Virus record (IMG/VR): IMGVR_UViG_3300010400_000005
Coordinates: 7,352 to 71,351 of that record
Origin: a virus
DNA length: 64,000 bases
Direction: 5' to 3' (one strand)
Shown: one piece after another, positions 1 through 64,000 of the stretch
How the letters are laid out: each line of letters begins with the position of its first letter
Numbering within the stretch: the stretch's first letter is position 1
Made by a program: the position numbers and the translations under genes
Notes under the pieces: model-generated
Seen by the model: the letters and a program-made list of their open reading frames with translations, nothing else
Database searches by the model: none
Told to the model about the DNA's origin: nothing

Positions 1-1
1 A

Positions 2-103
2 GTTGGTAAAATGTTAACAGCAATTGGCACTGGCGGAGATGGTACTGTTGTTAAATGCTATCTAGACAATGCTGATAGAATCTATAATGATGGTGTAATG
101 TAG
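2..103 (+). CDS. 3' end of a truncated ORF, probably a capsid-associated protein
   Basis: Open frame VGKMLTAIGTGGDGTVVKCYLD...GVM ending TAG at 101-103; lies upstream of head-completion genes. Confidence 0.45.
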   Translation, partial: VGKMLTAIGTGGDGTVVKCYLDNADRIYNDGVM

Positions 104-136
104 TCATAAAATTCTAAAGAAAGGAGATTATTATTT

Positions 137-475
137 ATGGCTACACCTTGTACACTCAATAGATATTTAAATGGTTATCCACAAGTAAATGGAAACCACA
201 AAAAGAATGCTGCTGTGCTAAATGGTCCAACTGATTATGATGCAGGGGGAGTTACAATTCCAAGTATTGCTCATGTTGTTAATTTACATGAAATACATGT
301 ATTTTCTCGTTCTCTGCTTTATAATGTATATGCAGTAGTTAATACTAGCAATCCAGTTTTTAAAAGTTCAGATGTTAAAGTTTTCTTCATAGACGTAGCA
401 ACTGGACTTCAACCTGCTGATAATACTGATTTATCAGCAATTAAAATTGGACTAGTATTAGAAGGAACTAATTAA
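137..475 (+). CDS. Hypothetical virion protein
   Basis: 112-aa ORF with AAGGAG RBS, in the structural block. Confidence 0.6.
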   Translation: MATPCTLNRYLNGYPQVNGNHKKNAAVLNGPTDYDAGGVTIPSIAHVVNLHEIHVFSRSLLYNVYAVVNTSNPVFKSSDVKVFFIDVATGLQPADNTDLSAIKIGLVLEGTN

Positions 476-508
476 TTTTCAAGTACATAGCTGGATGGGG
501 GAGGCAAT

Positions 509-1591
509 ATGTCTTTAACTTTTGCTGATTTAAAAGCGAAGTTGGCAGGAGCTTTGGATATTCTTCCTCCAGCTATGTTAGGAGATTTAGTAAATGAAGC
601 TCTTTCTGATATCTATAAATCTAATGAGTGGGGATTTTTAACTAAGAAAGATATAATTAGAACTCCAGCGCTTATTAATACTGGAACAGCAAGTGTTACT
701 AAATATAGTGAAATTGTTACTTTAGATAGTGTAGCTTCAGCAGTAATTGTTGCTCTTAATGAAAATGATGTTCCTTTAATAGAGCGACAATTTAGAAATG
801 CTTCAGCTTCCGCAAATACGGGCAATTCTTTCTCATATAATATAATTGCTTTTGATACTACAGATGAAACCGCAGTAACTCTTACATTAGATCAACCTTA
901 TTGGGATGAAACTAATACTGCGCTTAGTTATCAAATTGTAAAACAGTTCTATAATCCTCCCTTTATTACAAACACAAGCGATGATGAAGTAATTGATTTT
1001 AAGTTTTGGAAGTATTTCATAAATTTAAAGTTGAATAGAAGATTAATTCTAACTACAACTTTAAATGTATTAAATAATTTCGATCCTTCGCGGCGCTATC
1101 TTGACGATCCTCGACATGTGATTCCTAATCCTCCCTCTTCTGACGAAGATTTTCCAAAGTTTGAATTATATCCAGTTCCGAAGTTTGAGAGAATTTATCA
1201 AGTTATCTATCAGAGAAAAGGGTTTAGATTAGTTAAAGAGAAAGATGTAATTCCACAATCTTTAGATCCAGAATTAATAAGAATTCGCGCAGAATATTGT
1301 GGATATAAATGGGCGCTTGCTAATATACATAAGTATCCTGAATTAAAAGGAAGTTCTGGAAGATTTCAGAATCTCATGGCGCTTTGCATGAACCCCAATG
1401 ATGAAGGTGCTTATCCTAAATTATTAGCAAGGCAAATTAAATTAGATGAAGAAAACTATCCAAAAGCCTATTTCGGCGATTACATGAGAATGCCTTACTT
1501 TGATTCTTATATAGGAAATTGGCCTTATTTAAACGAATATGAAGGAAGTGGATTTAATTCACTTTCTAATGTTGTAATTATAGATTTTTAG
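509..1591 (+). CDS. Putative head-tail adaptor / tail tubular protein
   Basis: N-terminal MSLTFADLK..LVNEALSDI..EWGFL and later ELYPVP pattern resemble podophage adaptor proteins; GGAGG RBS. Confidence 0.55.
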   Translation: MSLTFADLKAKLAGALDILPPAMLGDLVNEALSDIYKSNEWGFLTKKDIIRTPALINTGTASVTKYSEIVTLDSVASAVIVALNENDVPLIERQFRNASASANTGNSFSYNIIAFDTTDETAVTLTLDQPYWDETNTALSYQIVKQFYNPPFITNTSDDEVIDFKFWKYFINLKLNRRLILTTTLNVLNNFDPSRRYLDDPRHVIPNPPSSDEDFPKFELYPVPKFERIYQVIYQRKGFRLVKEKDVIPQSLDPELIRIRAEYCGYKWALANIHKYPELKGSSGRFQNLMALCMNPNDEGAYPKLLARQIKLDEENYPKAYFGDYMRMPYFDSYIGNWPYLNEYEGSGFNSLSNVVIIDF

Positions 1592-1601
1592 GAGATTGAA
1601 T

Positions 1602-1709
1602 ATGATTAAAGTAGGAGAAATATTAATTCATAGTGGTTTAGTTTGTGTTGTTATTAGAATTGCTAGTAATAATGAGCCAGTATTGCGCGCAATTGGCGTA
1701 GCAATATAA
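1602..1709 (+). CDS. Small 35-aa hypothetical protein (not in ORF track)
   Basis: AGGAG RBS then MIKVGEILIHSGLVCVVIRIASNNEPVLRAIGVAI*. Confidence 0.45.
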   Translation: MIKVGEILIHSGLVCVVIRIASNNEPVLRAIGVAI

Positions 1710-1739
1710 AATTGAAATTTTTTGTAGGAGAAAGCAAAG

Positions 1740-2054
1740 ATGAATAAAATGCGTAGATCAAGAACAGATGCTTCAGAAATAACTGGTGGAGCAATGAAAC
1801 AAGCTCCAGGTGTTTATGGGAAAGGAGGTGGTCCTGGTTTTGAGAATTATCCTCAATCGAAAGGAGCAAATACTATAGTAACTAAAACTGCTGAAACTTC
1901 TTTAGGAACCGCCAAAGAAACAGTAAATCAACTTCGCCGTTCTGCTTCTAATACTAGATTTGGAATGGAAGGAAAACAAGCAACTTCTACGACTATGAAA
2001 ACCAGCAAGAATAATTATCGTAGATCGCGCACTAGTATTTCTGAAGTTAAGTAA
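1740..2054 (+). CDS. Basic, probably disordered protein
   Basis: AGGAG RBS; R/K/S/T/G-rich, RRS motifs at both ends. Confidence 0.6.
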   Translation: MNKMRRSRTDASEITGGAMKQAPGVYGKGGGPGFENYPQSKGANTIVTKTAETSLGTAKETVNQLRRSASNTRFGMEGKQATSTTMKTSKNNYRRSRTSISEVK

Positions 2055-2059
2055 ATAAT

Positions 2060-3874
2060 ATGAAAAATAGAACAGTAGCTTTCCTTTTCTTATTTCTTGC
2101 TCTTAGCTGCATCTTTATTTTGAGAAGTTCAAAAGCTGATGTAGTTAAGAGCAAGTATTTTAATTATGTTGAGAAGGGTGCAAGAGTTGTAAAGACTTCT
2201 CCTTCTACTCAATATAAGTTAATGGAAACTTATCCGCAAGCTACTGTGACTGTTTACGAAGCTGGTACATTAACACTTGCAAGTTTATGGGTGGATAGGG
2301 ATGGCCTTGTAATAAAAGCAAATCCATTTACTGCTGATACAGATTCTTTTTACTATTTCTATGTAGATTGTGGAAAGTACGATATTAAATTTAGTGGAAC
2401 TGGAATAACTTCACCTTATAGTTATGGTGATATTTTTATTTGTTCCTCATTTTCTGATAATGCTTTAACTTTTAATGTAGGAACAAGTGGAACTGATTTT
2501 AATGTTTCTCAAGTTGGATCTACTGTAACTTATAATCTACCAGATGCAAGTTTATTAAATAGAGGCGCTGTTACTATACTAGATCAGAGCTTTAATGGAA
2601 ATAAAACATTTGATGATAATGTAATAATAGATTCTGGAAATTTGCAATTCACTGGTTCAACTTCTGGAAGAATCACAATTCAACCAGCTAGTATTGCAGG
2701 TACTTATACTTTAACATTACCAGTAGATGATGGAACCTCTAATCAAGTCCTACAAACAGATGGAAATGGAATTTTAAGTTGGGCTACTGTTAGTGGTGGC
2801 GGAAGTAGTGGAACTGTCACTGACTTTTCTGCTGGAAATTTATCTCCATTATTTACAACTTCTGTAGCAAATTCTACAACAACTCCAGCTTTAACTTTTA
2901 ATTTGTCAAATGTAGCGGCCAATACTTATTTTGGTAATAACACTGGCAGTTCAGCCGCACCATCTTTCATAACACTATCTGCAACTTCTCCAATTGTAAT
3001 TTCACAAGGAGTTGGAACTACTACTCTATCTTGTCCTACTTGTGGTGGTGGGACTTTAATTAATCCTACTGATAATAGATTTCCTTATAGATCAAATGCA
3101 ACTACATTTTTAGATTCTCCATTATGGCGCGAAGATGCAAATACTGCAATTTTAAGATCAACTTTAGGATCAGGTCCGGGTTCAACTCAGATTTTTGTAG
3201 TTGCAAGAGAATATACATCTAGCTCTAGTTGGCATGGATTGTCAATGAATTGCAATAGTACGAATTGTAATCTTGCATTAATTAATAATTCTGGAAACTT
3301 AGTAGCACCAGAATTAAATATAGGTGGTGGAGATAAAATTACGTTTTATTCTGGCGGTGGACAGGGATGGCAATTTACTACAGCAAGAGATTTCATTCCA
3401 AGTGGCTCAAATGGAGCTTTTAGTATTGGAGATGTTGGACATGCTGTAAATAAGTTATGGATGAATAAGCAGATTAAATATGTAAATGTAAACGATCTTG
3501 CAACAAATTTACCTTGGATCGATCACGTTCAAACTTGGAATGATGCTTGTGCTGGTTGTGTTACTTTTACTGGATTTAAATCAAACATAACAGATACATC
3601 TAGCAATGCTGCATCATTGCTAATGGATTTACAAGTTGGTGGAGTTAGTAAGTTTAAAATAGATAAGAGTGGAAATGTGACAATAGCAGGATCTACTAAT
3701 GTAACTTCTCATTGTTATGCAGCGAATGTTTGTGATTTTTTCGGTAGTGGAAGTCCTGAAACTGTGCTTTCTGCTAATGTTGGCTCAACTTATAGAAGAA
3801 CAGATGGTGGAGCTAATGCTACATTTTATGTGAAAGAATCTGGTACTGGTAATACAGGTTGGGCTCCCAAATAA
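2060..3874 (+). CDS. Tail fibre/spike-like protein with signal peptide
   Basis: Hydrophobic N-terminus ending SKA; ATVTVYEAGT..NPFTAD..YDI head-binding-like domain; G/S/T-rich; C-terminal GSGSPE..GSTYRRTDGG..YVKESGTGNTGW motif typical of phage spikes. Confidence 0.7.
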   Translation: MKNRTVAFLFLFLALSCIFILRSSKADVVKSKYFNYVEKGARVVKTSPSTQYKLMETYPQATVTVYEAGTLTLASLWVDRDGLVIKANPFTADTDSFYYFYVDCGKYDIKFSGTGITSPYSYGDIFICSSFSDNALTFNVGTSGTDFNVSQVGSTVTYNLPDASLLNRGAVTILDQSFNGNKTFDDNVIIDSGNLQFTGSTSGRITIQPASIAGTYTLTLPVDDGTSNQVLQTDGNGILSWATVSGGGSSGTVTDFSAGNLSPLFTTSVANSTTTPALTFNLSNVAANTYFGNNTGSSAAPSFITLSATSPIVISQGVGTTTLSCPTCGGGTLINPTDNRFPYRSNATTFLDSPLWREDANTAILRSTLGSGPGSTQIFVVAREYTSSSSWHGLSMNCNSTNCNLALINNSGNLVAPELNIGGGDKITFYSGGGQGWQFTTARDFIPSGSNGAFSIGDVGHAVNKLWMNKQIKYVNVNDLATNLPWIDHVQTWNDACAGCVTFTGFKSNITDTSSNAASLLMDLQVGGVSKFKIDKSGNVTIAGSTNVTSHCYAANVCDFFGSGSPETVLSANVGSTYRRTDGGANATFYVKESGTGNTGWAPK

Positions 3875-3886
3875 ATATCAAAACTT

Positions 3887-4330
3887 ATGAAATCTTGCAT
3901 AAAATGTAACATTAGAGAAGTTTATGGAGCTAGATATTCATATTGTAAAGAATGTTAAGCTGAGATTGCTAGGAACTGGAGAGCGGTTAATAGAAATTAT
4001 ATAAGGAAAGTTAAGAAAATAAAATATGCCTCATTGACACCAGATCAAAAATGGGAAGGACATCTATGGCGACGATATGGATTGACAATTAAGCGTTATA
4101 GAAAGTTAGAAGAAGAACAAGGTGGAGTTTGTGCAATTTGCAGTGAGCAAAGCATTAGATTAAGATTATCAGTTGATCATTGTCATAATACTGGAAAAAT
4201 TAGAGGATTGTTGTGTGAACGTTGTAATACTTTACTTGGTAGAATTAAAGATAATCCAATGATTTTACTTTCTGCAATTATTTATTTGGAAGATAATGGA
4301 ATAAAGATTACAGAGGCAATATCTGAATAA
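3887..4330 (+). pseudogene. Endonuclease VII-like HNH endonuclease with in-frame stop
   Basis: CAIC..LSVDHCH.TGKIRGLLC..CN motif; ATG 3887 with CxxC..CxxC is in frame, interrupted by TAA at 3956-3958. Confidence 0.7.
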
Positions 4331-4338
4331 AAATTATT

Positions 4339-5640
4339 ATGAAAATAAAAATAGTTGCTATCTTAATATTATTAAGTATTTCTGCATTAGCCTTTCAAAC
4401 TTCACCTTATGCGCGGCGAATTCGACCATTTTCATCAACTCCAAGTAGTTGTCAGGAAAATGAAATTGGTTATAATATGACTGCTCATACTCTACATATT
4501 TGTAAAAATTCTGGATATGTAGAATTGACAACTGGAAGCTCAGGTAGTTTCGCACCAGTAAATGCTACTTATATAACTCAAACAGCAAATGCAACTTTAA
4601 CTAATGAACAAGCCCTTGCTAGTTTAGCAACTGGAATTTTAAAAAATACAACTACGACTGGAATTTTATCTATAGGAACTGCTGGAGATGTTAATTCAAT
4701 ATTACCAACTCAAACTAGCAATAGTGGAAAGTTTTTAACTACAAATGGAACTGTTTCTAGTTGGGCTACTATTTCTAGTGGAATAACTAATGCTGCTGGA
4801 AATAATGTAATTCCTAAATCTGATGGAACTAATTTAGTTGCAAGTAGAATTAGTGATGATGGAACAAATCCAATTAACATAGATCCGAGTGAACTCCCAA
4901 GTCCATTGTTAAATATTGGAAGATCCGGAATTGTTGCTACTGGAATATTTCAAGTTTATGGAACAAGTGGAGATTTTACTACTGGTAATCCAGCAGTTTC
5001 TATTCAAGCAGAAACTAACTTAGGAGATGATGATGGGCAAGTAAGAGCATTGAAGGTTAGAGCTTTATCATTAAATGGTGGTGACTTAGTTCCCATTGGG
5101 GATGTTGTTGGCGGAGACTTTGATGCTAGTGCAGCTAAGAATAGTTCAGCAGTTTATGCAGTAGTAACGAGTGCTTCAGCAAGTGGAGCTATCACTGTTA
5201 CTAATATGTGGAGCTTATTAGTTAGTGGTAATATATCTGGTGGAGCAACTGTTACTAATAATTATGGAATAGAAGTGCAAGATATCAGTGGTGGTACAAA
5301 TAATTGGGCAATTAAAACTGGAGTTGGAAGAGTTAGATTTAGCGATGTTTTAAGCTTAGGTGGAGATTTACAATTAACTAAAACTATAACAGGTAGTGGG
5401 ACAACTGGTGAACAAACCATTAATAAAAGTTCTGGTTCTGTAAATTTTGCTGCTGGAGCAACTTCTTTAGTTGTTACAAATTCTTTAGTAACTACTGGTT
5501 CAATTGTTCATTGTACAGTTGGTGCCAATGATACAACTTTCAAATCTGCTCAATGTGTTGCTGGATCTGGAATCTTCACTATTTTTTCTAATGCTGCTGC
5601 TACCGATGAAACTAGAGTTAACTTTTTAGTAACTAATTAA
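4339..5640 (+). CDS. Fibre-like protein with signal peptide
   Basis: MKIK + hydrophobic core + ALA cleavage site; LPTQTSNSGKFLTTNGTVSSW fibre motif. Confidence 0.7.
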   Translation: MKIKIVAILILLSISALAFQTSPYARRIRPFSSTPSSCQENEIGYNMTAHTLHICKNSGYVELTTGSSGSFAPVNATYITQTANATLTNEQALASLATGILKNTTTTGILSIGTAGDVNSILPTQTSNSGKFLTTNGTVSSWATISSGITNAAGNNVIPKSDGTNLVASRISDDGTNPINIDPSELPSPLLNIGRSGIVATGIFQVYGTSGDFTTGNPAVSIQAETNLGDDDGQVRALKVRALSLNGGDLVPIGDVVGGDFDASAAKNSSAVYAVVTSASASGAITVTNMWSLLVSGNISGGATVTNNYGIEVQDISGGTNNWAIKTGVGRVRFSDVLSLGGDLQLTKTITGSGTTGEQTINKSSGSVNFAAGATSLVVTNSLVTTGSIVHCTVGANDTTFKSAQCVAGSGIFTIFSNAAATDETRVNFLVTN

Positions 5641-5645
5641 ATAAA

Positions 5646-7106
5646 ATGAAAATTAAATCTTTGTCAATTTTTGCTATTGGAATAATTATTTATTCATTAT
5701 TCTTATTTCTTTGTTTAGATAACAATCTGACAGCAGAAGCGTTTGCTCAATCAGATTCATGTACTGATGGACAAGTACTTGTTATTGATACAATTAATAA
5801 AAGATATAAATGCATGGCTATATCTGCTGGAGGATTAGGTTCTGGCAACATTAACATGACAGTAGCTAATGCTTCTTCTGTAGGAACAACTACTGGATTA
5901 TTAGCAAAATTAACAGGGGCGCCATCTACAGTTAGAAATGCAGAAACTACAGATACAGAAAATGCTATTGGAGTTTGTACTTCTGGTTGTGGAACAACGG
6001 GAGATGCAACTATAGCAATTGCTGGACAAGTAAATTGTCAATTTGATGGAAGTACAACTGCTGGCAATTATGTGGTAATTTCAGCAACTTCTGCTGGAAA
6101 ATGTCACGATAATGGAAGCTCTTTTCCAAATGATAAAGCTGCTTATGGAAGAGTTTTAACTACAAACGTAGGTGCTGGAACTTATGCAATGACTTTAATG
6201 ACTCCTGATATTGCTTTTCAAAATGCTGGAAATGGTAAAAGTAGACCAGGAGGCTCTAATGGACAGTATCAATTTAATGATAGTAACTCATTTAATGGTG
6301 GGCCACTAATTCGAGAAAGTGCTAATGTAGTTGCGCAAAGAAATGGAGCAAGTGGACAACAGTTTAATATCTATAGAGTTTTCAATAATGTATCCAGTTT
6401 TGAAAGATTACATTTAGGTTGGGATGGATCTAATTATGGAATTTACGTAGATAATCAAGCTGGAACTGTTGGAACTGCTGAATTAGCAATTGGCGGCAAT
6501 CCTATTATCTTCTATACAAATGGTAGCAATAGATGGTCTATAGGAACTACTGGACATTTTACTCCAACTGGTTCAAATGGTGGATTTAATATAGGAGATA
6601 GTGGACACAGAATTGGTCAGTTGTTTATGTATAAGCAGCTTGACTTTAGTAATGTAAATGATGCAACTGCTAGTGAGCCTTTTATTACTCATGCAAGAGT
6701 ATGGAATGCTACTGGTGTAACAATGCATAATTTTACATCTAATGTAACAAATACAGCAAGTGCTGCTGCTTCTACATTATTTGAATGGCAAGTAGGCGGA
6801 ACTAATAAATTTGCAATGAATATTGGTGGATTACCAATATTAGATCAAACAATAACTACTGGTGGAACTACAGGAGACCAAACAATTAACAAAGCTGCTG
6901 GAACAGTGAATGTTGCTGCTGCTGGAACAACTGTTACTGTAACTAATAGTTTAGTTACTACTTCTTCCACCATTTATGTTTCTCCTAGAACTAATGATTC
7001 TACGTGTGCATTTAAAAATGCAGTTCCAGCTTCAGGGAGTTTTACAATAAATTTAACTGCTGGTTGCACAGCCGAAACGAGCTTTGGATTTTTAGTTATT
7101 AATTGA
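5646..7106 (+). CDS. Fibre-like protein with signal peptide
   Basis: Hydrophobic N-terminus ending AFA-Q; PGGSNGQYQFND fibre motif; modules shared with ORFs 2060 and 4339. Confidence 0.7.
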   Translation: MKIKSLSIFAIGIIIYSLFLFLCLDNNLTAEAFAQSDSCTDGQVLVIDTINKRYKCMAISAGGLGSGNINMTVANASSVGTTTGLLAKLTGAPSTVRNAETTDTENAIGVCTSGCGTTGDATIAIAGQVNCQFDGSTTAGNYVVISATSAGKCHDNGSSFPNDKAAYGRVLTTNVGAGTYAMTLMTPDIAFQNAGNGKSRPGGSNGQYQFNDSNSFNGGPLIRESANVVAQRNGASGQQFNIYRVFNNVSSFERLHLGWDGSNYGIYVDNQAGTVGTAELAIGGNPIIFYTNGSNRWSIGTTGHFTPTGSNGGFNIGDSGHRIGQLFMYKQLDFSNVNDATASEPFITHARVWNATGVTMHNFTSNVTNTASAAASTLFEWQVGGTNKFAMNIGGLPILDQTITTGGTTGDQTINKAAGTVNVAAAGTTVTVTNSLVTTSSTIYVSPRTNDSTCAFKNAVPASGSFTINLTAGCTAETSFGFLVIN

Positions 7107-7125
7107 GTAAATGGAGTAAATTATT

Positions 7126-7407
7126 ATGCCTTATGAATTAGATATATCTTCTGAAACTACAAAAGAAGCAAGTGATTTATTGGCAAATCAAGCATTAATT
7201 GTAGTTAATGCAACTACTAACACTGCAAAACTAATTGCAAAAGATTCTGCTGGAGATGCAATTGAAGCTAATTTTATGCCTGCTGCTGTAAGTTTTCTTG
7301 CTGATCCAGTCGGTGCTGTGACTGATCAAGATGACGAAGCGAGAGCAGCAATAATTGCTATTCGAGATAGAATGATTACATTGGGATTAATGGAAGCTGA
7401 GGCTTAG
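7126..7407 (+). CDS. Small head-fibre-like protein
   Basis: C-terminal LADPVG..DDEARAAIIAIRDRMITLGLM resembles the helical C-terminus of head-fibre/DUF2793-type proteins. Confidence 0.45.
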   Translation: MPYELDISSETTKEASDLLANQALIVVNATTNTAKLIAKDSAGDAIEANFMPAAVSFLADPVGAVTDQDDEARAAIIAIRDRMITLGLMEAEA

Positions 7408-7409
7408 TT

Positions 7410-9035
7410 ATGAAGTTTAAATTATTTATTTTATTTATGTTTTTTATTTGCGTATCTATATTTACCATAGACTCCTATTATGCGCAGCCAAATAAAAGTT
7501 CTCCAGCCAGAAGTATATTTGCAGTTAGTGTTAATCCACTAGCATGTAAGGAAAATGAAATCTTTTATAATATGACTACGCATCAATTTCTAGTATGCAC
7601 TGGACTTAATACCTTATCAGTAGTCTCATTTGGTGGAGATGGTGGAGGTTCATTAGCTAGTTTAAATGGACTTTCTACTAGTATTCAATCTTTTACTACT
7701 GGAACATCTGGTAGTAATTTTAATATTTCCTCTAGTGGGAGTACACATACTTTTAATATTCCAACAGCTAGTGGTGTTAATCGAGGATTGCTTTCTAGTT
7801 CTGATTGGCTTATATTTAATAATAAGCAACCAGTATTAGGATTTACGCCTGAAAATATAGCTAATAAAAATGCTACAAATGGCTATGTAGGATTATCTAG
7901 TGGAAAAATTACTAACAGTCAAATGTCAGAAGTTTTAGCAATTACTGATCTTTCTGATTATTCTATAGTATCAGGAACTGGAAACACAGCAATTCGTGCA
8001 ACTTTTACTTCGCTAACAACTAATGATTGTATATTGTGGAATGGAACTAATTGGGTTAATTCAAACACATGTGCATCTGGCGCAACTGGAATTACTTCCT
8101 TAAATACACTGAGTGCTGCATCACAAATTTTTACTATTGGAACTAGCGGGAGTGACTTTAATATTTCTAGCTCTAGCTCAACTCATACATTTAATCTTCC
8201 ATCCGCTTCTGCATCTAATAGAGGACTTTTAACTTCTACTGATTGGTCTACTTTTAATAATAAACAGGTAGCTTTGGGATTTACTCCTGAAAATTCTGCA
8301 AATAAGAATGCAACTAATGGATATGTTGGTCTCTCATCTGGCAAAGTTGCTTTAGTACAATTACAAGAAATATTAGGAATTGCGGATTTAACTGATTTTA
8401 CTGGAAAGTCAGGAAATGGAACAACTGCAATTGGTGCAACTATAACCTCTATTCAAACAAATGATTGTTTAATTTGGGATGGAAGTAAATGGATAAACTC
8501 TGCTTCTTGTGGTAGCGGTGGTGGTGGAAGTGGAGATATGATATTAGCAGGTATTCAAACTGTTACTGGAGCCAAAACATTTGATGCTGCTAAATTAATA
8601 GTTGGAACTTCATTATCTATACCAACTATAGTAGCTAACTCTTTTTATAGAAACACTACAGATGGAAAATTATATGTAGGTGCAAGTAATGGAGCATCTT
8701 GGAATGAAATATTAGAAGCTGGAGTATCTGGTCCAATTTCTGTAGCATCTGGCGGAAATGGGCTAATTGGAAGTGGCTCTAATGTAGCATCAGCTTCTAC
8801 TATCTCTATATCTGGAAAGATATTTCATGTAACTGGAACAACCACTATTACCTCAATAAGTGGTAGTGGAATTTCTGCTGGAACAGAAGTTACATTAATA
8901 TTTGATGGAATTTTAACTTTTACTGATGGATCTAATCTTAAGCTAAATGGAAATTTTGTAACTTCTGCTGATGATACAATAACTTTAGTATGGGATGGAA
9001 GTACATGGTATGAAACTTCGAGAAGTTCTAATTAG
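7410..9035 (+). CDS. Fibre-like protein with signal peptide and internal duplication
   Basis: Hydrophobic N-terminus; two copies of SLN.LS..Q.FT.GTSGS.FNISSS.STHTFN.P.AS..NRGLL.S.DW..FNNKQ..LGFTPEN.ANKNATNGYVGLSSGK. Confidence 0.7.
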   Translation: MKFKLFILFMFFICVSIFTIDSYYAQPNKSSPARSIFAVSVNPLACKENEIFYNMTTHQFLVCTGLNTLSVVSFGGDGGGSLASLNGLSTSIQSFTTGTSGSNFNISSSGSTHTFNIPTASGVNRGLLSSSDWLIFNNKQPVLGFTPENIANKNATNGYVGLSSGKITNSQMSEVLAITDLSDYSIVSGTGNTAIRATFTSLTTNDCILWNGTNWVNSNTCASGATGITSLNTLSAASQIFTIGTSGSDFNISSSSSTHTFNLPSASASNRGLLTSTDWSTFNNKQVALGFTPENSANKNATNGYVGLSSGKVALVQLQEILGIADLTDFTGKSGNGTTAIGATITSIQTNDCLIWDGSKWINSASCGSGGGGSGDMILAGIQTVTGAKTFDAAKLIVGTSLSIPTIVANSFYRNTTDGKLYVGASNGASWNEILEAGVSGPISVASGGNGLIGSGSNVASASTISISGKIFHVTGTTTITSISGSGISAGTEVTLIFDGILTFTDGSNLKLNGNFVTSADDTITLVWDGSTWYETSRSSN

Positions 9036-11070
9036 TTTTTTCTTAATTATTTTATTTACAACATATACTAAGGCTGCACCAGTTCTTACTAATGTAAGCG
9101 CAGTAAGAGTATCTGATGTGACAGCAGGTATTAGTTTAACTACAAATACAACTAGTTTCTGCTCTGTTGTTTATGGATTAACTACTTCGTATGGCGCACA
9201 AACAATTATTGTTCCTACGCATTTTTTTAATGAGCACTTTATAACTTTATATGGGTTAGTTCCAAACTCTCTATATCATTATAAAGTTACATGTACAGAT
9301 GCAAGTACTACTTCTACAACTGATATTGATAGAACTTTTACTACGCAAGCAGTTGCTACAGTTCCAAGATTACCAATTCCATTAGATCCGAATTTGCCGA
9401 ATTTATCTGGAGCAACTGTTAAAACAGTTAGAACTAGTGGTGGAAATTATACCTTAGATCAGTTACAAACTGCTATAAATGATGCAATTGCTTCCAGTGG
9501 AAACAGAATTATAGATGTTGAGGCTGGACAAGTCATATCTGGTAATTTTACTATTGGTGTAAAGGTAGATAATTCCTGTATACAGATAAGAAGCTCTAAT
9601 TATAATAACTTAAGAATAGGAAAGAGAGTAACTCCAACAGATGTTGCGAATTTGGTTAGAATTAGAAGTAATAATATAGCAGATCCAGCATTAGCAGTAT
9701 TTAGAACCGTTGGAGCTAGTAGGTGTACAATTTTTACTGGGATCGAAATAACTATAGATCCCTCTATAATTGCTGACGCTCCAGGCGGAACTAGTCAAAC
9801 TAAACTAGTAATGCTTGGAACAGCAGCAGAAACTTCTCAATCTCAACTTCCTTCTAATTTTAGATTTGATAGATGTTGGATTCATGGAATTGATCTTAAG
9901 AATACAAAAAGAGGTATTTATGTAAATGCAGAAAAAACTGTATTTATTGATTCAACTATAGAAAGATTTCAAGATACAAACGGAGATTCTCAAGCAATCT
10001 TAATTGGAACTGCTAAGCAATTATTAGTTTGGAATTGTTATGTAAATGGTGCTGGAGAAAATGTTTTATCTGGTGGTGTTGATCAAACAATAACTGGTTA
10101 TGCGACTTCTGATTTAGAATTTAGATATTCAGACTTTCCATGGTTATTAAAGTGGAAATCTAATGATCCTTCTTGGGATGGTAAAGATTGGGTCACTAAG
10201 AATAATTTTGAAATAAAAAAAGGTGAAGCAGTTTTAATATTTGCCTGTAATTTTGGTCCTTGGTGGGAATCTGAACAAACTGGTGGAACTATTAGTTTTA
10301 AAACATCTAATGATGATCCTAATCCAATTGTAATTGCTAAGGATATTTTAGTTTACCTATCTAGATTTAGAAATGTTGGTGCAGGAATAGTAATTAATGG
10401 TTCTAATAATACACTAGAAGAATCTACTGATCATACTAGAAGAATATCTTTTCTATATGATTTATTTGAAATAGATGGAATTACATTTAATAATGAAGAT
10501 AGTGGAAATCCTTCCAGTGGAAATATGTCACTTATTTTAACATCATATCAAGGCGGAGTAAAACATTATCCAGATGATTTTTCAATAGAGCATTGTACAT
10601 TTGTTAATTCTCGTGGTGGAAATAGAGTAATACACCTATTTGATACTCCAGCAACAGGAACTTCTTTAGGAAATGGATTTATATTTAGAAATAATATTCT
10701 TACATATAATATATTCGGCATAAAAGCTGATGGAACTGCTGAAGGAACAGCTTCTTTAAATGTTGCTACTGATAGTGCAACTAGAACTTGGAGTAAGAAT
10801 TTAATTAATGGAAGTTCTACAAACTATCCAACTGATAATACTTATGTTTCATCAGCAACAGATATTCAGTTTGTTGATTTTAACAATGGATTTTCTGGTG
10901 GAAACTTCAAACTAAGAGCTACAAGTCCTGGGAAAAATGCAGCAAGTGATGGAACTGATATGGGATATGATAAGGATAGATTAGATAGAGCTATCTCTGG
11001 TACAATAAGTGGAAGTTGGTTAGGAAGTATAAGTCAATGTAATTGGAATACAGATCCTGTGTGTAACTAA
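9010..11070 (+). CDS. Secreted FN3 + right-handed beta-helix protein (depolymerase-like)
   Basis: Probable start MKLREV at 9010 gives a signal peptide ending TKA; VVYGLTTSYG..H..TL.GL.PN..YHYKV is FN3-like; LQTAINDA, CWIHG, FRNNI, F.L...SPGKNAASDG.D.G are beta-helix family patterns. Confidence 0.7.
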   Translation: MKLREVLISFFLIILFTTYTKAAPVLTNVSAVRVSDVTAGISLTTNTTSFCSVVYGLTTSYGAQTIIVPTHFFNEHFITLYGLVPNSLYHYKVTCTDASTTSTTDIDRTFTTQAVATVPRLPIPLDPNLPNLSGATVKTVRTSGGNYTLDQLQTAINDAIASSGNRIIDVEAGQVISGNFTIGVKVDNSCIQIRSSNYNNLRIGKRVTPTDVANLVRIRSNNIADPALAVFRTVGASRCTIFTGIEITIDPSIIADAPGGTSQTKLVMLGTAAETSQSQLPSNFRFDRCWIHGIDLKNTKRGIYVNAEKTVFIDSTIERFQDTNGDSQAILIGTAKQLLVWNCYVNGAGENVLSGGVDQTITGYATSDLEFRYSDFPWLLKWKSNDPSWDGKDWVTKNNFEIKKGEAVLIFACNFGPWWESEQTGGTISFKTSNDDPNPIVIAKDILVYLSRFRNVGAGIVINGSNNTLEESTDHTRRISFLYDLFEIDGITFNNEDSGNPSSGNMSLILTSYQGGVKHYPDDFSIEHCTFVNSRGGNRVIHLFDTPATGTSLGNGFIFRNNILTYNIFGIKADGTAEGTASLNVATDSATRTWSKNLINGSSTNYPTDNTYVSSATDIQFVDFNNGFSGGNFKLRATSPGKNAASDGTDMGYDKDRLDRAISGTISGSWLGSISQCNWNTDPVCN

Positions 11071-12425
11071 TGACCTCTCCAAAATTCCAACATACAACTA
11101 GGGCAGCTTTTAAGGATCAGTTCTTTAAAAGAGTTGGAGATTTATCTAAAAGATTTTGGACTGATGATGAAGCCAATTTATTACTAAAGGAAGCTCTGCA
11201 TACATTTGGCGCAATTGGGCATATTTGGAGAAATCAAATAGAAATTAAAACAATTGCTGGACAGAGTTTTTATGATATAACAACTGATTTGTTTGCTGAG
11301 CAAGAGCTAACCTCATTCAATTTAGATTATCAATTTATTCTAGATTGTATTAATTTTCATCTAATAGAAAGTATTGGCACAGGAAGTCCAATAAGTGAAA
11401 TTACAAGTTTAGATGAAATATTAAAATTTGCTCGTAATCGCGTGAATCAATTTCAATTTCAAACAGGTCTTATATTGAGTAAGAAGTTATTCAATATGAA
11501 TCCTCCTAATGATAATAAAGTAGTAATAGACGACGAAGTGTTAGATGTAGTAAGAGCAGCTTATGTTAATCTAGATGAACTTACAAATCCTGATGAAATA
11601 TTTCCATTAGGTAGAGAAGATGAAAGTAATGTAGGATATTTTAATAGAAATGCATTTAATGAAACTGTAGAAGTTCCTGAATTTTATACAGCAGTTCTTG
11701 GTAATTTAAATACTATAAAAATCTATCCACTTCCAGCGAATCTTGGCAAGTTAGAGATTATATCAGTAAATGGAATTCCTTCTACTACAACACTAGCTTT
11801 AGATACTAAAATAGGAATTCCTGATAACTTAGTTTCTTATATAAAATGGGGAGTTTTGGCAGATATTTATTCAAAAGATGGAATTGCTTACAATCCTTCA
11901 ATGTCTGCTTATTGTGAAGAAAGATGGAGTGAGGGATTAATTGTTGGTAAGAATTATACTTCAGTATTAGAAGCTAAATTAAATGGGCTTCCATTACTTA
12001 TAGATTCTATAGTAAGCGCTGATAACAATCAATATGGATGGCAAAATAATATAGATCAACCATCTTTATTACTATCTGCTGGATATAACTTATTTGCAGT
12101 TAATTGTATTCCCGATGATATTTACTCAATATTAATGTTTGCAGTTACTAATGCTTATATCCCAATTGATGATGATGATTTCATAGATGTTAAGATGGAA
12201 TATATAGAGCCATTATTAGATTATTGTATTCACTTGGCGAGTATAAAAAATGGCGCTGAAGCAGTACAAATAACAACCGACGAGAGAAATAATTTTATAA
12301 GAACAGGAATTAAAAACAATCTTAGACTTATGAAGAATGGATATTCAGTAGAAACTATGTTTAAACGAACAAAAAGACAAGAGGAAGATAATTCTATTAG
12401 GGTTAAAGAAGAAATGGTTGTGTAA
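11070..12425 (+). CDS. Putative tail tubular/adaptor protein
   Basis: RFWTDDEAN..LKEAL, TIAGQSFYD and IKIYPLP motifs; lies before the nozzle-like gene. Confidence 0.55.
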   Translation: MTSPKFQHTTRAAFKDQFFKRVGDLSKRFWTDDEANLLLKEALHTFGAIGHIWRNQIEIKTIAGQSFYDITTDLFAEQELTSFNLDYQFILDCINFHLIESIGTGSPISEITSLDEILKFARNRVNQFQFQTGLILSKKLFNMNPPNDNKVVIDDEVLDVVRAAYVNLDELTNPDEIFPLGREDESNVGYFNRNAFNETVEVPEFYTAVLGNLNTIKIYPLPANLGKLEIISVNGIPSTTTLALDTKIGIPDNLVSYIKWGVLADIYSKDGIAYNPSMSAYCEERWSEGLIVGKNYTSVLEAKLNGLPLLIDSIVSADNNQYGWQNNIDQPSLLLSAGYNLFAVNCIPDDIYSILMFAVTNAYIPIDDDDFIDVKMEYIEPLLDYCIHLASIKNGAEAVQITTDERNNFIRTGIKNNLRLMKNGYSVETMFKRTKRQEEDNSIRVKEEMVV

Positions 12426-15400
12426 TGGCAGATCACAAATATCACTCACAAAAAATGCTATGTTCAGGAATGGTACTTGGAGTGGTTTCTGACTTAGTGC
12501 CACAGAACAAGTTTAGATTTCTGCAAAATATCCGTGTTGACGTAGAGGGTGAATTTAAGTCTAGACCAAAGGTTTTTCCATTTCTAAGTTTAAATCCAGC
12601 GTTGCCTCAAGTTCCTCATACCATTAAAACTATTGTAAACAAGATAACTGGAGAAATTAATAGAATTATTGGAGTTGATACAGAAATATATACAGGGAGT
12701 GGAGATCCATTAAATCAAAAAGTTGGCGGATTTTCTAATGATCCTTTAAGCATTGTCGATTTTCGTCCAGAAGAGGCTACAGAAGCTTATGCTTATATTG
12801 CTGATAGTCTGAAGATGTGTAAGATTTCTGTTAGTAATATTCTATCAGATATAGGAATTAATGCGCCGACAAAAGCACTTTCATTTGCTATTTCCAAACC
12901 ATTTAGGAAAATAATAGACAATATAACAACAGCAGATGTTGCTGATTGGGATGATTTAATTGGCAGCGCAGCAACTCCAATTGTTGAAGATAGAATAGAT
13001 GATACTATAACTGCAATCTTATATGACGATGTTGCTCCTTGTTTCGCCTCTGTAGTTACTGATGTTCCACCAACTTTACAAACTGGTGCAATTGTTATAA
13101 TTGATGGAAGCGATGAGCTTATTGTAGAGGAAATTATTCCAGCTAGTTTATTAAGTGGAGTTGCTACTATTGAATCTATAAGTTACGATAGTGGAACTAG
13201 TGGATTATGCACTATCGTCCTATCAACTTCTGACGTTTCTCTTAGAAGAAACTCTATCTTATTATTAAATGGAACAGAATATGTGAGAGTGCAAGAAGTT
13301 ACTAGAAATATAAATAATCTTCCATCAGTTAGAGTTTCTACAGTTGGCACATTTGCAGTTGGAAATACGGTAGTAGGTGCAGCTTCTTTGAGAGTATTTG
13401 CAACAGTTGGAACTTATGCTGCTGCTGATACTATATTTGCAGAAGGATTAATTACTTCTGTAGGAGCAGCAGGAATTTCAGCTATAACTAACACGATCGA
13501 TGTTGATCTAACAAATGCTGATGGACAACCTTTAAAGAATACAGATTATTTACACTGTTCATTAAAAGTGAGTAATCCTGCTGTATTAACAGAAATTCAG
13601 ATTCAGTTAGATTGTGATTCAGCAGTTCCTTTTAATAATTATTTTTATTACCCAATAACCCCTAATTATTTTACAAGTTCGGCAGCACAGGAAACCTCTA
13701 CACTTTCTGCAATTCAACAAACTGTACAAAGAGAAGAACTTATTAATAAACTATTAAGATTAGGAGATCAAGAATCATCTGGCGGATTTAGCACTAGACA
13801 AGATTTAGGACTAGATCCAATTGTTGATTATTTAGATACGACTTCTCCTATTGGTCAAACAGGCTTAGGTGAACAACAGTGGATTGAACTTTATATTAAA
13901 TTAGGAGATTTAAAACGTGTAGGAACTGATGCTTCTAGGACAAAGAAAGATATTAAAGCTATTCGTTTATCTATTAATTGTGCAGCAGCAATTGATGTTG
14001 GATTAGACTCAATTTGGGTAGGTGGTGGAAGTGATTTAGAATCTACTAGAGGAACTTCCAGTTTAATTCCATACAATTATATATGGCGAGTAAGAGATCC
14101 GCGAACAAAAGCTATTTCCAATTGGAGTCCTCCTTTAAGAGAAGCAATTTCTACCTCTAGAAATTCTATAGCACTAACTCCAGTTGATGCAAATACTGAT
14201 TTCTCTACAGATTTTGTAATAGATATTGCGCGATTTGGTGGATCTTTAAAAGATTATAGAATTATTGGAACTGTAAAAAACGATGGATCTTCATTTATAG
14301 ATACTGTATCTGATTTTGTAGCTGCACTAAATGAACCTGCTGGAAGAAGATTAAAAGGAGATCAAATTGGAGATGAAGAAGTATTTGATTTTTATAAACC
14401 ATTTGCTTTTTTAGATACGCCAAAATTAGGAATTTGTAGCGTTATTGGAACTAAGTTTACTTGGATCAGTGGAGATCAATTGAATATTTCATATCCTCGT
14501 GGAGTGCAAATTTTAATTGATGGAATATTAAATAGATTCTATACGAATCCCACAGATGTTTCTCATGTTGAACTTGAAAAAGATATGGGAAGCTTATCTA
14601 ATGTAAACTTTGAAATTAAAGCTCCCTTATTGACAGGTCAACCTTTACCAATTATATTTGGCCCATTTGGAGAAGGTAATTCAGGACTATTCATATTTGG
14701 AGTTGGAAATAAGAAAGCTGCTGGCACAGTTTATTGGTTAGATGGAAATTCTCCTGATACACAAAGTGATATTAACTTTCTAGAAATAACTTCTCCTAGT
14801 GAAGTTTTACTAACTGGAGTTATGTATGATGGATATGGATTTTTATTTTCTAATAAGCGCAGCTTCATGTTAATTCCAACTTTTCAGTCTGGTGCTCTTG
14901 GCTTTATTGCTAGAGAAAATGCTGGTTCTAGGGGAGTATTTAGTAGATGGTCAATTTGTGTAGGAAGAGATGCAATTTATTATTTAACAGATAATGCTGA
15001 TGGAATTGTAAAATCTGCTGGAACTGGAATTCCTCAATATATTACTAATGGAAGTTTATATAATTTATTTCCTCATAATGGTGTTGATCCTTTACCAGTT
15101 GGCATATCAACAGGGACTGATGGAATTGTTATTCAGCCACCAGATTTTTCTATTCCAGAAGCAATTAGATTTTTTCATATAAGAGACTATTTATTCTTTA
15201 GATTTATAGATTTATCAGGCAATCATATCTGTTTAGTTTATGATGAGAAGATGAATGATTGGATTTCTTATGATACTTATGCAGATGATAAAATGAACGT
15301 TGTTTATACTGAAGAAATAGAATCTTCATCTGATGTTTTAGTAGGAATTGAGAGTGGGGTTGGAAAATTCTCAGATGGACTAACTGCAAGAGAAAATGAT

Positions 15401-16354
15401 ATTAAATCAATAATAGTTCCTTTCTCTGCTGATCAGGGAGATTCTAGAATTTTAAAGTTATATGATGAAATTGTGTTTGATGTTAATTTAGGAATTGGTG
15501 GATTAGATTATTCTATATTCTACGATAATGGATTAGCTGGCGAAATTCCTGCCAATCTTCCAATTGGATCTTTGAGAAGAGAAAAAATTGCTAAGGTTAT
15601 CAACAGTGGGGATGGAAGATTAGGAAGAAATATAAGCTGTAGAACAGAATGGACGCTTGCTAGCAATGTTAGATTATATGAGCAACAGTTTTATTTTCTA
15701 CCAAGAGCAGATCAAACCAATGATAGATTCTCTGATGTAGAAGATGCTGGTGTTTTTGGTGATAAGTTCTGGCAAGGTGTTGTTATAGATGCTGATACTT
15801 TTGGAGTTGATAAAGAACTTATATTTAAAGATGAAGATGGAAATGTCCGAGCTACTATAGTTATTAATCACATTGGCAAATCTACTAAATCATATCCATT
15901 TGAAACTCCGTGGATTTCTCATAGAATTATAAGAACTTCTGATGATAATACAGAATGGGTACATTATCAGAGTGAGTATAAATTTGATGTTGAGCCTGAA
16001 TTAGGAAAAGTTTGGGAAACTCAAGAAACATCACATGGAATTCCTGGGTTTAAGGTGATTGAACGAATTGGAATTGTGGCTAGAACAACTTCTTTAGCTA
16101 CTTTAAAAATATTTTACGATGACGCTATAGAAGAATATGAACTTGAAGATACTAATGGAGATAAAAGGAAGCAGTTCTTTTTCGTAAGGGCAAGAAAGGG
16201 AAAATTATTAAAATATAGAATAGAAGCAGAGGAAGATTTTCGTATTTATATGAATGACTTAGAAGTTTGGATTAGGCAATACAATATGCCAAGCTTTTAT
16301 TCGCCACTTAAACCATTTGGTGATAGAGATTCGCAGACAGGAGCTACTATATAA
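12425..16354 (+). CDS. Putative tail nozzle / stabilisation protein (T7 gp12 / P22 gp10-like position)
   Basis: 1309 aa, beta-rich, N-terminal LQNIR..GEFKSRP pattern; synteny. Confidence 0.55.
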   Translation: MADHKYHSQKMLCSGMVLGVVSDLVPQNKFRFLQNIRVDVEGEFKSRPKVFPFLSLNPALPQVPHTIKTIVNKITGEINRIIGVDTEIYTGSGDPLNQKVGGFSNDPLSIVDFRPEEATEAYAYIADSLKMCKISVSNILSDIGINAPTKALSFAISKPFRKIIDNITTADVADWDDLIGSAATPIVEDRIDDTITAILYDDVAPCFASVVTDVPPTLQTGAIVIIDGSDELIVEEIIPASLLSGVATIESISYDSGTSGLCTIVLSTSDVSLRRNSILLLNGTEYVRVQEVTRNINNLPSVRVSTVGTFAVGNTVVGAASLRVFATVGTYAAADTIFAEGLITSVGAAGISAITNTIDVDLTNADGQPLKNTDYLHCSLKVSNPAVLTEIQIQLDCDSAVPFNNYFYYPITPNYFTSSAAQETSTLSAIQQTVQREELINKLLRLGDQESSGGFSTRQDLGLDPIVDYLDTTSPIGQTGLGEQQWIELYIKLGDLKRVGTDASRTKKDIKAIRLSINCAAAIDVGLDSIWVGGGSDLESTRGTSSLIPYNYIWRVRDPRTKAISNWSPPLREAISTSRNSIALTPVDANTDFSTDFVIDIARFGGSLKDYRIIGTVKNDGSSFIDTVSDFVAALNEPAGRRLKGDQIGDEEVFDFYKPFAFLDTPKLGICSVIGTKFTWISGDQLNISYPRGVQILIDGILNRFYTNPTDVSHVELEKDMGSLSNVNFEIKAPLLTGQPLPIIFGPFGEGNSGLFIFGVGNKKAAGTVYWLDGNSPDTQSDINFLEITSPSEVLLTGVMYDGYGFLFSNKRSFMLIPTFQSGALGFIARENAGSRGVFSRWSICVGRDAIYYLTDNADGIVKSAGTGIPQYITNGSLYNLFPHNGVDPLPVGISTGTDGIVIQPPDFSIPEAIRFFHIRDYLFFRFIDLSGNHICLVYDEKMNDWISYDTYADDKMNVVYTEEIESSSDVLVGIESGVGKFSDGLTARENDIKSIIVPFSADQGDSRILKLYDEIVFDVNLGIGGLDYSIFYDNGLAGEIPANLPIGSLRREKIAKVINSGDGRLGRNISCRTEWTLASNVRLYEQQFYFLPRADQTNDRFSDVEDAGVFGDKFWQGVVIDADTFGVDKELIFKDEDGNVRATIVINHIGKSTKSYPFETPWISHRIIRTSDDNTEWVHYQSEYKFDVEPELGKVWETQETSHGIPGFKVIERIGIVARTTSLATLKIFYDDAIEEYELEDTNGDKRKQFFFVRARKGKLLKYRIEAEEDFRIYMNDLEVWIRQYNMPSFYSPLKPFGDRDSQTGATI

Positions 16355-16704
16355 TGAGCACTAAAAATGTAACAGTTGCTTTAGCAGATTGGACTAAACT
16401 TTCTACCTTAATTGCAGCAGCTTTACTTGCTGATGATAAGCCTAATTTTCCTACAGTTTGTCAGAAATTAGAGATTATTTCTCCAGAATCAAATGCTGAT
16501 GGAACTAGAGTTGATATATCAACTGATCCAGTGGATTTCGATATTGCATATAGATTACTTAAAGAAGAAAAGCAACCTTTTGAAAGTCCTTTAAGAAGTA
16601 ATAATATTTCTACTATGGACAAATGGATTAGAATAGTAGATGGATCTACAGAGGCTGGAATAGTAACTGCTGGAACTGCTAGAATTATTCTCAACTTTGC
16701 ATAA
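16354..16704 (+). CDS. Hypothetical virion protein
   Basis: 116-aa ORF translationally coupled (TAATG). Confidence 0.6.
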   Translation: MSTKNVTVALADWTKLSTLIAAALLADDKPNFPTVCQKLEIISPESNADGTRVDISTDPVDFDIAYRLLKEEKQPFESPLRSNNISTMDKWIRIVDGSTEAGIVTAGTARIILNFA

Positions 16705-16709
16705 TTAAT

Positions 16710-17327
16710 ATGCCAAAGAATGAATTATTTGACGAAGTAAAGGATTATCTTCCACAATTACGTGGTAGAGTAGATCCAGAAGTTGATAAAATTTTATATA
16801 TTGCTTTTCTAAGGATATATGAATACGTAAATGCTAAAACAAGAAAGATATCTGAAGCATCTGTTAAGGAAATAGAAACTAGAACGCAAGAAGTTGTAAC
16901 TCAAACAACACAACTTGTTAATAATTTCGTAACTAAGTTAATAACAAATAAGGGACAAGGAAATAACCCATTAGAGCAGTTAGGTATAGGAACTGTAACT
17001 TCTGTTTCTGCAACTGGTAATGCTTTATTTTCAATTAGTGGAAGTCCGATTACTGAAAGTGGAACTTTTACCTTTACATTATCTACTCAAGCAGCGAATA
17101 GAGTTTTTGCAGGCCCAACTTCAGGTGGAGCAGCTACTCCTACTTTTAGAACTTTAGTTAAAGAAGATATTAATATCCCATTTAAACTAACAACCTCAAC
17201 TGCTGCTGATCCTACTGTTGCTGATTATGCTAATGATACTTGGGGGATTCATCGTAATACTTTAAGTGGAGATATTTTCATTGTCTTTAATGACGCAGGA
17301 ACTATCAAAAAACTATTACTTGTTTAG
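16710..17327 (+). CDS. Tail needle/short fibre-like protein
   Basis: Helical N-half, then GTVTSVS..SGSPIT.SGT..QAANRVFAGPTSGGAATPTFRTL fibre module. Confidence 0.55.
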   Translation: MPKNELFDEVKDYLPQLRGRVDPEVDKILYIAFLRIYEYVNAKTRKISEASVKEIETRTQEVVTQTTQLVNNFVTKLITNKGQGNNPLEQLGIGTVTSVSATGNALFSISGSPITESGTFTFTLSTQAANRVFAGPTSGGAATPTFRTLVKEDINIPFKLTTSTAADPTVADYANDTWGIHRNTLSGDIFIVFNDAGTIKKLLLV

Positions 17328-17340
17328 CCTGTTTCTATAT

Positions 17341-17370
17341 TTGACAGCTTATAGCGATATATGCTAAGCT
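17341..17370 (+). promoter_or_regulatory. Sigma70-like promoter for the ejection-protein operon
   Basis: TTGACA (17341-46), 18-nt spacer, TGc TAAGCT (17365-70); overlaps inverted repeat cagctta..taagctg. Confidence 0.5.
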
Positions 17371-17454
17371 GCTAGGGTGGAGGGTGGGAATAGATTAATA
17401 TATACAAACAGTGTGCCATACCGAATTGTTATGGTCTAGTTAATCAATTATCGT

Positions 17455-17856
17455 ATGTCAAGCATACAATACGAATTTTTTACTGGCGAAGAAGCAAACT
17501 TATTAGAATTACATAAGTTAGATGAAAGTATAAGAGTTCCTTGGCCGCCAACTTCTCACATTTTATATGCTATTAATGAAAATAAAGATATAATTGGCCG
17601 AATGGGCTTACTACAACTTCCTCATATAGAAGGAACTTGGATTAGGGAAGATTATAGAAATGGAACTATTGCTGTTAGAATGATTTCTAAAGTAGAAAAC
17701 TTATTAGTAGAAAACGATAGAACAGCAGCCTTTGCTTTTATACAAACTAAAGATGAAGATATCCAAAATTATATGGAACGTCTTGGTTATATAGAGCTCC
17801 CACTTAAAGTTTATGTAAAAGCATTAATTGATGATAAGAAACAGAAAGTAGCTTAA
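17455..17856 (+). CDS. GNAT-like acetyltransferase-fold protein
   Basis: WIREDYRNGTIA..YMERLGY pattern; position before internal virion proteins as in T7/P22-like phages. Confidence 0.6.
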   Translation: MSSIQYEFFTGEEANLLELHKLDESIRVPWPPTSHILYAINENKDIIGRMGLLQLPHIEGTWIREDYRNGTIAVRMISKVENLLVENDRTAAFAFIQTKDEDIQNYMERLGYIELPLKVYVKALIDDKKQKVA

Positions 17857-17858
17857 TT

Positions 17859-18491
17859 ATGCCAGTTGTTCCTTTTATCCCATTAATTGCTGGTGCTGTT
17901 GGTGGAACTATATTAGGAAGAAGAACATCTTCTCCATCGTCAACTAGTCAATCAGTTTTAGACTCACAACAGCAAGAATTAATCGATATTCAAAAGAAAT
18001 TAGCTGAATATGGAATTCCCGCTGGTAAAGCAAATTTTGAAAAAGCAGGGTCAGCTTATGACACTTCTTTAGATTTTTACAAGAAAATTTTAACTGGTTC
18101 TAATGAAGATTTGCTTAGTTTAATAAATGCTGATGAGTATACAAAATCAGCAGATGAAGCACAAGCAACTGCTTATAGTTTAGCTGGAAGAAGTGGAAAT
18201 AGGGCAGCTACATTAGCTGGAGTTGAAGAAAGCAGAGCAGGAAATTTAAATAGGATACTTACTCAATTAAGAGCTAGTGCGCCCGGAGAAATTTCTAGTA
18301 TTGGTCAAGCAATTGCAAATATGGGAGCACAACAATTATCTGCTGGTGCTGGTGGGCTTTCATCTGCCTCTAATTCTTTGTTTGGACTTTCTCAACTAAA
18401 ACAACAAGATGCAGATAGACGAGCACAACTTATAGGATCGATTATAGGAACTGGCGGAACTATTCTTGGAGCTGTTTTAGGTAGCAAATAA
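17859..18491 (+). CDS. Putative DNA ejection / pilot protein
   Basis: G/A/S-rich helical protein with hydrophobic glycine-rich termini. Confidence 0.55.
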   Translation: MPVVPFIPLIAGAVGGTILGRRTSSPSSTSQSVLDSQQQELIDIQKKLAEYGIPAGKANFEKAGSAYDTSLDFYKKILTGSNEDLLSLINADEYTKSADEAQATAYSLAGRSGNRAATLAGVEESRAGNLNRILTQLRASAPGEISSIGQAIANMGAQQLSAGAGGLSSASNSLFGLSQLKQQDADRRAQLIGSIIGTGGTILGAVLGSK

Positions 18492-18504
18492 ATAGGAGAT
18501 TAAA

Positions 18505-19944
18505 ATGGCAAGAGGAGTAGGACTTGGCGTAGGATTAGGCATTGAACAAGCAACTAGAAATTTTCTAGATACTTATTTTGCTACTAAAAGACATAAAGAA
18601 GAGAACAAATATAGAAAACTAGCGCCAATAATGCAAATTATTTATTCTCAGATTCAAGACGAAAAGACTCCATTAGATCAGAAAATAAAAGCAATGGATT
18701 CTCTTGCTCCTTTACTTAATATAAAAACTGATATTCCACTTTCAAAGCAGCTAGGATTAGATAAATTAGCAGAACAAGGAATTGATATTGGTGAAGAAAG
18801 TACTCCTGCTCAGGCTGGTAAATCAATAGAGGATCAAGGTGCTGTTGATTTTAATAAGCAACAACAGCAAAGTAATGTAGAACAGATTAACCCTGATTTG
18901 CTAAGTACAAATTCTACTTTAGCTACTAATATTCAAACTAAAGGAACTCAAGCAACCACTAAAAAGTTATTGCGCCGAAGAGGCGAAATGTCTGCTGCTG
19001 ATATTGACCTTATACAAAGAAAGCAATTAATATCTGCACAACAATCTGATGAATTTGAAAGACAATATAAACTTGCTCTGTTAAATGCAAACTTACAAGA
19101 GCGAGTAATGAATAAGCAAGGATGGAAAAATAATGGTGATTGGACTTATGATAATGAAACTAAATCATGGCAACAAGAATGGTTTAATCCAATAACTAAA
19201 GAAAGTTATCAGCAGAAATTACAACCAGGAGTTGTTCCTGAAACTGTTATTCTTAAACAAATTCAAGCTGGTGGAAAATCCGGAAGTGGTGGAGTTTCTT
19301 TAGCTTATAAAACACTAAGACAATCTATTGCAACTACAATGGGAAAAGAAATAGATGACCCAGAAGTAGAATTGCAAACTGCTAAAATATGGAAGAATAA
19401 TTTTGCATTAGGTGTAATTAATAAGCAACAAGATGTAGAAGGAACCACACCAATACAACCAAATCAAAAATTTGGTAATAACATGCAGATTTTACAGGCA
19501 CAGCAAAAACATGGAGAGTTTGTTTCTGCTGCTCAAGCTTCTTTAGATAATGTAAATTCTCTATCTGCTAGGAAAGGCGCTGCTTGGCAAGCTGCTGCTG
19601 ATGCCAAAGCTAACTTTGATAAGATTAAAGAAGATTATGATCCTGATGAAAAGGAATATCAGCAAGCAGAAAATAACTGGCAAGGTGCAACTAAGACTGC
19701 AAATGATTTAGAGAGTGAATATCAGAATGCGCTTAAAGCACATAATAAAGCGCAGGAGTTAGTCAAGCAAAGTGAAAGTAATTTAAGTAAGGCTGGAGTT
19801 GATTTAAATGCTTCACCTGAATCTCAGCAATTTTCACCGCGAATGCGCGTAGCTATAGATGCTGTAAGAAAAGCTAATCCAAATACCAAATTAACAGACG
19901 CACAAATAGCAGAGAGAATTCGAGCAGAAAAAGGAATTCAATAG
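18505..19944 (+). CDS. Putative internal virion (ejection) protein
   Basis: MARGVGLGVGLG start, Q/K-rich coiled coil, AGGAG RBS, synteny. Confidence 0.55.
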   Translation: MARGVGLGVGLGIEQATRNFLDTYFATKRHKEENKYRKLAPIMQIIYSQIQDEKTPLDQKIKAMDSLAPLLNIKTDIPLSKQLGLDKLAEQGIDIGEESTPAQAGKSIEDQGAVDFNKQQQQSNVEQINPDLLSTNSTLATNIQTKGTQATTKKLLRRRGEMSAADIDLIQRKQLISAQQSDEFERQYKLALLNANLQERVMNKQGWKNNGDWTYDNETKSWQQEWFNPITKESYQQKLQPGVVPETVILKQIQAGGKSGSGGVSLAYKTLRQSIATTMGKEIDDPEVELQTAKIWKNNFALGVINKQQDVEGTTPIQPNQKFGNNMQILQAQQKHGEFVSAAQASLDNVNSLSARKGAAWQAAADAKANFDKIKEDYDPDEKEYQQAENNWQGATKTANDLESEYQNALKAHNKAQELVKQSESNLSKAGVDLNASPESQQFSPRMRVAIDAVRKANPNTKLTDAQIAERIRAEKGIQ

Positions 19945-19950
19945 GTAATC

Positions 19951-22900
19951 ATGCCTACAATTCTTCCCTCAAATACAAGTGATGATCTTGATCTCTCAGT
20001 TTTAGATTCATTTAATTTCAATGAACTAGAGCAGCAAGATCAAACTCCTGCCAAAAAGAAGAGCGAAACTGAATCAGAATCTCTAGATTTATCTTCTTTA
20101 GATAATTTATTTCCAAAAGAGATTCAACCATTATCCTTACCACCTTCCAAAATTACTTCTGGATTTGGAAAGAGAAAAGATCCATATGGACTTGGCGTTA
20201 AGTTCCATAATGGAGTTGATATTCCAATTGCTCTTAATACTCCCATTAACTCTCTAGGAAAAGGCACTGTTATAGAAGTTGGAGATAGTGGAAATAAAAG
20301 CTATGGAAGATTTGTAAAAGTAGATTATGGTGGTGGATTAGTTTTAACTTATGGACATTTGAATAAAGTAGGAGTTGAAGCTGGAGATAGAATTTCCAGT
20401 GAAGCAGTAGTTGGTTTATCTGGATCTACTGGAAGATCAAAAGGTCCACATCTTCATATAAAAGCAGAACTTAATGGTAAACCTGTAAATCCTGTAGATT
20501 ATTTTGGAAGCATACATGATGTTGCTATTGGTGCTCTTTCAACAGATGATGTTGTTAATGAAGCTAAATTAGATCTTTCTGTACTTGATAATCTTGATGA
20601 AAATATAATTAAAGCAGAAGAAAATAAAGAGGAACTGGATTTATCTCCAGTTGATCAAATTGGTGAATTTAATATTAAAGATTTAAAACCATTAGAAGAG
20701 AAACCATTTGTAGATAGAAGAACTATTGAAGAAAAAATTGCTGCTGGTGCTGCTGCTTTGCATCAACCTAATATTACTGGCGCAAATCCAAATCAATTAA
20801 CTGGAGATAGAATTACTACTATTATTCCAGTTAAAGGAGTTAATCGACCAGATATTAATACAATAACTGATTATTGGTTAGGCGCAATTGATCCCAATTA
20901 CTCTCAAGTCAATCAAGAATATCGTGCGCAAACAGGTAGAAATCTAATTGAATTTACAGGCAGTGCAGAACCTATAGGAGATCATAAATATAAATTAACT
21001 GCGCGAATGACTAAGGGTGCGACTGATTTAATTAATGCTTACATAGAAGGAAGGAGTAAAGGCGGACCACAAGCTGGATGGGAAGCAGCTTATTTAAAAT
21101 CACAACAAATAAAAAGAGAAGAGCAAGCTGTTAGAAAACAAATAGAAGCTGCTAAGCAAGCCAATGTAAATGTATTGGCAGAAAAGCATCCTTATATAAA
21201 AACTGCTTTTAATATTTTATCTCCAGCAACTTTGATTGATGAAAATGCAATTAAATCTGGAATCAGCCAAGCTGGTCTTGCTGATGCACAACTAATTCAT
21301 AATCTTAGAATGCTTCCTGAAGCTTTATATACTTTATATAGATATGGTGGCGATTCGCAACAATATCAAGATTTAATTGATAAAGATAGAGAAATACAGA
21401 AGAATCTATTCGGCTATCAGAACGAAATCAAACAACCAGAAAGTCTAAGTGAGAAAGTTGGCGCTGGAATTGTTACTGGTGCTATATCATTTCCAAAATA
21501 TGCACTTGCTGGAAGTTTAGGCATTGGTGCATTACCTACTCTAACTTATGTAGAAAATCTTCATAGAGGAAATATAGAAGCAGCTAAGGCAGCCTTGCCT
21601 ATGGCATTAATGGTGGGAGCTACACATGGATTAGATAGTTTCTTTAATAAAGGAACTTCTCTTTATATTACTAAAGAGAAAAATGGAGTTCCTTATATTG
21701 AAAGAATAGAAGTTAGTAGGGGACAAGGTAGTGCAGCACCTTTTACAAAGTCTAAAGTTGAATATAATACATCATTATCTGAATGGATGCAACATTTAAG
21801 AAACTATTCTGATGATACAGTTATAGATGCATTTGCTTCTGCTCCACCTACTTCTATAGAGTCAATTTCTCCATTAACGCGACAATTCTTAATGAGAGGA
21901 ACTAATGCTATCTTAGGTGGAGGAACTACCTTAGTTGAAGGTGGAAATGCTCAAGATGTTGCAAGTAATTTTATTGTAGGATTAACTTTCCCGGTTGGTA
22001 AATACAAGGTTGGAGGATTAGAAGAAGGAAGATTTGGATTAATTCCTTATGTTCCTTCTAAAGAAATTATTAATGCTGCGCCTTTACAATTAGGACAAAA
22101 GAAGGTTTTAATTCCTGTTACTAAGGGTGGAGATATAATTGAAAGTGACAGGAAAACTTTATCTATAGATCCATTGGCTAGTAAATTAGAGAAAGGATTT
22201 CAAGCTAGAAGTGAAGGGCAGACTCTTTACTTGAATTTAGATACTGCTGCGCTTAATTTGCTCGATCTAAGACGTGCTGTTGCAGAAAAGAAATTGGGCG
22301 GAGCTAATGTTAAAGATGCACTTAATCGGCAAATTTCTGCATTTGCTGCTATTTCTTTACTAGAGAAACAGATTCCTAAAGAGATAATAGATTATTTTGA
22401 GAAGAATGAAGATCTCATTAGAGCAGGATTGAGAACAAATTGGGAGGCTGTTAGAGCTAAAGAAGAATACTTAGGAAATAAAGAAGTAACTCAAGTTCCA
22501 GTTAATCCTGATCAAATTAAAGAAAATCCAAGCATTAATCTAAAGGAAACTCCTGTCCAAAGATTAATGCGAGTTATTCAAAGAGTTGGAAACATTAGAG
22601 ATAATCCAGTTGCAGTAAGAGAAGCTGCTAAGGAAGTATTTGGTAATTCTGGTGAAATGAATACTTGGCAAACACCAGATAGAACTTTACTTGTATTTGA
22701 TCATCTACTTAATACTAAGTCAAAGGGAGGAAATACTTTAAGATCAGGGTTGGATTTAGCTGCTATTGGTAAAGATTTAGTGGAAGGTACTAAAGCAATT
22801 TGGGATTTAACGCAAATTTCTACTTTTTATCTAGAGGATTTTTATCATAGAAAAGTAGAAGCTAATGTAAGTGAATTTGCTAATAAATTAAGAATTGGTT

Positions 22901-25900
22901 TAGGTGATATTGTTAAGAATTTTACAGACGAAGATTTTCAAATTTTATTTCAAAAAGGAAAAGAATATTTAGATAGTAATGTAGCCGATCCATTTTTCTC
23001 TAGAATGAAGCAAGATGCTGTAGAGAAATTGCCTAATAGAATGACTGCTGAGCAAGCAAGAAATGTTTTATTACAGCACAAAGATGAACTTGAATGGACA
23101 AGTGGACTTGAGGAATTTTTAGAGAGTAATAAGGATAAGAAAATTAGTAAGCAAGATTTAGTTGATATTATTCAGAGAGGCCAAGTTAGGGTTGCTGAAA
23201 GTATAGCAGAAGAAAATCATCCTGAATTTGTTAAGATTGATCAGCAGTTAAAAGTCTTAGCTAGTGAGAGAGAAGAAGCTACAAGGAATCATGATGAAAA
23301 ATTAGCTGCTAAAATAACTGCTCAAATGTCAGATTTATGGAATGCACGTAAAAAGTTTGATGAAAATGTTCCTAAATATTCTTTAAATTCTTATCCATAC
23401 GAAAAACTAGAGCTTGCTGGAGCAAAGAATTCTAAAGAAGTCAAACTAATATCTCCACCAATGAATACTTTGGAATTCTTAGCAGATCACCCAGAAATTC
23501 CAATTGATGTTACAAAATATAAATCTCCACATTGGGATGAAGGAAATATAGTCGCACATTATCGAGCTAATGATAGAATTTCTACTGATAATAAAAGGAT
23601 TTATTTTGGAGAGGAATTTCAAAGTGATTGGAACCATGATATTAGAGAGAAAGGATTAAGATTATCTCCACAAGAACAAATTAGATATAATGAATTAAAT
23701 GAGAAATATCAAAGAGTTGAACTTACAAAAGAAGAAACAGAAGAATATGCACGATTTAATGATAGACGATCATCATTAAGAGGCGCAGTAGAACCAAATC
23801 CTTTCATGCAACATAATTGGAAGGAATTAGTTCTTAAAAGATTCTTAAGAGATGCTGCTATTGCTAAAGATGAAAATGGAAATTATAAATATGATGCTAT
23901 AGGATGGACTACTGCGAGACAGCAACAGGAGAGATATGGTGGAATTTTAGAAGGAAAATATTTTAATTGGAAGAAAAATGCTGATGGTACTTATTCATTT
24001 GATATGGGAATGCCTGGACATGGAAATTATCAATCTCCACACGAACTTCAAAATATTTCTCTAGAAAGATTTGCAGAACTTACAACTAAAGAAGCAGCGC
24101 AAGAAGTTAGGGATCAGGAAGCTAAACAACAAGCTGAATTAGAAGCATTAACTAAACAAAGAGATATAATTCGTGGAGTTCCATCTACTGATAATTACGA
24201 ATTACCAATTGATGTTGAAGTCAAAAACAAGAGTAAATTCAAAGGTCAATTCTCTCTCAAAGAAGCAGTAGAACTTCGTTCAGGAATTGGAAAATATTCT
24301 GATTATGATGTTGCTTATAAGAATATTGTAAGTAAAATTGGAAAGAGATTTGGGGCGAAATATAGTGAGAGAGAAATAATTACTGGCACTAAAACAGGTA
24401 AGGAAAGTTTCTGGAGCTTAGGTAGAGCATTAGAAGCTTTAGAAAATGGTGAGGAAGTATATGGATATACTAAAGATGGAGAATGGAAACAGATAACAGA
24501 AAGGCAATCTTTTGATAACTATACTTTATTTGCAACTGAAAAAGAAATAGCAAAAGAGAAGGTACATTCTCTAGAAATAACTCCTTCAATGCGTGAATCT
24601 TTATCTAAAGAAGGACTTCCTTTATATGGAACTGGTGGAAGTGAAATTCTTAAATATGCAGAAACTGGAGTTAGAAATAGAATTGTAACTGCTGATGCAT
24701 TTAATTCTGCTAGAGAGGATCTTATTAATAAATTATATGGAGAATTATATCATGGTTCACGATACGAGTTTGACATAGCTCATGCAACTGGACGACACCC
24801 TGAAGGGTGGACTTATTTTACTAATAATTTAGAATATGCAAAAAGAATAACGCAGATAAAACAAACCTCTGCTAACTCTAGTGCTATCTATGCAGATATA
24901 CCTATAGTATATAAGGCAGAAAAACCACCAATAAAAGCACCTTTAGACTTGAGAGATTTGAATATATCATTTACTGGAAAAGAATTTATTACCCTTTTAG
25001 AAAATAGAAGTATTCATTTGTCTGAGAACTTAAAGAATCAAATGACAAAATTTGATTCTAAGGATGATATGATAACTTGGTTGCGTGATCCTAATCTTAG
25101 AATGGAACTGCGCGAACAGGCAACTAAGAATAATTATGATGGAATAATAATTAAAGATTCTATAGGTGATATAGTTGGCGATTCTTATATAGCGTTTAAT
25201 CCAACTCCAGTTTCTAAGCATTCAACTATTTTTAATTCTGGCTTAAATCCAGATGCTTTCATAGATCAAATTAAGTTATTATATTCTGGAATTAGAGATC
25301 TAACTGAATTTACAAATAGCTTAGTTGAAAGATATGGCGAACCAATTCGTCAACATGCAGAAGATTTCTATTTCGCTATTAAACAACAAGCTGCTGATTT
25401 TAAAGAAAGGCTTTCTATTCCCATTGAAAGATGGTCTGATAATTTAAAACAAGATGAAAATTCTCCAGCTTGGCAGATTCGAGAGTTTATTAAAGACGAA
25501 GAAGGTGCGCTTAAACTTCCTAAGTTTCTACGTAAAGATAAAATTCCTGAACTAGAGAATTATTTAAAAGATCCTGAGAGTCATCAAAAGCCAATTGGAT
25601 TAGATTATAGAGCATGGCTTAGAGGCGTTGCATTGGCGCAAATTTCTGATAAGTTTGGTAGTGTCTATGATACAATGCGAACTTTGCAGAGAGTTGTTGC
25701 AGGATATGAAACTAATACTTTGAACGAATTGATGGTTGCTAAGAAACTATTAAAAACTAAAGGATTAGATAAACAAGTAGCAGAAGCAATTTATCAAGGC
25801 AATGAATGGATAGATCCCGCAACTGGAGATCATAAAGGAAAAATTTGGACAGATCCAGAACTAATCGCTAATTTTGGCCTTAATCTACAGCAAGTTGATG

Positions 25901-27930
25901 CTTATAAGAATATTCGTGCAGCTATTGATAATGTTTTAAATTTAAGATTAGAAGGAAAACTATACGCAGTTAGAGAGAAAGCCACTAAACTAACTGCTAA
26001 GTTGGCTACTGTAACTCCAGGTTCTCCAGAAGAAATAGCAATTAAAACTCAATTATTAGATTTGGCAGATGCACAAACTAAGATGATTTCTTATTATGAT
26101 GATCTTAAATCATCTGGTTATATAACTTTACAAAGAAAAGGAAACATTGCTGTTTACTTAGAAGATCCTGCCTATCCTGTAGGAGACCCTAATAGGAAAA
26201 TATATAATCAATTTCAATCTAGAAATCAAGCTGTTAAATGGATTGAAGCGCAGAAAGCAGCTTTAGGCATTGCTAAAAATACTGTAGCTGGGCGAATGTA
26301 TGATATTAAGAATCTAAAAGATATTGTACTTAAAGAACAATTAACTCCTTCACAATTTGAAGATTTAGTAGATAGATCAGGTGCTCATACTACTGATGCA
26401 GAAATAGAGAAAATCCGCGCTGAAGTTTACTCTAAGTTTCCATCTTTTACATATCAATTAAAAAGAGATTTTGTTAGAGGTTATGATAGAGATTTACAAA
26501 CTGCGCTTAACTCGACGGTTAATCAGCTAGAGTTATATGCTTCTTCCTTCTATTCTAAAGTTGGAAGAGAAGAAGGACTTAAAGCTTTAGAAGCTACTGG
26601 AATTGAGAAAACAGATCCTAATCTTTACAGAATAACAAGTTCTTATATTGCAGATGAAACTTCTGCTGCTAATTTAAATTGGCTAAGTAAAGCTGCAATT
26701 ACCGCTAGAAGAGGAACTTATTTATTTCAATTAGGTTTCGACGTAAATCAATTATGGATGAACGCGGTCGCTCAACCTATCACACAAACTTATCAATACT
26801 TTTATAGAATTACAGATCCCTCTGGAAGTGGTAAACAATTAACTGGATTAGAACCAGAACATTTCTTTATAAAGGCAGCTAAGGAAACTTTAAATTGGAG
26901 AAGGGGAAAATCTTCTACAGAATTTAATGATATAGTTAAAAGATTAGTAGATGAAAAAGTTTTATCTCCAGAATTTACAAAAACATTTATTGAATCTCAA
27001 GTAGGTACTGGTAAGAGTTCCAAGATAGAACATTGGGCAAGTGTTTTCATGCGAGAGGGAGAGAAGCAAACTAGATTACATGCTGCTGCTGAAGGATACT
27101 TTGTTGGTAAAGAAAAGTTTGGATTAGCTGGCGATGAACTTATTAATTTTATAGTAAAAGCTGTAGATGCAACACAATCTAATCCAACTCGTGGCGAAAA
27201 TCCGTTTATAATTCGTCAACTAGGAGAAGGTGGAAAATTATTCTATCAATTTGGTGCATTTAATCAAATGTGGTGGGAGAATTTAGCATTAGGAGTTAAA
27301 CAAAATAAGGGAATTGCTAGAAAATCTTTATTCTTAGCGAGAGACTTAGCTCCATTAGCAATTATGGGAGGAATTTCAGCTTTACCTTTATCCATGTTTG
27401 CTGGAAGTATGTATACTTTAGTAACTGGAAGAGATCCTAAGAAAGATTGGGATAAATATTTAGGTGATGATACTTTAATTGAACAACTTGCTAGATATGG
27501 AATTTTAACTTCTGCTGCAATTAGTAGAAAACTATCTCCGCAAGTTCCTATTATAGATAGTGCAATTCAAACTTTAACTTCTCCTACAGCAGATTCATTA
27601 GGTGATACATTTTCTGAAAACATTCCATTCTTTGCAACCGCTGAGCAAATTAGAAGGGGAATTTCTCAAGTAGCAGGTGGAGATTATTTTAAAGGAATAA
27701 TTAATCTTTCTCCTAGAGCACTCAGAGGACCACTGAAAATGGTACAAACTTCTAATGAAGGATACAAAGCAGGAGAAGATACAACTTTATCAAGAAGAAA
27801 GATAACTCCAGTACAAAAGGTTGGACAATTTATTAATATTTCTCCATCTCCAGTCGTTGAATATTATGATAAAGAAAGAACTAAGAAGTTGAAGAAGGCA
27901 AATAGAAAATTAAGGAAGGTACTACGTTAA
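19951..27930 (+). CDS. Giant polyvalent ejection protein with M23 peptidase and ART-like domain
   Basis: ITSGFG.R..FHNGVDI..YGHL..STGRSKGPHLH (M23, about 20150-20505); LYHGS..YFT....YA..YDGIII..YIAFNP (ART-like, about 24745-25203). Confidence 0.8.
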   Translation: MPTILPSNTSDDLDLSVLDSFNFNELEQQDQTPAKKKSETESESLDLSSLDNLFPKEIQPLSLPPSKITSGFGKRKDPYGLGVKFHNGVDIPIALNTPINSLGKGTVIEVGDSGNKSYGRFVKVDYGGGLVLTYGHLNKVGVEAGDRISSEAVVGLSGSTGRSKGPHLHIKAELNGKPVNPVDYFGSIHDVAIGALSTDDVVNEAKLDLSVLDNLDENIIKAEENKEELDLSPVDQIGEFNIKDLKPLEEKPFVDRRTIEEKIAAGAAALHQPNITGANPNQLTGDRITTIIPVKGVNRPDINTITDYWLGAIDPNYSQVNQEYRAQTGRNLIEFTGSAEPIGDHKYKLTARMTKGATDLINAYIEGRSKGGPQAGWEAAYLKSQQIKREEQAVRKQIEAAKQANVNVLAEKHPYIKTAFNILSPATLIDENAIKSGISQAGLADAQLIHNLRMLPEALYTLYRYGGDSQQYQDLIDKDREIQKNLFGYQNEIKQPESLSEKVGAGIVTGAISFPKYALAGSLGIGALPTLTYVENLHRGNIEAAKAALPMALMVGATHGLDSFFNKGTSLYITKEKNGVPYIERIEVSRGQGSAAPFTKSKVEYNTSLSEWMQHLRNYSDDTVIDAFASAPPTSIESISPLTRQFLMRGTNAILGGGTTLVEGGNAQDVASNFIVGLTFPVGKYKVGGLEEGRFGLIPYVPSKEIINAAPLQLGQKKVLIPVTKGGDIIESDRKTLSIDPLASKLEKGFQARSEGQTLYLNLDTAALNLLDLRRAVAEKKLGGANVKDALNRQISAFAAISLLEKQIPKEIIDYFEKNEDLIRAGLRTNWEAVRAKEEYLGNKEVTQVPVNPDQIKENPSINLKETPVQRLMRVIQRVGNIRDNPVAVREAAKEVFGNSGEMNTWQTPDRTLLVFDHLLNTKSKGGNTLRSGLDLAAIGKDLVEGTKAIWDLTQISTFYLEDFYHRKVEANVSEFANKLRIGLGDIVKNFTDEDFQILFQKGKEYLDSNVADPFFSRMKQDAVEKLPNRMTAEQARNVLLQHKDELEWTSGLEEFLESNKDKKISKQDLVDIIQRGQVRVAESIAEENHPEFVKIDQQLKVLASEREEATRNHDEKLAAKITAQMSDLWNARKKFDENVPKYSLNSYPYEKLELAGAKNSKEVKLISPPMNTLEFLADHPEIPIDVTKYKSPHWDEGNIVAHYRANDRISTDNKRIYFGEEFQSDWNHDIREKGLRLSPQEQIRYNELNEKYQRVELTKEETEEYARFNDRRSSLRGAVEPNPFMQHNWKELVLKRFLRDAAIAKDENGNYKYDAIGWTTARQQQERYGGILEGKYFNWKKNADGTYSFDMGMPGHGNYQSPHELQNISLERFAELTTKEAAQEVRDQEAKQQAELEALTKQRDIIRGVPSTDNYELPIDVEVKNKSKFKGQFSLKEAVELRSGIGKYSDYDVAYKNIVSKIGKRFGAKYSEREIITGTKTGKESFWSLGRALEALENGEEVYGYTKDGEWKQITERQSFDNYTLFATEKEIAKEKVHSLEITPSMRESLSKEGLPLYGTGGSEILKYAETGVRNRIVTADAFNSAREDLINKLYGELYHGSRYEFDIAHATGRHPEGWTYFTNNLEYAKRITQIKQTSANSSAIYADIPIVYKAEKPPIKAPLDLRDLNISFTGKEFITLLENRSIHLSENLKNQMTKFDSKDDMITWLRDPNLRMELREQATKNNYDGIIIKDSIGDIVGDSYIAFNPTPVSKHSTIFNSGLNPDAFIDQIKLLYSGIRDLTEFTNSLVERYGEPIRQHAEDFYFAIKQQAADFKERLSIPIERWSDNLKQDENSPAWQIREFIKDEEGALKLPKFLRKDKIPELENYLKDPESHQKPIGLDYRAWLRGVALAQISDKFGSVYDTMRTLQRVVAGYETNTLNELMVAKKLLKTKGLDKQVAEAIYQGNEWIDPATGDHKGKIWTDPELIANFGLNLQQVDAYKNIRAAIDNVLNLRLEGKLYAVREKATKLTAKLATVTPGSPEEIAIKTQLLDLADAQTKMISYYDDLKSSGYITLQRKGNIAVYLEDPAYPVGDPNRKIYNQFQSRNQAVKWIEAQKAALGIAKNTVAGRMYDIKNLKDIVLKEQLTPSQFEDLVDRSGAHTTDAEIEKIRAEVYSKFPSFTYQLKRDFVRGYDRDLQTALNSTVNQLELYASSFYSKVGREEGLKALEATGIEKTDPNLYRITSSYIADETSAANLNWLSKAAITARRGTYLFQLGFDVNQLWMNAVAQPITQTYQYFYRITDPSGSGKQLTGLEPEHFFIKAAKETLNWRRGKSSTEFNDIVKRLVDEKVLSPEFTKTFIESQVGTGKSSKIEHWASVFMREGEKQTRLHAAAEGYFVGKEKFGLAGDELINFIVKAVDATQSNPTRGENPFIIRQLGEGGKLFYQFGAFNQMWWENLALGVKQNKGIARKSLFLARDLAPLAIMGGISALPLSMFAGSMYTLVTGRDPKKDWDKYLGDDTLIEQLARYGILTSAAISRKLSPQVPIIDSAIQTLTSPTADSLGDTFSENIPFFATAEQIRRGISQVAGGDYFKGIINLSPRALRGPLKMVQTSNEGYKAGEDTTLSRRKITPVQKVGQFINISPSPVVEYYDKERTKKLKKANRKLRKVLR

Positions 27931-28335
27931 ATGCCCGATTCAATTGAAGGAATTGTTAGCAAACATTTGCAAGTAAAAAATGCAGCTTTAGAAATTCTTG
28001 ATGAATTATCAGAAGCAGTTATTATTGTAGATGAAGATGGAGTGATTCAATTCATAAATAGAAAAGCTGTACATTTGTTTAAATGGCCAAAAGCAATGAT
28101 AATGGGGAAAAAGCTAGAGGATACTCTTATTCCTGATATGCATAAAGATGTTCATGCAAATCATAGGAAAGAGTTTAATCGTTCCCCGCATCCTCGTCCT
28201 ATGCGTGGAGTTGAGGGAATGACCAGAACTGGTGAGAAATTGAACATAGATGTTTCTATTAATGCAGTTGAAACAGATGCAGGAAAGCTATCATTTGCAG
28301 TTATAAGAGAAAAAGTAGATGGAGCATCTAAGTAG
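27931..28335 (+). CDS. Stand-alone PAS domain protein
   Basis: ILDELSEAVIIVDEDGVIQFIN..LF.W....IMGK.L..LIP....VH..H..G.TRTGE...IDVSI....T..G....AVIRE is a complete PAS S-box. Confidence 0.85.
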   Translation: MPDSIEGIVSKHLQVKNAALEILDELSEAVIIVDEDGVIQFINRKAVHLFKWPKAMIMGKKLEDTLIPDMHKDVHANHRKEFNRSPHPRPMRGVEGMTRTGEKLNIDVSINAVETDAGKLSFAVIREKVDGASK

Positions 28336-28774
28336 TATACTAGCAAGTATAGCTGTTACTGCTGTAACAGGATTATTTATTTATGTATGGAATTCTAATT
28401 CAAAAATAACAACTTTAATTTCTCAGGTAGCCAAACTTCCAGATATTGAAAATGATTTAAAGATAATACGAGTTCTAGAGACTAAAGTTAATATTTTATA
28501 TGGATTTTGGGAGAAAGAAGTGCAAGCAGCAATAGCTATTGTTCACAAACCCCATCCAGAAGCTAAAGAGCTTGATGATCTTTTAGATAAATTTAAGATT
28601 TTAATGGACAAATTTAGTAATCAAACTCTAAGTGACGATGAACTTGTTAGACTTACACAATTGTTGGAAGGAATAAAAGATGATAATACTGCTTTGGCAG
28701 GTGATAGATTAGCTGCTAGTAGAGTTTTAAATTACATAGAAATGAGATACAAATTGATGCAGTTAGGAGTTTAA
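28319..28774 (+). CDS. Membrane-anchored protein
   Basis: N-terminal TM (ILASIAVTAVTGLFIYVW) followed by a helical domain. Confidence 0.6.
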   Translation: MEHLSSILASIAVTAVTGLFIYVWNSNSKITTLISQVAKLPDIENDLKIIRVLETKVNILYGFWEKEVQAAIAIVHKPHPEAKELDDLLDKFKILMDKFSNQTLSDDELVRLTQLLEGIKDDNTALAGDRLAASRVLNYIEMRYKLMQLGV

Positions 28775-28779
28775 CTCTG

Positions 28780-29184
28780 ATGCTTCCACAACTAAAGAGA
28801 GTTGATTACATTGCTGATCCAGATAAGCCTGTGTTAACTCACACCTTACTAAGAGACATAGTTAAAACAAGGATCAATAATATGGTTAATAGAGTAAAAG
28901 ATTCCCCTGTTACAACTTGGGCTGCTCCAGTTCTTTTGGGACTTATTTTAAGCTATACTGTCTATAACGGACAAGCAACTAACAATGAGCTAAAAGAACT
29001 TAATCGAGCAGTTGTTGTTTTACAAACTGAAAAAAATGAGCTTGAGAAACAAAATGAGAGAGAAAGACAAGAGAAATTTCAGCTTGTTAGAGAACAAGAA
29101 GCATGGAGGGAAAATTTGAAAAATAGCATTATAGAACTTCAATATGCACTTAAGGATAAGTTACCTAAACGAAGGGAGAATTGA
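28780..29184 (+). CDS. TM + coiled-coil protein (inner-spanin-like)
   Basis: TM WAAPVLLGLILSYTVY then E/K/Q coiled coil. Confidence 0.5.
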   Translation: MLPQLKRVDYIADPDKPVLTHTLLRDIVKTRINNMVNRVKDSPVTTWAAPVLLGLILSYTVYNGQATNNELKELNRAVVVLQTEKNELEKQNERERQEKFQLVREQEAWRENLKNSIIELQYALKDKLPKRREN

Positions 29185-29528
29185 AAATGGGAGCAGGTGC
29201 GTGTCAAATTATAATCACAAATGGTAATCTAGCATATGGTGTAGTAGAAAATCTTGCTGATGATTATAGGAACATCAGTACGATTAGTTTAGAAGCAGCA
29301 ATTAATGCTTCTTGTCAATCTACATTACATGCTTCTTTGTATTTTGTTGGTGAAGGAGCGTATCATAAAATTACAAGTGAGTACACTCAACCCATAATTG
29401 ACTTACATAATGAAATTATAAATGATCTTCCACTTGTTGAGAAGGGAAAGGTACAAGAAGCCATTGATGATTTGACGAATAAGCTGATAAGGGCAACTAA
29501 GAAATTAGCAGATTTGTTTGATGATTAG
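29181..29528 (+). CDS. Hypothetical protein
   Basis: 115-aa coupled ORF. Confidence 0.55.
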   Translation: MKMGAGACQIIITNGNLAYGVVENLADDYRNISTISLEAAINASCQSTLHASLYFVGEGAYHKITSEYTQPIIDLHNEIINDLPLVEKGKVQEAIDDLTNKLIRATKKLADLFDD

Positions 29529-29543
29529 GAGGAATTTTTAAAT

Positions 29544-29831
29544 ATGTGGAACAAAGAACCAACCGTTATTATAAATGGTTTATCTGAACTACTAAGACAG
29601 ATTATTCCTTTGTTAGTTTTAATGGGAGTAATTAAACTTTCACCAGAGAAGCAAGCTGGATTAATTTCTATTATAGGATTAATTCTAGCTTTTATCTCAA
29701 CCACTTTGCTTAGATCACAAGTAGTTTCAACTGGTATTGCAAATTCACAAATACAAACAGGTATTGATGCTTCACCTAGAGCTACTGTGAAAGAAGTAAT
29801 AGCCATTGAAAAGGAGAATAGAGAAGGATGA
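29544..29831 (+). CDS. Putative holin
   Basis: AGGAGG RBS; two TM segments and charged C-terminus; KEP start typical of small holins. Confidence 0.6.
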   Translation: MWNKEPTVIINGLSELLRQIIPLLVLMGVIKLSPEKQAGLISIIGLILAFISTTLLRSQVVSTGIANSQIQTGIDASPRATVKEVIAIEKENREG

Positions 29832-30292
29832 TTACTAAAAGAAAATTTATCTCTTTAATTTTATTGTTGGTAATTGCATATGGAGGCTTGGGTGCAGGTA
29901 GTTGTGATTCCAGCAAAACGCGACAATTAACAAAAGCAGAGGACACAATTGCTGAGAGTGAACTAAGAATTGCTACTTTTCTAACTGAAGCAAAAGCTAG
30001 TGGTACCCTATCACAAAATGACATTAATGCAATTAAGCCATTTCTAATTGCAGTTAATGATGGAAATAGGGAAGCTATTGTTATTACGAAAGAAATACTA
30101 GCAAATCCTACTGTAGACAAACAACAGCAATTACTAGCTGTTGTTTCTACTATCTCTAACAATCTTGTTAGATTGAATAATGAGGGAAGTTTAAGGATAA
30201 AAGATCCCGCTAAACGTCTTGCATTTAGTGGATTTGTAATTGCATTACAAGGTGCAGTTTCATCGGCAGTTGTTATTCTTGTAAAGAAATGA
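29828..30292 (+). CDS. Lipoprotein (possible spanin)
   Basis: Basic N-terminus, hydrophobic core, lipobox-like AGS-C; hydrophobic C-terminus. Confidence 0.6.
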   Translation: MITKRKFISLILLLVIAYGGLGAGSCDSSKTRQLTKAEDTIAESELRIATFLTEAKASGTLSQNDINAIKPFLIAVNDGNREAIVITKEILANPTVDKQQQLLAVVSTISNNLVRLNNEGSLRIKDPAKRLAFSGFVIALQGAVSSAVVILVKK

Positions 30293-30303
30293 AGGAGTGA
30301 GAT

Positions 30304-30483
30304 ATGACAGTTGAAGAACTTGAGAGAATTACTAGATTAATGGCTTTGGTGCAATTGGGAGCTAAAGAACTAATGTTGCTAATTGCTAGGTTAAGAGAGC
30401 AAGGTGGAGAAACAGATGAGCAAATCCTAGCCCATGCAGAAAAAGCAAATGCAGAGGCTAGGAAGTTGATTGATGCTCTTTAG
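30304..30483 (+). CDS. Small helical protein, last gene of the + block (not in ORF track)
   Basis: AAGGAG RBS; MTVEELERITRLMALVQLG..KLIDAL*, 59 aa; stop overlaps the stop of the convergent gene. Confidence 0.6.
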   Translation: MTVEELERITRLMALVQLGAKELMLLIARLREQGGETDEQILAHAEKANAEARKLIDAL

Positions 30484-30689
30484 ACATTGTTTTTTAAAGT
30501 TACTTGATCAATGGGAGCTAATACTAATCTTTGTCCTACTTCCAGATTTCCAATTAGCATAGTGGCTGGAATTAGATTCATAGATTGTGGAGTTCCCAAT
30601 TGATCAAATATTGTTATTTCTACCATTAATGGGCGTTCGCTGCCTAATGCGCGGTGAATTTTTGTTATAACTATGCTAAGACGATTCAT
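30480..30689 (-). CDS. Hypothetical protein
   Basis: 69-aa ORF coupled to upstream gene. Confidence 0.5.
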   Translation of the reverse strand: MNRLSIVITKIHRALGSERPLMVEITIFDQLGTPQSMNLIPATMLIGNLEVGQRLVLAPIDQVTLKNNV

Positions 30690-30946
30690 TTAATTTCCTC
30701 AACAATCTTAGAAATTTCCTCAACAGTCAGTCCAAGTTCCCATAACAGGTAGAACAGGGCTTTCTTTAAATCTTCTCTTCCATTTTTATCTTTATATCTA
30801 GCAGCATATTTAATTACGTTTCCTATTGGAAAATTTAAATCATATTGTTTAATTAAATATATCGGCGAAGCTTGTCCTGCTTTTGAATAATGATTTGGTA
30901 GAACTGGATCGTCTTTTCTCCTTCCTTTCCTTCTCTTTTCTATCAT
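30686..30946 (-). CDS. DUF3310-family protein
   Basis: PNHY..F.IGNVIKY..RY..KNG.EDLKKA.FYL signature. Confidence 0.85.
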   Translation of the reverse strand: MIEKRRKGRRKDDPVLPNHYSKAGQASPIYLIKQYDLNFPIGNVIKYAARYKDKNGREDLKKALFYLLWELGLTVEEISKIVEEIK

Positions 30947-31296
30947 TGTAATTCTCCTTGTGTATTTACAAATCGAATTTGAATTGCTAAACTCTCTGCA
31001 ATTTTCATTTCTTCTCTAATTCCAGTAGATGTATTCCATCCATCAATTGTAAGAATCCACATTTGATCACAACGAGACAGCATTTTACTGTCAAACTTTC
31101 TCCAAAACTCAAAAGCACAATCTTCAGTTCGATTTTCATGCAAAAGAACTACTGGATGATTATGCACTATTGGAGAATAAACAATCAAGCCTTGTTCAAT
31201 TATTAACTTTGCAGTAATTTCTAATACTTTCTCATATCTTTGTTTTCTAATATTAGGATCTACATGCGAATAAGATGATGCTAGATATATTAACAT
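30943..31296 (-). CDS. DUF1937 / nucleoside 2-deoxyribosyltransferase-like protein
   Basis: LIYLASSYSH..VYSPIVHNH..FW..FD..ML..CD..W..STGI.EE. Confidence 0.75.
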   Translation of the reverse strand: MLIYLASSYSHVDPNIRKQRYEKVLEITAKLIIEQGLIVYSPIVHNHPVVLLHENRTEDCAFEFWRKFDSKMLSRCDQMWILTIDGWNTSTGIREEMKIAESLAIQIRFVNTQGELQ

Positions 31297-31310
31297 TTAT
31301 TTTTCCTTAT

Positions 31311-31616
31311 TTATGTTACTCTTCTTGTATCCTCAAACTTTTTCATAGCTAAAGCAATTTCAAATGCTCCACGTAATTTTTCCTCTGTTGCAGAAAAAAG
31401 ATTTTCTTTTATCCACTCCATTATAATGGTAGGGCTAGTTTCATCTAAAGCTCTTAATACGAAAATTAATTCATCATCAAAAGCTTTCTTTAAAACTTCG
31501 TTAGATTTTTTTGTTTGTGCTGGAAAGTGAAACTTATAAAGTTCAATTACTTCTTCTTTAGTAAAATTGTTCTTTTTTGTCATATTATTGAATATCCTGT
31601 ATTTTTGGCAATACAA
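31311..31616 (-). CDS. Hypothetical protein (probable start 31583)
   Basis: DELIFVLRALD motif seen in phage hypotheticals. Confidence 0.5.
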   Translation of the reverse strand: MYCQKYRIFNNMTKKNNFTKEEVIELYKFHFPAQTKKSNEVLKKAFDDELIFVLRALDETSPTIIMEWIKENLFSATEEKLRGAFEIALAMKKFEDTRRVT

Positions 31617-31941
31617 TTTCTAATTTATGCTTTAACCCACTAATTAATTCTATTAATTCGCTTCTATCTTCTGTCTGTAAAAGACTAAACGTACCAGTTA
31701 CTACATCAAATGAAACAAGTTTTAAATAAAAGTCTAGTAGCCATTCATATTCTTTATTCATATTTTAAGTTCCTCTACTTTTGTTCTACGTAATCCCACT
31801 TTTGAGTATTTATAATTAGTTTAATTACATATTTATTGTCAATTTTATTTTTAAAAACTAATTCTCCACGAGAACCAATTTCCATTTTATCTGCACTTAT
31901 TGTTCTAGGTGTCCTGTTTTTAATTCCAACTTCATATACTG

Positions 31942-34900
31942 TCATATCTTAAGTTCCTTCATACCATCTGGATTATTTGTTTCATGGAATGGTCCCCAAT
32001 TTCGGCCATATTTCATTTCTACCTGTGTAATAAGTCCTTCAGGCGCTACAGAATTCTTTAAATATCTTGCAGGTCTGCTCATAACCTCTTTAATAACTCC
32101 TGCTGCTATTTCTACTTTATCTTCATCAACTTCAAAAGTTAAATCATCATGTATTTCATTTACTAAACCAAACTCTCTAACATAATTTCTGATAATTCCA
32201 TCCTTTTGATATTCCCATAGGTCACGCATGGCTTCTTTTTTCTTTCCAAACGCGTCATTAGCAGGAAGGAAAGCTATTGCTTTATTAGTATCATTACCTT
32301 GTCTTACATGATATAATCTTCCCTTACTTCTAACTAATCTTTCGCCCAATCTCATTGATTTTGGCGGCGCATATACTAATCTCCAATCAAACACATCATT
32401 GAACCATCTTATGTAACCATACCTAGAAATTAAATATTCATCTCTGTCTGCTCTTTCTAATATATTTTTGTGGAAATCAACAAATGTTTTTGGGAATAGA
32501 TTTCTTATTATTTCAATTAATTTCTCACAAGCTTTAACGTCAGGAAATGAATAGCGATTTAATTTATAAAACTTATGTTCACGCATTCCAAAACCCATGC
32601 CTAAGATAGCTGGTTTGGCTTGCGAATTTCGCGTAAATTCAAAGTTCTTTTTAATCCACTTTAATTGACCCCCTAATTCTTCATCAGACAAAGCTAACCA
32701 CTGTTGCAAATTTTTAAGTCTATTAAGTGTTTCTTCATATTTAGCAACTTTGGCAATCCAAGCTTCATGTGTTAACTTATCAGGTTTTTTCGCACGAACT
32801 TTAGCAAACTTCATTGGAAGTTCTTCTGCTAAAATATAAGCTGCTACGTAAGAGTGTACATCTAATCTTACTAATCTCATGTATTCAGCATCTTCAGCTT
32901 CAAACCCTAAAGTTAATGCGTGAAATGCTGACCAATCTCCTGATAATAATAATTTTCCTGCTCCTGCACAGATTGTTTTTCTAAATTGATTAGCGAGTTC
33001 CTTGTAGCCCGGAGAACTAAATCTAGTACCTCTAGCTGGTGCATTATGGATCTTACTAGACAACTGACCTGTTGCAGGAATTGGCAAAAAGTCTGCATGA
33101 ATTCGATTGTCTTTGGAGACAACCCATCCTTTTCGTTTTGAATCGACATAAGTTGATTTTAATTTCCTCAATTCTCTAGCATAAACTATATATTCAAATA
33201 ATTTATCACCAGTGCTATCGAATAACTCACTAATTTTATCTTTAGTAGTAGTAGGTTTATCACCTTTCCGAAAATCTCTAGTAGTTGGAACTTTATATCC
33301 TTTATATTCTATATACTTAATAGTTTGCTGTGGTGATCCGGGCTTATACTTCTCCATTCTACACCAGCGTTTTTCCATTTCACCAGCAATATTAAACTCA
33401 TGGAGTACTAAACCAGTAGTATCTATTTCCTTGGTAACAACAGTTCCATCTCTTTTTCTAGATTGTCTTACTCTAGAATTTTGTTCTATATATCTTGCCA
33501 GATATTTTTGATAATTCTCTGCATCTCCAAAAATTATATATTGATTACCACTACCATTAGTATTTGGCTTTCTATAAAGTTCATTAAATTTAATAGTAAG
33601 ATCAGTTATTTCCTTTGGAACAAATTTATAACCTTCAGATGGAGTTACCTTTCTTAATTGAAAAGGATACAGTTCTTGAATAGCTTTATTAGTTTTTCTA
33701 ATTTCACTAACAAGCATCTTCCGCATTTCTTCTCTAGCTTCCATGTCTATTGGTAAACCTCTAGCAGTCATGTCGAGAAGAATTGGGCGAAGATTCACTA
33801 TATCATCTATGTAGCCTTCGTATAAAGATTTAGTTTCTGGTAAGAATCTCTTATTCTTTAAAGTTGGAGTTAATCCATTATCAATTCTTTTTACACTATC
33901 AACATCTATACAACCATATTCTTTTGGATCACTTTCTGATCTATGTTTCCATGCTGGTAATTCTGGCGCGAAGAAATTAGCAGCAAATTGTAATGCTCTT
34001 CCTACTTTAACAAAATCTGGATTAGCATGTTTCCACTCCCACATTAAGTCTAAGTTTAAGCCTTTAACGCAACCTTTTCCTAAATGATATTCTAAGTTTG
34101 TCTGATCAAATCTCCAGTTATTCCAGCCTAGCTTAGTATTCGGAAGAGAAAGTATTTTGGCTGCGATATTCGTAAAATCTGCTCCATCCCAGCTAAGAAA
34201 TATCCCCTTTCCACTTTCACATGAAAATTGAATCGAATTGATATCTCTGACCTCGATATTTTCATATTCAATTTCAGTCTCATCTGTTTCCAAAATTGTA
34301 TCGGGTGTTTCAATATCATAGGATATTGCAAGGTTAGAGTTACGTCTGCATATTTCATAGAATTCATTGGCCTGCTCCAAAGTTGGATCTAAAATATAAT
34401 CATGCTTAAAAGGAAACTCAATTCCTTTTGCTATTTGCATTGCATGAAATACATCTCTCTTTAACACGTGGAGCAATAATCTTTCCCCACGAGCAATAAA
34501 AGAGGGATGGATAGTGCTAACAATAGGAATACCAAGGATGCTATTAAATGTATAACCTCTAAGCGAAGTAGATCCAAGTTTTTTAAGTTGCTTTTTATTC
34601 TTCTCAGCTTTAGCATTTTTAACTAGCTCCCCAATTTCAGGACATAAATATCGTAGGGGAAGATTTCCTAATGCTAGGATACATTTTATTTTTCCATAAT
34701 ACTTTTTAAGAACTTCCTGAAAGTGTACGCGACAATGAATAATAGAAGACTCTTCATATGGCATGTTTTCTAGAAGATTATTAGGAGGTTGACAAGCTAT
34801 TAAATTCCATAAGAGAAAATCTAATCTATCGGTTTGTGCAACTCCTTGTCTTTCTAATCTTCTAAATACAGTTTGTAGAACGCTACCAGATTCGGCGTAT

Positions 34901-35055
34901 GGGCGCAAAGGAAGTCCATCTTGTTTCTCTTTAGATCCTAAAGCTTCGCCTATTATCATTACACCATTTGTACAATTACCTTCTGGGCGTGAAAATCCAC
35001 CTTGCTGATAACCATAGAGAGAACAACCAAAACAGGTCGGTGGCTTAGAAAGCAC
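31942..35055 (-). CDS. polA: Family A DNA polymerase with N-terminal uracil-DNA-glycosylase-like domain
   Basis: CxxC..IGEALG..N...CQPP.N..C..LG..HPS (family-4 UDG fold); YDIET (ExoI); TG.LSS, GDWS, R....K......FG and IHDD polymerase motifs. Confidence 0.9.
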   Translation of the reverse strand: MLSKPPTCFGCSLYGYQQGGFSRPEGNCTNGVMIIGEALGSKEKQDGLPLRPYAESGSVLQTVFRRLERQGVAQTDRLDFLLWNLIACQPPNNLLENMPYEESSIIHCRVHFQEVLKKYYGKIKCILALGNLPLRYLCPEIGELVKNAKAEKNKKQLKKLGSTSLRGYTFNSILGIPIVSTIHPSFIARGERLLLHVLKRDVFHAMQIAKGIEFPFKHDYILDPTLEQANEFYEICRRNSNLAISYDIETPDTILETDETEIEYENIEVRDINSIQFSCESGKGIFLSWDGADFTNIAAKILSLPNTKLGWNNWRFDQTNLEYHLGKGCVKGLNLDLMWEWKHANPDFVKVGRALQFAANFFAPELPAWKHRSESDPKEYGCIDVDSVKRIDNGLTPTLKNKRFLPETKSLYEGYIDDIVNLRPILLDMTARGLPIDMEAREEMRKMLVSEIRKTNKAIQELYPFQLRKVTPSEGYKFVPKEITDLTIKFNELYRKPNTNGSGNQYIIFGDAENYQKYLARYIEQNSRVRQSRKRDGTVVTKEIDTTGLVLHEFNIAGEMEKRWCRMEKYKPGSPQQTIKYIEYKGYKVPTTRDFRKGDKPTTTKDKISELFDSTGDKLFEYIVYARELRKLKSTYVDSKRKGWVVSKDNRIHADFLPIPATGQLSSKIHNAPARGTRFSSPGYKELANQFRKTICAGAGKLLLSGDWSAFHALTLGFEAEDAEYMRLVRLDVHSYVAAYILAEELPMKFAKVRAKKPDKLTHEAWIAKVAKYEETLNRLKNLQQWLALSDEELGGQLKWIKKNFEFTRNSQAKPAILGMGFGMREHKFYKLNRYSFPDVKACEKLIEIIRNLFPKTFVDFHKNILERADRDEYLISRYGYIRWFNDVFDWRLVYAPPKSMRLGERLVRSKGRLYHVRQGNDTNKAIAFLPANDAFGKKKEAMRDLWEYQKDGIIRNYVREFGLVNEIHDDLTFEVDEDKVEIAAGVIKEVMSRPARYLKNSVAPEGLITQVEMKYGRNWGPFHETNNPDGMKELKI

Positions 35056-35797
35056 TATTTTCTACCTCCGCTTGCAATTTGTCTGCAAAATCTATTGCCT
35101 CCTGTTTTGAACTGCATGTTTTCCAAATTCTTTTCTTTCCTATTCTCTGATTTACAATCCATCTAGACCAGCCTTTTCGATAAAAAATATTATCTCTAAA
35201 GTTTCTTTTTTCTCGTGGAAATGGTGTTATTATATTATCAAATGTTAATCCTATTATTTTTTGTTTTATGGAGCCAGCTATAGCTAATTCATCATCAAGC
35301 TCACCAATCATAATTCCATTTAAATATGTGTCAATAGCAAGTAAATGTAACAAGATCCTAAAATTTTCTGCTTCTTCCTTAGTAATAAATCCTTTTATGT
35401 AAATTTTATTATTAATTCTAATTTGTGCATACCATTTATTTTCTTTCTTAGCAAATGCTAATCCAACCCTTCTTCTTATAGAAGTTAATAATTTGTTTTG
35501 TTGCTTTGTTGTAATCTGTAAATTTTCGCGTCTATTATCTAATCCATTATTAGCAATATGATCAACTTCTTGAATAGCTTTATCAGTTCTTTTACAGATG
35601 AGACTATGTAACATTATTATTCTATTGTTGATACTGGTATAAGCATATTTATTATGTCCATTATCAGCAATATGCCATAATTTATACTTGTTAATTCTAT
35701 CAAGATCATCAACATCTATAACAGTCCAATATGGCTCATTCTTACACATAAGTTTTATAAAGACATAATCACCTGAAATATAGAAATCATTTGTCAT
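35045..35797 (-). CDS. HNH-AP2-type homing endonuclease
   Basis: LHSLI..EVDHI.NNGLDNRRENL followed by KWYAQIR..F.TKEEA AP2-like repeats. Confidence 0.85.
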   Translation of the reverse strand: MTNDFYISGDYVFIKLMCKNEPYWTVIDVDDLDRINKYKLWHIADNGHNKYAYTSINNRIIMLHSLICKRTDKAIQEVDHIANNGLDNRRENLQITTKQQNKLLTSIRRRVGLAFAKKENKWYAQIRINNKIYIKGFITKEEAENFRILLHLLAIDTYLNGIMIGELDDELAIAGSIKQKIIGLTFDNIITPFPREKRNFRDNIFYRKGWSRWIVNQRIGKKRIWKTCSSKQEAIDFADKLQAEVENSAF

Positions 35798-35807
35798 CTA
35801 TTATATC

Positions 35808-36181
35808 CTATTTATTATATTTATCGTAAATCTGTTCAAGTTTTTCAATCTGTAAATCAGTTAAATAACCATCATCTGCATATAAATTAGTTGCTACATC
35901 GCCCTGAGTATCTAAAAATTCTTCTTCAAAAGTATTAAAATCTATCTCTCCTACGTTATATGCATTAACCAGCCAATCATATTTGTCAATTAATTCTTTT
36001 CTAGTTTCTGTTGCCATTCTATTCCTATATTCCCTTCTACTATAACTTCTAAGTCTGGATCTACATATCGTTCTACGAATTCAACGTCTGATTTAGCATA
36101 ACATTTGTTAATTTTTTCCCATATAAATCTTCCATCTGGAAATATAAACTTGTCATTAATTTTTAGATCTTTGAATTTCAT
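35808..36181 (-). CDS. Two small hypothetical ORFs (35808-36017, 35990-36181)
   Basis: Overlapping co-oriented ORFs. Confidence 0.5.
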
Positions 36182-36570
36182 TATAGATTATCTCTCAATT
36201 TCATTGGATAACGTTCTATTATGTTAGTTGCTTGATTGTAAACATGTGTTGTTATTCCTTTTTTAATTGATAATTCAATAGTATTCTTAGATCCATTAGA
36301 AAATCCATCCCAAATTATAATTGCTGCTTCTGCATAATCAACCATTTGCTTATTTCTTTTAAACCCTGCACTTTTTCCATATAGACCCCAACGTGGTCTG
36401 AAATATTGTATAGGAACATTGTTCAATCTAGCAAAAGTTTGTCCTAGTTTATCAACACCGTTTGCCAATCCACAAACAATCTCTGTTAGTTCTATATTAG
36501 AATTTCTTATATGATACTCTACAAGATCATAACTTTTTATAGATCTTGAACCTGCAATTATAGTTTTCAT
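36181..36570 (-). CDS. SLOG/YspA-like (DUF2493) protein
   Basis: IIAGSR..IVCG.A.GVD.LG...A..W..YGKSAG..RN.QM..YA....WDG.S.GS. Confidence 0.85.
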   Translation of the reverse strand: MKTIIAGSRSIKSYDLVEYHIRNSNIELTEIVCGLANGVDKLGQTFARLNNVPIQYFRPRWGLYGKSAGFKRNKQMVDYAEAAIIIWDGFSNGSKNTIELSIKKGITTHVYNQATNIIERYPMKLRDNL

Positions 36571-37547
36571 TTTATATCCTCTGGCCTTAATTCAAATACC
36601 TTCATACTATCAAAATCACAAACAATAAATGCTCCCCTTATTCCATTTGAATTTAACATCGTTCGTAATTTAACTAAAGTATCTGGATTAACTCCATCAC
36701 CACCAATAATTCTCTGCGGTTTTGCAACAAATAAGTACATCATGTAAGGCTTAAATTCATAAACATCAACATCTACTGGAGATAATTCTTTAGCTTCCTT
36801 GACTAAAACTCCCTTTTTGCCTATTGCAATTTTTCCTTCTTTAGACTTTGACATTTTTAATCATCGCAAATCTTTTTGCGTGCTCCTTAATTATATATTC
36901 AGCAATTGTTTTTTGTCCCCACATTTGAGCCATTAATGCTGCATTTATTATATGCGCAGGGCCAAAATAAATAGTATCTTCTGATGATGTTGCTCCAGAA
37001 CCAAACGGATTTGCTTTATGTTTATCCACCAGATGATAGAAGAAATCATCACCTGAATTACAAATTTCCCCACACAGAAAACAATCGTAAGCTTTAAATA
37101 AATCTATTGTTCCATCAGGAAACATATTTAACCCTCATTTCGTGCCCCGTAGTAGATTAATTTATGATTACTTAATTTACTTAACTTATTATGTAATGAA
37201 TTAAATGCTTTTTCTGCTTCTAAGTAAGTATCAAACAGTTTTGCTTTAGCAGGATCTAAAAGTGATTGTGCAACAGTTGCACCATCTCCTTCTAATCCCT
37301 TAAAACTATAAACAAAAACATAATTGTGAACAAAATTCATTCGTTTATCATCTAAGTAGACAATTACATTTTTCTCTATATATCGTTTTTCAAAAAAGAC
37401 TGAAACTTTAGTATCTTTGTTTTCTATTCTAAGATTATAGTTCTTAGTAGGAAATATTACATTCCCAAATTGCTCAAAGATTTCACCTTTGAATGGTTCA
37501 CTATATAGATCAATTCCATCTGCAAGTTCCTCATCATCATTAAACAT
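36567..37547 (-). CDS. Three hypothetical ORFs (36567-36854; 36841-37125 with C2H2-like motif; 37128-37547)
   Basis: Tightly packed; CFLC..HLVDKH zinc-finger-like pattern in the middle ORF. Confidence 0.5.
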
Positions 37548-38982
37548 ATTGCATCACACTCTTTTCTGTTTTGATTTTATCAACTAAAGCTGCTTCAGTG
37601 CCAATAATAAACAATCCTTCAGGAGTTCTAGCTCTGCTGATTCCTACATAAGCCATACCGGGTAAGCCGAAATTCCATGTGTTTATATTTATTTGTAGCT
37701 TATCTAAGGATAAACCTTGTGACTTATGAATAGTAGTTGCATAAGCTAATCTCAGAGGATGGTATTCTACTTTACCAATTATCCATTTTTTAGTAAATTG
37801 ATCTACATAAGGAGTAAAATATTTCGTATGGTGCCGTGATTCTGGCTCTTTTCTTGATAGATTCAATAGTGTACGTCTTTTTATGCTTACTTCTTTATTA
37901 TTTCTTTTCAGAAGAATTGTAAATCTATCATCTGATTTGTTATAATCTGTAATAGTTCCACAATCACCATTCACGTAGTCAAAATCTGGACAATTGTTAG
38001 CAAGAATCATCACATAAGCGCCTACTTTAAATCTCATAAGATTTGGAATTTGTGTTTTCCATTCGCCTAATTGCTCGCCTTTTCTAGATGGAATAGAGTT
38101 TATGGTTTCAGCTTGAATCTCCATTAAACGCTTACTATTGTATTCATCTACCAAATCATTCTTACCAATCAAAGTTGTACCATCAAACTTATCAATTACT
38201 TGATTGATAAATTGTACACCACATTCCTTTAATAAAGGTACAGCATTCCTTCCATCACCACTTCGTACCAGATTAATGGCTTCTATAAATTTCTCATTTC
38301 CTTGTCGCCAGACTTTATTCAATCTAATAGTATTTTGTTGAAAAATAGGCCAACAATTAGCCTCTGTTACCATATTTGCTTTAACTGGTGGCAATTGGAG
38401 CAAATCGCCAATTATATGAAATCCTAATTTTCTAGGATTCTTATCTTCGTTAATTTCATTTATAGCATCATAGACTAAATCTAATTGATTTGCATCCATC
38501 ATAGAGATTTCTTCTATACCCAATGCTTGTTTTTCTTCTCTAATATTTCTAAGTATCCAATGCAAGCGTTGATCTATATAGGAATCTCTTAATGAATCTG
38601 TATCGTAGTATTTAAGTAAGGAATTAATTGTTTTAGTATTAAGATTAATAGCAGCAATGCCAGTAGTTGCAGCAAGCTCAATATAAGAAGAATCTTCAAC
38701 ATTACGTTTGTTGATAGTAAATGTCTTTCCACTTCCTGCTGGTCCTGTAATGAATTGGAATTGTGCATCTTTGTTTATGTAAACTCCATTATCTTCTATA
38801 GATGGAATAGTTGCTGCTTTCTCTGGCTGAATTGGCGAATTAACTTCTTCTACTCTGCCTAAAACTTCTCCCTCATATATTTTATCTAAAGGCTCAAATT
38901 TTGGAGGTACACTAATTGATTTAAAATTCTTATCTACTTTCTTAATAATTATAGGAATTGTTTCAAATTTAACTTTTGGCAT
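37540..38982 (-). CDS. PIF1/RecD-like SF1B helicase
   Basis: GPAGSGKT, ATTGIAA, EEISM, GDLLQLPPV, RQ, NGDCG, AYATTIHKSQGLSL, YVGISRAR. Confidence 0.92.
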   Translation of the reverse strand: MPKVKFETIPIIIKKVDKNFKSISVPPKFEPLDKIYEGEVLGRVEEVNSPIQPEKAATIPSIEDNGVYINKDAQFQFITGPAGSGKTFTINKRNVEDSSYIELAATTGIAAINLNTKTINSLLKYYDTDSLRDSYIDQRLHWILRNIREEKQALGIEEISMMDANQLDLVYDAINEINEDKNPRKLGFHIIGDLLQLPPVKANMVTEANCWPIFQQNTIRLNKVWRQGNEKFIEAINLVRSGDGRNAVPLLKECGVQFINQVIDKFDGTTLIGKNDLVDEYNSKRLMEIQAETINSIPSRKGEQLGEWKTQIPNLMRFKVGAYVMILANNCPDFDYVNGDCGTITDYNKSDDRFTILLKRNNKEVSIKRRTLLNLSRKEPESRHHTKYFTPYVDQFTKKWIIGKVEYHPLRLAYATTIHKSQGLSLDKLQININTWNFGLPGMAYVGISRARTPEGLFIIGTEAALVDKIKTEKSVMQYV

Positions 38983-39006
38983 TTTTTTACCTTTCTAATA
39001 AAGAGC

Positions 39007-39087
39007 AGGGAGAGAATTCTATCTTGCCCTTTTGATAGCCTTCCCTCCCCTATCTTGCTAAAATAGCCTCACTACTACTCTAGCAAA
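39007..39087 (-). promoter_or_regulatory. Tandem intergenic RNA hairpins
   Basis: Minus strand ttgctagagtag/ctattttagcaa (12 bp) and aggggagggaa/ttctctcccct (11 bp), both with G-U pairs. Confidence 0.55.
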
Positions 39088-39090
39088 AAA

Positions 39091-39756
39091 TTATCTCTTC
39101 AAGTGCTGAGCTACGTAAGCTTGAGCATAGACTTCACTACCATCAACTCTATTCTCAAAGAAATGTCGATAAGATCCATCAGGATTCTTTGGGAAAAATC
39201 GCATCTTATTTGCAAGAGTTACATAACCATCTTTATTAGCACGAGGATCAGCAGGATTCTTCATACTTGCTCGCCATTCTAATTCAATGGTTCCCATTGG
39301 TTTCTGTGCCAATGTTTGCTCCATCAAAGTTTTTAATTCTGCCTGAGTTGCTGTTGGTGGAACAGTTACGCCAATTTTGTAGAGAAAATCGTGAACTGCT
39401 GTTGTTGCTACTAGTTTATTATAGATTGAATTGATCCAATCCAAAACTTGATATTCGTGATATTCAGTTCCTTCTGCTACGATATGACCAACTAAAGGAA
39501 CTATAATGAAAGTACCAGATTTCTTACTAGCTCTATATTCAATTTCTTTTTCTCCCAATTCCCACTGAATAATATATTCTTTACCTCCAGTTGGCGGAGG
39601 AACTCTTACATTAATATCTTTAGATTGATCAGCAACTTCTACTTTTTGATTTGGATCTACTGCTACTTGCTCTTCTTCTGTATCTGCGCCATTTGCAGCA
39701 GTTCCTACTGAAGTTGCACCAGCAGCCATATGTGGCATATCTTTTTCTTGAAACAT
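39091..39756 (-). CDS. Putative ssDNA-binding protein
   Basis: AGGAG RBS; beta-rich; lies between recombinase-like ATPase and helicase (positional inference). Confidence 0.4.
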   Translation of the reverse strand: MFQEKDMPHMAAGATSVGTAANGADTEEEQVAVDPNQKVEVADQSKDINVRVPPPTGGKEYIIQWELGEKEIEYRASKKSGTFIIVPLVGHIVAEGTEYHEYQVLDWINSIYNKLVATTAVHDFLYKIGVTVPPTATQAELKTLMEQTLAQKPMGTIELEWRASMKNPADPRANKDGYVTLANKMRFFPKNPDGSYRHFFENRVDGSEVYAQAYVAQHLKR

Positions 39757-39767
39757 TTGTTTTTCTC

Positions 39768-40344
39768 CTACTTTTTGTTTTTTATTTTAGTTTTCTGTTT
39801 TTTGTTTACAATTAAAGGTTTTCGTTTGTCTTCGTGTTTTTGCTTTACAATCTTAACTCTGTCTTCATTCGATAAATTCTCCTTTGGAGGTATTGAGATT
39901 TCTTCTCCCATGTAATTCATTGGAGTTCTAACTTTAGGGATTTGTTTAGAACTTGTAAATCGTTGAGGGACTTTTATATCATCTTCTTTTTTCATAGTCA
40001 TGTGCATATCCTGCTTCGCAATCTGTTAATGAAACAGTGTCATTTCTCGATCTATTAAATCTATTTAAATCTCTATTTTGTTTCTCAATTCTAGAAGCTC
40101 TTGCTAAAATTTCTATTGCTTCTATTAAGGTTACATTTCTTTCTCTAAGCATTGCTATTTCTTCGTGTTGACGATCTACAATCTCTGATGAATTTCCACA
40201 TTGCCTGTTTGTCATACTAAGAATTTCATCTTGTGCTTTTATCTTTCCTAATAAATCTTTATTAGCACCTTCTAAAGTCATAATTTTCTGCGTTGGTATT
40301 GGATTTTTTCTAGTATAATTTCTTTTGTTTGGTTTCCTTGCCAT
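39768..40344 (-). CDS. Two hypothetical ORFs (39768-40007 basic; 39979-40344 coiled coil)
   Basis: Co-oriented ORFs; AAGGAG RBS before 40344. Confidence 0.5.
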
Positions 40345-40562
40345 TTAATCTCCTTTATTAACAATTACAATTTCTTTTGTATCTCCACATTTATTACAAA
40401 ATAGCATTCCATAAACATTTGGATTTGCTTTATCTCCGTTAGAATCTCTTTTGTAATACCCTCTAACTTGTCCTTCTTCATCTACTAATGGTTGGAAGTT
40501 ATGCCCTTTTCGCAGGACATTGGAAATATTGGAACTTCTTTTAGTTGAGGTTTTCGGGCCAT
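40345..40562 (-). CDS. Small zinc-finger-like gene split by a -1 frameshift
   Basis: AGGAG-ATG frame reads MARKPQ..MSCEK; -1 frame continues GHNF..CNKCG..GD*. Confidence 0.5.
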
Positions 40563-40570
40563 TTATTCTC

Positions 40571-40732
40571 CTATTCTTCTACTTTTGTAACTTTAATTTC
40601 TCCTTCTATCTCTAAACCACAATCTGGATCTAATGTAACCTCATTCTTAATATCTTCTAGATCTAGAGGTTCTTCTTCTAATTCTTCATACTTGTCTACT
40701 ACTGTAAGCTCAACTTTATATCTGTTTGGCAT
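40571..40732 (-). CDS. Small acidic protein, 53 aa (not in ORF track)
   Basis: AGGAG RBS; MPNRYKVEL..EELEEEPLDLED..KVEE*. Confidence 0.55.
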   Translation of the reverse strand: MPNRYKVELTVVDKYEELEEEPLDLEDIKNEVTLDPDCGLEIEGEIKVTKVEE

Positions 40733-40749
40733 TTAGTCTCCTATGTTAA

Positions 40750-41526
40750 TTATTCATCTACAAAGATTTTTTTCCAGTCTTCAGGATTTTTCTCTGGATA
40801 GAAGTCAAAATCTGCTCCGCGTAAATGTGCAGAAGTAGACCCACAAACTATATCTATTCCAGCGTTAAAGTTAATTTTCATTTGCGAAACTGGCTTGCCA
40901 TTTTCTACACTTGAAGTTATTCTATATAAATAACCTATAGCATCTGCTCGTGAACAAGTTATTTCTTTTAACTTACCAGTTAAATTAACATCAATAGAAG
41001 TAACTGTATTTCCATTATTATCTACCAAAAATTTATCTTTAACGTGACAGAGTAAAATCGTAGTATCTGCAAGACTTCTAATATCTTCTAACCATCTACC
41101 ATAGGCTAAACGTGCCCAATAATAACCAGCGCCATCTGGCAAATTTAGCACAGATTCGAGCGCATTCGGATTTGATTTATACTCTTTCTTGCAAACACTA
41201 GATTTTAAGTACATTAGTTTTGCATATTCATCTGTCCATTCATTCAATCTAGTAGTTGTATCCACACAAATATATTTATATGGTCTGCCAGCTTCTACTA
41301 CCTGTTTGCCTATTTGTGCAAGATGATTTAAATCTTCTACTTCTACCCAAGGTCCGTCGAAAAAGTGCGCACGTTTTTCTAAATCTAATAGAAGTAGTTT
41401 ATTGTTGTTAATAACAGAATCTAATTTTAAAACTGCTGGAGTTTTTCCAATTTTAGGAGGCCCATAAATTAAAATCAACTTAGGATTCTGCGAAGTTGCT
41501 TTTCTATATTCAAATGGTAGGCCCAT
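40750..41526 (-). CDS. AAA_24 / Sak4-like ATPase (ssDNA annealing)
   Basis: LIYGPPKIGKT, LLLDLE, ICVDT, GAGY, ILLCH, ADAIGYL. Confidence 0.8.
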   Translation of the reverse strand: MGLPFEYRKATSQNPKLILIYGPPKIGKTPAVLKLDSVINNNKLLLLDLEKRAHFFDGPWVEVEDLNHLAQIGKQVVEAGRPYKYICVDTTTRLNEWTDEYAKLMYLKSSVCKKEYKSNPNALESVLNLPDGAGYYWARLAYGRWLEDIRSLADTTILLCHVKDKFLVDNNGNTVTSIDVNLTGKLKEITCSRADAIGYLYRITSSVENGKPVSQMKINFNAGIDIVCGSTSAHLRGADFDFYPEKNPEDWKKIFVDE

Positions 41527-41768
41527 TATTCAGTCTCCACTATAGAATCGTATGGCCCTTTGCCTATTACAATTTGAAATTCTTTTCTATACCATTTGAT
41601 TACTCTTGCAAGCATCAATTTATCTGACTCAGACCAATGATCAAGTGAGTATTCATATGATAATGTTTCATCAAATTTTTTTATTTTGCTTTCTTGTTCT
41701 CTTTCTATTGCAAATTCAGCTTGTGGATCTATATCTTCATAATTTGGTTCTGGATTTAAGCTACACAT
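41526..41768 (-). CDS. Hypothetical protein
   Basis: 80-aa coupled ORF. Confidence 0.5.
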   Translation of the reverse strand: MCSLNPEPNYEDIDPQAEFAIEREQESKIKKFDETLSYEYSLDHWSESDKLMLARVIKWYRKEFQIVIGKGPYDSIVETE

Positions 41769-41911
41769 TTAATAATCTCCTATCCAAACAGCAATTGTTA
41801 TCCAATAACTAATTTTCTTCCTCAAAATTGGAGCGCATTTAGTAATAGATCCATTCTCAACTATAAATCCTGCACATAAGTATTTTGTTTTGACTTGGTA
41901 AATGCCATCTT

Positions 41912-42325
41912 TCATGTGTTTGTTCTTACTTGTTGATCTGATAATTTTGGATTTTCATTATTCTCATGTCGCTTAATCCAGTTACAATTGGCACACAAGA
42001 TTTGAAATCTAATGATTCCATTGTTTAGTTCTCTCAAAACTCTATAATAATAAGCTAGTCTCCCTGTAGTTTTTAATTCCTTCACTCCACCACCATTTTT
42101 ATGATCTATTTGTAGTGCTCTAACATCTGAAAATCCACAACCAACACAAACTCCACCTAGTTTTTCTATAATTAGCAAACGGAATCTTTTTTGCCGACAT
42201 TTATCATGTTCAAGTTGATTGTTTGAAACTTCATATTTTGAAGTTAATGGTTCTTTACAAACTCTACATATTCTATAGTTTGTTTTTAGTTGATTTAACG
42301 GAATTGTACTAATTTTGAATGGCAC
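41912..42325 (-). CDS. HNH endonuclease
   Basis: LGGVCVGCG..ALQIDH..GGG..QILCANCN. Confidence 0.85.
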   Translation of the reverse strand: MPFKISTIPLNQLKTNYRICRVCKEPLTSKYEVSNNQLEHDKCRQKRFRLLIIEKLGGVCVGCGFSDVRALQIDHKNGGGVKELKTTGRLAYYYRVLRELNNGIIRFQILCANCNWIKRHENNENPKLSDQQVRTNT

Positions 42326-42430
42326 AGCATTTGCTCCAGTGTGTATTGACTACCCATGCCGTGTCGTTTTAACACAAATTTCGTTCTATGTCAACTACTT
42401 GTGTCAATATAACTCATCGTTTCTTTCTTC

Positions 42431-42459
42431 ATTATACTGCTCGACGGAAAACTTGTCAA
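42431..42459 (-). promoter_or_regulatory. Perfect consensus sigma70 promoter
   Basis: Minus strand TTGACA (42459-54), 17 nt, TATAAT (42436-31). Confidence 0.85.
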
Positions 42460-42472
42460 GTGGTATTTTTAC

Positions 42473-42859
42473 CTAAATATAATGCGTTAAGTTATTTTCA
42501 GTCGCCCATTTCTTTTTTAGGAATTCTAACAGATAATTAGGAACCATGAAGATAATTGTAACTTCCTTCTTCCAGTCTTCATTTAGTTCGTCAATTGGCC
42601 CTAAGTTTTCATACATTGTATTCATTACTGATTGAAAATATCTACCTTCTATTTCTGGCGCAGCATATTTTAATTCGTTTCTTACAGACTCTAGTGATGA
42701 AATAAAGTTAACCTCTTGTGAAGGAATTACCTTTAACATATCATCTATTACTGTCGATAATCTTCTTTTTTCTGGCATTTTAATTTTCCTTTCTAAAATT
42801 TGTACAATTTTCATCTGCAAATTCTTTACGATATTGTTTCCAGCCAATGAAGTTACCAC
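42473..42859 (-). CDS. Hypothetical protein (probable start MPEKRR)
   Basis: ORF track; YAAPE motif. Confidence 0.5.
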   Translation of the reverse strand: MVTSLAGNNIVKNLQMKIVQILERKIKMPEKRRLSTVIDDMLKVIPSQEVNFISSLESVRNELKYAAPEIEGRYFQSVMNTMYENLGPIDELNEDWKKEVTIIFMVPNYLLEFLKKKWATENNLTHYI

Positions 42860-43886
42860 TTCTTATATTCTCTCTAACTTTAGCGGGACTTTCTACCAAC
42901 AATGCTACATTTCTATCGTGAAAATATGGAGTAGCAACATGCTCAAAAGGACTCCAGTGTCCACTTGTTCTTAATCTTTCAAATAATTCTAAATCTTTTT
43001 CAATATCTCTTTTCCCATCGTGAGTTAGATAAGAAACTCTAGCACATCGAGCTACTGATATAGCTTTCTTTATATCTAATTTCATTGGATCTCTAATAAA
43101 TTTAGTTGGAGTATACCCAAACCATTTTGGTGTTTCCATGTTTTCATCTAGTATATCATCTACTGATTTACTTATTGCTTCTTCATCTTCCTCATAAACT
43201 AATGGACAATGCCATTCTCCAACTTTTAATTTTTGTGGTCTAACTGCTTCCCAATTATCGCCAGATCTTGATATATAAATTTTTGCTCCTAAATCAAGAT
43301 TATGTTCTTCATCAAAAGCATGATAAGCTTCATACATTAAATCAGCAATTTTTCTAATCTTCCAATCAGCAGCAGAGTTAGTTCTTAACTTAAAGAAATT
43401 ATCAAACTCTGTTGCTGTAATAATTGCTGTATGCCACATGAAAGGCTCTAAATATCTATTTAAATCTTCTTTATTAGCAATATCTTTATATTTTCTTACA
43501 AAGGTTGTGGTTCTTGATAGATGTTGTTCTACTGCATTTGATAAAATGTTATGTTCTGCACTATCAACATGCCAATATTCTTTTGCACCCATACCTTTTA
43601 CTGGTTTACCAAATTGTTCTGGAATAAAAGGATTTTCCTCAACCATTTGTAACATTTTATTAATAGGAATAGCACGAGAGCTTGCAGAATTCCTACTTAA
43701 ATTTTCATCTACATTTATTCCTAAGTTATGAATAACCAATTCTTCTACATTTCCTCCCCATCCTCGCAAAACTCTGTGTGTTTCTGCTTCTGCTAAAACA
43801 CAACGAGGAAAAGTTACTTCCATAGTTGTAATTCGTTTTCCAGTTTCAGAGATTGAATCAAGAAGTATTTTACATGAATAACTCAT
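42780..43886 (-). CDS. thyX: FAD-dependent thymidylate synthase-like protein
   Basis: PR.VLAE..THR..SRNSASSRAIP, NRYLEPF, NFF.LR, S.ARCARVSY, H.SPFEH.A. Confidence 0.8.
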   Translation of the reverse strand: MSYSCKILLDSISETGKRITTMEVTFPRCVLAEAETHRVLRGWGGNVEELVIHNLGINVDENLSRNSASSRAIPINKMLQMVEENPFIPEQFGKPVKGMGAKEYWHVDSAEHNILSNAVEQHLSRTTTFVRKYKDIANKEDLNRYLEPFMWHTAIITATEFDNFFKLRTNSAADWKIRKIADLMYEAYHAFDEEHNLDLGAKIYISRSGDNWEAVRPQKLKVGEWHCPLVYEEDEEAISKSVDDILDENMETPKWFGYTPTKFIRDPMKLDIKKAISVARCARVSYLTHDGKRDIEKDLELFERLRTSGHWSPFEHVATPYFHDRNVALLVESPAKVRENIRSGNFIGWKQYRKEFADENCTNFRKEN

Positions 43887-44660
43887 TTGCTCATCTCCAA
43901 TTCTATAACAATTTTTTTATCTTTATTATTTATCTTACTTCCCAAGAATTCCATTCCGACTTGTGCTCCATGAATATGCTCTACTATATTGCGCGCAAAC
44001 ACAGCAGAAGCGTTGTTAATTTGAATTTCATAATCTAATAGCTCAGCATTTCTTTGTTTATGTGTTATCTGATCTATCAACTCTCTTAAAGTCATTTTTT
44101 CTCACTTTCTTTTGCATCTGCTTTACTACATGCATTATGAACTAGTAATTGAACACCAAGACTTGTTTGAGTTAACAATAAATGCTCATGACTTCCAAAA
44201 TTATCCATAAGTAAACAAAATGCTTGTGTTCCTATATCAACCTTACTACTCATTTCTCTTCCATCTGGAGTAATTCCAAAATATTGAATTATCCTTTCGT
44301 CAAACTTATGGGATAACTCATGTACTATTTGCCATGCTATTACAGTAGCAGAAGCAATGTTGTCATTTGTCTTAGCAAGGTAGTATTTTATATTGTCTCT
44401 ATCTACACTAACTTCTTTATTTGCACAATCTATTAGAATATTAATCATTTTTTATATTCACTTTCTTTTGCAATTCGATTTAGAAGTTCTGGATCATTCA
44501 ACTCAAATGTTTTATGAACTCTCATTACTGGACTATCATCTGGATCACTATCAATCCAACGATTAAGAACATTTTCATTTGTTATTACTCCAATAACTGT
44601 TTCGTTTGTTTTACTACGTGAATGTAGATCATGCTCAATTAAGACATATACTTTACTCAC
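43883..44660 (-). CDS. Three hypothetical ORFs (43883-44095, 44092-44448, 44445-44660)
   Basis: Chain of 4-nt start/stop overlaps. Confidence 0.55.
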
Positions 44661-46129
44661 TCCTTAATAAATCCCCTTTCAATATGATAAAGTTTCTCAG
44701 GAACATGATGTGGGGTTCTATTTACGTAGACATTTCCTGCTATTAAATCTCCTAAATTAAATCCTTCATGGCAAACTTTAGTAAACTGACAATCTTTACC
44801 ATAATAATCCCAACATCTTTGAGTTTCCTTTCTAAATAATTTCATTAAAGCAATTTCATATTGCTCCCATTTGCCTGTTTTTCTAGCAAATTCAGCGTGT
44901 TGTTCCATTATTTCTAAATTCTTAAAAATCTCTTCTTCTTCTTGATATCTAGTAGAAATTAACCACTCTTTCAATTGAGCGCCATCATTTCTATCTCTAA
45001 ATATCAAATCAGAAGTAATAATTAATTCATCTAAAGGATTTCCATTTTCAGTTTGAACTAAACCACTTGCTAACATTTCTACCCAATTCTTGATTCCCAT
45101 ATCTTCCCAAATATTTATCTTAGACCATCCTTTAGGCTGGCGTCCCGCATTTACTTTCCACTTATAGTGATCTGGAGTTGCTATGAATTGAGTAGTTGTT
45201 TGTGAGAAAATATTGAAAGTAGTCTGTTCTTCATATTTATAAGGATGAACTAGGAAATTTTGCCGCTTTCTAAGTCCTGATTTATCGTAATCTTTCCAAG
45301 AGCCTGTTATTAAATGTTCATATTGAACTGCATAGACTTTTGGCTTTTGATCATTCTTCCAACACCATTCAAAATACCTGTGCCATCTTTCATCACAGAG
45401 AATATCTGGACTTTCATCACAATTAACAACTGCTTTGTAATTGTCAAAATCTCTATCTAACTTCGCTTGAACTGCCATCCACTCAGAATTCCCCTGCATA
45501 TCTGTTAGCAAATTTCTAATAGTGTTCTCAGCATATTCACTAGCAGTTTTTAATGAACAAATTACTACACCTTTAGAATAATCTTTAGTAAGAAATTCAG
45601 CGTCAGCCTTACTTTGCCAAATTATACTTTCTGAAAATTCTGGATAGATTATATCATTTTCTACTTCAATAACCTCATATTCCTCTAATAAAGAAGGAAG
45701 TCTTTTGAGAGAAAAGCATCTAATTAATCCTTCGATTAAGCATTCATGTTCTGCAATTACGAAACTTATAAAATTAGTTTCACCTTCTTTAAGAGAAATA
45801 GAATGTTTTGAAATATCATCTCGAAATAATTTAATAGCAAAATCTACAGCTTCATTAATACATTGCTCTTCAAACATTCCATCTTGATGATGAATTCTAC
45901 AATGTTCAAATAAGTGTTGTAAGCCTCTATGCACGGCAGTTCCAGTTTCTAAATTCATATCTATAGCTTCTGGAGATAAACCATGGCCGCCGTAGTGATT
46001 AGAAAGGTATCTTTTTCTAAGGCAAGTTTGTGCTGTTAAAGCAGCAGTTCTTGATGTAAAACGCTTGATTTCATTTCGCATGATATTGCTCCACAGTTTC
46101 AGTTTCAACAAAGCAATTTGCAGCTCCAA
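44657..46129 (-). CDS. PD-(D/E)XK / Cas4-like exonuclease (probable start 46081)
   Basis: N-terminal C.RK.Y, GTAVH, EVE, KAD..LKT, C-terminal C.....C.F...C. Confidence 0.7.
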   Translation of the reverse strand: MELQIALLKLKLWSNIMRNEIKRFTSRTAALTAQTCLRKRYLSNHYGGHGLSPEAIDMNLETGTAVHRGLQHLFEHCRIHHQDGMFEEQCINEAVDFAIKLFRDDISKHSISLKEGETNFISFVIAEHECLIEGLIRCFSLKRLPSLLEEYEVIEVENDIIYPEFSESIIWQSKADAEFLTKDYSKGVVICSLKTASEYAENTIRNLLTDMQGNSEWMAVQAKLDRDFDNYKAVVNCDESPDILCDERWHRYFEWCWKNDQKPKVYAVQYEHLITGSWKDYDKSGLRKRQNFLVHPYKYEEQTTFNIFSQTTTQFIATPDHYKWKVNAGRQPKGWSKINIWEDMGIKNWVEMLASGLVQTENGNPLDELIITSDLIFRDRNDGAQLKEWLISTRYQEEEEIFKNLEIMEQHAEFARKTGKWEQYEIALMKLFRKETQRCWDYYGKDCQFTKVCHEGFNLGDLIAGNVYVNRTPHHVPEKLYHIERGFIKE

Positions 46130-46522
46130 TAACTATTCTTAATACTTCTGCAAACTCTACCGCTTCTTTGTAAGTTTGAAATTCTCTTAGTTCTAGATAA
46201 CATAAGTTTGTAGGTTCTGATTCTCGTAATGCATTATGAAGTTCTACAGTAGAACAATCATTATACATATTTATTCTAATTTCGTAATTTATCATTCTTT
46301 TATCTTCATCCTTATCTTAATCTCTCCAATATTCATTTTATGTACGAAATCTTTAATCCAGTCAGGAGTAGTAAATAAAATAGAAGGAATTGGAGGATTT
46401 AATTTAATTGTAAATATAGGATCGTGAATTCTTGCTCTTCTTCTTATAGTTAAATGAGAAATTTTCCCATTTCGTTTCCATTTATCAATTACAAATTTGT
46501 GTTTTATTTTGTGTTCTGGCAT
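46071..46522 (-). CDS. Two small hypothetical ORFs
   Basis: 46071-46295 and 46292-46522, coupled. Confidence 0.45.
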
Positions 46523-47090
46523 ATAGTATACTCATGCAATCTTTACACGTTAATAACTTTTCATCTAAAGTTATTTTTTCATTAGATTGTTTAATTCCAC
46601 AAGTTATAGTTTCAGTTGCTAATCCAACATCATCTATCCAATGGACTATTGGATCATCTATAATTTCCATTTTTACTTTATTTACAATTGCTTTGGTTAG
46701 ATCTTGTTCTAATATACTTCTCTCATTAACTAAATCTCTATTAATTGCGCCTTCTTCATTAAATTTTCCCTTATATCTAGCTTGAAGTTTTTTAATTACA
46801 GCTGCCCAAATTTCCTCATAACTATTACCTAATTCATCAAGCGCAATTGCTGTATACCACTGACTATCTCCAATTTCCTCTTTTATATTTACTAAATCTA
46901 ATTCTTTTCCATAGAAAATATATTTCTTAAGTGCATCCATTAATTCAGCAGCTTCTGTTACTAAACCCATAGATGCATGAAGTAAGCGGATGATTCTTTC
47001 ATCTGTTATTCGTTCGTAAATCGCAGGGAAATTACTAGATTCTGTTTTTATTGCTTCTTTTATAAACATATCTGAAATTGATTTACTCAT
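46485..47090 (-). CDS. MazG-like nucleotide pyrophosphohydrolase
   Basis: LLHASMGLVTEAAELMD.LKK..FYGK..EEIGD..WY..KL.ARY. Confidence 0.88.
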   Translation of the reverse strand: MSKSISDMFIKEAIKTESSNFPAIYERITDERIIRLLHASMGLVTEAAELMDALKKYIFYGKELDLVNIKEEIGDSQWYTAIALDELGNSYEEIWAAVIKKLQARYKGKFNEEGAINRDLVNERSILEQDLTKAIVNKVKMEIIDDPIVHWIDDVGLATETITCGIKQSNEKITLDEKLLTCKDCMSILYARTQNKTQICN

Positions 47091-49551
47091 TAGTTATTTC
47101 TCCAGTCGGCGCTAAATGATGACTTGTTCCTTTATGTGATGTTGTAAAAGTTGCACAGAATTCCGTGTGAATATTATTGTCACATTGATTGATATAAACA
47201 ACATCTATATCATCCATATATTCAAACAGTGCTCTAGTTTGCTCAGAGGTTAATCGCATCTTCAAATTCCTCCAAAGAATAATATATTAGCATTGGATCT
47301 ACAGTACCTAATTTAAATATTTCAATTCTAACTATATCATCATTTGAAATATTCTTAGTATCAGTCTTCCATCTTGGATGATTAGTAACTAGCTTATTAC
47401 TATAATCTCCAGTCTGTTTGTTCATAATAGAAATCACAATGAAATCTATTGATTTAATATCTTGTTTGCTGCTCATAATTTATCTATCTTTCTAGGAACT
47501 AAAGGTATAAAAGCTGGTTTTATTACCTTCACTTCAATTGGTTTAGCAACTCTATCTGCTTGCTCTTGCATTTCTTTTATTTCTTCTGAGTTCATTAACT
47601 TCTCAGTTAGTAAAGCATCCATAGTTGCATAATCTTTTCCTATATATTCTGCTTCTATTGGTTCTTCTACTAATTTCATTTGTTCCTCTTTCTCTTGCTC
47701 TGCCTCAAATTCTGCATCAATTCTATCTAATTCTTCTCTTCTTTCTTTCTCTATTTTCTTTATCTCTTCTAAAGCTTTTCTTTTCTCATCTGCATATTCA
47801 GCTCTTTTCAATCTAATTGCTAAATCCTCTAATTCATGTGGATTTAAACTATCAAAAAGCCAAATTTCATCAGATGGAATTATTACTAAGGTTGATTCAA
47901 ACTCTAAAATAGGAGAAATAAAGTAGAAAAGATCGAAATAGAAATCACTATTAGCTTTTCGATACCCGAATTTGCCACACTTAGAGATATAAATTCCTTC
48001 ATCTGTGCAAGTTTCAGGGAAGTGAATAATAATTTCCCTTTCTTTCTTAACTATTGGTTCAAATAGTTCAGAACCAAATAGAAGAGCTTCTGATTCTTTT
48101 CTACGTTTATAAAGAGCTTCTTGCTTTCTATCTTTAGCTTTTCTTTCTGCTCTTTTTTGTTTTTTAACTTCATTTTGCGAGGGTACGATAGGTTTTGTTC
48201 CTATTGTGAAAGGCATAATTGATTAGCACTCTTTTCTTTTTTGTCATTAACTCTCGCCCCCTTGATTGTTTTTAGTTAATTTTTACTTCCTTCTTAATTC
48301 ATTAAAATCTTGCCATGCTGCAAGAAATATAAATGCTGACATTACAAAGTATGCAATGTGTTGTGTATCATTAGCAGTTTCTCCAAGTAGTTTATCAATC
48401 GCAATTAGAATTGCAATACATATAAAAACTCTCAAAATAAACCTCCTTCATACTTTCTATTATCTGTTTTAATATAATTCTCTGAATAGTCATATATTTC
48501 TACACTTCCTTGCTTAAATTCCTCACATATACAATAAGGTGCATCACATTTACCTTCACATAATCTATGTGTATAATAAGCATGCCAACATCTACAATTC
48601 ATTAACTGATCATGTACACTTTTTGTCTTTTTATAATAACTAGTTGTGTGAAAAGGATTTTCTGGTCGATTTTGTGGGTTTATTATCTCTTTCGTCTTGA
48701 TTTCCATTTTGAATTGTTAAAGCTATTTTAAATTCAAATTTTAATTGAGTACATTTACAAGCGGAATAAGTAGAACCATCATAGTCTAATGCAAAACATT
48801 TAGTTTCTTCATGTTCATCTACACTATGATAACAATTAGAGCAAGCTGTTTTATTTAGAACTTCTTGATTTGTTTTTCTTTCGCTTATTAGCATTGTTTT
48901 CTCGTTTCATATTTCTTTCTATCCAATCTATTGCTGCTCTATATTCTTGTATTTCTATTCTTAAATCCATTAATTTACTTTCATATTCTTTCTTTTGAAT
49001 TTTAAGTGCTTTTAGATTTTTTCTAAAAGAACGAAGAAGCCTCATGTTTATCATTTTTTATTCTGCTTTCTTAATTTACTATCATATTCTTCTCTTTCTC
49101 CTAGCTTCTTTTCTCTTTTTTCTAAATGCAATTTTGCATTCTAACCATAATAGAAAATCTGCTATTCGTTTTTTCATAATTATAATTCCACTTCATTGGT
49201 TTCAAAAATCTCTCGCTTGAAATATAACTGTATTTGATTGTTGGCGATTGAGACTACAGAAACTAGTTCCCATCCAGATTTACCAGAAATATCTAATTGT
49301 TGAATTAATAAAGTTAAATCTGTTGGATTTGAAATTCTTAATATGTTATATTCAAATTTTCTCATTTTTTATTCCTCACTTGAGAATAGTGCTTCAAAAT
49401 CTGGTCGTTTTGGTAATTCTTGTGGTAGTTCATAAGTTGTAATACATTCTCTTATATGCAAATTACACTCTAAGCAACGAAATTCACCCTTTGAATCATA
49501 TATTGCATCATGAAACATGAAACAGTAAAGTTTTTTGATTGCTATTAACAT
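47083..49551 (-). CDS. Cluster of small hypothetical early genes (247-aa charged ORF, Cys/His-rich ORFs, DUF4177-like 49180-49365)
   Basis: Overlapping ORFs; FEY..L...G..GWELVSV..YFKR in 49180-49365. Confidence 0.5.
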
Positions 49552-50669
49552 TACATTACTCCCAATGCTTCTTTAATTTGTTCTTGTTGTGATAAGATCA
49601 ACTCAATATCTTCCATTTTAACAAAAGGTGCATGATATCTTTTAAGTTCATCAGATACTTCTGATTTAATCAGCATATCTCCCTTACCTAAAAGCATTTC
49701 AGCGCCATTTTCATCTAAAATAGTTCTAGAATCTGTTTTAGTAGGTAATCTTAGTGCAATTCGCGTAGGAAAATTAACTTTTGTAGTTCCACTAATAACA
49801 TCTACAGTAGATCTTTGTGTACAAGCAATAACATGCACTCCAGCAGCACGACAAACTTGCAAAAGCGCGCATAATCCAGCGATTACGTTTATATCTTTTA
49901 CTTTTCCTTTGATAATTAAATCTGCAAGTTCATCTATAATAAGAACTTTGAATTTCATCCTGTTTCCATTTCCGAATTTCTCATTAAATTCTAAAATATT
50001 CCTGCATCCTCTTGCTTCTAGAATTCTATTTCTATTTTGCACTTCCATATATAGACATTCGATTAATTCTTGCCATTCATCAGCTTCTCTTACCATTCTT
50101 TTTACATGAGGAAGATTTTGAAATAAAGTTAGATCTACTCGTTTAGGATCTACTAAATACAAATCTAAATCAGATGGTTGCATTTTCATTGATAACGCAG
50201 AGATAATTGCGGATTCAAATACACTCTTACCACTTCCTGTAGATCCTGCTATTAGAATATGTGGCTGTTTTTGTAAATCAATTGCAAATTTTTCGCCCTG
50301 AAAATCCATTCCTATTAGAATAGGAACAGACATTTTATTAACTTCTTCATCTTTTAAATACCAAAAAAGTGCATCTTTAAAGTCTACAATTTTCCTATCT
50401 TCATTTGGAACGAAAATTACTAGATTTCCCTTAACTCTACGAATGTCTATTGATTCTACTCCTAAAGCTAGTGCTATATCTTCCTCTTTAGAAAGAATTT
50501 TGTTAATAGGAGTTGAAGAATGAAAGGAAATTGGATAACCAGTAATAATTGGGCCAATTAAAGGTTCGCCTACTTTTACTTTGTTAATTCCTAAAGCTGT
50601 TAGTTTGTAGTAAATTTTTTCAGAAACAGTTTCACCTTTTGGATCAATTGGTTTTGTTTGGATTTCCAT
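49551..50669 (-). CDS. FtsK/SpoIIIE motor-domain ATPase
   Basis: PHILIAGSTGSGKS, VDPK, IIDELADL, RAAGVH...CTQR, NFPTRIA, DSRTILD..GAE.LLGKGDML. Confidence 0.92.
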   Translation of the reverse strand: MEIQTKPIDPKGETVSEKIYYKLTALGINKVKVGEPLIGPIITGYPISFHSSTPINKILSKEEDIALALGVESIDIRRVKGNLVIFVPNEDRKIVDFKDALFWYLKDEEVNKMSVPILIGMDFQGEKFAIDLQKQPHILIAGSTGSGKSVFESAIISALSMKMQPSDLDLYLVDPKRVDLTLFQNLPHVKRMVREADEWQELIECLYMEVQNRNRILEARGCRNILEFNEKFGNGNRMKFKVLIIDELADLIIKGKVKDINVIAGLCALLQVCRAAGVHVIACTQRSTVDVISGTTKVNFPTRIALRLPTKTDSRTILDENGAEMLLGKGDMLIKSEVSDELKRYHAPFVKMEDIELILSQQEQIKEALGVM

Positions 50670-51355
50670 TTTCGCTTCCTATACTAGAGAATAAGCTCTT
50701 TAGTAATTCCAAATCATCAGTATCGAAGCCAACTCCATCTATAGCTGAATAGTCTTCTAAACTAAACAAAACTCTATCTTGCTTATTCTTCCTCTGTAGT
50801 TGACATACTTGATATTTTTGAAAAATTATAAACTTACCATTCTCAGCTAAAATATTCCAATTCATAAAATCTCCTTTCTCAAAAACTAAATAACTCATAA
50901 CTTTTCATTCAATTTTTAGAAAGAATGAAAAGCTATCAATTATTCAAATTTTTCTCATCTTTCCTGCATCTAGTAAAATCTCTGTTATATCAGCATAGTG
51001 CCCCAGACATTGATTAGCAGTCAATTCAAACTTATCTTCAATTTCAAACTGAGTAAAACCAGAAACATTTCCTTTGGTATCATTTACTATGTTTTCTGAT
51101 AGGATTAATTCACTTGAATATAATGTTCCAGCATCATCTGATCTATAAACAATCATTCGTTATCTTCTCCTTCCATAGCTTCGCCATTTTTTATAATTCA
51201 TTTCCTTTCTCATCCAAAGTGAATTTATTATCCTCTAGCCCATCTGGGTATATAACAATATTTCCACCATTTCCTTCTTCTATTTCGAGAAAATCAATAT
51301 CGCTAGTAAAATCCTCAATAGCTCCTAACTGTTTAGCTGTTATCTTTATTTTCAT
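50644..51355 (-). CDS. Small hypothetical ORFs
   Basis: 50644-50898, 50944-51156 and a short acidic ORF starting near 51355. Confidence 0.45.
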
Positions 51356-51362
51356 TATCTTT

Positions 51363-52706
51363 TTATGCAGTTAAAAACTTAGCTGCTCCTTTCAAAGCAT
51401 TTCTAATTCCTGAATCTGTTACTTGCAATGACTTATTTCCACTAGCTAAATTCTTTAAGAATTCAGCATCAGCATCTTGAGTGCTAATTGTAAAAATTTC
51501 AATTCCAGATGCTTTTAACAATCTCCCATATTCTAAAATTTCTTCTTGCGTTGCATCAGTAGGTTCACCATCTGTAGCAATTAGAATTACTTTCTTAAAT
51601 CTCTGATAGCTTTTCCACTTATTACTTGCTTCCTTCATTGCTAGAAATAGTGATGTTGCGCCTCTTGCATAAAGTTGATTGACTGATTTTTCCCAATGTT
51701 CATTTATTTCTAATTGCAAATCAGTAATAACTTGCGCTTCATGGTCAAATCCAATAACTCCCACGGCAAATTGTTTAGAAATTGCATCTTTAGCAAAATC
51801 AATAGAACCTGCCTTTGCTTCTTGCATCTTTCCACCATAAGCCATAGAGCCTGATCTATCTAATAAAATCCAAACTTCGCCAATTCTATTATCTAATGGT
51901 TTATTTTCGTCAACTTGTTTTGAGATTTCAATATTTGCTTGTTTTTGTACTTTTTCACTTCGGTTTTTCGCAGTGAAATTAGCATATTTGCGCCCGATAT
52001 TCTGTACGTCTATATTTTCACCAATTGAAAAATTGAAAATAGCTGCATCTAAATCAGAATATTTATTTGGCATACTTGCAATAAATTCATCTATGCGATC
52101 GAATAAATCTTTATTTTGCTCAATCATTTCTGCATAGTTATCGCGCAATTTATTACCAAATCCAAACATGAAATTATCAACAAAGAAATTATCTCCCATC
52201 CAAACTTTGGGATATTCAACAAATTTCTTCGCTTTAATATCAAACCCCTTTTGACCTATCATTTTCTTAGCTTTTTCCATTTCATTATTGCAACATTCTA
52301 ATGCTATTGAACCTATTTTTTCGTACATTAGAATAGCAATATCTCTATTGAAGTCTACACCGTAGAAATTCAGCTTCCCATCTCTAGAATCAACTGTAAC
52401 TTTACATAGATTTCCAATAGCAATAGATGAAGCTAAGAATTCACTCCAAGGTTTGCGAGTTTCTTTAGGTCGTTTGCTTAGGAATACATTTTCAACTGTA
52501 GAAACGCCAATTAAAGGCTTATATTCAATTTCGGGATGAGATTTGAAGAAATCACTTTCTTCTAATCTATAAGTTGCCATTAAATCGCTGACTTTCTCAG
52601 CAATTAATGCAGCGGCACCTTCGTTTCCAAGTTTAGATTCACTATCTGCAAGATTCATTAATTTTTGAATCTTATCTTTGATTTGTATTAGTTTTTCTGG
52701 GTTCAT
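51363..52706 (-). CDS. DUF2786-like protein fused to a vWA domain
   Basis: KIQKLMNLA....E.A....LM..Y N-terminus; LLDRSGSM MIDAS, G.T, ILIATDGEPT. Confidence 0.8.
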   Translation of the reverse strand: MNPEKLIQIKDKIQKLMNLADSESKLGNEGAAALIAEKVSDLMATYRLEESDFFKSHPEIEYKPLIGVSTVENVFLSKRPKETRKPWSEFLASSIAIGNLCKVTVDSRDGKLNFYGVDFNRDIAILMYEKIGSIALECCNNEMEKAKKMIGQKGFDIKAKKFVEYPKVWMGDNFFVDNFMFGFGNKLRDNYAEMIEQNKDLFDRIDEFIASMPNKYSDLDAAIFNFSIGENIDVQNIGRKYANFTAKNRSEKVQKQANIEISKQVDENKPLDNRIGEVWILLDRSGSMAYGGKMQEAKAGSIDFAKDAISKQFAVGVIGFDHEAQVITDLQLEINEHWEKSVNQLYARGATSLFLAMKEASNKWKSYQRFKKVILIATDGEPTDATQEEILEYGRLLKASGIEIFTISTQDADAEFLKNLASGNKSLQVTDSGIRNALKGAAKFLTA

Positions 52707-54777
52707 TTGCTTAGAATCTCTCTTAATCGAGCTATATTTCCCTGTTCACAGATATTTATAATTTCAAAAGATCTTAAATCTGTATTATTTATTAATACTT
52801 TATCTAAATTCTTGAGTGTAAAAAATCTTTCTATATCGTGTTTCATTGTATCTTCATCTTGCTCAGATTGAGCAATTATTTCTAGTACAACTGTGAATTT
52901 TGTTGTTTTCATAGGTTAAAATCCTCATTGCTGCTTCTAATTCAATGAAAAAACAGAGTGTGTATGAATTAGAATTAGAAGCAGGATATGAAGATTCTTT
53001 CTATAAGAAGAAACCACACTGAATGATAAAATCAAAATCAAATGGTTTAGTTGGTGACTCTGTGGTAAATTCTTTACTCAAAGTATCATTTGGATAGAAT
53101 CTCTCATATACCTTCTTCTGCAAAGAATCATCATCGTTTGCTGAGTTGACATAAATCCCATTTAGCTCTCGAAGATCTCCTTCGACTATAGCAAACTTTG
53201 GTCGTTCATCTGGAATTTCAGTTAGAATTACTAATGTTTTCATTTTATTTCCCTCCAAAAGCAATATAAAATCGTCTACTACATCTCGCTTGCGCATTCT
53301 GATAAATTTTACATAATTTATCAGGAATCATTCCATTAGTTATTGAATTAGCACATTTAGCCTCTATGATTAAGAAGCTTGCTAATGATTCAGCATGAAG
53401 TTGTTCAGCTTTTGTGCGAAAGTAGTTAGGCATATTTACTCCTTAATTTCGTAAATTTATAAACATTGGAATTGGACTAAAAAATCCTGAAATTTGATTC
53501 ATAAATTTGTCAGAATCAAACAATCCTAGATTTCTAGTCTTAACAATGCCTGTTCTTTCAGCAACAGTATCAAAATCAAGGTCTGTTACCCTCGTTACAT
53601 TTTGTTTTTCTTCATTCTCAACAAATGAAGCACCTACAGTCATTCTTTGTTTTTCATTAAGTCGCATAAATCCTCCTTAAAGGTTTTGGAAATTCAAAAA
53701 CAATCCATTGATCTGTGCATTTATGCAAACTTCTCTCAATTTCATCTTCAAATTGAAATTTACAATCTGCGCAGATAACAAATGGATTATACTCTAATTG
53801 TTTCTTCACAATTTCTTGATTTCTTCTAATTTCTGCTAAAGTTTGGAATTCATAATTCACATTTGTTGTAAATGAAAATCCACCACTTTGCTTATTAGAA
53901 GAAAAATAAAGTGCTAAACAGTGTTGTCTAGCTACTTGACAACCTTTTACTGAATTCTCACCTTGAAATACTTCTATTCCTTCACCATCGAAGACTATTA
54001 TTGTATTTCCAGCTTCGATAGCGTTGAAATGATATTTCTTTAACTTGATTTTACCTTTGTCTAATTTCTTAGCAAGGCGAGAGAATTTTTGCTGTGGAGA
54101 GAGTTTGATTAACTCTCTTTTTGGTTTTGAAATTATTTTTGCAAATCCAATTTGAAATCTCATTAGACTCGCTTCCTTACTAAAATTTGAATTCTTATTT
54201 TCACGTTTGAATTGTTTATAATTATGCTTATGAAGGAAATTACTCAACTCAAACGTGATTTATAAATTTTCAAATTTGGTTAATGAGAAAAGGCAGGAAT
54301 TAGAAACCTAAAGCGCAAACTATTCTATCAAACCATAATTTGAGCCAGTGCTTTTTGACTTCATTGTAGATTTGTTGGTTTGTCATCTTTTAGAATCTCC
54401 CATTCTGCGGACAATCAGCCGCATGTTTGTAAGGTCTGTTTCTAGGTTGGAGATTACTTAATTTGCTATTCTTACCTATGCGAATTACATAAACTTTGCA
54501 CATTAAGCATCTTTGCTTGTCTCCAACGATTAAACGCCTAACTGATTTATCAGGCATTATTACTTGACGTTTCTGTGGTGTGTAGCGGGAGCTAAACATT
54601 TTCTTCTGTTGCCTCATGTGTTACAAATAATGCATGATGATCTCCTACTAATTGAAACACATAAATTGTTTGTGTCTTAGTAGCAGAAAGAAGTAATTGT
54701 CTAACTTGCTCTGTAGGTTGCCAAAACATACGTTTTACTTCATCTTTTGTAGAATCTTGTATCTCTACATGATACAT
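52703..54777 (-). CDS. Cluster of small early hypothetical genes
   Basis: ORFs 52703, 53001, 53245, 53443, 53657, 54390, 54592, several with GGAG/GGAGG RBS. Confidence 0.5.
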
Positions 54778-54893
54778 GGTAGAAACCTCCAGAAAAAGAC
54801 ATGCAATTGCCTTGCTTGCTTCTTAAAAATGCTTTACAAGTCAATTGTGTGAGCAGAATTTCAATCAAAATGATTGAATTAATCATTTAACAA

Positions 54894-54926
54894 AGAAAGC
54901 ATGATCTATACGAGCATCATGCTTTC
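54894..54926 (-). terminator. Perfect hairpin (terminator or processing site)
   Basis: gaaagcatgat-N10-atcatgctttc 11-bp stem downstream of ORF 54970, followed by ttgtt on the minus strand. Confidence 0.55.
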
Positions 54927-54969
54927 AAAGCTAAATCATTCAATCTTACCCCTATTTGTTCGTTATTAA

Positions 54970-55341
54970 TTAATCCTCTTCCTCTTCCTCTGCTCCTGGC
55001 CCTTTAACATTAGTGAATAGCTTAGAAGTATGCAGGAGTTGATTGCCATTGCCATCAACTAAAGCAACTTCGGTATTTTCTTGCATCATTGTTAGCGCAT
55101 AGTTGACCGCGCGGCCTATTGTAGTGCGTGAAGAGACTACTTCATCTTTATTTTCAGCCTTGCGTCCCTTACGTTCTACAATTTCCAATTGTGTATCGTC
55201 TGGAAAAGGATAGAAAATTTGAACTACTAGCCCATCTACACCATCAGCTGTATCAATCTTCGCATTTACTATAGCCTTTGGTAGTGCAGGAGCTACTTTT
55301 ACCTCTTCTTTATTGATTGTTGTCACTGAAAATTTTGCCAT
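54970..55341 (-). CDS. 123-aa protein with acidic C-terminal tail
   Basis: AAGGA RBS before ATG 55341 (MAKFSV); ends GAEEEEED. Confidence 0.7.
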   Translation of the reverse strand: MAKFSVTTINKEEVKVAPALPKAIVNAKIDTADGVDGLVVQIFYPFPDDTQLEIVERKGRKAENKDEVVSSRTTIGRAVNYALTMMQENTEVALVDGNGNQLLHTSKLFTNVKGPGAEEEEED

Positions 55342-55379
55342 TGTCTTAATTTTCCTTTTCTTCTCATGAGAGAACAATG

Positions 55380-55950
55380 TGATTGATATTTAGTTATACC
55401 GTCAATCAGTTTACGGCGGCTTAGCTGAACCTTTTAGCAAGTTAGCTTATCTAAGCTTACTCCTTTTGCAAGAATAAGCTTAGTAAACTGTCAATTGATT
55501 TTTCGTCGAGGATTTGCTTTGTTGTGTTGCTTACTTATGAAAAGTCAAGCTTGTTTGGCTTATTCCTCAGTTTGATACTGTCAATTGATCTTTATTCTCT
55601 ATCTCAAGAGATTTGATTCAGCTATTCTAATTCAGGTTGCTATACCTAAGCATTTTCATTGATTAATGCGCGGCTGAATATCGCGGATTAATCTATGCTT
55701 CGCTATCTTCCGGCTTTACGGCTATTTTAGCTTAGTGATACTTAAGTCAAACATGAGCGGCTTTTGTGTCGAATAAAAGCCTCATTAGTTTCTGTCAACG
55801 GAATTACATTCGGGTTAGCTAGACTTGCAACTTTTGTGAGAATGAATAAAAACTCACTGAGCAATTACCAGCTAATTACTGAAATAAATTTTCAAACCGA
55901 AAAACCTAAGACTGACAGAAAATAACTGTGCAACTTATGTTCCGCTATCT
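55380..55950 (-). ncRNA. Candidate large structured non-coding RNA
   Basis: No ORF of 60 aa or more; many nested stems with G-U pairs favouring the minus strand (see findings). Confidence 0.6.
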
Positions 55951-56540
55951 GTCTCTCTTACTACGCTGTGCTAATTGTTGATAAATAAGACGCTTGCAAG
56001 ACTGTTGCTCTATTGACACGTGTTAATTTGGCTCATGATCTATGGAAATCTATATTGGATATTTCCAATAGTTCATAAACTCTTATAAATCAATAGTTTA
56101 GTATTCAAATTGCTAAATGTGTAATTATTACTTGTATCAATAGGAAACGCGTGTTATTTCGACACACTTTAGTATGGTATGTAAGTTGCTAGTAATATAA
56201 GGATAGTCTCTCATTCTGATTGATAATTAAACATTTAATAAATGTGAGTAAAATAGTTATTCACTAATAGTCTTCATTATGACGTGTTAAAACTAGCAAG
56301 AACTACTGAGGATTAAATAGTCTAATGTTTTTCAAAAAATATAAACTAAGTTAAAATTCATTCTTCCTTACTAATATGATTATTCTATTATTAAATAATA
56401 TGAGTAATTCACCATCAAGTTTATTAAATGAAATTGAATATCATTATCAATAATCACTAGTAGGTTGTCTAAAGGGTTGTTTTTAGGATTTTGGTATTTT
56501 GGTATTTAGAGGTTCATTCGTAAATTTTTAAAATTTTTTT

Positions 56541-56726
56541 TTATTTTTCAAGTTTATAATAATCAAACTTACCAATTTCTTCGATTCGTTCCATAATACA
56601 CATTCCACATAACATTTCTGGTCGATCTGGATAAGTAATAAGATACCACAATTCGTCGGATATTAATAAATCAACTTTATAAATTCTTCCACAACCATGA
56701 CATTTACAACCTAATTCATTATTCAT
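56541..56726 (-). CDS. Small Cys-rich zinc-binding protein
   Basis: CHGCG..DELW..LCGMC. Confidence 0.65.
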   Translation of the reverse strand: MNNELGCKCHGCGRIYKVDLLISDELWYLITYPDRPEMLCGMCIMERIEEIGKFDYYKLEK

Positions 56727-56938
56727 AATAAAAATTCGTCGAATTGGCCCCTATAGGGCCATTTCTCTAGCAAAATTTATAATTTAGCGAATAAGTTATA
56801 GCTTGCGAATAAATTATATAAACAGTGCAATATAATTGCAACAATTAATTTTAAGTAGAAAATGTGAAAATAGATAGAAATTAGCAGGTAAGGTGAGCGA
56901 GATAATATAATTTATATATTTCTCTCTTTCTGTTTTAG

Positions 56939-56967
56939 ATTTTACTCATAAATCCATAACTTGTCAA
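56939..56967 (-). promoter_or_regulatory. Leftward sigma70-like promoter
   Basis: Minus strand TTGACA (56967-62), 17 nt, TAAAAT (56944-39). Confidence 0.7.
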
Positions 56968-57059
56968 GTGTCAATTTGACTTATAATTTGAAGGTGTCAT
57001 GCTGTATTATTTAACTACACAATGAGGTCAACTTGACCTATATGGTCTAAACAGCTTTG

Positions 57060-57068
57060 TGATATACT
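57060..57068 (+). promoter_or_regulatory. Rightward extended -10 promoter
   Basis: TGaTATACT about 40 nt upstream of ORF 57108. Confidence 0.45.
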
Positions 57069-57107
57069 CTTGACGTTGAGAGAATAGTTTTATATCACAA
57101 ATCTGCT

Positions 57108-57591
57108 ATGGAGTCAACAATGACATTTACTAACTTTCTACAAGTTTTAGCTTTTAATTTACTTTCTAACACAATTCCACTTTGTTTACTTCTTTTCTTT
57201 ACAGCTTATTTAATTATTAAGATGTATGAGAAAAGATTAGTTAAGTTATTTGCAGAAATTATTACTACAGCAGGAAATAGAAAACAACAATTGACTAATA
57301 GAGATTATGAGAGCGAAGATTATGATGTAAAGAGGTTGGAATCTCTAGCAAGAAATAAATAAAATGTCTTCTCTTCTTCAAAAATTAAAAGATAAAGCAA
57401 ACATTGCAGCTTCAACTAAAACAGAAGTTACTATTGTGCAAATCCCCGCAGATGCTAAATCTTTTGTGTGTAAAAATCATTTCACAGTTTCTCCTAAAGG
57501 TAAACAAGTAATAGTAAGAGTTGTACTTTCTTTTCTCCCAAACGAAAAGCAGCGAACTTGTGAATGCGGAATTATTTATAAAAAAGTTTAA
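57108..57591 (+). CDS. TM protein (57108-57362) and small Cys/His protein (57364-57591)
   Basis: Hydrophobic segment in the first; CKNH..CECG in the second. Confidence 0.55.
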
Positions 57592-57684
57592 AGATATGGA
57601 GTTTATAATATCTTCTTGCGAGGAAAGATATGAATCAGCGAGCCACTGAATAAACTCCACCCAATATTTTTCCCCCCAAATCTT

Positions 57685-58161
57685 ATGGCGCAAATAATTA
57701 TCTTATGTGATCAGTTTTATGAAATAAGAAAGCTTCTTACAAAGAAGAAATATATTGATCATAGAGGAAATGGGAGAGGAAATTTTAATAATGAATACCA
57801 AAGAAAGAGGCAGAGAAAATTCCAGCAGATTCAATTGTTTAAAACAGATGAGAGATTTAAAGAATTCTTTACTTGGGTATTCTCTATTCAAGATAGGTTA
57901 AAAATTACTAATATAGAATTTGCTAAACTATTAAATGTAACTCCACAAACAATCTCTTCATGGAAACAATATGATGGCCCGAATGGCGGTCAATTTCCTT
58001 CTAGAGGTGCTTTTAATAGATTAATTAAATTAGAAATAGCTTGTCAGATAGAGATTAATATTAAGAAAAGAAGAGTACCACTTAAAGATAAAGGGCTTCC
58101 TCCGGTTAAAATAAAGATACCAAGAGCTAGAATTAGATTAAAAGCAAGCTCTTATTATTAA
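57685..58161 (+). CDS. XRE-type helix-turn-helix regulator
   Basis: ITNIEFAKLLNVTPQTISSWK..PS. Confidence 0.75.
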   Translation: MAQIIILCDQFYEIRKLLTKKKYIDHRGNGRGNFNNEYQRKRQRKFQQIQLFKTDERFKEFFTWVFSIQDRLKITNIEFAKLLNVTPQTISSWKQYDGPNGGQFPSRGAFNRLIKLEIACQIEINIKKRRVPLKDKGLPPVKIKIPRARIRLKASSYY

Positions 58162-58162
58162 A

Positions 58163-58411
58163 ATGTGTGAAACTAAATATATAAATAATCTATTTGCTAC
58201 AATTCCAGCGCATTTTTCTACTCATAATAGGTTGCAAGTTAGTATGAAAAGATCTGATGGAGAAATATTTACTGCAAATTTAACAATGTTAACAACAGAT
58301 GAAGCAGAAAAAGTAAAGAAGCTATTTAATTATTTTGAAGAATTAAGAACTTGTTCTTGTACAAAATTTATTGTATGCGAGAAACATAGTGATTTAAGAA
58401 AGATTAACTAA
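58163..58411 (+). CDS. Hypothetical protein
   Basis: 82-aa ORF with C-terminal CSC....CEKH. Confidence 0.5.
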   Translation: MCETKYINNLFATIPAHFSTHNRLQVSMKRSDGEIFTANLTMLTTDEAEKVKKLFNYFEELRTCSCTKFIVCEKHSDLRKIN

Positions 58412-58430
58412 AGGAGGATAAAAGAAAGAT

Positions 58431-59003
58431 GTGTTAGGATTTCCAACACTTAGAGATGTGATTAAGAAGCTTGATATAATATCAGGCACAATTTATACGA
58501 TTGAGGGAATCGTAAGGAAGATATTTAATAGGGTAGATGATATTTCACTTAGCTTGACTGGATTGAAGACTATTCAGGAGAAACTAAACGAAATATTAAA
58601 AAAGTTAGAACCAGATAGATCCTCTTTACGAATTTCTAAAAATAAAATTGAAAACCTAATAATCAAAGGAGACATAAAAAGCATGAACTTGGATAATCTT
58701 CAACAGGTAACTCTTACACTTGAAGCAACTGATAGAAAGGGAAATCCTGCTAAAGTTGAAAGTGTAAATTGGGAGTCTACTGATACGTCAATTGCTACTG
58801 CTGAGCCAAATACAGAAAATCAACTTGAATGCACATTTAAAGCGGTAAAAGGTGCAGTAGGAACTTGTATTGCTCGTGCAACTGCTGATGCTAAATTTGG
58901 CGAAGAAACTAATAATCTAGTAGCAGAAGAAGCTCTTAATGTAACTGATCCAGAAGCACAAGTGCTTTCACTTAAAGTTGCTGAACCTGTTGATCAAGAA
59001 TAA
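58431..59003 (+). CDS. Ig-like (Big_2-type) domain protein
   Basis: VTLTL...D.KGNP....V.WESTD.SIAT..G...A.ATAD pattern. Confidence 0.65.
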   Translation: MLGFPTLRDVIKKLDIISGTIYTIEGIVRKIFNRVDDISLSLTGLKTIQEKLNEILKKLEPDRSSLRISKNKIENLIIKGDIKSMNLDNLQQVTLTLEATDRKGNPAKVESVNWESTDTSIATAEPNTENQLECTFKAVKGAVGTCIARATADAKFGEETNNLVAEEALNVTDPEAQVLSLKVAEPVDQE

Positions 59004-59092
59004 ATAATTCAAAGGTTAATGGAGTTTACGATTTCCTAGTTAATCAAGATAAAGTAGACTCCATTAATTTATATAGGAAAGATAAATAAAAT

Positions 59093-60250
59093 ATGCCATC
59101 ATCAACATATAGACCATTAACAGGACGCGAAATTCGAGAAGCTGCTAAACTTAGAGTTAATAGAGAAATAGATAGCTTACCTTATTTACGCGAAGGTAAC
59201 TCTTTTCATAATGTAAACGTGCAATTGGCAATAGTAATAACAGCATATCCTTCTGATGTACCTGTGCCAAATTTAGATTTAAATTTTGACATTCCATCTA
59301 AAGGATATGAGGATTTAGAAAGTGCTATTAAACAAATAGATAAAGCTGAGGAATTAGTTAGTAAGTATGAAGAAGCAGAAAGACTTGTTCAAAACTTGCA
59401 AGGATTAATGCATGAAATTGTAGAGAAACGAAATATTTTAGTACATGAACATGAGAGTGAACAAGAATTTAATGGAAATATTCCCGATAAAACTCGTGTA
59501 GAACATGATCTTCCTGTTACTGTTGAGAAAATAGAAAAAGGGAAGAAAAGCGAAGTTAAAGTAGAAGCTGTTGAATTTAGGAAGATGGCGAAATTATAAT
59601 GATTGATAATATAGCAACCTTATTTTTGTGTTTGGCTGCAACATTTATTGGATTTGGGGCTGGAGTGGAATTTGCTAAGTGGTATTATGGAGTTCCTAAA
59701 TGATTCTCTCAGATATTCTATTTGAATTAAAAAGAATAGCAAATGCTCTCGAAGCTATTGCTGATACAAGATTAGAAAAAATCCCTAAAGAATCTGCGCC
59801 TCCTATTGAATTCTTTGATTCTAGAATTCCTGATAGAGACAACGAAGAAGAATTACAAGAAAGTAGATTTGATAGTAGAGTAAAACAAGAATTAGAAGCA
59901 GCAAATAAAAAAGGATTTTTCTTTGAAGAAGATGCAATTTCTGAGGAATTATTGGAGAGATTATGAGTGAGATTTTACTTAGCTCGTTAGATCAAGCATT
60001 TAGTTCATTGTGTATTGAATCATTATCTCCAAGGCGTATAGAAGTATCAGCTAATAGACTTGCTGAGTTAAGGAATAAATTAAGTAGCTCTATACAATTT
60101 CGAGGGGTAACAGTTGGAACACTTCCATGCTTAGAAGATGATAATCTTATTTATATAGAAGATCCAGCACTACGACAAAAATATGGTGAAAATAACAATA
60201 CATATAGAGAGTTTAGAGTTTACAATGGTCTATTGCAGATAACATATTAA
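59093..60250 (+). CDS. Hypothetical ORFs 59093-59599, 59599-59703 (34-aa TM), 59700-59966, 59963-60250
   Basis: Coupled ORF chain. Confidence 0.55.
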
Positions 60251-60255
60251 TAATT

Positions 60256-61062
60256 ATGACATTTCAAGTACAAACAAGACCAATAGAACCTAAGAAGGAA
60301 AAGGAAGAAACTAAACTTATTCCTCTTCGTTATGGGCGAGATTTAGAAGATTATGAACAAGAAGCAGAAGCTAATGCAATAGAACTTTCTATTAAATATT
60401 TCAAGAGAATTCCGCCAATTCCAGGAACATTAGGTTATAATTTTAGAGATATAGAAGGCGGTAATCAATCTGTTTATAATTTTGTAAGTAATGTTCTTCC
60501 GGTTAGTAAGTTTACTTCTACTGGTGGTAAAGTAGGTAATATAAGAGAGAATAAAGCTAAACGTATTCTAGCAATTTGGAAAGCGATGGATACACATTCT
60601 CAAAATCGTGTAGATGTATTTGACTGGTTATGTGAGAGAATTCAATTAGAAAAAGACGAATTTTATGGGTTTGCATCTAAAGGAATGTTTAATCACTTTG
60701 AGGCAATTTCTCAAAGAATTTTGATGGAAACCAAACCTGAACTTGTAAATAATAATAGACAATTTGCGCGAAGTGAGAAGAATTTTAGAGATAGAGAACT
60801 TGCTGCTAAAATGACAGGTTTAACTAAAGATGCGCCGATAATTGGGAATATAGATGCTTCTACTAAAGTAAATAATAATTTAAGCTTTTCTCCTAATTTC
60901 AATTCTGTATTAAGAGAAGCTGACAATGCTGTTGGTGAAATTATAGAAGGCGAAATAGTAGAAGAACCTAAACAGTTAAGTGAAGGAAGTAATGATTTTT
61001 TAAACACTGAAATCAAAGAAGAAAGTGAAGAAGAACTTTTAGCAGTTTTAAGGAGAAAATAA
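60256..61062 (+). CDS. Possible terminase small subunit
   Basis: Helical protein with acidic IIEGEIVEE tail upstream of TerL (positional inference). Confidence 0.4.
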   Translation: MTFQVQTRPIEPKKEKEETKLIPLRYGRDLEDYEQEAEANAIELSIKYFKRIPPIPGTLGYNFRDIEGGNQSVYNFVSNVLPVSKFTSTGGKVGNIRENKAKRILAIWKAMDTHSQNRVDVFDWLCERIQLEKDEFYGFASKGMFNHFEAISQRILMETKPELVNNNRQFARSEKNFRDRELAAKMTGLTKDAPIIGNIDASTKVNNNLSFSPNFNSVLREADNAVGEIIEGEIVEEPKQLSEGSNDFLNTEIKEESEEELLAVLRRK

Positions 61063-61064
61063 AA

Positions 61065-61271
61065 ATGACTATGTTACTATTAGCAGGATTAAATCTTGCT
61101 TCTCTACCATACATTCTATTAGCAGTTTTAGCTATAGTAATATTCTTAGCTATTCTGTACTGGATTTTAACATTACTTACACCAACAGCACCTTACGCTT
61201 CTAAGATAGTGTTAATTGTTGGTGGAATTATTCTGTTGATATTTGTATTGAGCTTGCTTGGTGCTGTATGA
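61065..61271 (+). CDS. Small two-TM membrane protein
   Basis: Almost entirely hydrophobic, 68 aa. Confidence 0.65.
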   Translation: MTMLLLAGLNLASLPYILLAVLAIVIFLAILYWILTLLTPTAPYASKIVLIVGGIILLIFVLSLLGAV

Positions 61272-61549
61272 ATAGAAGAAGATTCCTAGAACTTTTAGGC
61301 ACAGCAGCATTAGGAAGTGGAATAGTTTATTCATTCCCTTCTATAATTGTGCCTAAGAATATTTCTTCTAAGACTGTCTCATTTACCACTTGCAACAATG
61401 GATTCGATAAATTATTCAAGATGATAGACGATGATTTAAAAGATGCAGTAAATACAATGGTAAATGCTTTGAATAAACGACTCTATGAAAATCCAATAAA
61501 TGTGAAACTATTTAATAAATTTGGCTTTCCTGATTATATAAATGTATAA
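61268..61549 (+). CDS. Protein with twin-arginine-like signal
   Basis: MNRRRFLELLGTAALG. Confidence 0.55.
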   Translation: MNRRRFLELLGTAALGSGIVYSFPSIIVPKNISSKTVSFTTCNNGFDKLFKMIDDDLKDAVNTMVNALNKRLYENPINVKLFNKFGFPDYINV

Positions 61550-63815
61550 TCCAAGTATAATAAGTGCAAGACTAGATCGAATTCAGCAGAATTTAAAATT
61601 CCAGCTAAAGGAGTATTCTGTTGATTATGTTCACAAGCAAGTAGATTATATTAACAATCTAATTAATTTCGATAAATACGAACAAACTTTACTTAATAAA
61701 GGAAGAACAGAAATTGAATTTAAAACAATTTCAGCCAAGAATGAATTCTATGGAGAAGAGATTCAAACTTTTATTGCTAATGAAGCTATAGTAAGTAAAT
61801 GGAACTGTTGGCATTGGATGAAATGTTATTATAAGATCTCTGACATTACTAACACTTTCATCCAATATAAACCAAACGATGCACAAAAAGTTTGGATGCG
61901 TGTTCATTCTAGATTAGAAGGATTAAGACGTGCAATTCGCACATTAGATTTAAAAGCTCGCCAAGTAGGAAAAACAACTTTTGCACAAGGAGTAGTTGAA
62001 CATAGGTTACAATTCTTTCGAGATTTAAAGTCCATGATTGCTAGTAAGGATGAAACTTCTACTGGCAAAATGGCAGATATGTTTACTGACTCTTTGAATA
62101 AACAACCATTTTGGTTAAGACCACAACTTAGAAATTATGAAAGGGGTGCAGAATATAAATATGATAATGGAAGTGGTTTATACTTAGGATGGGGAACTCA
62201 AGACGCATTAGCAAAAGGAACAACTTGCACTGTTGCACATCTTTCCGAAATTGCTTTATATAAATACCCAATTAAAGCTATAGAAAATGCACTTATTCGA
62301 GCCATGCATGAAACTATATGGCTTTTACAAATATTTGAAGGAACTGCTGAAAAGAGGGATGATTGGTTCCATGCAAAAGTTAAGGAAACCGTTAAAGGAA
62401 TGGAAAGAGGCACAAGTTCATTATACTTCTCTTTCATACCGTATTTTGTACGTAGTGATATCTATCCTCCTCCTGCTTATATTGCTGGTAGGAGTGATGC
62501 TTTTGAAAATTTCATACCTACTTTAGAAACAATACAACATGCGAATAAAGCAAGAAATTGGGTTCTAGCAAATCCTGATATGCGTGAAGTTCTTGGTTCT
62601 GATTATAAAATGAGCCGAGAAACAATGTTTTGGTATCAAACAGAAAAACAAGCAGCAATTGATAGAGATGCTAACGGTATTACCTTATTATCAAAAGGAG
62701 ATATGAGTGAGTTAGCTACATTTCTTTCGCAAATTCCTGCTGATTGGGAAGAAGCATTTCAACATGCTGGTAAGACTATTTATCCAATTCTTTTAATAAA
62801 TGAATACGCAGATAAAGCTCAAAGTAAAATACCTGAAGTATTTAAATTGAGAGGAGATCCGAATGAGATCTCTCCTGATTTCTTTCCAACTTCTGAAGAA
62901 TTACATGAAAGCAATACTGTAATACCAATTAAAGCCAATTATATTGGCAGCGCTCCCGCGTCATGGTATGAATTAGTTCGTGTAAAATTTGAAGGTTGGG
63001 ATAAATTTGATCCAATTAATAAAATATTAATTTGGAATCATCCTTCTAATAGATTTGAATATGGTGGATCTGTAGATACTTCTGATGGATTAGGAGCTAA
63101 GATTAGCAATAACGCAGTTATTAATATAACAAGGAAAGGATCTGCCGAATATCGAGATAGACAAGATTGTGAATTTGTTTCTCCTAATTTACCACAGAAA
63201 ATAATGTGGCCTTTTGTTCTTGCTATCTGTACCTATTTTTCTCCTAAGATGCAACTTTTACTAACTATAGAGTGTAATAAAGGTTACGAATTGCAAAATG
63301 CAATGATAGCTAGAGGGTGGTGGAATTTATTTGAAAGGATAGATGAGAGCAGACCTTATAAAAATAATGATGGTAATAAACAATATGGTATATTAACAAC
63401 TGCGGGAAATCGTGGAGTATCTGGTGGAATTATAGATAATTTTTCTTCTTTCTTAAAAGGTAAGTATATCGAATTACATTCTATGCCTTTAATTGGAGAA
63501 ATCAAAGATTTACAGAAAATTAAAACAATAACAGGAAGCACAAGAATAGAAGGTGGTTTATCAGGCGATGATCGCTTCATGGCACAATGTATTAATTTAT
63601 ATGCTTTACATAGAATGGCAATATTAGGATTTGAAAAGAAATCGTGGGAAGAGAGAAAAGAAGAAGAAACTAAAATTGAACTTCAACAATTTACTGGTTA
63701 TGATTTTGAAAAAACAACTGCATTGATTTCTGGTGAGCAAGATGTTATGGTGAATAAGGAAGCTAGAGAGTTTTATTATTCTAGTCTAGAGCAAAGTTTT
63801 AATTATGAATGGTAA
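61542..63815 (+). CDS. terL: Terminase large subunit
   Basis: LKARQVGKTT (Walker A), HLSE (Walker B), EGT, VDTSDG, IECN, DDRFMA nuclease motifs. Confidence 0.9.
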   Translation: MYNPSIISARLDRIQQNLKFQLKEYSVDYVHKQVDYINNLINFDKYEQTLLNKGRTEIEFKTISAKNEFYGEEIQTFIANEAIVSKWNCWHWMKCYYKISDITNTFIQYKPNDAQKVWMRVHSRLEGLRRAIRTLDLKARQVGKTTFAQGVVEHRLQFFRDLKSMIASKDETSTGKMADMFTDSLNKQPFWLRPQLRNYERGAEYKYDNGSGLYLGWGTQDALAKGTTCTVAHLSEIALYKYPIKAIENALIRAMHETIWLLQIFEGTAEKRDDWFHAKVKETVKGMERGTSSLYFSFIPYFVRSDIYPPPAYIAGRSDAFENFIPTLETIQHANKARNWVLANPDMREVLGSDYKMSRETMFWYQTEKQAAIDRDANGITLLSKGDMSELATFLSQIPADWEEAFQHAGKTIYPILLINEYADKAQSKIPEVFKLRGDPNEISPDFFPTSEELHESNTVIPIKANYIGSAPASWYELVRVKFEGWDKFDPINKILIWNHPSNRFEYGGSVDTSDGLGAKISNNAVINITRKGSAEYRDRQDCEFVSPNLPQKIMWPFVLAICTYFSPKMQLLLTIECNKGYELQNAMIARGWWNLFERIDESRPYKNNDGNKQYGILTTAGNRGVSGGIIDNFSSFLKGKYIELHSMPLIGEIKDLQKIKTITGSTRIEGGLSGDDRFMAQCINLYALHRMAILGFEKKSWEERKEEETKIELQQFTGYDFEKTTALISGEQDVMVNKEAREFYYSSLEQSFNYEW

Positions 63816-63818
63816 GTT

Positions 63819-64000
63819 ATGAAAAGAGTTCCTTATAAATGTAGATTTGGACATATTACTATATTAGTATTTTATAACGGGCAAACTACTTTGGGGATTA
63901 TAGAGTGTGGAAAATGTGAAGGATTAGCAGGAAACTTAGCTAGTTATACGAAAACTGATAATAGTAAATCAGAAACAAGAATTAGAAATGGTGAAAAAGC
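63819..64000 (+). CDS. Partial ORF with zinc-ribbon-like motif
   Basis: YKCRFGH..ECGKC, open to the window end. Confidence 0.45.
   Translation, partial: MKRVPYKCRFGHITILVFYNGQTTLGIIECGKCEGLAGNLASYTKTDNSKSETRIRNGEK

Follow-up and report, generated by a model that had tools for sequence, protein, structure and literature searches.

Gln and His in place of Arg668 and Glu710 in a clade of UDG-exonuclease-PolA fusion polymerases from uncultured phages

Phage DNA polymerases in which a UDG domain is fused to PolA are already known, and such fusions were recently shown to couple replication with uracil excision. The SP15-like enzymes of YerA41 and phiLo have an active UDG fused to the replicative PolA (Missoury et al. 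2026, PMC13697223). The catalytic UDG residues of phiLo are E53 and H178, and UDG-PolAs of this kind remove dU from the template and then bypass the abasic site that this leaves (PMC13697223). The SP15-like enzymes are large (1306 aa in YerA41), with two large inserts and an extended C-terminal region of about 80 aa; they have Phe at the F762 position (F930, F1055), and PolX and a ligase co-occur with them (PMC13697223). SPO1 gp31 (FJ230960) combines a family-4 UDG-like domain with catalytic residues, an exonuclease and an HDS motif C, and the SPO1 genome encodes a dUMP hydroxymethylase and has hmU in its DNA (PMC10201439). The N4 DNAP (EF056009; N4-like, cluster #17 of Czernecki et al. 2023) has the same UDG-exonuclease-PolA order in a genome of about 70 kb, and the N4-like enzymes have lost the catalytic UDG residues and have Phe at F762 (PMC10201439). 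A further group, DpoZ (phiVC8-like and Wayne-like), has a Phe at Y766 that has been called unique to it (PMC10201439, PMC8599892), and the phiVC8-like enzymes also have Leu at the F762 position.

Three residues, E710, Y766 and the TGR Arg, are regarded as fixed points of family A polymerases, and attempts to engineer Taq, Klenow and Bst towards RNA or XNA synthesis begin with them. E710 and Y766 have been described as "universally conserved within A-family polymerases" and their hydrogen bond as invariant (PMC3715850), and the TGR motif is conserved in Klenow-fold polymerases, related RNA polymerases included (PMC10201439). In Bst, R615, E658, Q797 and D830, the counterparts of E. coli R668, E710, Q849 and D882, lie close together and interact electrostatically; reading of the terminal base pair falls to R668 and Q849, and mutants at these sites shift the error spectra (PMC10520511). 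The Klenow mutant Y766F is similar to the wild type. E710A and E710Q have a mutator phenotype and form the closed complex poorly, the incorporation rate of E710Q is low, and both binding constants of E710A for the complementary rNTP are improved about twofold (PMC3715850). From these mutator phenotypes, replacement of the Glu is not harmless by default.

The polymerase gene described here was found in a window of 64,000 nucleotides, positions 7,352 to 71,351 of IMG/VR record IMGVR_UViG_3300010400_000005. The record is a complete genome of 71,351 bp with direct terminal repeats (100% by CheckV), from an uncultured and probably lytic phage. A search of the whole record showed one PolA gene and no PolB, and no second polymerase was seen among the 63 ORFs scanned with Pfam and PHROG. 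The gene product is a fusion of three domains (Table 1), and its N-terminus matches the ML.KP start of its homologues. It scored above the cut-offs for PF00476 (64 bits, cut-off 34.3, best stretch residues 568-744) and PF03167 (37.1 bits, cut-off 24.3), and matched phrog_17, "DNA polymerase", with E = 6.7e-38. An AF2 model of the fusion protein had a pLDDT of 88.9 and a pTM of 0.84, and its top Foldseek match was Klenow 8oo6_A (E = 1.7e-18, TM 0.75 by target length). Klenow and the large fragments of Bst and Taq share the fold, with TM values of 0.70-0.76 by target length, at an identity to solved Pol I structures of 12-17% (Foldseek). The PF00476 score, above the curated cut-off, and the Klenow-type fold place the enzyme in the Pol I family; the fusion has no 5' nuclease domain.

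Table 1. Position of the polymerase gene, its domains and its motifs in the window.
Feature	Position	Strand	Basis or conservation
Whole gene, UDG / 3'-5' exonuclease / family A polymerase fusion, 1037 aa, GTG start	31942..35055	-	ORF list, translation
N-terminal family-4 UDG-like domain, ~residues 1-210	34426..35055	-	profile match to Thermotoga UDG
3'-5' exonuclease domain, ~residues 240-400: DIET (D247, E249), D317, Y380, D384	33856..34338	-	conservation
Polymerase domain, ~residues 560-1027	31975..33378	-	Pfam, Foldseek
TGQLSS, "TGR" motif, Gln664 for Arg668	33055..33072	-	Q 209/211
KIHN for N(L/I)QN, short deletion; window's subclade	33043..33054	-	5/38 in A1
Motif A DWSAFH	32920..32937	-	D707 211/211, H712 209/211, F711 175/211
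Motif B / O-helix RNSQAKPAILGMGFG	32587..32631	-	K814, L818, F822; R809 one residue farther from Lys than R754
Motif 6 AIAFLPANDAFG	32245..32280	-	A932 at Q849 position, N933 conserved beside
Motif C HDD: H969 = H881, D970 = D882, D971 = E883	32143..32151	-	H, D 211/211

All residue counts refer to HMM-derived alignments, with 211 metagenomic rows for the family and 121 for its sister clade. The UDG residues C8, C11, C88 and C108, E37 in GEALG, N84 and H183 in HPSF are present, and the family profile matches the UDG of Thermotoga, TM0511, with E = 8.5e-33. The complete pattern C,C,E,N,C,C,H was seen in 160 family rows; the incomplete rows mostly have column gaps, largely at the two N-terminal Cys. 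By profile match and catalytic residues the protein would be a UDG-PolA fusion with a putatively active UDG, and we infer its glycosylase activity from these residues. The exonuclease residues are kept almost without exception, D247, E249 and D317 in 210 rows each, Y380 and D384 in all 211.

A first-pass annotation, made by eye, had missed the three-domain fusion and proposed that highly conserved active-site residues are substituted in a coordinated way between 32140 and 33075 on the minus strand, which corresponds to residues 661-972 of the 1037-aa ORF, from ATGQLSS to IHDDL. We aligned the enzyme to Klenow chains in two ways, as a single protein with phmmer and as a 38-sequence family profile with hmmsearch (E = 1.5e-31), with the Pol I number taken as chain index + 324. 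The two alignments agreed, and neither restored the canonical residues. TGQLSS aligns with TGRLSS, with Q664 at R668, so the Arg of the TGR motif is Gln, as had been proposed. Motif A DWSAFH aligns with DYSQIE (D707 = D705, F711 = I709, H712 = E710), and in place of a steric-gate Glu hydrogen-bonded to Tyr766 the enzyme has His712 and Phe822. In motif B, AKPAILGMGFG aligns ungapped with AKAINFGLIYG (K814 = K758, L818 = F762, F822 = Y766), which bears out the reading of Leu at 762 and Phe at 766. The extra residue seen there also held up: the family Arg, R809, precedes the Lys by five residues and falls on Q753, and at R754 itself the family column holds Asp or Asn in 192 of the 211 rows. The reported loss of Q849 was found again, on the register given by HMMER, which pairs DAFG with TAAD and places A932 opposite Q849; in 119 of 121 rows of the sister clade this very column is Gln.

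Two of the proposed changes turned out to be of smaller scope. KIHN does stand where Pol I has NLQN, but it is confined to the window's close subclade, five sequences (P0001, P0003, P0005, P0008 and P0010) in the 38-sequence alignment A1, the remainder being PNIQNAP-like. Likewise, HDD for HDE is correct (D971 = E883) but nothing special, since the third position of motif C is variable among the family rows (S in 96, D in 50, A in 43 and E in 17 of 211) and is also Ser in SPO1 gp31 and the sister clade. The other altered columns are less uniform than 664 and 712. At L818 there is Leu in 165 and His in 37 rows, at F822 Phe in 163, Leu in 23, Asn in 18 and Tyr in 7, and at Q849 Ala in 131, Ser in 43 and Gln in 29, with N933 beside it in 173 rows and R809 in 206. 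The catalytic residues are kept, D705, H881 and D882 in every row and K758 in 210. The window enzyme thus shares D705, D882, K758, H881 and the exonuclease carboxylates with Klenow and differs from it by replacement of R668, I709, E710, F762, Y766, Q849 and E883, and by the additional N-terminal UDG.

Of the described fusions, the SP15-like ones are the best available model for a survey of the template by the UDG. Judged by length (1037 aa as compared to 1306 aa for YerA41), the window enzyme would have neither their inserts nor their C-terminal extension, and the complete genome gave no match to PF14792 (PolX; a weak control, positive in 2 of 14 genomes and never over the cut-off) or PF01068 (ATP ligase). 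No SP15-like record came up in the tblastn search of phage records, and the YerA41 and phiLo structures 9QHS, 9QHU and 9QLH were absent from the best 60 of 95 profile matches and from Foldseek ranks 1-50. SPO1 gp31 differs by its canonical TGRLSS, DYSQLE, K..QFG..Y and PIQGT, and its exons scored 50.8 and 26.3 bits against the family profile, below the 113-140 bits of bacterial Pol I. Furthermore, the pair of genes expected of an SPO1-like system, a ThyA-type dUMP hydroxymethylase (PF00303) and a trimeric dUTPase/dCTP deaminase (PF00692), had no match in the complete genome, which has a ThyX-like gene instead. The N4 DNAP could be aligned by hhalign with a probability of 97.5% and E = 7.6e-12, though its score against the family profile was only 33 bits. 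It has SGRLSS and DFASLE, so Arg and Glu are kept. The window enzyme departs from the N4-like type in its intact UDG residues and in Leu at the B3 position (F762).

The Leu at F762 and the Phe at Y766 (B4) together prompted a DpoZ-like reading, with 2-aminoadenine in the genome, which we rejected as the complete genome has no PurZ: the search for PurZ/adenylosuccinate-synthetase-like proteins gave no match, with the control positive in 14 of 14 genomes. A UDG fusion is undescribed for DpoZ, no DpoZ structure was among the best 60 of 95 profile matches, and the available text of PMC10201439 and PMC8599892 reports no Gln/His at 668/710 in DpoZ.

There is strong support for the suggestion that the enzyme belongs to a PolA clade of its own. 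At least 150 clusters (50% identity) score at least 767 bits against the family profile, a number taken from the best 150 of about 5,100 library matches at E <= 1e-30, and the proteins are mostly 900-1060 aa long. Gln at 668 and His at 710 are each found in 209 of the 211 rows. Only P0075 and P0076 depart from this; both have the full set R, I, E, Y and Q, and they belong to a sister clade of proteins of about 1000 aa, on viral contigs of 65-73 kb, with the same three-domain architecture and size; one of its members, P0238, scored 801 bits against the family profile. The sister clade has the same UDG signature, with all of C,C,E,N,C,C,H present in 97 of 121 rows, and a motif C of HDS or HDD. 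The neighbours common to both clades are a Dda/PIF1-like helicase, a PD-(D/E)XK nuclease and two families without a name. The sister clade differs in retaining R668 and E710 (121 of 121 rows), Y766 (117) and Q849 (119), with the F762 position His in 105 and Tyr in 16.

The Q/H clade is known only from metagenomes. A tblastn search with P0001 in 50,697 deposited phage records gave one weak partial match and no family relative, and P0076 gave 354 weak matches, none covering at least 80% (best, 23.8% identity over 69% of the query). The only prophage or host trace in 185,579 species genomes was one MAG contig of 1,576 bp. We found no description of a Gln/His PolA or of the sister clade in the literature searched, and no occurrence of E615H, E710H or E658H; R668Q, among the matches listed, referred to other proteins, and Nasko 2018 (PMC6302109) mentions neither positions 668 and 710 nor UDG.

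The two replacements occur jointly. Among 86 IMG/VR loci with a polymerase match, 63 had R and E, 20 had Q and H, one had Q and F, and two were incomplete; no mixed R+H or Q+E was seen in the 84 readable at both positions. An unbiased scan of columns found 56 that are at least 90% conserved in both clades, of which seven differ, and 664 and 712 are the sole polymerase-domain columns of the 56 at which the Q/H clade no longer has the Pol I residue. Chance is excluded as the source of Q664 and H712. In unrooted FastTree trees all 54 Q/H rows fell on one side of a branch with an SH-like support of 95, and of 91 after removal of eight trait columns, with a program warning that long branches meet where the R/E clade joins Pol I. 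As the Q/H sequences form one tree group, there was one ancestral switch. The word coordinated should therefore be read as one branch followed by invariance, and not as repeated independent covariation.

It was also possible to find inteins in the relatives, of canonical type (a Cys start, and an end of H, G, S or L, then N, then C or S), and these occupy the altered motifs: 12 at TGQLS-S/PNIQN, 3 in motif A and 12 in motif B. Others were found at UDG C88 (7), in the UDG HPS motif (1) and in the exonuclease domain (14). Together with the conserved catalytic and exonuclease residues, the inteins in the altered motifs suggest a working enzyme.

We consider it probable, with some reserve, that this is a replicative, working and proofreading polymerase in which the Arg-Glu charge pair has been swapped for a neutral Gln-His pair, the His serving as an aromatic-type gate. 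On the branch leading to the clade, a polar cluster at the bottom of the pocket for the nascent base pair would have been exchanged from Arg668/Glu710 to Gln/His. These two residues sit with Tyr766 and Gln849, and the partners may have relaxed later, to Phe or Leu and to Ala or Ser. A buried plus/minus pair would thus be turned into a neutral hydrogen-bonding pair, in which the Gln may retain one contact to the minor groove or to a sugar oxygen. The imidazole ring could pack below C2' of the incoming sugar, so that ribonucleotides would still be excluded. Aromatic sugar gates are found in B-family, Y-family and reverse-transcriptase polymerases. At one locus of the Q type, L022, the gate position is Phe (DYKSFF), which we count in favour of a steric role for residue 712. 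The lost check by Q849 may be covered by the intact exonuclease. The enzyme would then be active and dNTP-selective, possibly with shifted kinetics or fidelity, and template uracil could also be excised, by analogy with the SP15-like UDG-PolAs. The mutator behaviour of E710A and E710Q in Klenow (PMC3715850) counts against this reading.

The first-pass annotation also proposed altered substrate selection. One form of this is a re-tuned sugar selection, in which the gate (His or Phe), acting with the Phe, Leu and Phe that stand at I709, F762 and Y766, would change the sugars accepted, either by incorporation of ribo- or 2'-modified nucleotides or by better rejection of 3'-modified terminators. 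We regard it as unlikely, though it is the first of the alternatives to keep in mind. All of the altered positions line the sugar pocket, E710 being the gate and F762 and Y766 assisting (PMC3715850, PMC10201439, PMC13697223), the residue set is fixed across the clade, and the roughly twofold better rNTP binding of E710A (PMC3715850) goes in the same direction. On the other hand, Y766F alone is near wild type (PMC3715850), and His and Phe are at least as large as Glu near C2', so exclusion of the 2'-OH would be expected to persist. The proofreading and uracil-excision domains are kept, which suggests selection for clean DNA, and no RNase H was matched when the window's ORFs were scanned with PHROG and Pfam. 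Should the Gln/His (rarely Gln/Phe) pocket nevertheless be a natural redesign of sugar recognition in a Pol I-type replicase, for which the chances seem low, the enzyme would handle 2' and 3' unlike the characterised family A enzymes. Efficient use of ribo- or 2'-modified nucleotides might then be possible, or alternatively resistance to chain terminators, which would suit the replicase to an unusual pool of nucleotides or to host immunity that acts through nucleotides.

A modified genome like those of phages with SPO1-like and SP15-like UDG-PolAs, in which a base is replaced (e.g. 5-hydroxymethyluracil or a hypermodified form for thymine) and the pocket has adapted to that substrate, appears more doubtful still. 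UDG-PolAs with intact UDG residues have been linked to T-modified genomes (PMC13697223, PMC10201439), the UDG residues are intact here, and the products of the window include an atypical ThyX-like protein, a MazG-like pyrophosphatase and a protein with DUF1937 (nucleoside deoxyribosyltransferase-like). The majority of the neighbouring genes could not be assigned to a Pfam or PHROG family, which leaves room for a nucleotide-modifying pathway. Against this, the complete genome lacks matches to all of the enzymes named above, that is the ThyA-family hydroxymethylase, dUTPase/dCTP deaminase, PurZ, PolX (with its weak control) and ATP ligase. None of the modification enzymes sought near the gene, thymidylate-synthase-like, 5-hmdU DNA kinase, pyrophosphorylase and glycosyltransferase, was among the 101 ORFs at 10 related loci, and a T-modification was rejected on these two grounds. 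The altered residues would also be in the wrong place, as they face the sugar and the minor groove, while the known phage thymine modifications are on the C5/major-groove side (Missoury 2026, PMC13697223). Furthermore, canonical residues occur together with this UDG fusion in the sister clade, and the genomes were assembled from ordinary metagenomes, as compared to YerA41 and RP13, for which RNA-seq was needed (PMC13697223).

Improbable to a similar degree is an adaptation to lesion bypass, in which the lost R668 and Q849 contacts would ease extension from abasic sites made by the enzyme's own UDG ahead of the fork, with the exonuclease repaying the cost in intrinsic fidelity. The SP15-like UDG-PolAs excise dU and must pass the abasic site (PMC13697223), mutants of R668 and Q849 change the error spectra (PMC10520511), and Q849 is lost in most of the clade, yet both the R/E sister clade and SPO1 have the UDG fusion and keep R668 and Q849. 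An artefact or a dead enzyme is hardly credible: at 12-17% identity to Pol I structures an alignment by eye could slip, but misalignment is ruled out by the agreement of the phmmer and profile alignments and by the register of the sister clade, a sequencing error does not fit with Q and H in nearly all rows from independent metagenomes, and an inactive relic, or a crippled or sloppy enzyme, does not fit with conserved catalytic Asp, Lys and His and five conserved exonuclease residues in the sole polymerase of a complete genome.

The exchange of Arg-Glu for Gln-His is of interest since the clade is large, diverse and under purifying selection, and the fixed points are replaced in the sole replicase of its phages. 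What appears to be new, on comparison of the sequences, is not the kind of enzyme but the paired Gln/His, clade-wide, and with its sister the clade adds two large uncultured groups to the UDG-PolA fusions. The Q/H clade and the R/E sister form a natural pair for study of the roles of the Glu gate and the Arg contact, of an aromatic-type gate in the Pol I fold, and of the substrate properties that accompany it.

The neighbourhoods of the two clades also differ in one gene. A protein of 200-250 aa is encoded in 14 of 23 Q/H neighbourhoods as compared to 0 of 30 R/E neighbourhoods; it had no Pfam or PHROG match and no Atlas lead of at least 0.9. Its AF2 model (pLDDT 80.5) weakly matched OB-fold single-strand-binding proteins (best E = 0.011), and judged by this model it is probably a phage SSB and not a nucleotide enzyme. 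A dATP/dGTP diphosphohydrolase domain was observed at one related locus, in one of the 101 ORFs.

The interval 32140-33075 on the minus strand, which the first-pass annotation read as a family A polymerase with coordinated substitutions in its active site, lies inside a larger ORF with a PF00476 match above the cut-off. It corresponds in translation to residues 661-972 of the protein, from ATGQLSS to IHDDL. The protein also matches phrog_17 ('DNA polymerase', E = 6.7e-38). An AlphaFold2 model made from 38 relatives is confident (mean pLDDT 88.9, pTM 0.84), and its best Foldseek matches are structures of Klenow, Bst, Pol theta and Pol nu, the top one being 8oo6_A (E = 1.7e-18, TM 0.75 by target length). 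The end of a free-standing gene for an HNH endonuclease (35045-35797, minus strand) overlaps the start of the polymerase gene by 11 bases.

Features of the window, with the domains of the polymerase
Feature	Position	Strand	Details
ORF of 1,309 aa	12425-16354		Upstream of the 2,659-aa ORF
ORF of 2,659 aa	19951-27930	plus	Approximately residues 60-215 match metallo-endopeptidase/peptidase PHROGs, e.g. phrog_7767; other residues unassigned
Polymerase ORF	31942-35055	minus	GTG start, 1037 aa
N-terminal UDG superfamily domain	residues 25-192		PF03167, 37.1 bits, cut-off 24.3 (Pfam)
Proofreading exonuclease, DIET...D...YGxxD			Between the UDG and polymerase domains
Family A polymerase domain			PF00476, 64 bits, cut-off 34.3 (Pfam)
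Q/H-specific family, window copy	39091-39756	minus	Members 200-250 aa
Second HNH-like ORF	41912-42325
ThyX-like protein, 368 aa	42780-43886	minus	phrog_85, E = 5.6e-56; Pfam Thy1 over residues 121-187 only
490-aa protein	44657-46129	minus	C-terminal Cys cluster C..C......C
MazG-like pyrophosphatase	46485-47090	minus	phrog_229, E = 2.8e-39

The register to solved Pol I chains was taken from a single-sequence search and from a 38-member family profile (Klenow E = 1.5e-31), and the two agree. Residues Q664, D707, F711, H712, K814, L818 and F822 correspond to R668, D705, I709, E710, K758, F762 and Y766 of E. coli Pol I, and H969, D970 and D971 to H881, D882 and E883. Thus, proper alignment does not restore the canonical residues, and R668Q, E710H, Leu at 762 and Y766F, all first noticed by eye, are found with both methods. 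The extra residue suspected in motif B is seen as a conserved Arg placed one residue further from the Lys than R754. The loss of Q849 also holds, with A932 in that column (HMMER); the register of this motif 6 is settled because a sister clade of UDG-PolA fusions, which keeps Arg668 and Glu710, has Gln in exactly the same column. The change from NLQN to KIHN is real in the window protein but restricted to its subclade, 5 of 38 aligned sequences. HDD instead of HDE does place D971 at E883, but this third position of motif C is variable across the family, and both SPO1 gp31 and the sister clade have Ser there, so it does not belong to the special set.

Relatives with Gln and His at positions 668 and 710 form what we call the Q/H clade. 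A word-indexed search gave 75 close relatives, most with both Pfam domains and many on contigs of 57-71 kb, and when the profile was run exhaustively against 1.84 billion cluster representatives, the best 150 matches all scored at least 767 bits. Among the 211 rows aligned to the profile (P0001, P0002-P0076 and P0100-P0234, with the window protein counted twice, as P0002 is identical to P0001), 209 have Gln at 664 and 209 have His at 712. The catalytic aspartates D705 and D882 are kept in every row, as the first-pass annotation had it, and so is H881; K758 is present in 210 rows and each of five exonuclease residues in 210-211. The UDG pattern C,C,E,N,C,C,H is complete in 160/211, most remaining rows being gapped there. 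The exceptions to Gln/His, P0075 and P0076, have Arg and Glu, and also Ile709, Tyr766 and Gln849. The deposited phage records contained no close relative of the Q/H or the sister clade, and the species genomes gave one tiny MAG contig.

A search with P0076 revealed a second large family, the sister R/E clade, with the same architecture and on contigs of 65-73 kb. Arg668 and Glu710 are present in 121/121 of its rows, Tyr766 in 117 and Gln849 in 119. The F762 position (B3) is His in 105 rows and Tyr in 16 (P0238-P0356, P0075 and P0076; loci L023-L056), and His is also found there in 37 of the 211 Q/H family rows; the literature consulted names Phe, Tyr and Leu as variants at B3. The 86 IMG/VR loci with a polymerase match comprise 63 with Arg and Glu, 20 with Gln and His, one with Gln and Phe and two incomplete, and no mixed state at 668/710 was seen among them. 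Of the 86, the only locus with Phe at the gate position (DYKSFF) is L022, where a Q-type polymerase of 1,664 aa is encoded at 9071-14062 (plus strand) of a 98-kb contig. We scanned every column at least 90% conserved in both clades, and of these 56 columns 49 were identical and seven different. Among these columns, the Q/H clade leaves the Pol I state within the polymerase domain at 664 and 712 only; at 732 and 883, the remaining differences in this domain, the sister clade is the one that deviates.

A FastTree phylogeny was made of 54 Q/H rows, 23 R/E rows, five bacterial Pol I and N4. A single branch (support 95, or 91 with the eight trait columns dropped and N4 left out) separates all the Q/H rows from the others, and the R/E rows likewise form a group (support 100); the tree was made by a fast method, is unrooted, and the program warned of long branches meeting. 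This grouping, and the Gln and His shared by nearly all rows, support the distinct PolA clade proposed earlier. Arg/Glu thus switched to Gln/His once and the new pair has been kept since, a single event and not repeated covariation. With an unrooted tree, Q/H is called derived solely because R/E was seen in all other PolAs examined, namely Pol I, N4, SPO1 and the more distant UDG-PolA loci without exception.

Neither UDG-PolA fusions nor family A polymerases are new. In the available text of Czernecki et al. 2023 (PMC10201439), PolAs are sorted into 19 clusters; the N4-like cluster #17 consists of UDG fusions with dead UDG sites, and the SPO1-type fusions have intact ones. The same text describes the crucial catalytic residues as strictly conserved and B3 (F762) as the most variable position, and it names cluster #14 as the sole one with an altered TGR motif (Thr to Ala) and Phe at B4 (Y766) as unique to DpoZ. 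Unlike the window protein with its Gln/His, N4 DNAP has the canonical Arg and Glu (SGRLSS, DFASLE), and so does SPO1 gp31 (TGRLSS, DYSQLE), which furthermore has F762, Y766 and Q849. With the family profile, N4 reaches 33 bits and the two SPO1 exons 51 and 26 bits, less than the 113-140 bits of bacterial Pol I. We found no description of the Gln/His solution, or of the two large uncultured clades, in the literature searched.

In published structures R668, E710, Q849 and D882 are close together in an electrostatic cluster (PMC10520511, available part). E710 is hydrogen-bonded to Y766, the pair making up the floor of the nascent-pair pocket, and Y766F is about as wild type, while E710A and E710Q are mutators (PMC3715850, available part). 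The best explanation, in which we have somewhat better than even confidence, is a charge-neutral exchange after which the former partners drifted, with gate and proofreading retained. On the simplest reading, a positive Arg and a negative Glu would have been exchanged for Gln and His on one branch, and the former partners would then be free to change, Tyr766 to Phe, Leu or Asn and Gln849 to Ala or Ser. The His, or the Phe in L022, would still keep out the 2'-OH, the Gln may keep one contact, to the minor groove or the sugar ring oxygen, and proofreading could make up for the lost Q849 check. The Phe in L022 points to a steric, ring-stacking role of the gate residue, not to acid-base chemistry or metal binding. 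That the sugar gate has been re-tuned instead of retained is unlikely.

An adaptation to a modified base is less likely again. None of the altered side chains is turned towards C5, and the UDG domain is common to the sister clade. The genome is without a ThyA-type hydroxymethylase, dUTPase/dCTP deaminase, PurZ, PolX and ATP ligase, and the modification enzymes sought were absent from the 101 ORFs examined near the gene in 10 related loci. These absences lower the probability of the reading as far as known families go, most genes in these genomes having no family match. A relaxed checking for abasic-site bypass seems improbable to the same degree. It would recall the SP15-like enzymes defined by Missoury et al. 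2026 (PMC13697223, available text), where the UDG domain removes dU from the template in front of the polymerase and the polymerase goes on past the abasic site left behind.

In relatives, inserted segments some 240-360 aa long show intein hallmarks (Cys as first residue; at the end [HGSL]N and then Cys or Ser), and Pfam intein or LAGLIDADG domains are present in several. Seven are located at the UDG Cys88 site, one at the UDG HPS motif, 14 in the exonuclease domain, 12 just after TGQLSS/PNIQN, three in motif A and 12 in motif B; five more, not necessarily inteins, are in a variable region. Some relatives have two or three inteins, and the carriers include P0014, P0156, P0046, P0050, P0104, P0074 and P0141. 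Inteins home to sites under strong constraint. That they are found in the altered motifs speaks for these motifs being functional and, with the conserved catalytic residues, for a working enzyme. An artefact or a dead enzyme is hardly credible.

The viral record is 71,351 bp with direct terminal repeats and a completeness rated 100%, the window being bases 7352-71351, and the genes are laid out in two divergent blocks. The polymerase ORF is the only PolA match and PolB has no match in the complete genome, and therefore the window polymerase has to be the replicase of the phage. Other recognisable replication genes encode a Dda/PIF1-like helicase, a Sak4-like annealing protein, a RecB/Cas4-like nuclease and an FtsK-like ATPase, and there are also genes for ThyX-like, MazG-like, DUF1937 and DUF3310 proteins and HNH endonucleases. 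Most structural genes had no match in the PHROGs and Pfam scans of the window ORFs. Primase families gave no match in the window (63 ORFs of at least 69 aa by PHROGs, 43 by Pfam); a RepB-type primase domain was seen in one related locus, L010. The ThyX-like protein, with no ThyA alongside it in the complete genome, has a C-terminal extension of about 170 aa, and by eye an insertion of about 30 residues splits the region of what we take to be the ThyX RHR...S motif. The MazG-like pyrophosphatase is extended at its C-terminus by about 70 aa that contain Cys. Homologues of the 490-aa protein occur in 8 of 18 related loci and some match PD-(D/E)XK nuclease, which suggests a nuclease of the RecB/Cas4 type that is kept close to the polymerase gene.

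Loci of the Q/H and of the R/E type alike encode a helicase, a PD-(D/E)XK nuclease and two unnamed families, which indicates that the two phage groups are related. One family (alignment A3) is confined to Q/H neighbourhoods, 14/23 as compared to 0/30 for R/E. Its members have a disordered N-terminus, and some have CxxC...CxxC. The AlphaFold2 model shows a beta-rich domain, with OB-fold single-strand-binding proteins as the best, weak matches, and the gene is placed between the annealing protein and the helicase, as an SSB would be. This protein is probably irrelevant to the substrate chemistry. A tyrosine integrase was also observed 0.5 kb upstream of a Q/H-type polymerase (L009:7946-9253, plus strand), so the clade may have at least one temperate member.

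What the first reader, a model, noticed from the sequence alone, without database searches (positions are those of the whole stretch)
54970..55950. Large structured RNA (about 570 nt) directly upstream of an acidic-tailed protein at the head of the early operon
Seen: 55380-55950 has no ORF of 60 aa or more but shows nested stems on the minus strand. These include a 14-bp hairpin at 55451-55483 (two G-U), a 10-bp long-range stem 55422-31/55615-24, a 10-bp stem 55789-98/55912-21 enclosing ttcgg/ccgaa, ttagctgg/ctagctaa and gtgag/ctcac, plus aagcat..gattaat..cgcg/cgcg..attaatc..atgctt and atgag.gctttt/aaaagc.ctcat. Most imperfect pairs are G-U on the minus strand but would be A-C on the plus strand, which points to RNA-level selection. 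The element is followed by a 123-aa protein with an EEEEED tail (a feature of nucleic-acid-binding proteins) and a closing hairpin. Inference: a phage large ncRNA (conceptually like ROOL/GOLLD, but I cannot match it to a family), possibly forming an RNP with the adjacent protein. This is my best candidate for an undescribed system.
Basis: partly seen in the sequence, partly recalled or inferred. Interest (0 to 1): 0.82.

Follow-up and report, generated by a model that had tools for sequence, protein, structure and literature searches.

The report
New large pseudoknotted phage leader RNA
A roughly 480-base stretch with no gene, at the head of a soil phage's early genes, folds into a conserved multi-helix structure with a pseudoknot that matches no known RNA family, so it is probably a new kind of large phage RNA whose job is still unknown.

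Summary
Window 55921-55444 (minus strand) has no conserved ORF. It folds better than shuffles in the window (z -4.5) and in four related soil-phage contigs (z -4.9 to -5.6), the only relatives I could fetch. Base-pair covariation is strong. With four sequences, 31 of 117 predicted pairs change on both sides and 98% of cells pair, against 29-42% in slid controls. With the distant fifth sequence, 18 of 42 pairs (domain I) and 21 of 39 (domain III) change on both sides. I also found a pseudoknot: the helix 11 loop (55679-55673) pairs with a downstream linker (55622-55616), and all five sequences keep it with four different letter combinations. No Rfam 15 family matches, even at E<=10.

The G-U versus A-C strand test is not decisive as stated. 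The 10-bp stem 55422-31/55615-24 has no clean covariation support. Minus-strand RNA is still favoured, moderately, by gene orientation, z-scores and 3 versus 0 wobble positions in a strand-neutral test.

There is no transcript evidence. An RNP with the neighbouring 123-aa acidic-tailed protein is untested. Three relatives carry a variable small-ORF cassette between the RNA and that gene. My best reading is a cis-acting, compactly folded 5' leader of the first early transcription unit. The scan noted this stretch once before on the same genome, not on other DNA.

The parts
55929..55943 (-). Conserved bipartite motif GG-N10-GC (GGAA..N..TTGCA) just upstream of P1. Candidate -24/-12 (sigma-54-type) promoter.
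   Evidence: Same spacing in all 5 sequences while the flanks vary. Not enriched elsewhere in the window: 6 found against 5.8 expected. The phage has no sigma-54 or activator gene. The sigma-54 consensus is recalled, so the promoter role is inference.
55789..55921 (-). Domain I. P1 (10 bp, 55921-55912/55798-55789) closes H3 (55901-55897/55813-55809), hairpin H4 (55895-55879), H5 (55874-55868/55822-55816), H6 (55864-55861/55828-55825) and H7 (55857-55853/55840-55836) with a conserved 12-nt loop.
   Evidence: RNAalifold. CM R1 scores 199-204 bits in the 4 close sequences and 81.7 bits (E 2.6e-16) in the distant L015. Together with H8, 18 of 42 pairs change on both sides, and 98.1% of cells pair against 33-48% when slid.
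55759..55781 (-). Hairpin H8. The stem is fully swapped between relatives and the loop motif TCGACAC is kept in the 4 close sequences.
   Evidence: 4 of 5 pairs change on both sides.
55697..55736 (-). H9/H10 bent hairpin.
   Evidence: 5 of 10 pairs change on both sides among the 4 close sequences. Poorly alignable in L015.
55659..55695 (-). H11 long hairpin. Its loop (55681-55673) is the 5' half of the pseudoknot.
   Evidence: 4 of 12 pairs change on both sides. L015 has an analogous hairpin with other letters.
55616..55622 (-). Linker segment that pairs with the H11 loop 55679-55673 (pseudoknot, 7 bp).
   Evidence: 28 of 28 cells paired, 2 pairs changed on both sides, 0-39% paired when slid, 41 of 500 shuffles as good. 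It was the only unpaired-to-unpaired complementarity with covariation in a systematic scan. L015 keeps 6 bp with different letters, at 3163-3168 and 3232-3237.
55632..55649 (-). Hairpin H12.
   Evidence: 2 of 7 pairs change on both sides. This is the one middle-domain element that R3 still aligns in L015.
55490..55589 (-). Domain III. The long-range helices H13-H15 enclose a variable-tip hairpin.
   Evidence: CM R2 scores 159-171 bits in the 4 close sequences and 38.1 bits (E 2e-6) in L015. With H17, 21 of 39 pairs change on both sides, and 96.4% of cells pair against 30-44% when slid. The tip hairpin refolds with different letters in 3 of the 4 close sequences.
55444..55489 (-). H17, a 20-bp hairpin at the 3' edge of the covarying structure. 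No U-run follows it.
   Evidence: 11 of 20 pairs change on both sides with 5 sequences. In L015 the stem has entirely different letters.
55342..55443 (-). Conserved leader of the 123-aa gene. It holds hairpin L1 (55447-55423), hairpin L2 (55407-55402/55386-55381), a perfect 10-bp palindrome (55371-55362) and the RBS AAGGA (55357-55353). In L002, L004 and L005 a cassette of about 275-300 nt with a small ORF sits at its 5' edge.
   Evidence: L2 changes on both sides in L005 and in L015. A soil contig joins 55418/55442 with 302 other letters between.
54970..55341 (-). Gene for a 123-aa all-beta protein with an acidic C-terminal tail.
   Evidence: 8 close homologues and 13 representatives by profile search. 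No Pfam or PHROG family. Model pLDDT 69.5 with no fold match, best E 0.8.
54876..54945 (-). Long hairpin after the 123-aa gene, terminator-like and followed by a T-rich run.
   Evidence: Inverted repeat I1. L002 keeps the start of it. L015 has a long hairpin at the same place (the miRNA-like chance hits at 3873-3967).
55950..56330 (-). Upstream conserved non-coding DNA with sequence blocks but no covariation. Probably a control region, and outside the RNA.
   Evidence: The consensus fold has 1 compensatory pair out of 32 and a positive covariation term. GC is 0.23-0.30 here against 0.355-0.38 in the RNA.

Best explanation
Window 55921-55444 encodes a new family of large (about 480 nt) structured RNA. 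It is read from the minus strand as the 5' leader of the first leftward (early) transcription unit. It is built from two long-range-closed domains (I and III) and a middle set of hairpins. At least one pseudoknot (H11 loop with a downstream linker) ties the fold together.

I think it most likely acts in cis. It would fold as it is made, right after a promoter that abuts P1. It would then set the output of the genes behind it (the optional small-ORF cassette, the 123-aa protein and possibly more), through transcript elongation, stability or translation.

Shown: conservation, covariation, the pseudoknot, the absence of an ORF, no known family, and position and synteny.

Inferred: that it is RNA rather than single-stranded DNA, the strand, the promoter, and the whole cis-regulatory mechanism.

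My odds:
- A real selected structure: about 0.95.
- Minus-strand RNA: about 0.8.
- Cis-acting leader as its main role: about 0.4.
For: Fold. z is -4.5 to -5.6 on the sense strand in the four close sequences and -4.9 in L015.

Covariation:
- 31 of 117 pairs change on both sides; 98.1% of cells pair against 29-42% when slid; 0 of 500 shuffles do as well.
- With 5 sequences, 18 of 42 pairs and 21 of 39 pairs change on both sides.
- Pseudoknot: 28 of 28 cells paired with 2 double changes. It is kept with new letters in L015.

Not a gene and not a known RNA. There is no conserved ORF (indels). No Rfam family matches: 0 at gathering in the window, and only chance miRNA/snoRNA hits at E<=10.

Strand:
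- The flanking genes on both sides are on the minus strand.
- Sense z is more negative than antisense in 4 of 4 sequences.
- At helix-interior positions flanked by strand-neutral pairs there are 6 G-U cells (3 positions) and 0 A-C.
- The pseudoknot has a G-U in 2 sequences.

Leader role:
- H17 has no U-run, so transcription should read on into the ORFs.
- The structure starts within about 10 nt of a conserved bipartite motif.
- Upstream DNA is conserved without covariation.
- The RNA stays in place whether or not a cassette follows: 3 loci with one, 2 without.
- A terminator-like hairpin closes the unit after the 123-aa gene.
- Synteny extends to the downstream 196-aa protein, 50% identical in L015.
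Against: There is no transcript evidence, so start, end, strand and processing are unknown.

Only 5 full sequences from one narrow clade exist, and four are 84-89% alike (mean column identity). Part of the covariation is therefore a few events counted several times.

Consensus folding energy is nearly the same on both strands (-109.2 against -106.4). The wobble count is symmetric when each strand gets its own prediction.

No terminator/antiterminator pair or other obvious expression platform is visible between the RNA and the ORFs. The regulatory mechanism is therefore a guess.

About 480 nt with a pseudoknot is far more than known leaders need. That fits a trans-acting or catalytic role at least as well.

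The middle domain is poorly conserved in L015: R3 gives no hit with default filters and 12.5 bits with filters off.

The candidate promoter is not a sigma-70 type. No conserved sigma-70-like site was found, and the phage encodes no sigma-54 or activator.
Confidence: 0.42

Rival explanations
1. It is a trans-acting stable RNA. After or without processing from the leader, the folded RNA works on its own or as an RNP. It might bind the co-transcribed 123-aa acidic-tailed protein or a host factor, or assemble into a larger particle as ROOL, GOLLD and OLE do. Its task would be one the phage needs early, such as host takeover or counter-defence.
For: The size, the number of helices, the conserved loops and linkers and the pseudoknot are typical of RNAs with a three-dimensional job. 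The RNA and the protein family co-occur in 5 of 5 loci inside one unit bounded by a terminator-like hairpin. Conserved unpaired stretches: 153 of 258 unpaired columns are invariant.
Against: The protein has no known RNA-binding family or fold. Three loci put an unrelated ORF cassette between RNA and protein. The RNA has no terminator of its own after H17. No antisense target longer than 14 nt exists in the phage genome.
Confidence: 0.3
2. It is a replication-origin element. The transcript, or the displaced single strand of DNA, folds at the origin and serves as pre-primer or priming signal for the phage's family A polymerase. This would compare with the roughly 550-nt ColE1 RNA II or with single-strand origins of rolling-circle replicons (both recalled).
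For: The element lies in the divergent region from which both gene blocks run outwards. Cumulative GC skew turns there, at window about 56-57 kb, with the opposite turn at about 30.6 kb. The phage encodes a family A polymerase. Covariation alone cannot tell RNA from single-stranded DNA.
Against: The GC skew follows gene orientation and need not mark an origin. No iterons, AT-rich unwinding block or initiator gene were identified next to it. G-U(T) wobbles inside helices and a pseudoknot are commoner in RNA. The structure is directly followed by translated genes.
Confidence: 0.12
3. It is a DNA-level feature only: a cluster of dyad-symmetric protein-binding sites or cruciforms in a control region, with no role for a folded transcript.
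For: The neighbouring upstream region does look like DNA-level control: conserved blocks, a repeated dyad motif and no covariation. The leader holds a perfect 10-bp palindrome that stays perfect with other letters in L015. The shared helices are almost all Watson-Crick.
Against: Long-range helices of 100-133 nt span (P1, H13) and a loop-to-linker pseudoknot covary, which operator sites do not need. Stems change freely while loops are kept. Helix-interior wobbles are G-U on one strand only.
Confidence: 0.05

Closest known systems
ROOL, GOLLD and OLE: large ornate bacterial and phage-associated non-coding RNAs (PMC12286853; I saw the search listing and the start of the abstract only)
   Same: Several hundred nucleotides long, many helices, covariation-supported, no ORF, function not evident from context. 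GOLLD and ROOL are often carried by phages (recalled).
   Different: No covariance-model match to any of them. This one sits as a 5' leader directly ahead of translated genes and has no terminator of its own. It is known from only 5 loci of one soil-phage clade. Whether it forms homo-oligomers is unknown.
Cis-acting leader RNAs that modify the transcribing polymerase, such as the put RNAs of phage HK022 (recalled, no paper read)
   Same: Placed immediately after an early promoter and ahead of the early genes. It would act in cis as it is made.
   Different: Those are about 70 nt with two stem-loops. This is about 480 nt with some 17 helices and a pseudoknot. No downstream terminators that it would override were identified, except the hairpin after the 123-aa gene.
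Candidate structured RNAs of viruses from IMG/VR (Fremin, Bhatt, Kyrpides 2023, PMC10690425; I read the abstract and section 2.1)
   Same: Intergenic, covarying and found by comparing IMG/VR contigs. Many are proposed to be cis-regulatory structures upstream of genes.
   Different: Those candidates are 29-151 nt and needed hits in at least 3 unique IMG/VR regions. This element is about 480 nt. My scans of the IMG/VR copy found it in only 2 other contigs. Whether a piece of it is among the 8,495 DNA-virus candidates could not be checked, because the supplements are closed.
ColE1 RNA II pre-primer (recalled)
   Same: A folded RNA of about 500 nt, transcribed towards or at a putative origin in a replicon that uses a family A polymerase.
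   Different: No evidence of an R-loop site, an RNase H cut site or an antisense regulator. The transcript continues into protein genes.

Membership tests
Any Rfam 15 family (4227 models, including ROOL, GOLLD, OLE, HEARO, raiA, group I/II introns, riboswitches, T-box, 6S, tmRNA, RNase P) | Covariance-model score at or above the family's gathering threshold | tested here: not met
   0 matches in the whole window. At E<=10 in 55250-57100 there were only 3 chance-level miRNA/snoRNA hits of 17-19 bits, against gathering scores of 44-68. None fell in the RNA region of L002, L004, L005 or L015.
tRNA / tmRNA | ARAGORN detection | tested here: not met
   0 genes in the window.
Conserved structured RNA (generic) | Folding energy better than dinucleotide shuffles in each homologue | tested here: met
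Conserved structured RNA (generic) | Compensatory base-pair changes beyond shuffled and slid controls | tested here: met
   Pairs with double-sided changes number 31 of 117, 18 of 42 and 21 of 39. Slid controls give 0-3 such pairs, and 0 of 500 shuffles reach the observed count. Caveat: few, related sequences, and A17 and A18 were fitted to the model.
Conserved structured RNA (generic) | Evidence of transcription on the proposed strand | not testable with these tools
   The 9 listed runs are all on record as DNA, and only contigs could be laid.
RNP with the adjacent 123-aa protein | The protein has an RNA-binding family or fold, or binding is shown | tested here: not met
   No Pfam or PHROG family. 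No Foldseek match, best E 0.8 and TM at most 0.27. The Atlas gave nothing. Binding itself is not testable here.
Sigma-54-type promoter | GG and GC elements 10 nt apart (-24/-12) with TTGCA at -12 (consensus recalled) | tested here: inconclusive
   The motif and its spacing are kept in 5 of 5 sequences. The -24 half matches the recalled consensus only partly. There is no enrichment in the genome, no phage activator or sigma-54 gene, and the host is unknown.
Protein-coding region | An open frame conserved among homologues | tested here: not met
   The longest stop-free runs are 39-66 codons, none kept in place. Single-base indels differ between sequences.

The most novel reading that the evidence does not exclude
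This is a new class of large, compactly folded phage RNA with a job of its own, not a mere leader. It could be an RNA machine or scaffold: a ribozyme, an RNP with the acidic-tailed protein, or a self-assembling particle like ROOL or GOLLD. The phage would make it first on infection, next to a slot where small accessory genes are swapped in and out.
Probability: 0.3. Interest if true: 0.85.

Novelty: new variant of a known kind. Interest (0 to 1): 0.7.

Why it matters
Bacterial and phage RNAs of several hundred nucleotides with many covarying helices and tertiary contacts are rare. Those studied so far turned out to be ribozymes, RNP scaffolds or self-assembling particles. This one is well defined: boundaries, 17 helices, a pseudoknot and three covariance models. 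It matches nothing in Rfam and sits at the first place an infecting phage is likely to transcribe. It can therefore be tested directly by in-vitro folding, cryo-EM and protein binding, even though the host is unknown. Its narrow distribution (5 loci, all from soil or rhizosphere samples or unnamed IMG/VR records) and the lack of transcript data limit what can be claimed now.

Tried and rejected
Known families. Rfam at gathering and at E<=10 on the window and on four homologues gave nothing relevant. ARAGORN gave nothing.

Cultured relatives. blastn of 55300-56600 against 50,697 phage records found no match. The large terminase finds only two Tunturiibacter phages at 23% identity, so the host stays unknown.

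More homologues:
- IMG/VR was scanned 8 times. Only two other contigs turned up (L002=L006=L007 and L015=L016). One chance hit lay inside a 689-aa ORF (L008) and was rejected.
- One metagenome scan gave L004 and L005.
- Genome contigs hold no relative of the protein.
- A 22-base pattern from hairpin H4 hit six contig ends of Iningainema tapete. The alignment shows a terminal repeat of about 77 nt from a multicopy element that shares only about 30 AT-rich bases with the RNA. I treat this as chance.
- A scan with the VWA protein found nothing.

Expression. No RNA holder was listed among the 9 runs. The four runs I laid are DNA contigs covering only parts of the stretch. Contig fragments from three of them are consistent with the structure. 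X3 looks like L002. One X8 contig does not keep P1 but is short and of low depth. None of this counts as evidence on expression.

Strand by wobble counting. I replaced it with an interior, strand-neutral test.

The 90-nt-spaced repeat (D6/D9) is the two arms of helix 13 around a palindromic core. In the relatives the second copy differs. Rejected.

TTGAC enrichment. There are 6 copies on the sense strand in 619 nt, against 0.69 per kb in the genome. L015 does not keep them. Several lie in helices and none has a conserved -10 partner. They are not promoters, and I dropped the motif as a deep feature.

Antisense targets in the phage genome. None is longer than 14 nt.

Protein. The second reached pLDDT 69.5 but had no fold match. 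Levivirus coat proteins appear among the chance-level rows (E 2.8, TM 0.20), and I give them no weight. The ESM Atlas had no usable hit.

Papers. A search for sigma-54 plus phage early genes returned 0 papers. Two searches on large or structured phage RNAs gave the two papers cited. Neither can be compared at sequence level here, because the supplements are closed. No claim that the element is absent from print goes beyond these three searches.
Full report
SETTING. The window is bases 7352-71351 of a 71,351-bp IMG/VR phage record. Its two ends are identical over 123 bp, most simply an assembly circle, and its GC content is 32.8%. Structural and late genes run on the plus strand. These include an M23-peptidase-bearing 2659-aa protein and a terminase. 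The minus strand from 55377 down to 29782 carries replication-type genes: VWA/DUF2786, an FtsK-like ATPase and a family A polymerase with a UDG domain. The finding lies in the divergent region between the two blocks. It sits between a 61-aa minus-strand gene (56541-56726) and the 123-aa minus-strand gene (54970-55341). The phage is far from cultured ones: the terminase is 23% identical to Tunturiibacter phages, and the intergenic DNA has no blastn match.

THE OBSERVATION. The interval 55380-55950 folds at -144.5 kcal/mol against -116.7 +/- 6.2 for shuffles on the minus strand (z -4.51, 0 of 100 as good). The plus strand gives z -2.97. GC content is 0.355-0.38 inside the element and 0.225-0.295 just upstream.

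HOMOLOGUES. The 123-aa protein has 8 close relatives in 5.8 billion proteins and 13 representatives in a full HMMER profile search. Through pattern scans I obtained four other loci:
- L002, an IMG/VR contig also returned as L003, L006 and L007.
- L004 and L005, metagenome contigs.
- L015, an IMG/VR contig whose protein is only 39% identical.
Further scans found no more. L015 has the same layout. A small Cys-rich gene (not significantly similar to the window's) is followed by about 1120 nt without a gene, then the protein, then a homologue (50% identity) of the window's 196-aa protein.

COVARIATION. A MAFFT alignment of the four close sequences (A4) gives an RNAalifold consensus of 117 pairs in 17 helices, and 31 of those pairs change on both sides. 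Counted against controls:
- 98.1% of 468 cells form standard pairs, against 29-42% when the 3' partners are slid by 1-3 columns.
- 31 pairs with double changes, against 0-1 in slid controls.
- 0 of 500 column shuffles reach the observed values for four of the five measures.

I built covariance models for domain I plus H8 (R1), domain III plus H17 (R2) and the middle hairpins (R3). R1 finds L015 at 81.7 bits (E 2.6e-16) and R2 at 38.1 bits (E 2e-6). R3 finds it only weakly, 12.5 bits with filters off. On the five-sequence model alignments, 18 of 42 and 21 of 39 pairs change on both sides. Of the cells, 98.1% and 96.4% pair, against 30-48% when slid. These two alignments are fitted to the model, which favours it. 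A4 is not fitted. Whole stems are rewritten while their positions and some loops stay: H8, the tip hairpin of domain III, and H17 in L015. L015 on its own folds at z -4.91 with the same domain III and H17 layout. The four close sequences are 84-89% alike in mean column identity, so many counted cells stem from few events. The distant L015 is what gives the result weight.

A PSEUDOKNOT. I scanned all unpaired-to-unpaired complementarities kept in all four sequences. Only one had changes on both sides: the H11 loop (55679-55673) with a linker after H12 (55622-55616). All 28 cells pair, two positions change on both sides giving three letter combinations, and slid controls pair 0-39%. With four sequences the shuffle control is weak, as 41 of 500 do as well. 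L015 has a different loop and a different linker at the equivalent places, and these are again complementary over 6 bp. The bases next to the linker (GAATAG) could also pair with the conserved H7 loop, but nothing varies there, so that stays a suggestion. It is complementary in the window. In the relatives the linker's changes track the H11 loop, not the leader. I cannot exclude it as an alternative pairing.

BOUNDARIES. Upstream of about 55935 the DNA is still conserved in blocks, but a consensus fold has one compensatory pair in 32 and a positive covariation term. That part looks like DNA-level control. It contains a dyad motif present three times (family D1).

Just ahead of P1 all five sequences keep GG-N10-GC with TTGCA in the second half, while the surroundings vary. 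This is the spacing of -24/-12 promoters (recalled consensus), and it would start the RNA at or a few bases before P1. It is a single occurrence with no enrichment. The phage has no sigma-54 or activator gene. No conserved sigma-70-like site was found either.

Downstream, H17 is not followed by a U-run. In L002, L004 and L005 a cassette of about 275-300 nt follows. It carries a 65-66-aa Cys-rich ORF in L002 and L005, an unrelated 77-aa ORF in L004, and a conserved hairpin. The cassette is bounded by near-repeats of ATAAGCTAAC. The window and L015 lack it, and a soil contig shows the same join with 302 other letters. Then comes a leader of about 100 nt that is almost identical in the close relatives. 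One of its hairpins changes on both sides in L005 and L015. A perfect 10-bp palindrome next to the RBS is again a perfect palindrome with other letters in L015. The 123-aa gene starts at the ATG at 55341, because the upstream TTG is out of frame in L002. A long terminator-like hairpin follows the gene.

STRAND, AND RNA VERSUS DNA. Folding the reverse-complement alignment gives a similar energy (-106.4 against -109.2) and its own 37 wobble cells, and the 95 shared pairs are almost all Watson-Crick. Three weaker lines favour the minus strand:
- All neighbouring genes, and the cassette ORFs, are on the minus strand.
- z-scores are lower on that strand in 4 of 4 sequences.
- At helix-interior positions flanked by strand-neutral pairs there are 6 G-U cells at 3 positions and no A-C, plus a G-U in the pseudoknot.
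Covariation cannot separate RNA from folded single-stranded DNA. No RNA run is on record.

WHAT IT IS NOT. It is not any Rfam 15 family. It is not a tRNA or tmRNA. It is not a gene (indels). It is not a tandem duplication, because the repeat is the two arms of H13. It is not an antisense regulator of another phage gene, since complementarity reaches at most 14 nt. The TTGAC enrichment is clade-specific and is lost in L015.

THE PROTEIN. It is small and all-beta, with a flexible Gly-Pro-Gly-Ala stretch and an acidic tail. It has no Pfam or PHROG family. The model reached pLDDT 69.5 with 18 sequences, had no structural neighbour, and the Atlas had nothing. Its link to the RNA is co-occurrence in 5 of 5 loci, within what looks like one transcription unit.

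MECHANISM. I commit, at about 0.4, to a cis-acting folded leader. It would be made first from a promoter abutting P1. It would fold into a compact pseudoknotted body and control what happens to the transcript behind it. The main rival, at about 0.3, is a trans-acting RNA or RNP, which the size and tertiary contact suit well. A role at the replication origin gets about 0.12. It is suggested by the position at the divergence point, where cumulative GC skew turns, and by the family A polymerase. A purely DNA-level reading is unlikely, at about 0.05. All four need transcript mapping and probing to be separated.

NOVELTY. At family level it is new. There is no Rfam match. The one large survey of viral structured RNAs I could read (PMC10690425, abstract and section 2.1) reports candidates of 29-151 nt that needed at least three IMG/VR regions. 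As a kind of thing (a large structured phage RNA, or a structured leader) it has precedents. I therefore file it as a new variant of a known kind, with a 0.3 chance that it is something more.

Noticed in passing
window 56147-56166, 56016-56035, 56964-56983: Three copies of a 20-nt motif with a GTGT-N7-ACAC dyad lie in the divergent control region. Two of them are kept in the relatives, L015 included. One half resembles the conserved H8 loop motif read on the other strand. They may be operator or activator sites.
   Followed up: partly
L002 3630-3905, L004 about 1170-1450, L005 about 2305-2570 (inserted at window about 55443): A variable small-ORF cassette sits between the RNA and the leader. 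L002 and L005 carry homologous 65-66-aa Cys-rich proteins, and L004 an unrelated 77-aa acidic protein. Each is followed by a conserved 11-bp hairpin and bounded by near-repeats of ATAAGCTAAC. The window and L015 have no cassette. It looks like a gene-swapping slot.
   Followed up: partly
window 55362-55371 (L015 about 3461-3470): A perfect 10-bp palindrome lies a few bases ahead of the RBS of the 123-aa gene. In L015 it is replaced by a different but again perfect 10-bp palindrome. Symmetry through the centre suggests a dimeric DNA-binding site or an RNA dimerisation site.
   Followed up: no
L009-L014 (Iningainema tapete contig ends): A terminal sequence of about 77 nt from a multicopy element at six contig ends of a cyanobacterial genome shares about 30 AT-rich bases with hairpin H4 of the RNA. 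There is no similarity beyond that, so this is probably chance.
   Followed up: yes
window 53657-54247 (minus): A 196-aa protein of no known family, with a Cys-containing C-terminal part, is 50% identical to the syntenic gene in the distant locus L015. This makes it a conserved member of the early block.
   Followed up: partly
whole genome (window about 30.6 kb and about 56-57 kb): Cumulative GC skew peaks where the two gene blocks converge and turns again in the divergent region that holds the RNA. The record's ends are a 123-bp exact repeat with the terminase gene next to the end, so the map is probably circular or permuted.
   Followed up: partly
window 56541-56726 (minus) and L015 2151-2369: A small CxxC-containing gene stands upstream of the non-coding region in both the window and L015, but the two proteins are not significantly similar (E 1.9).
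   Followed up: partly
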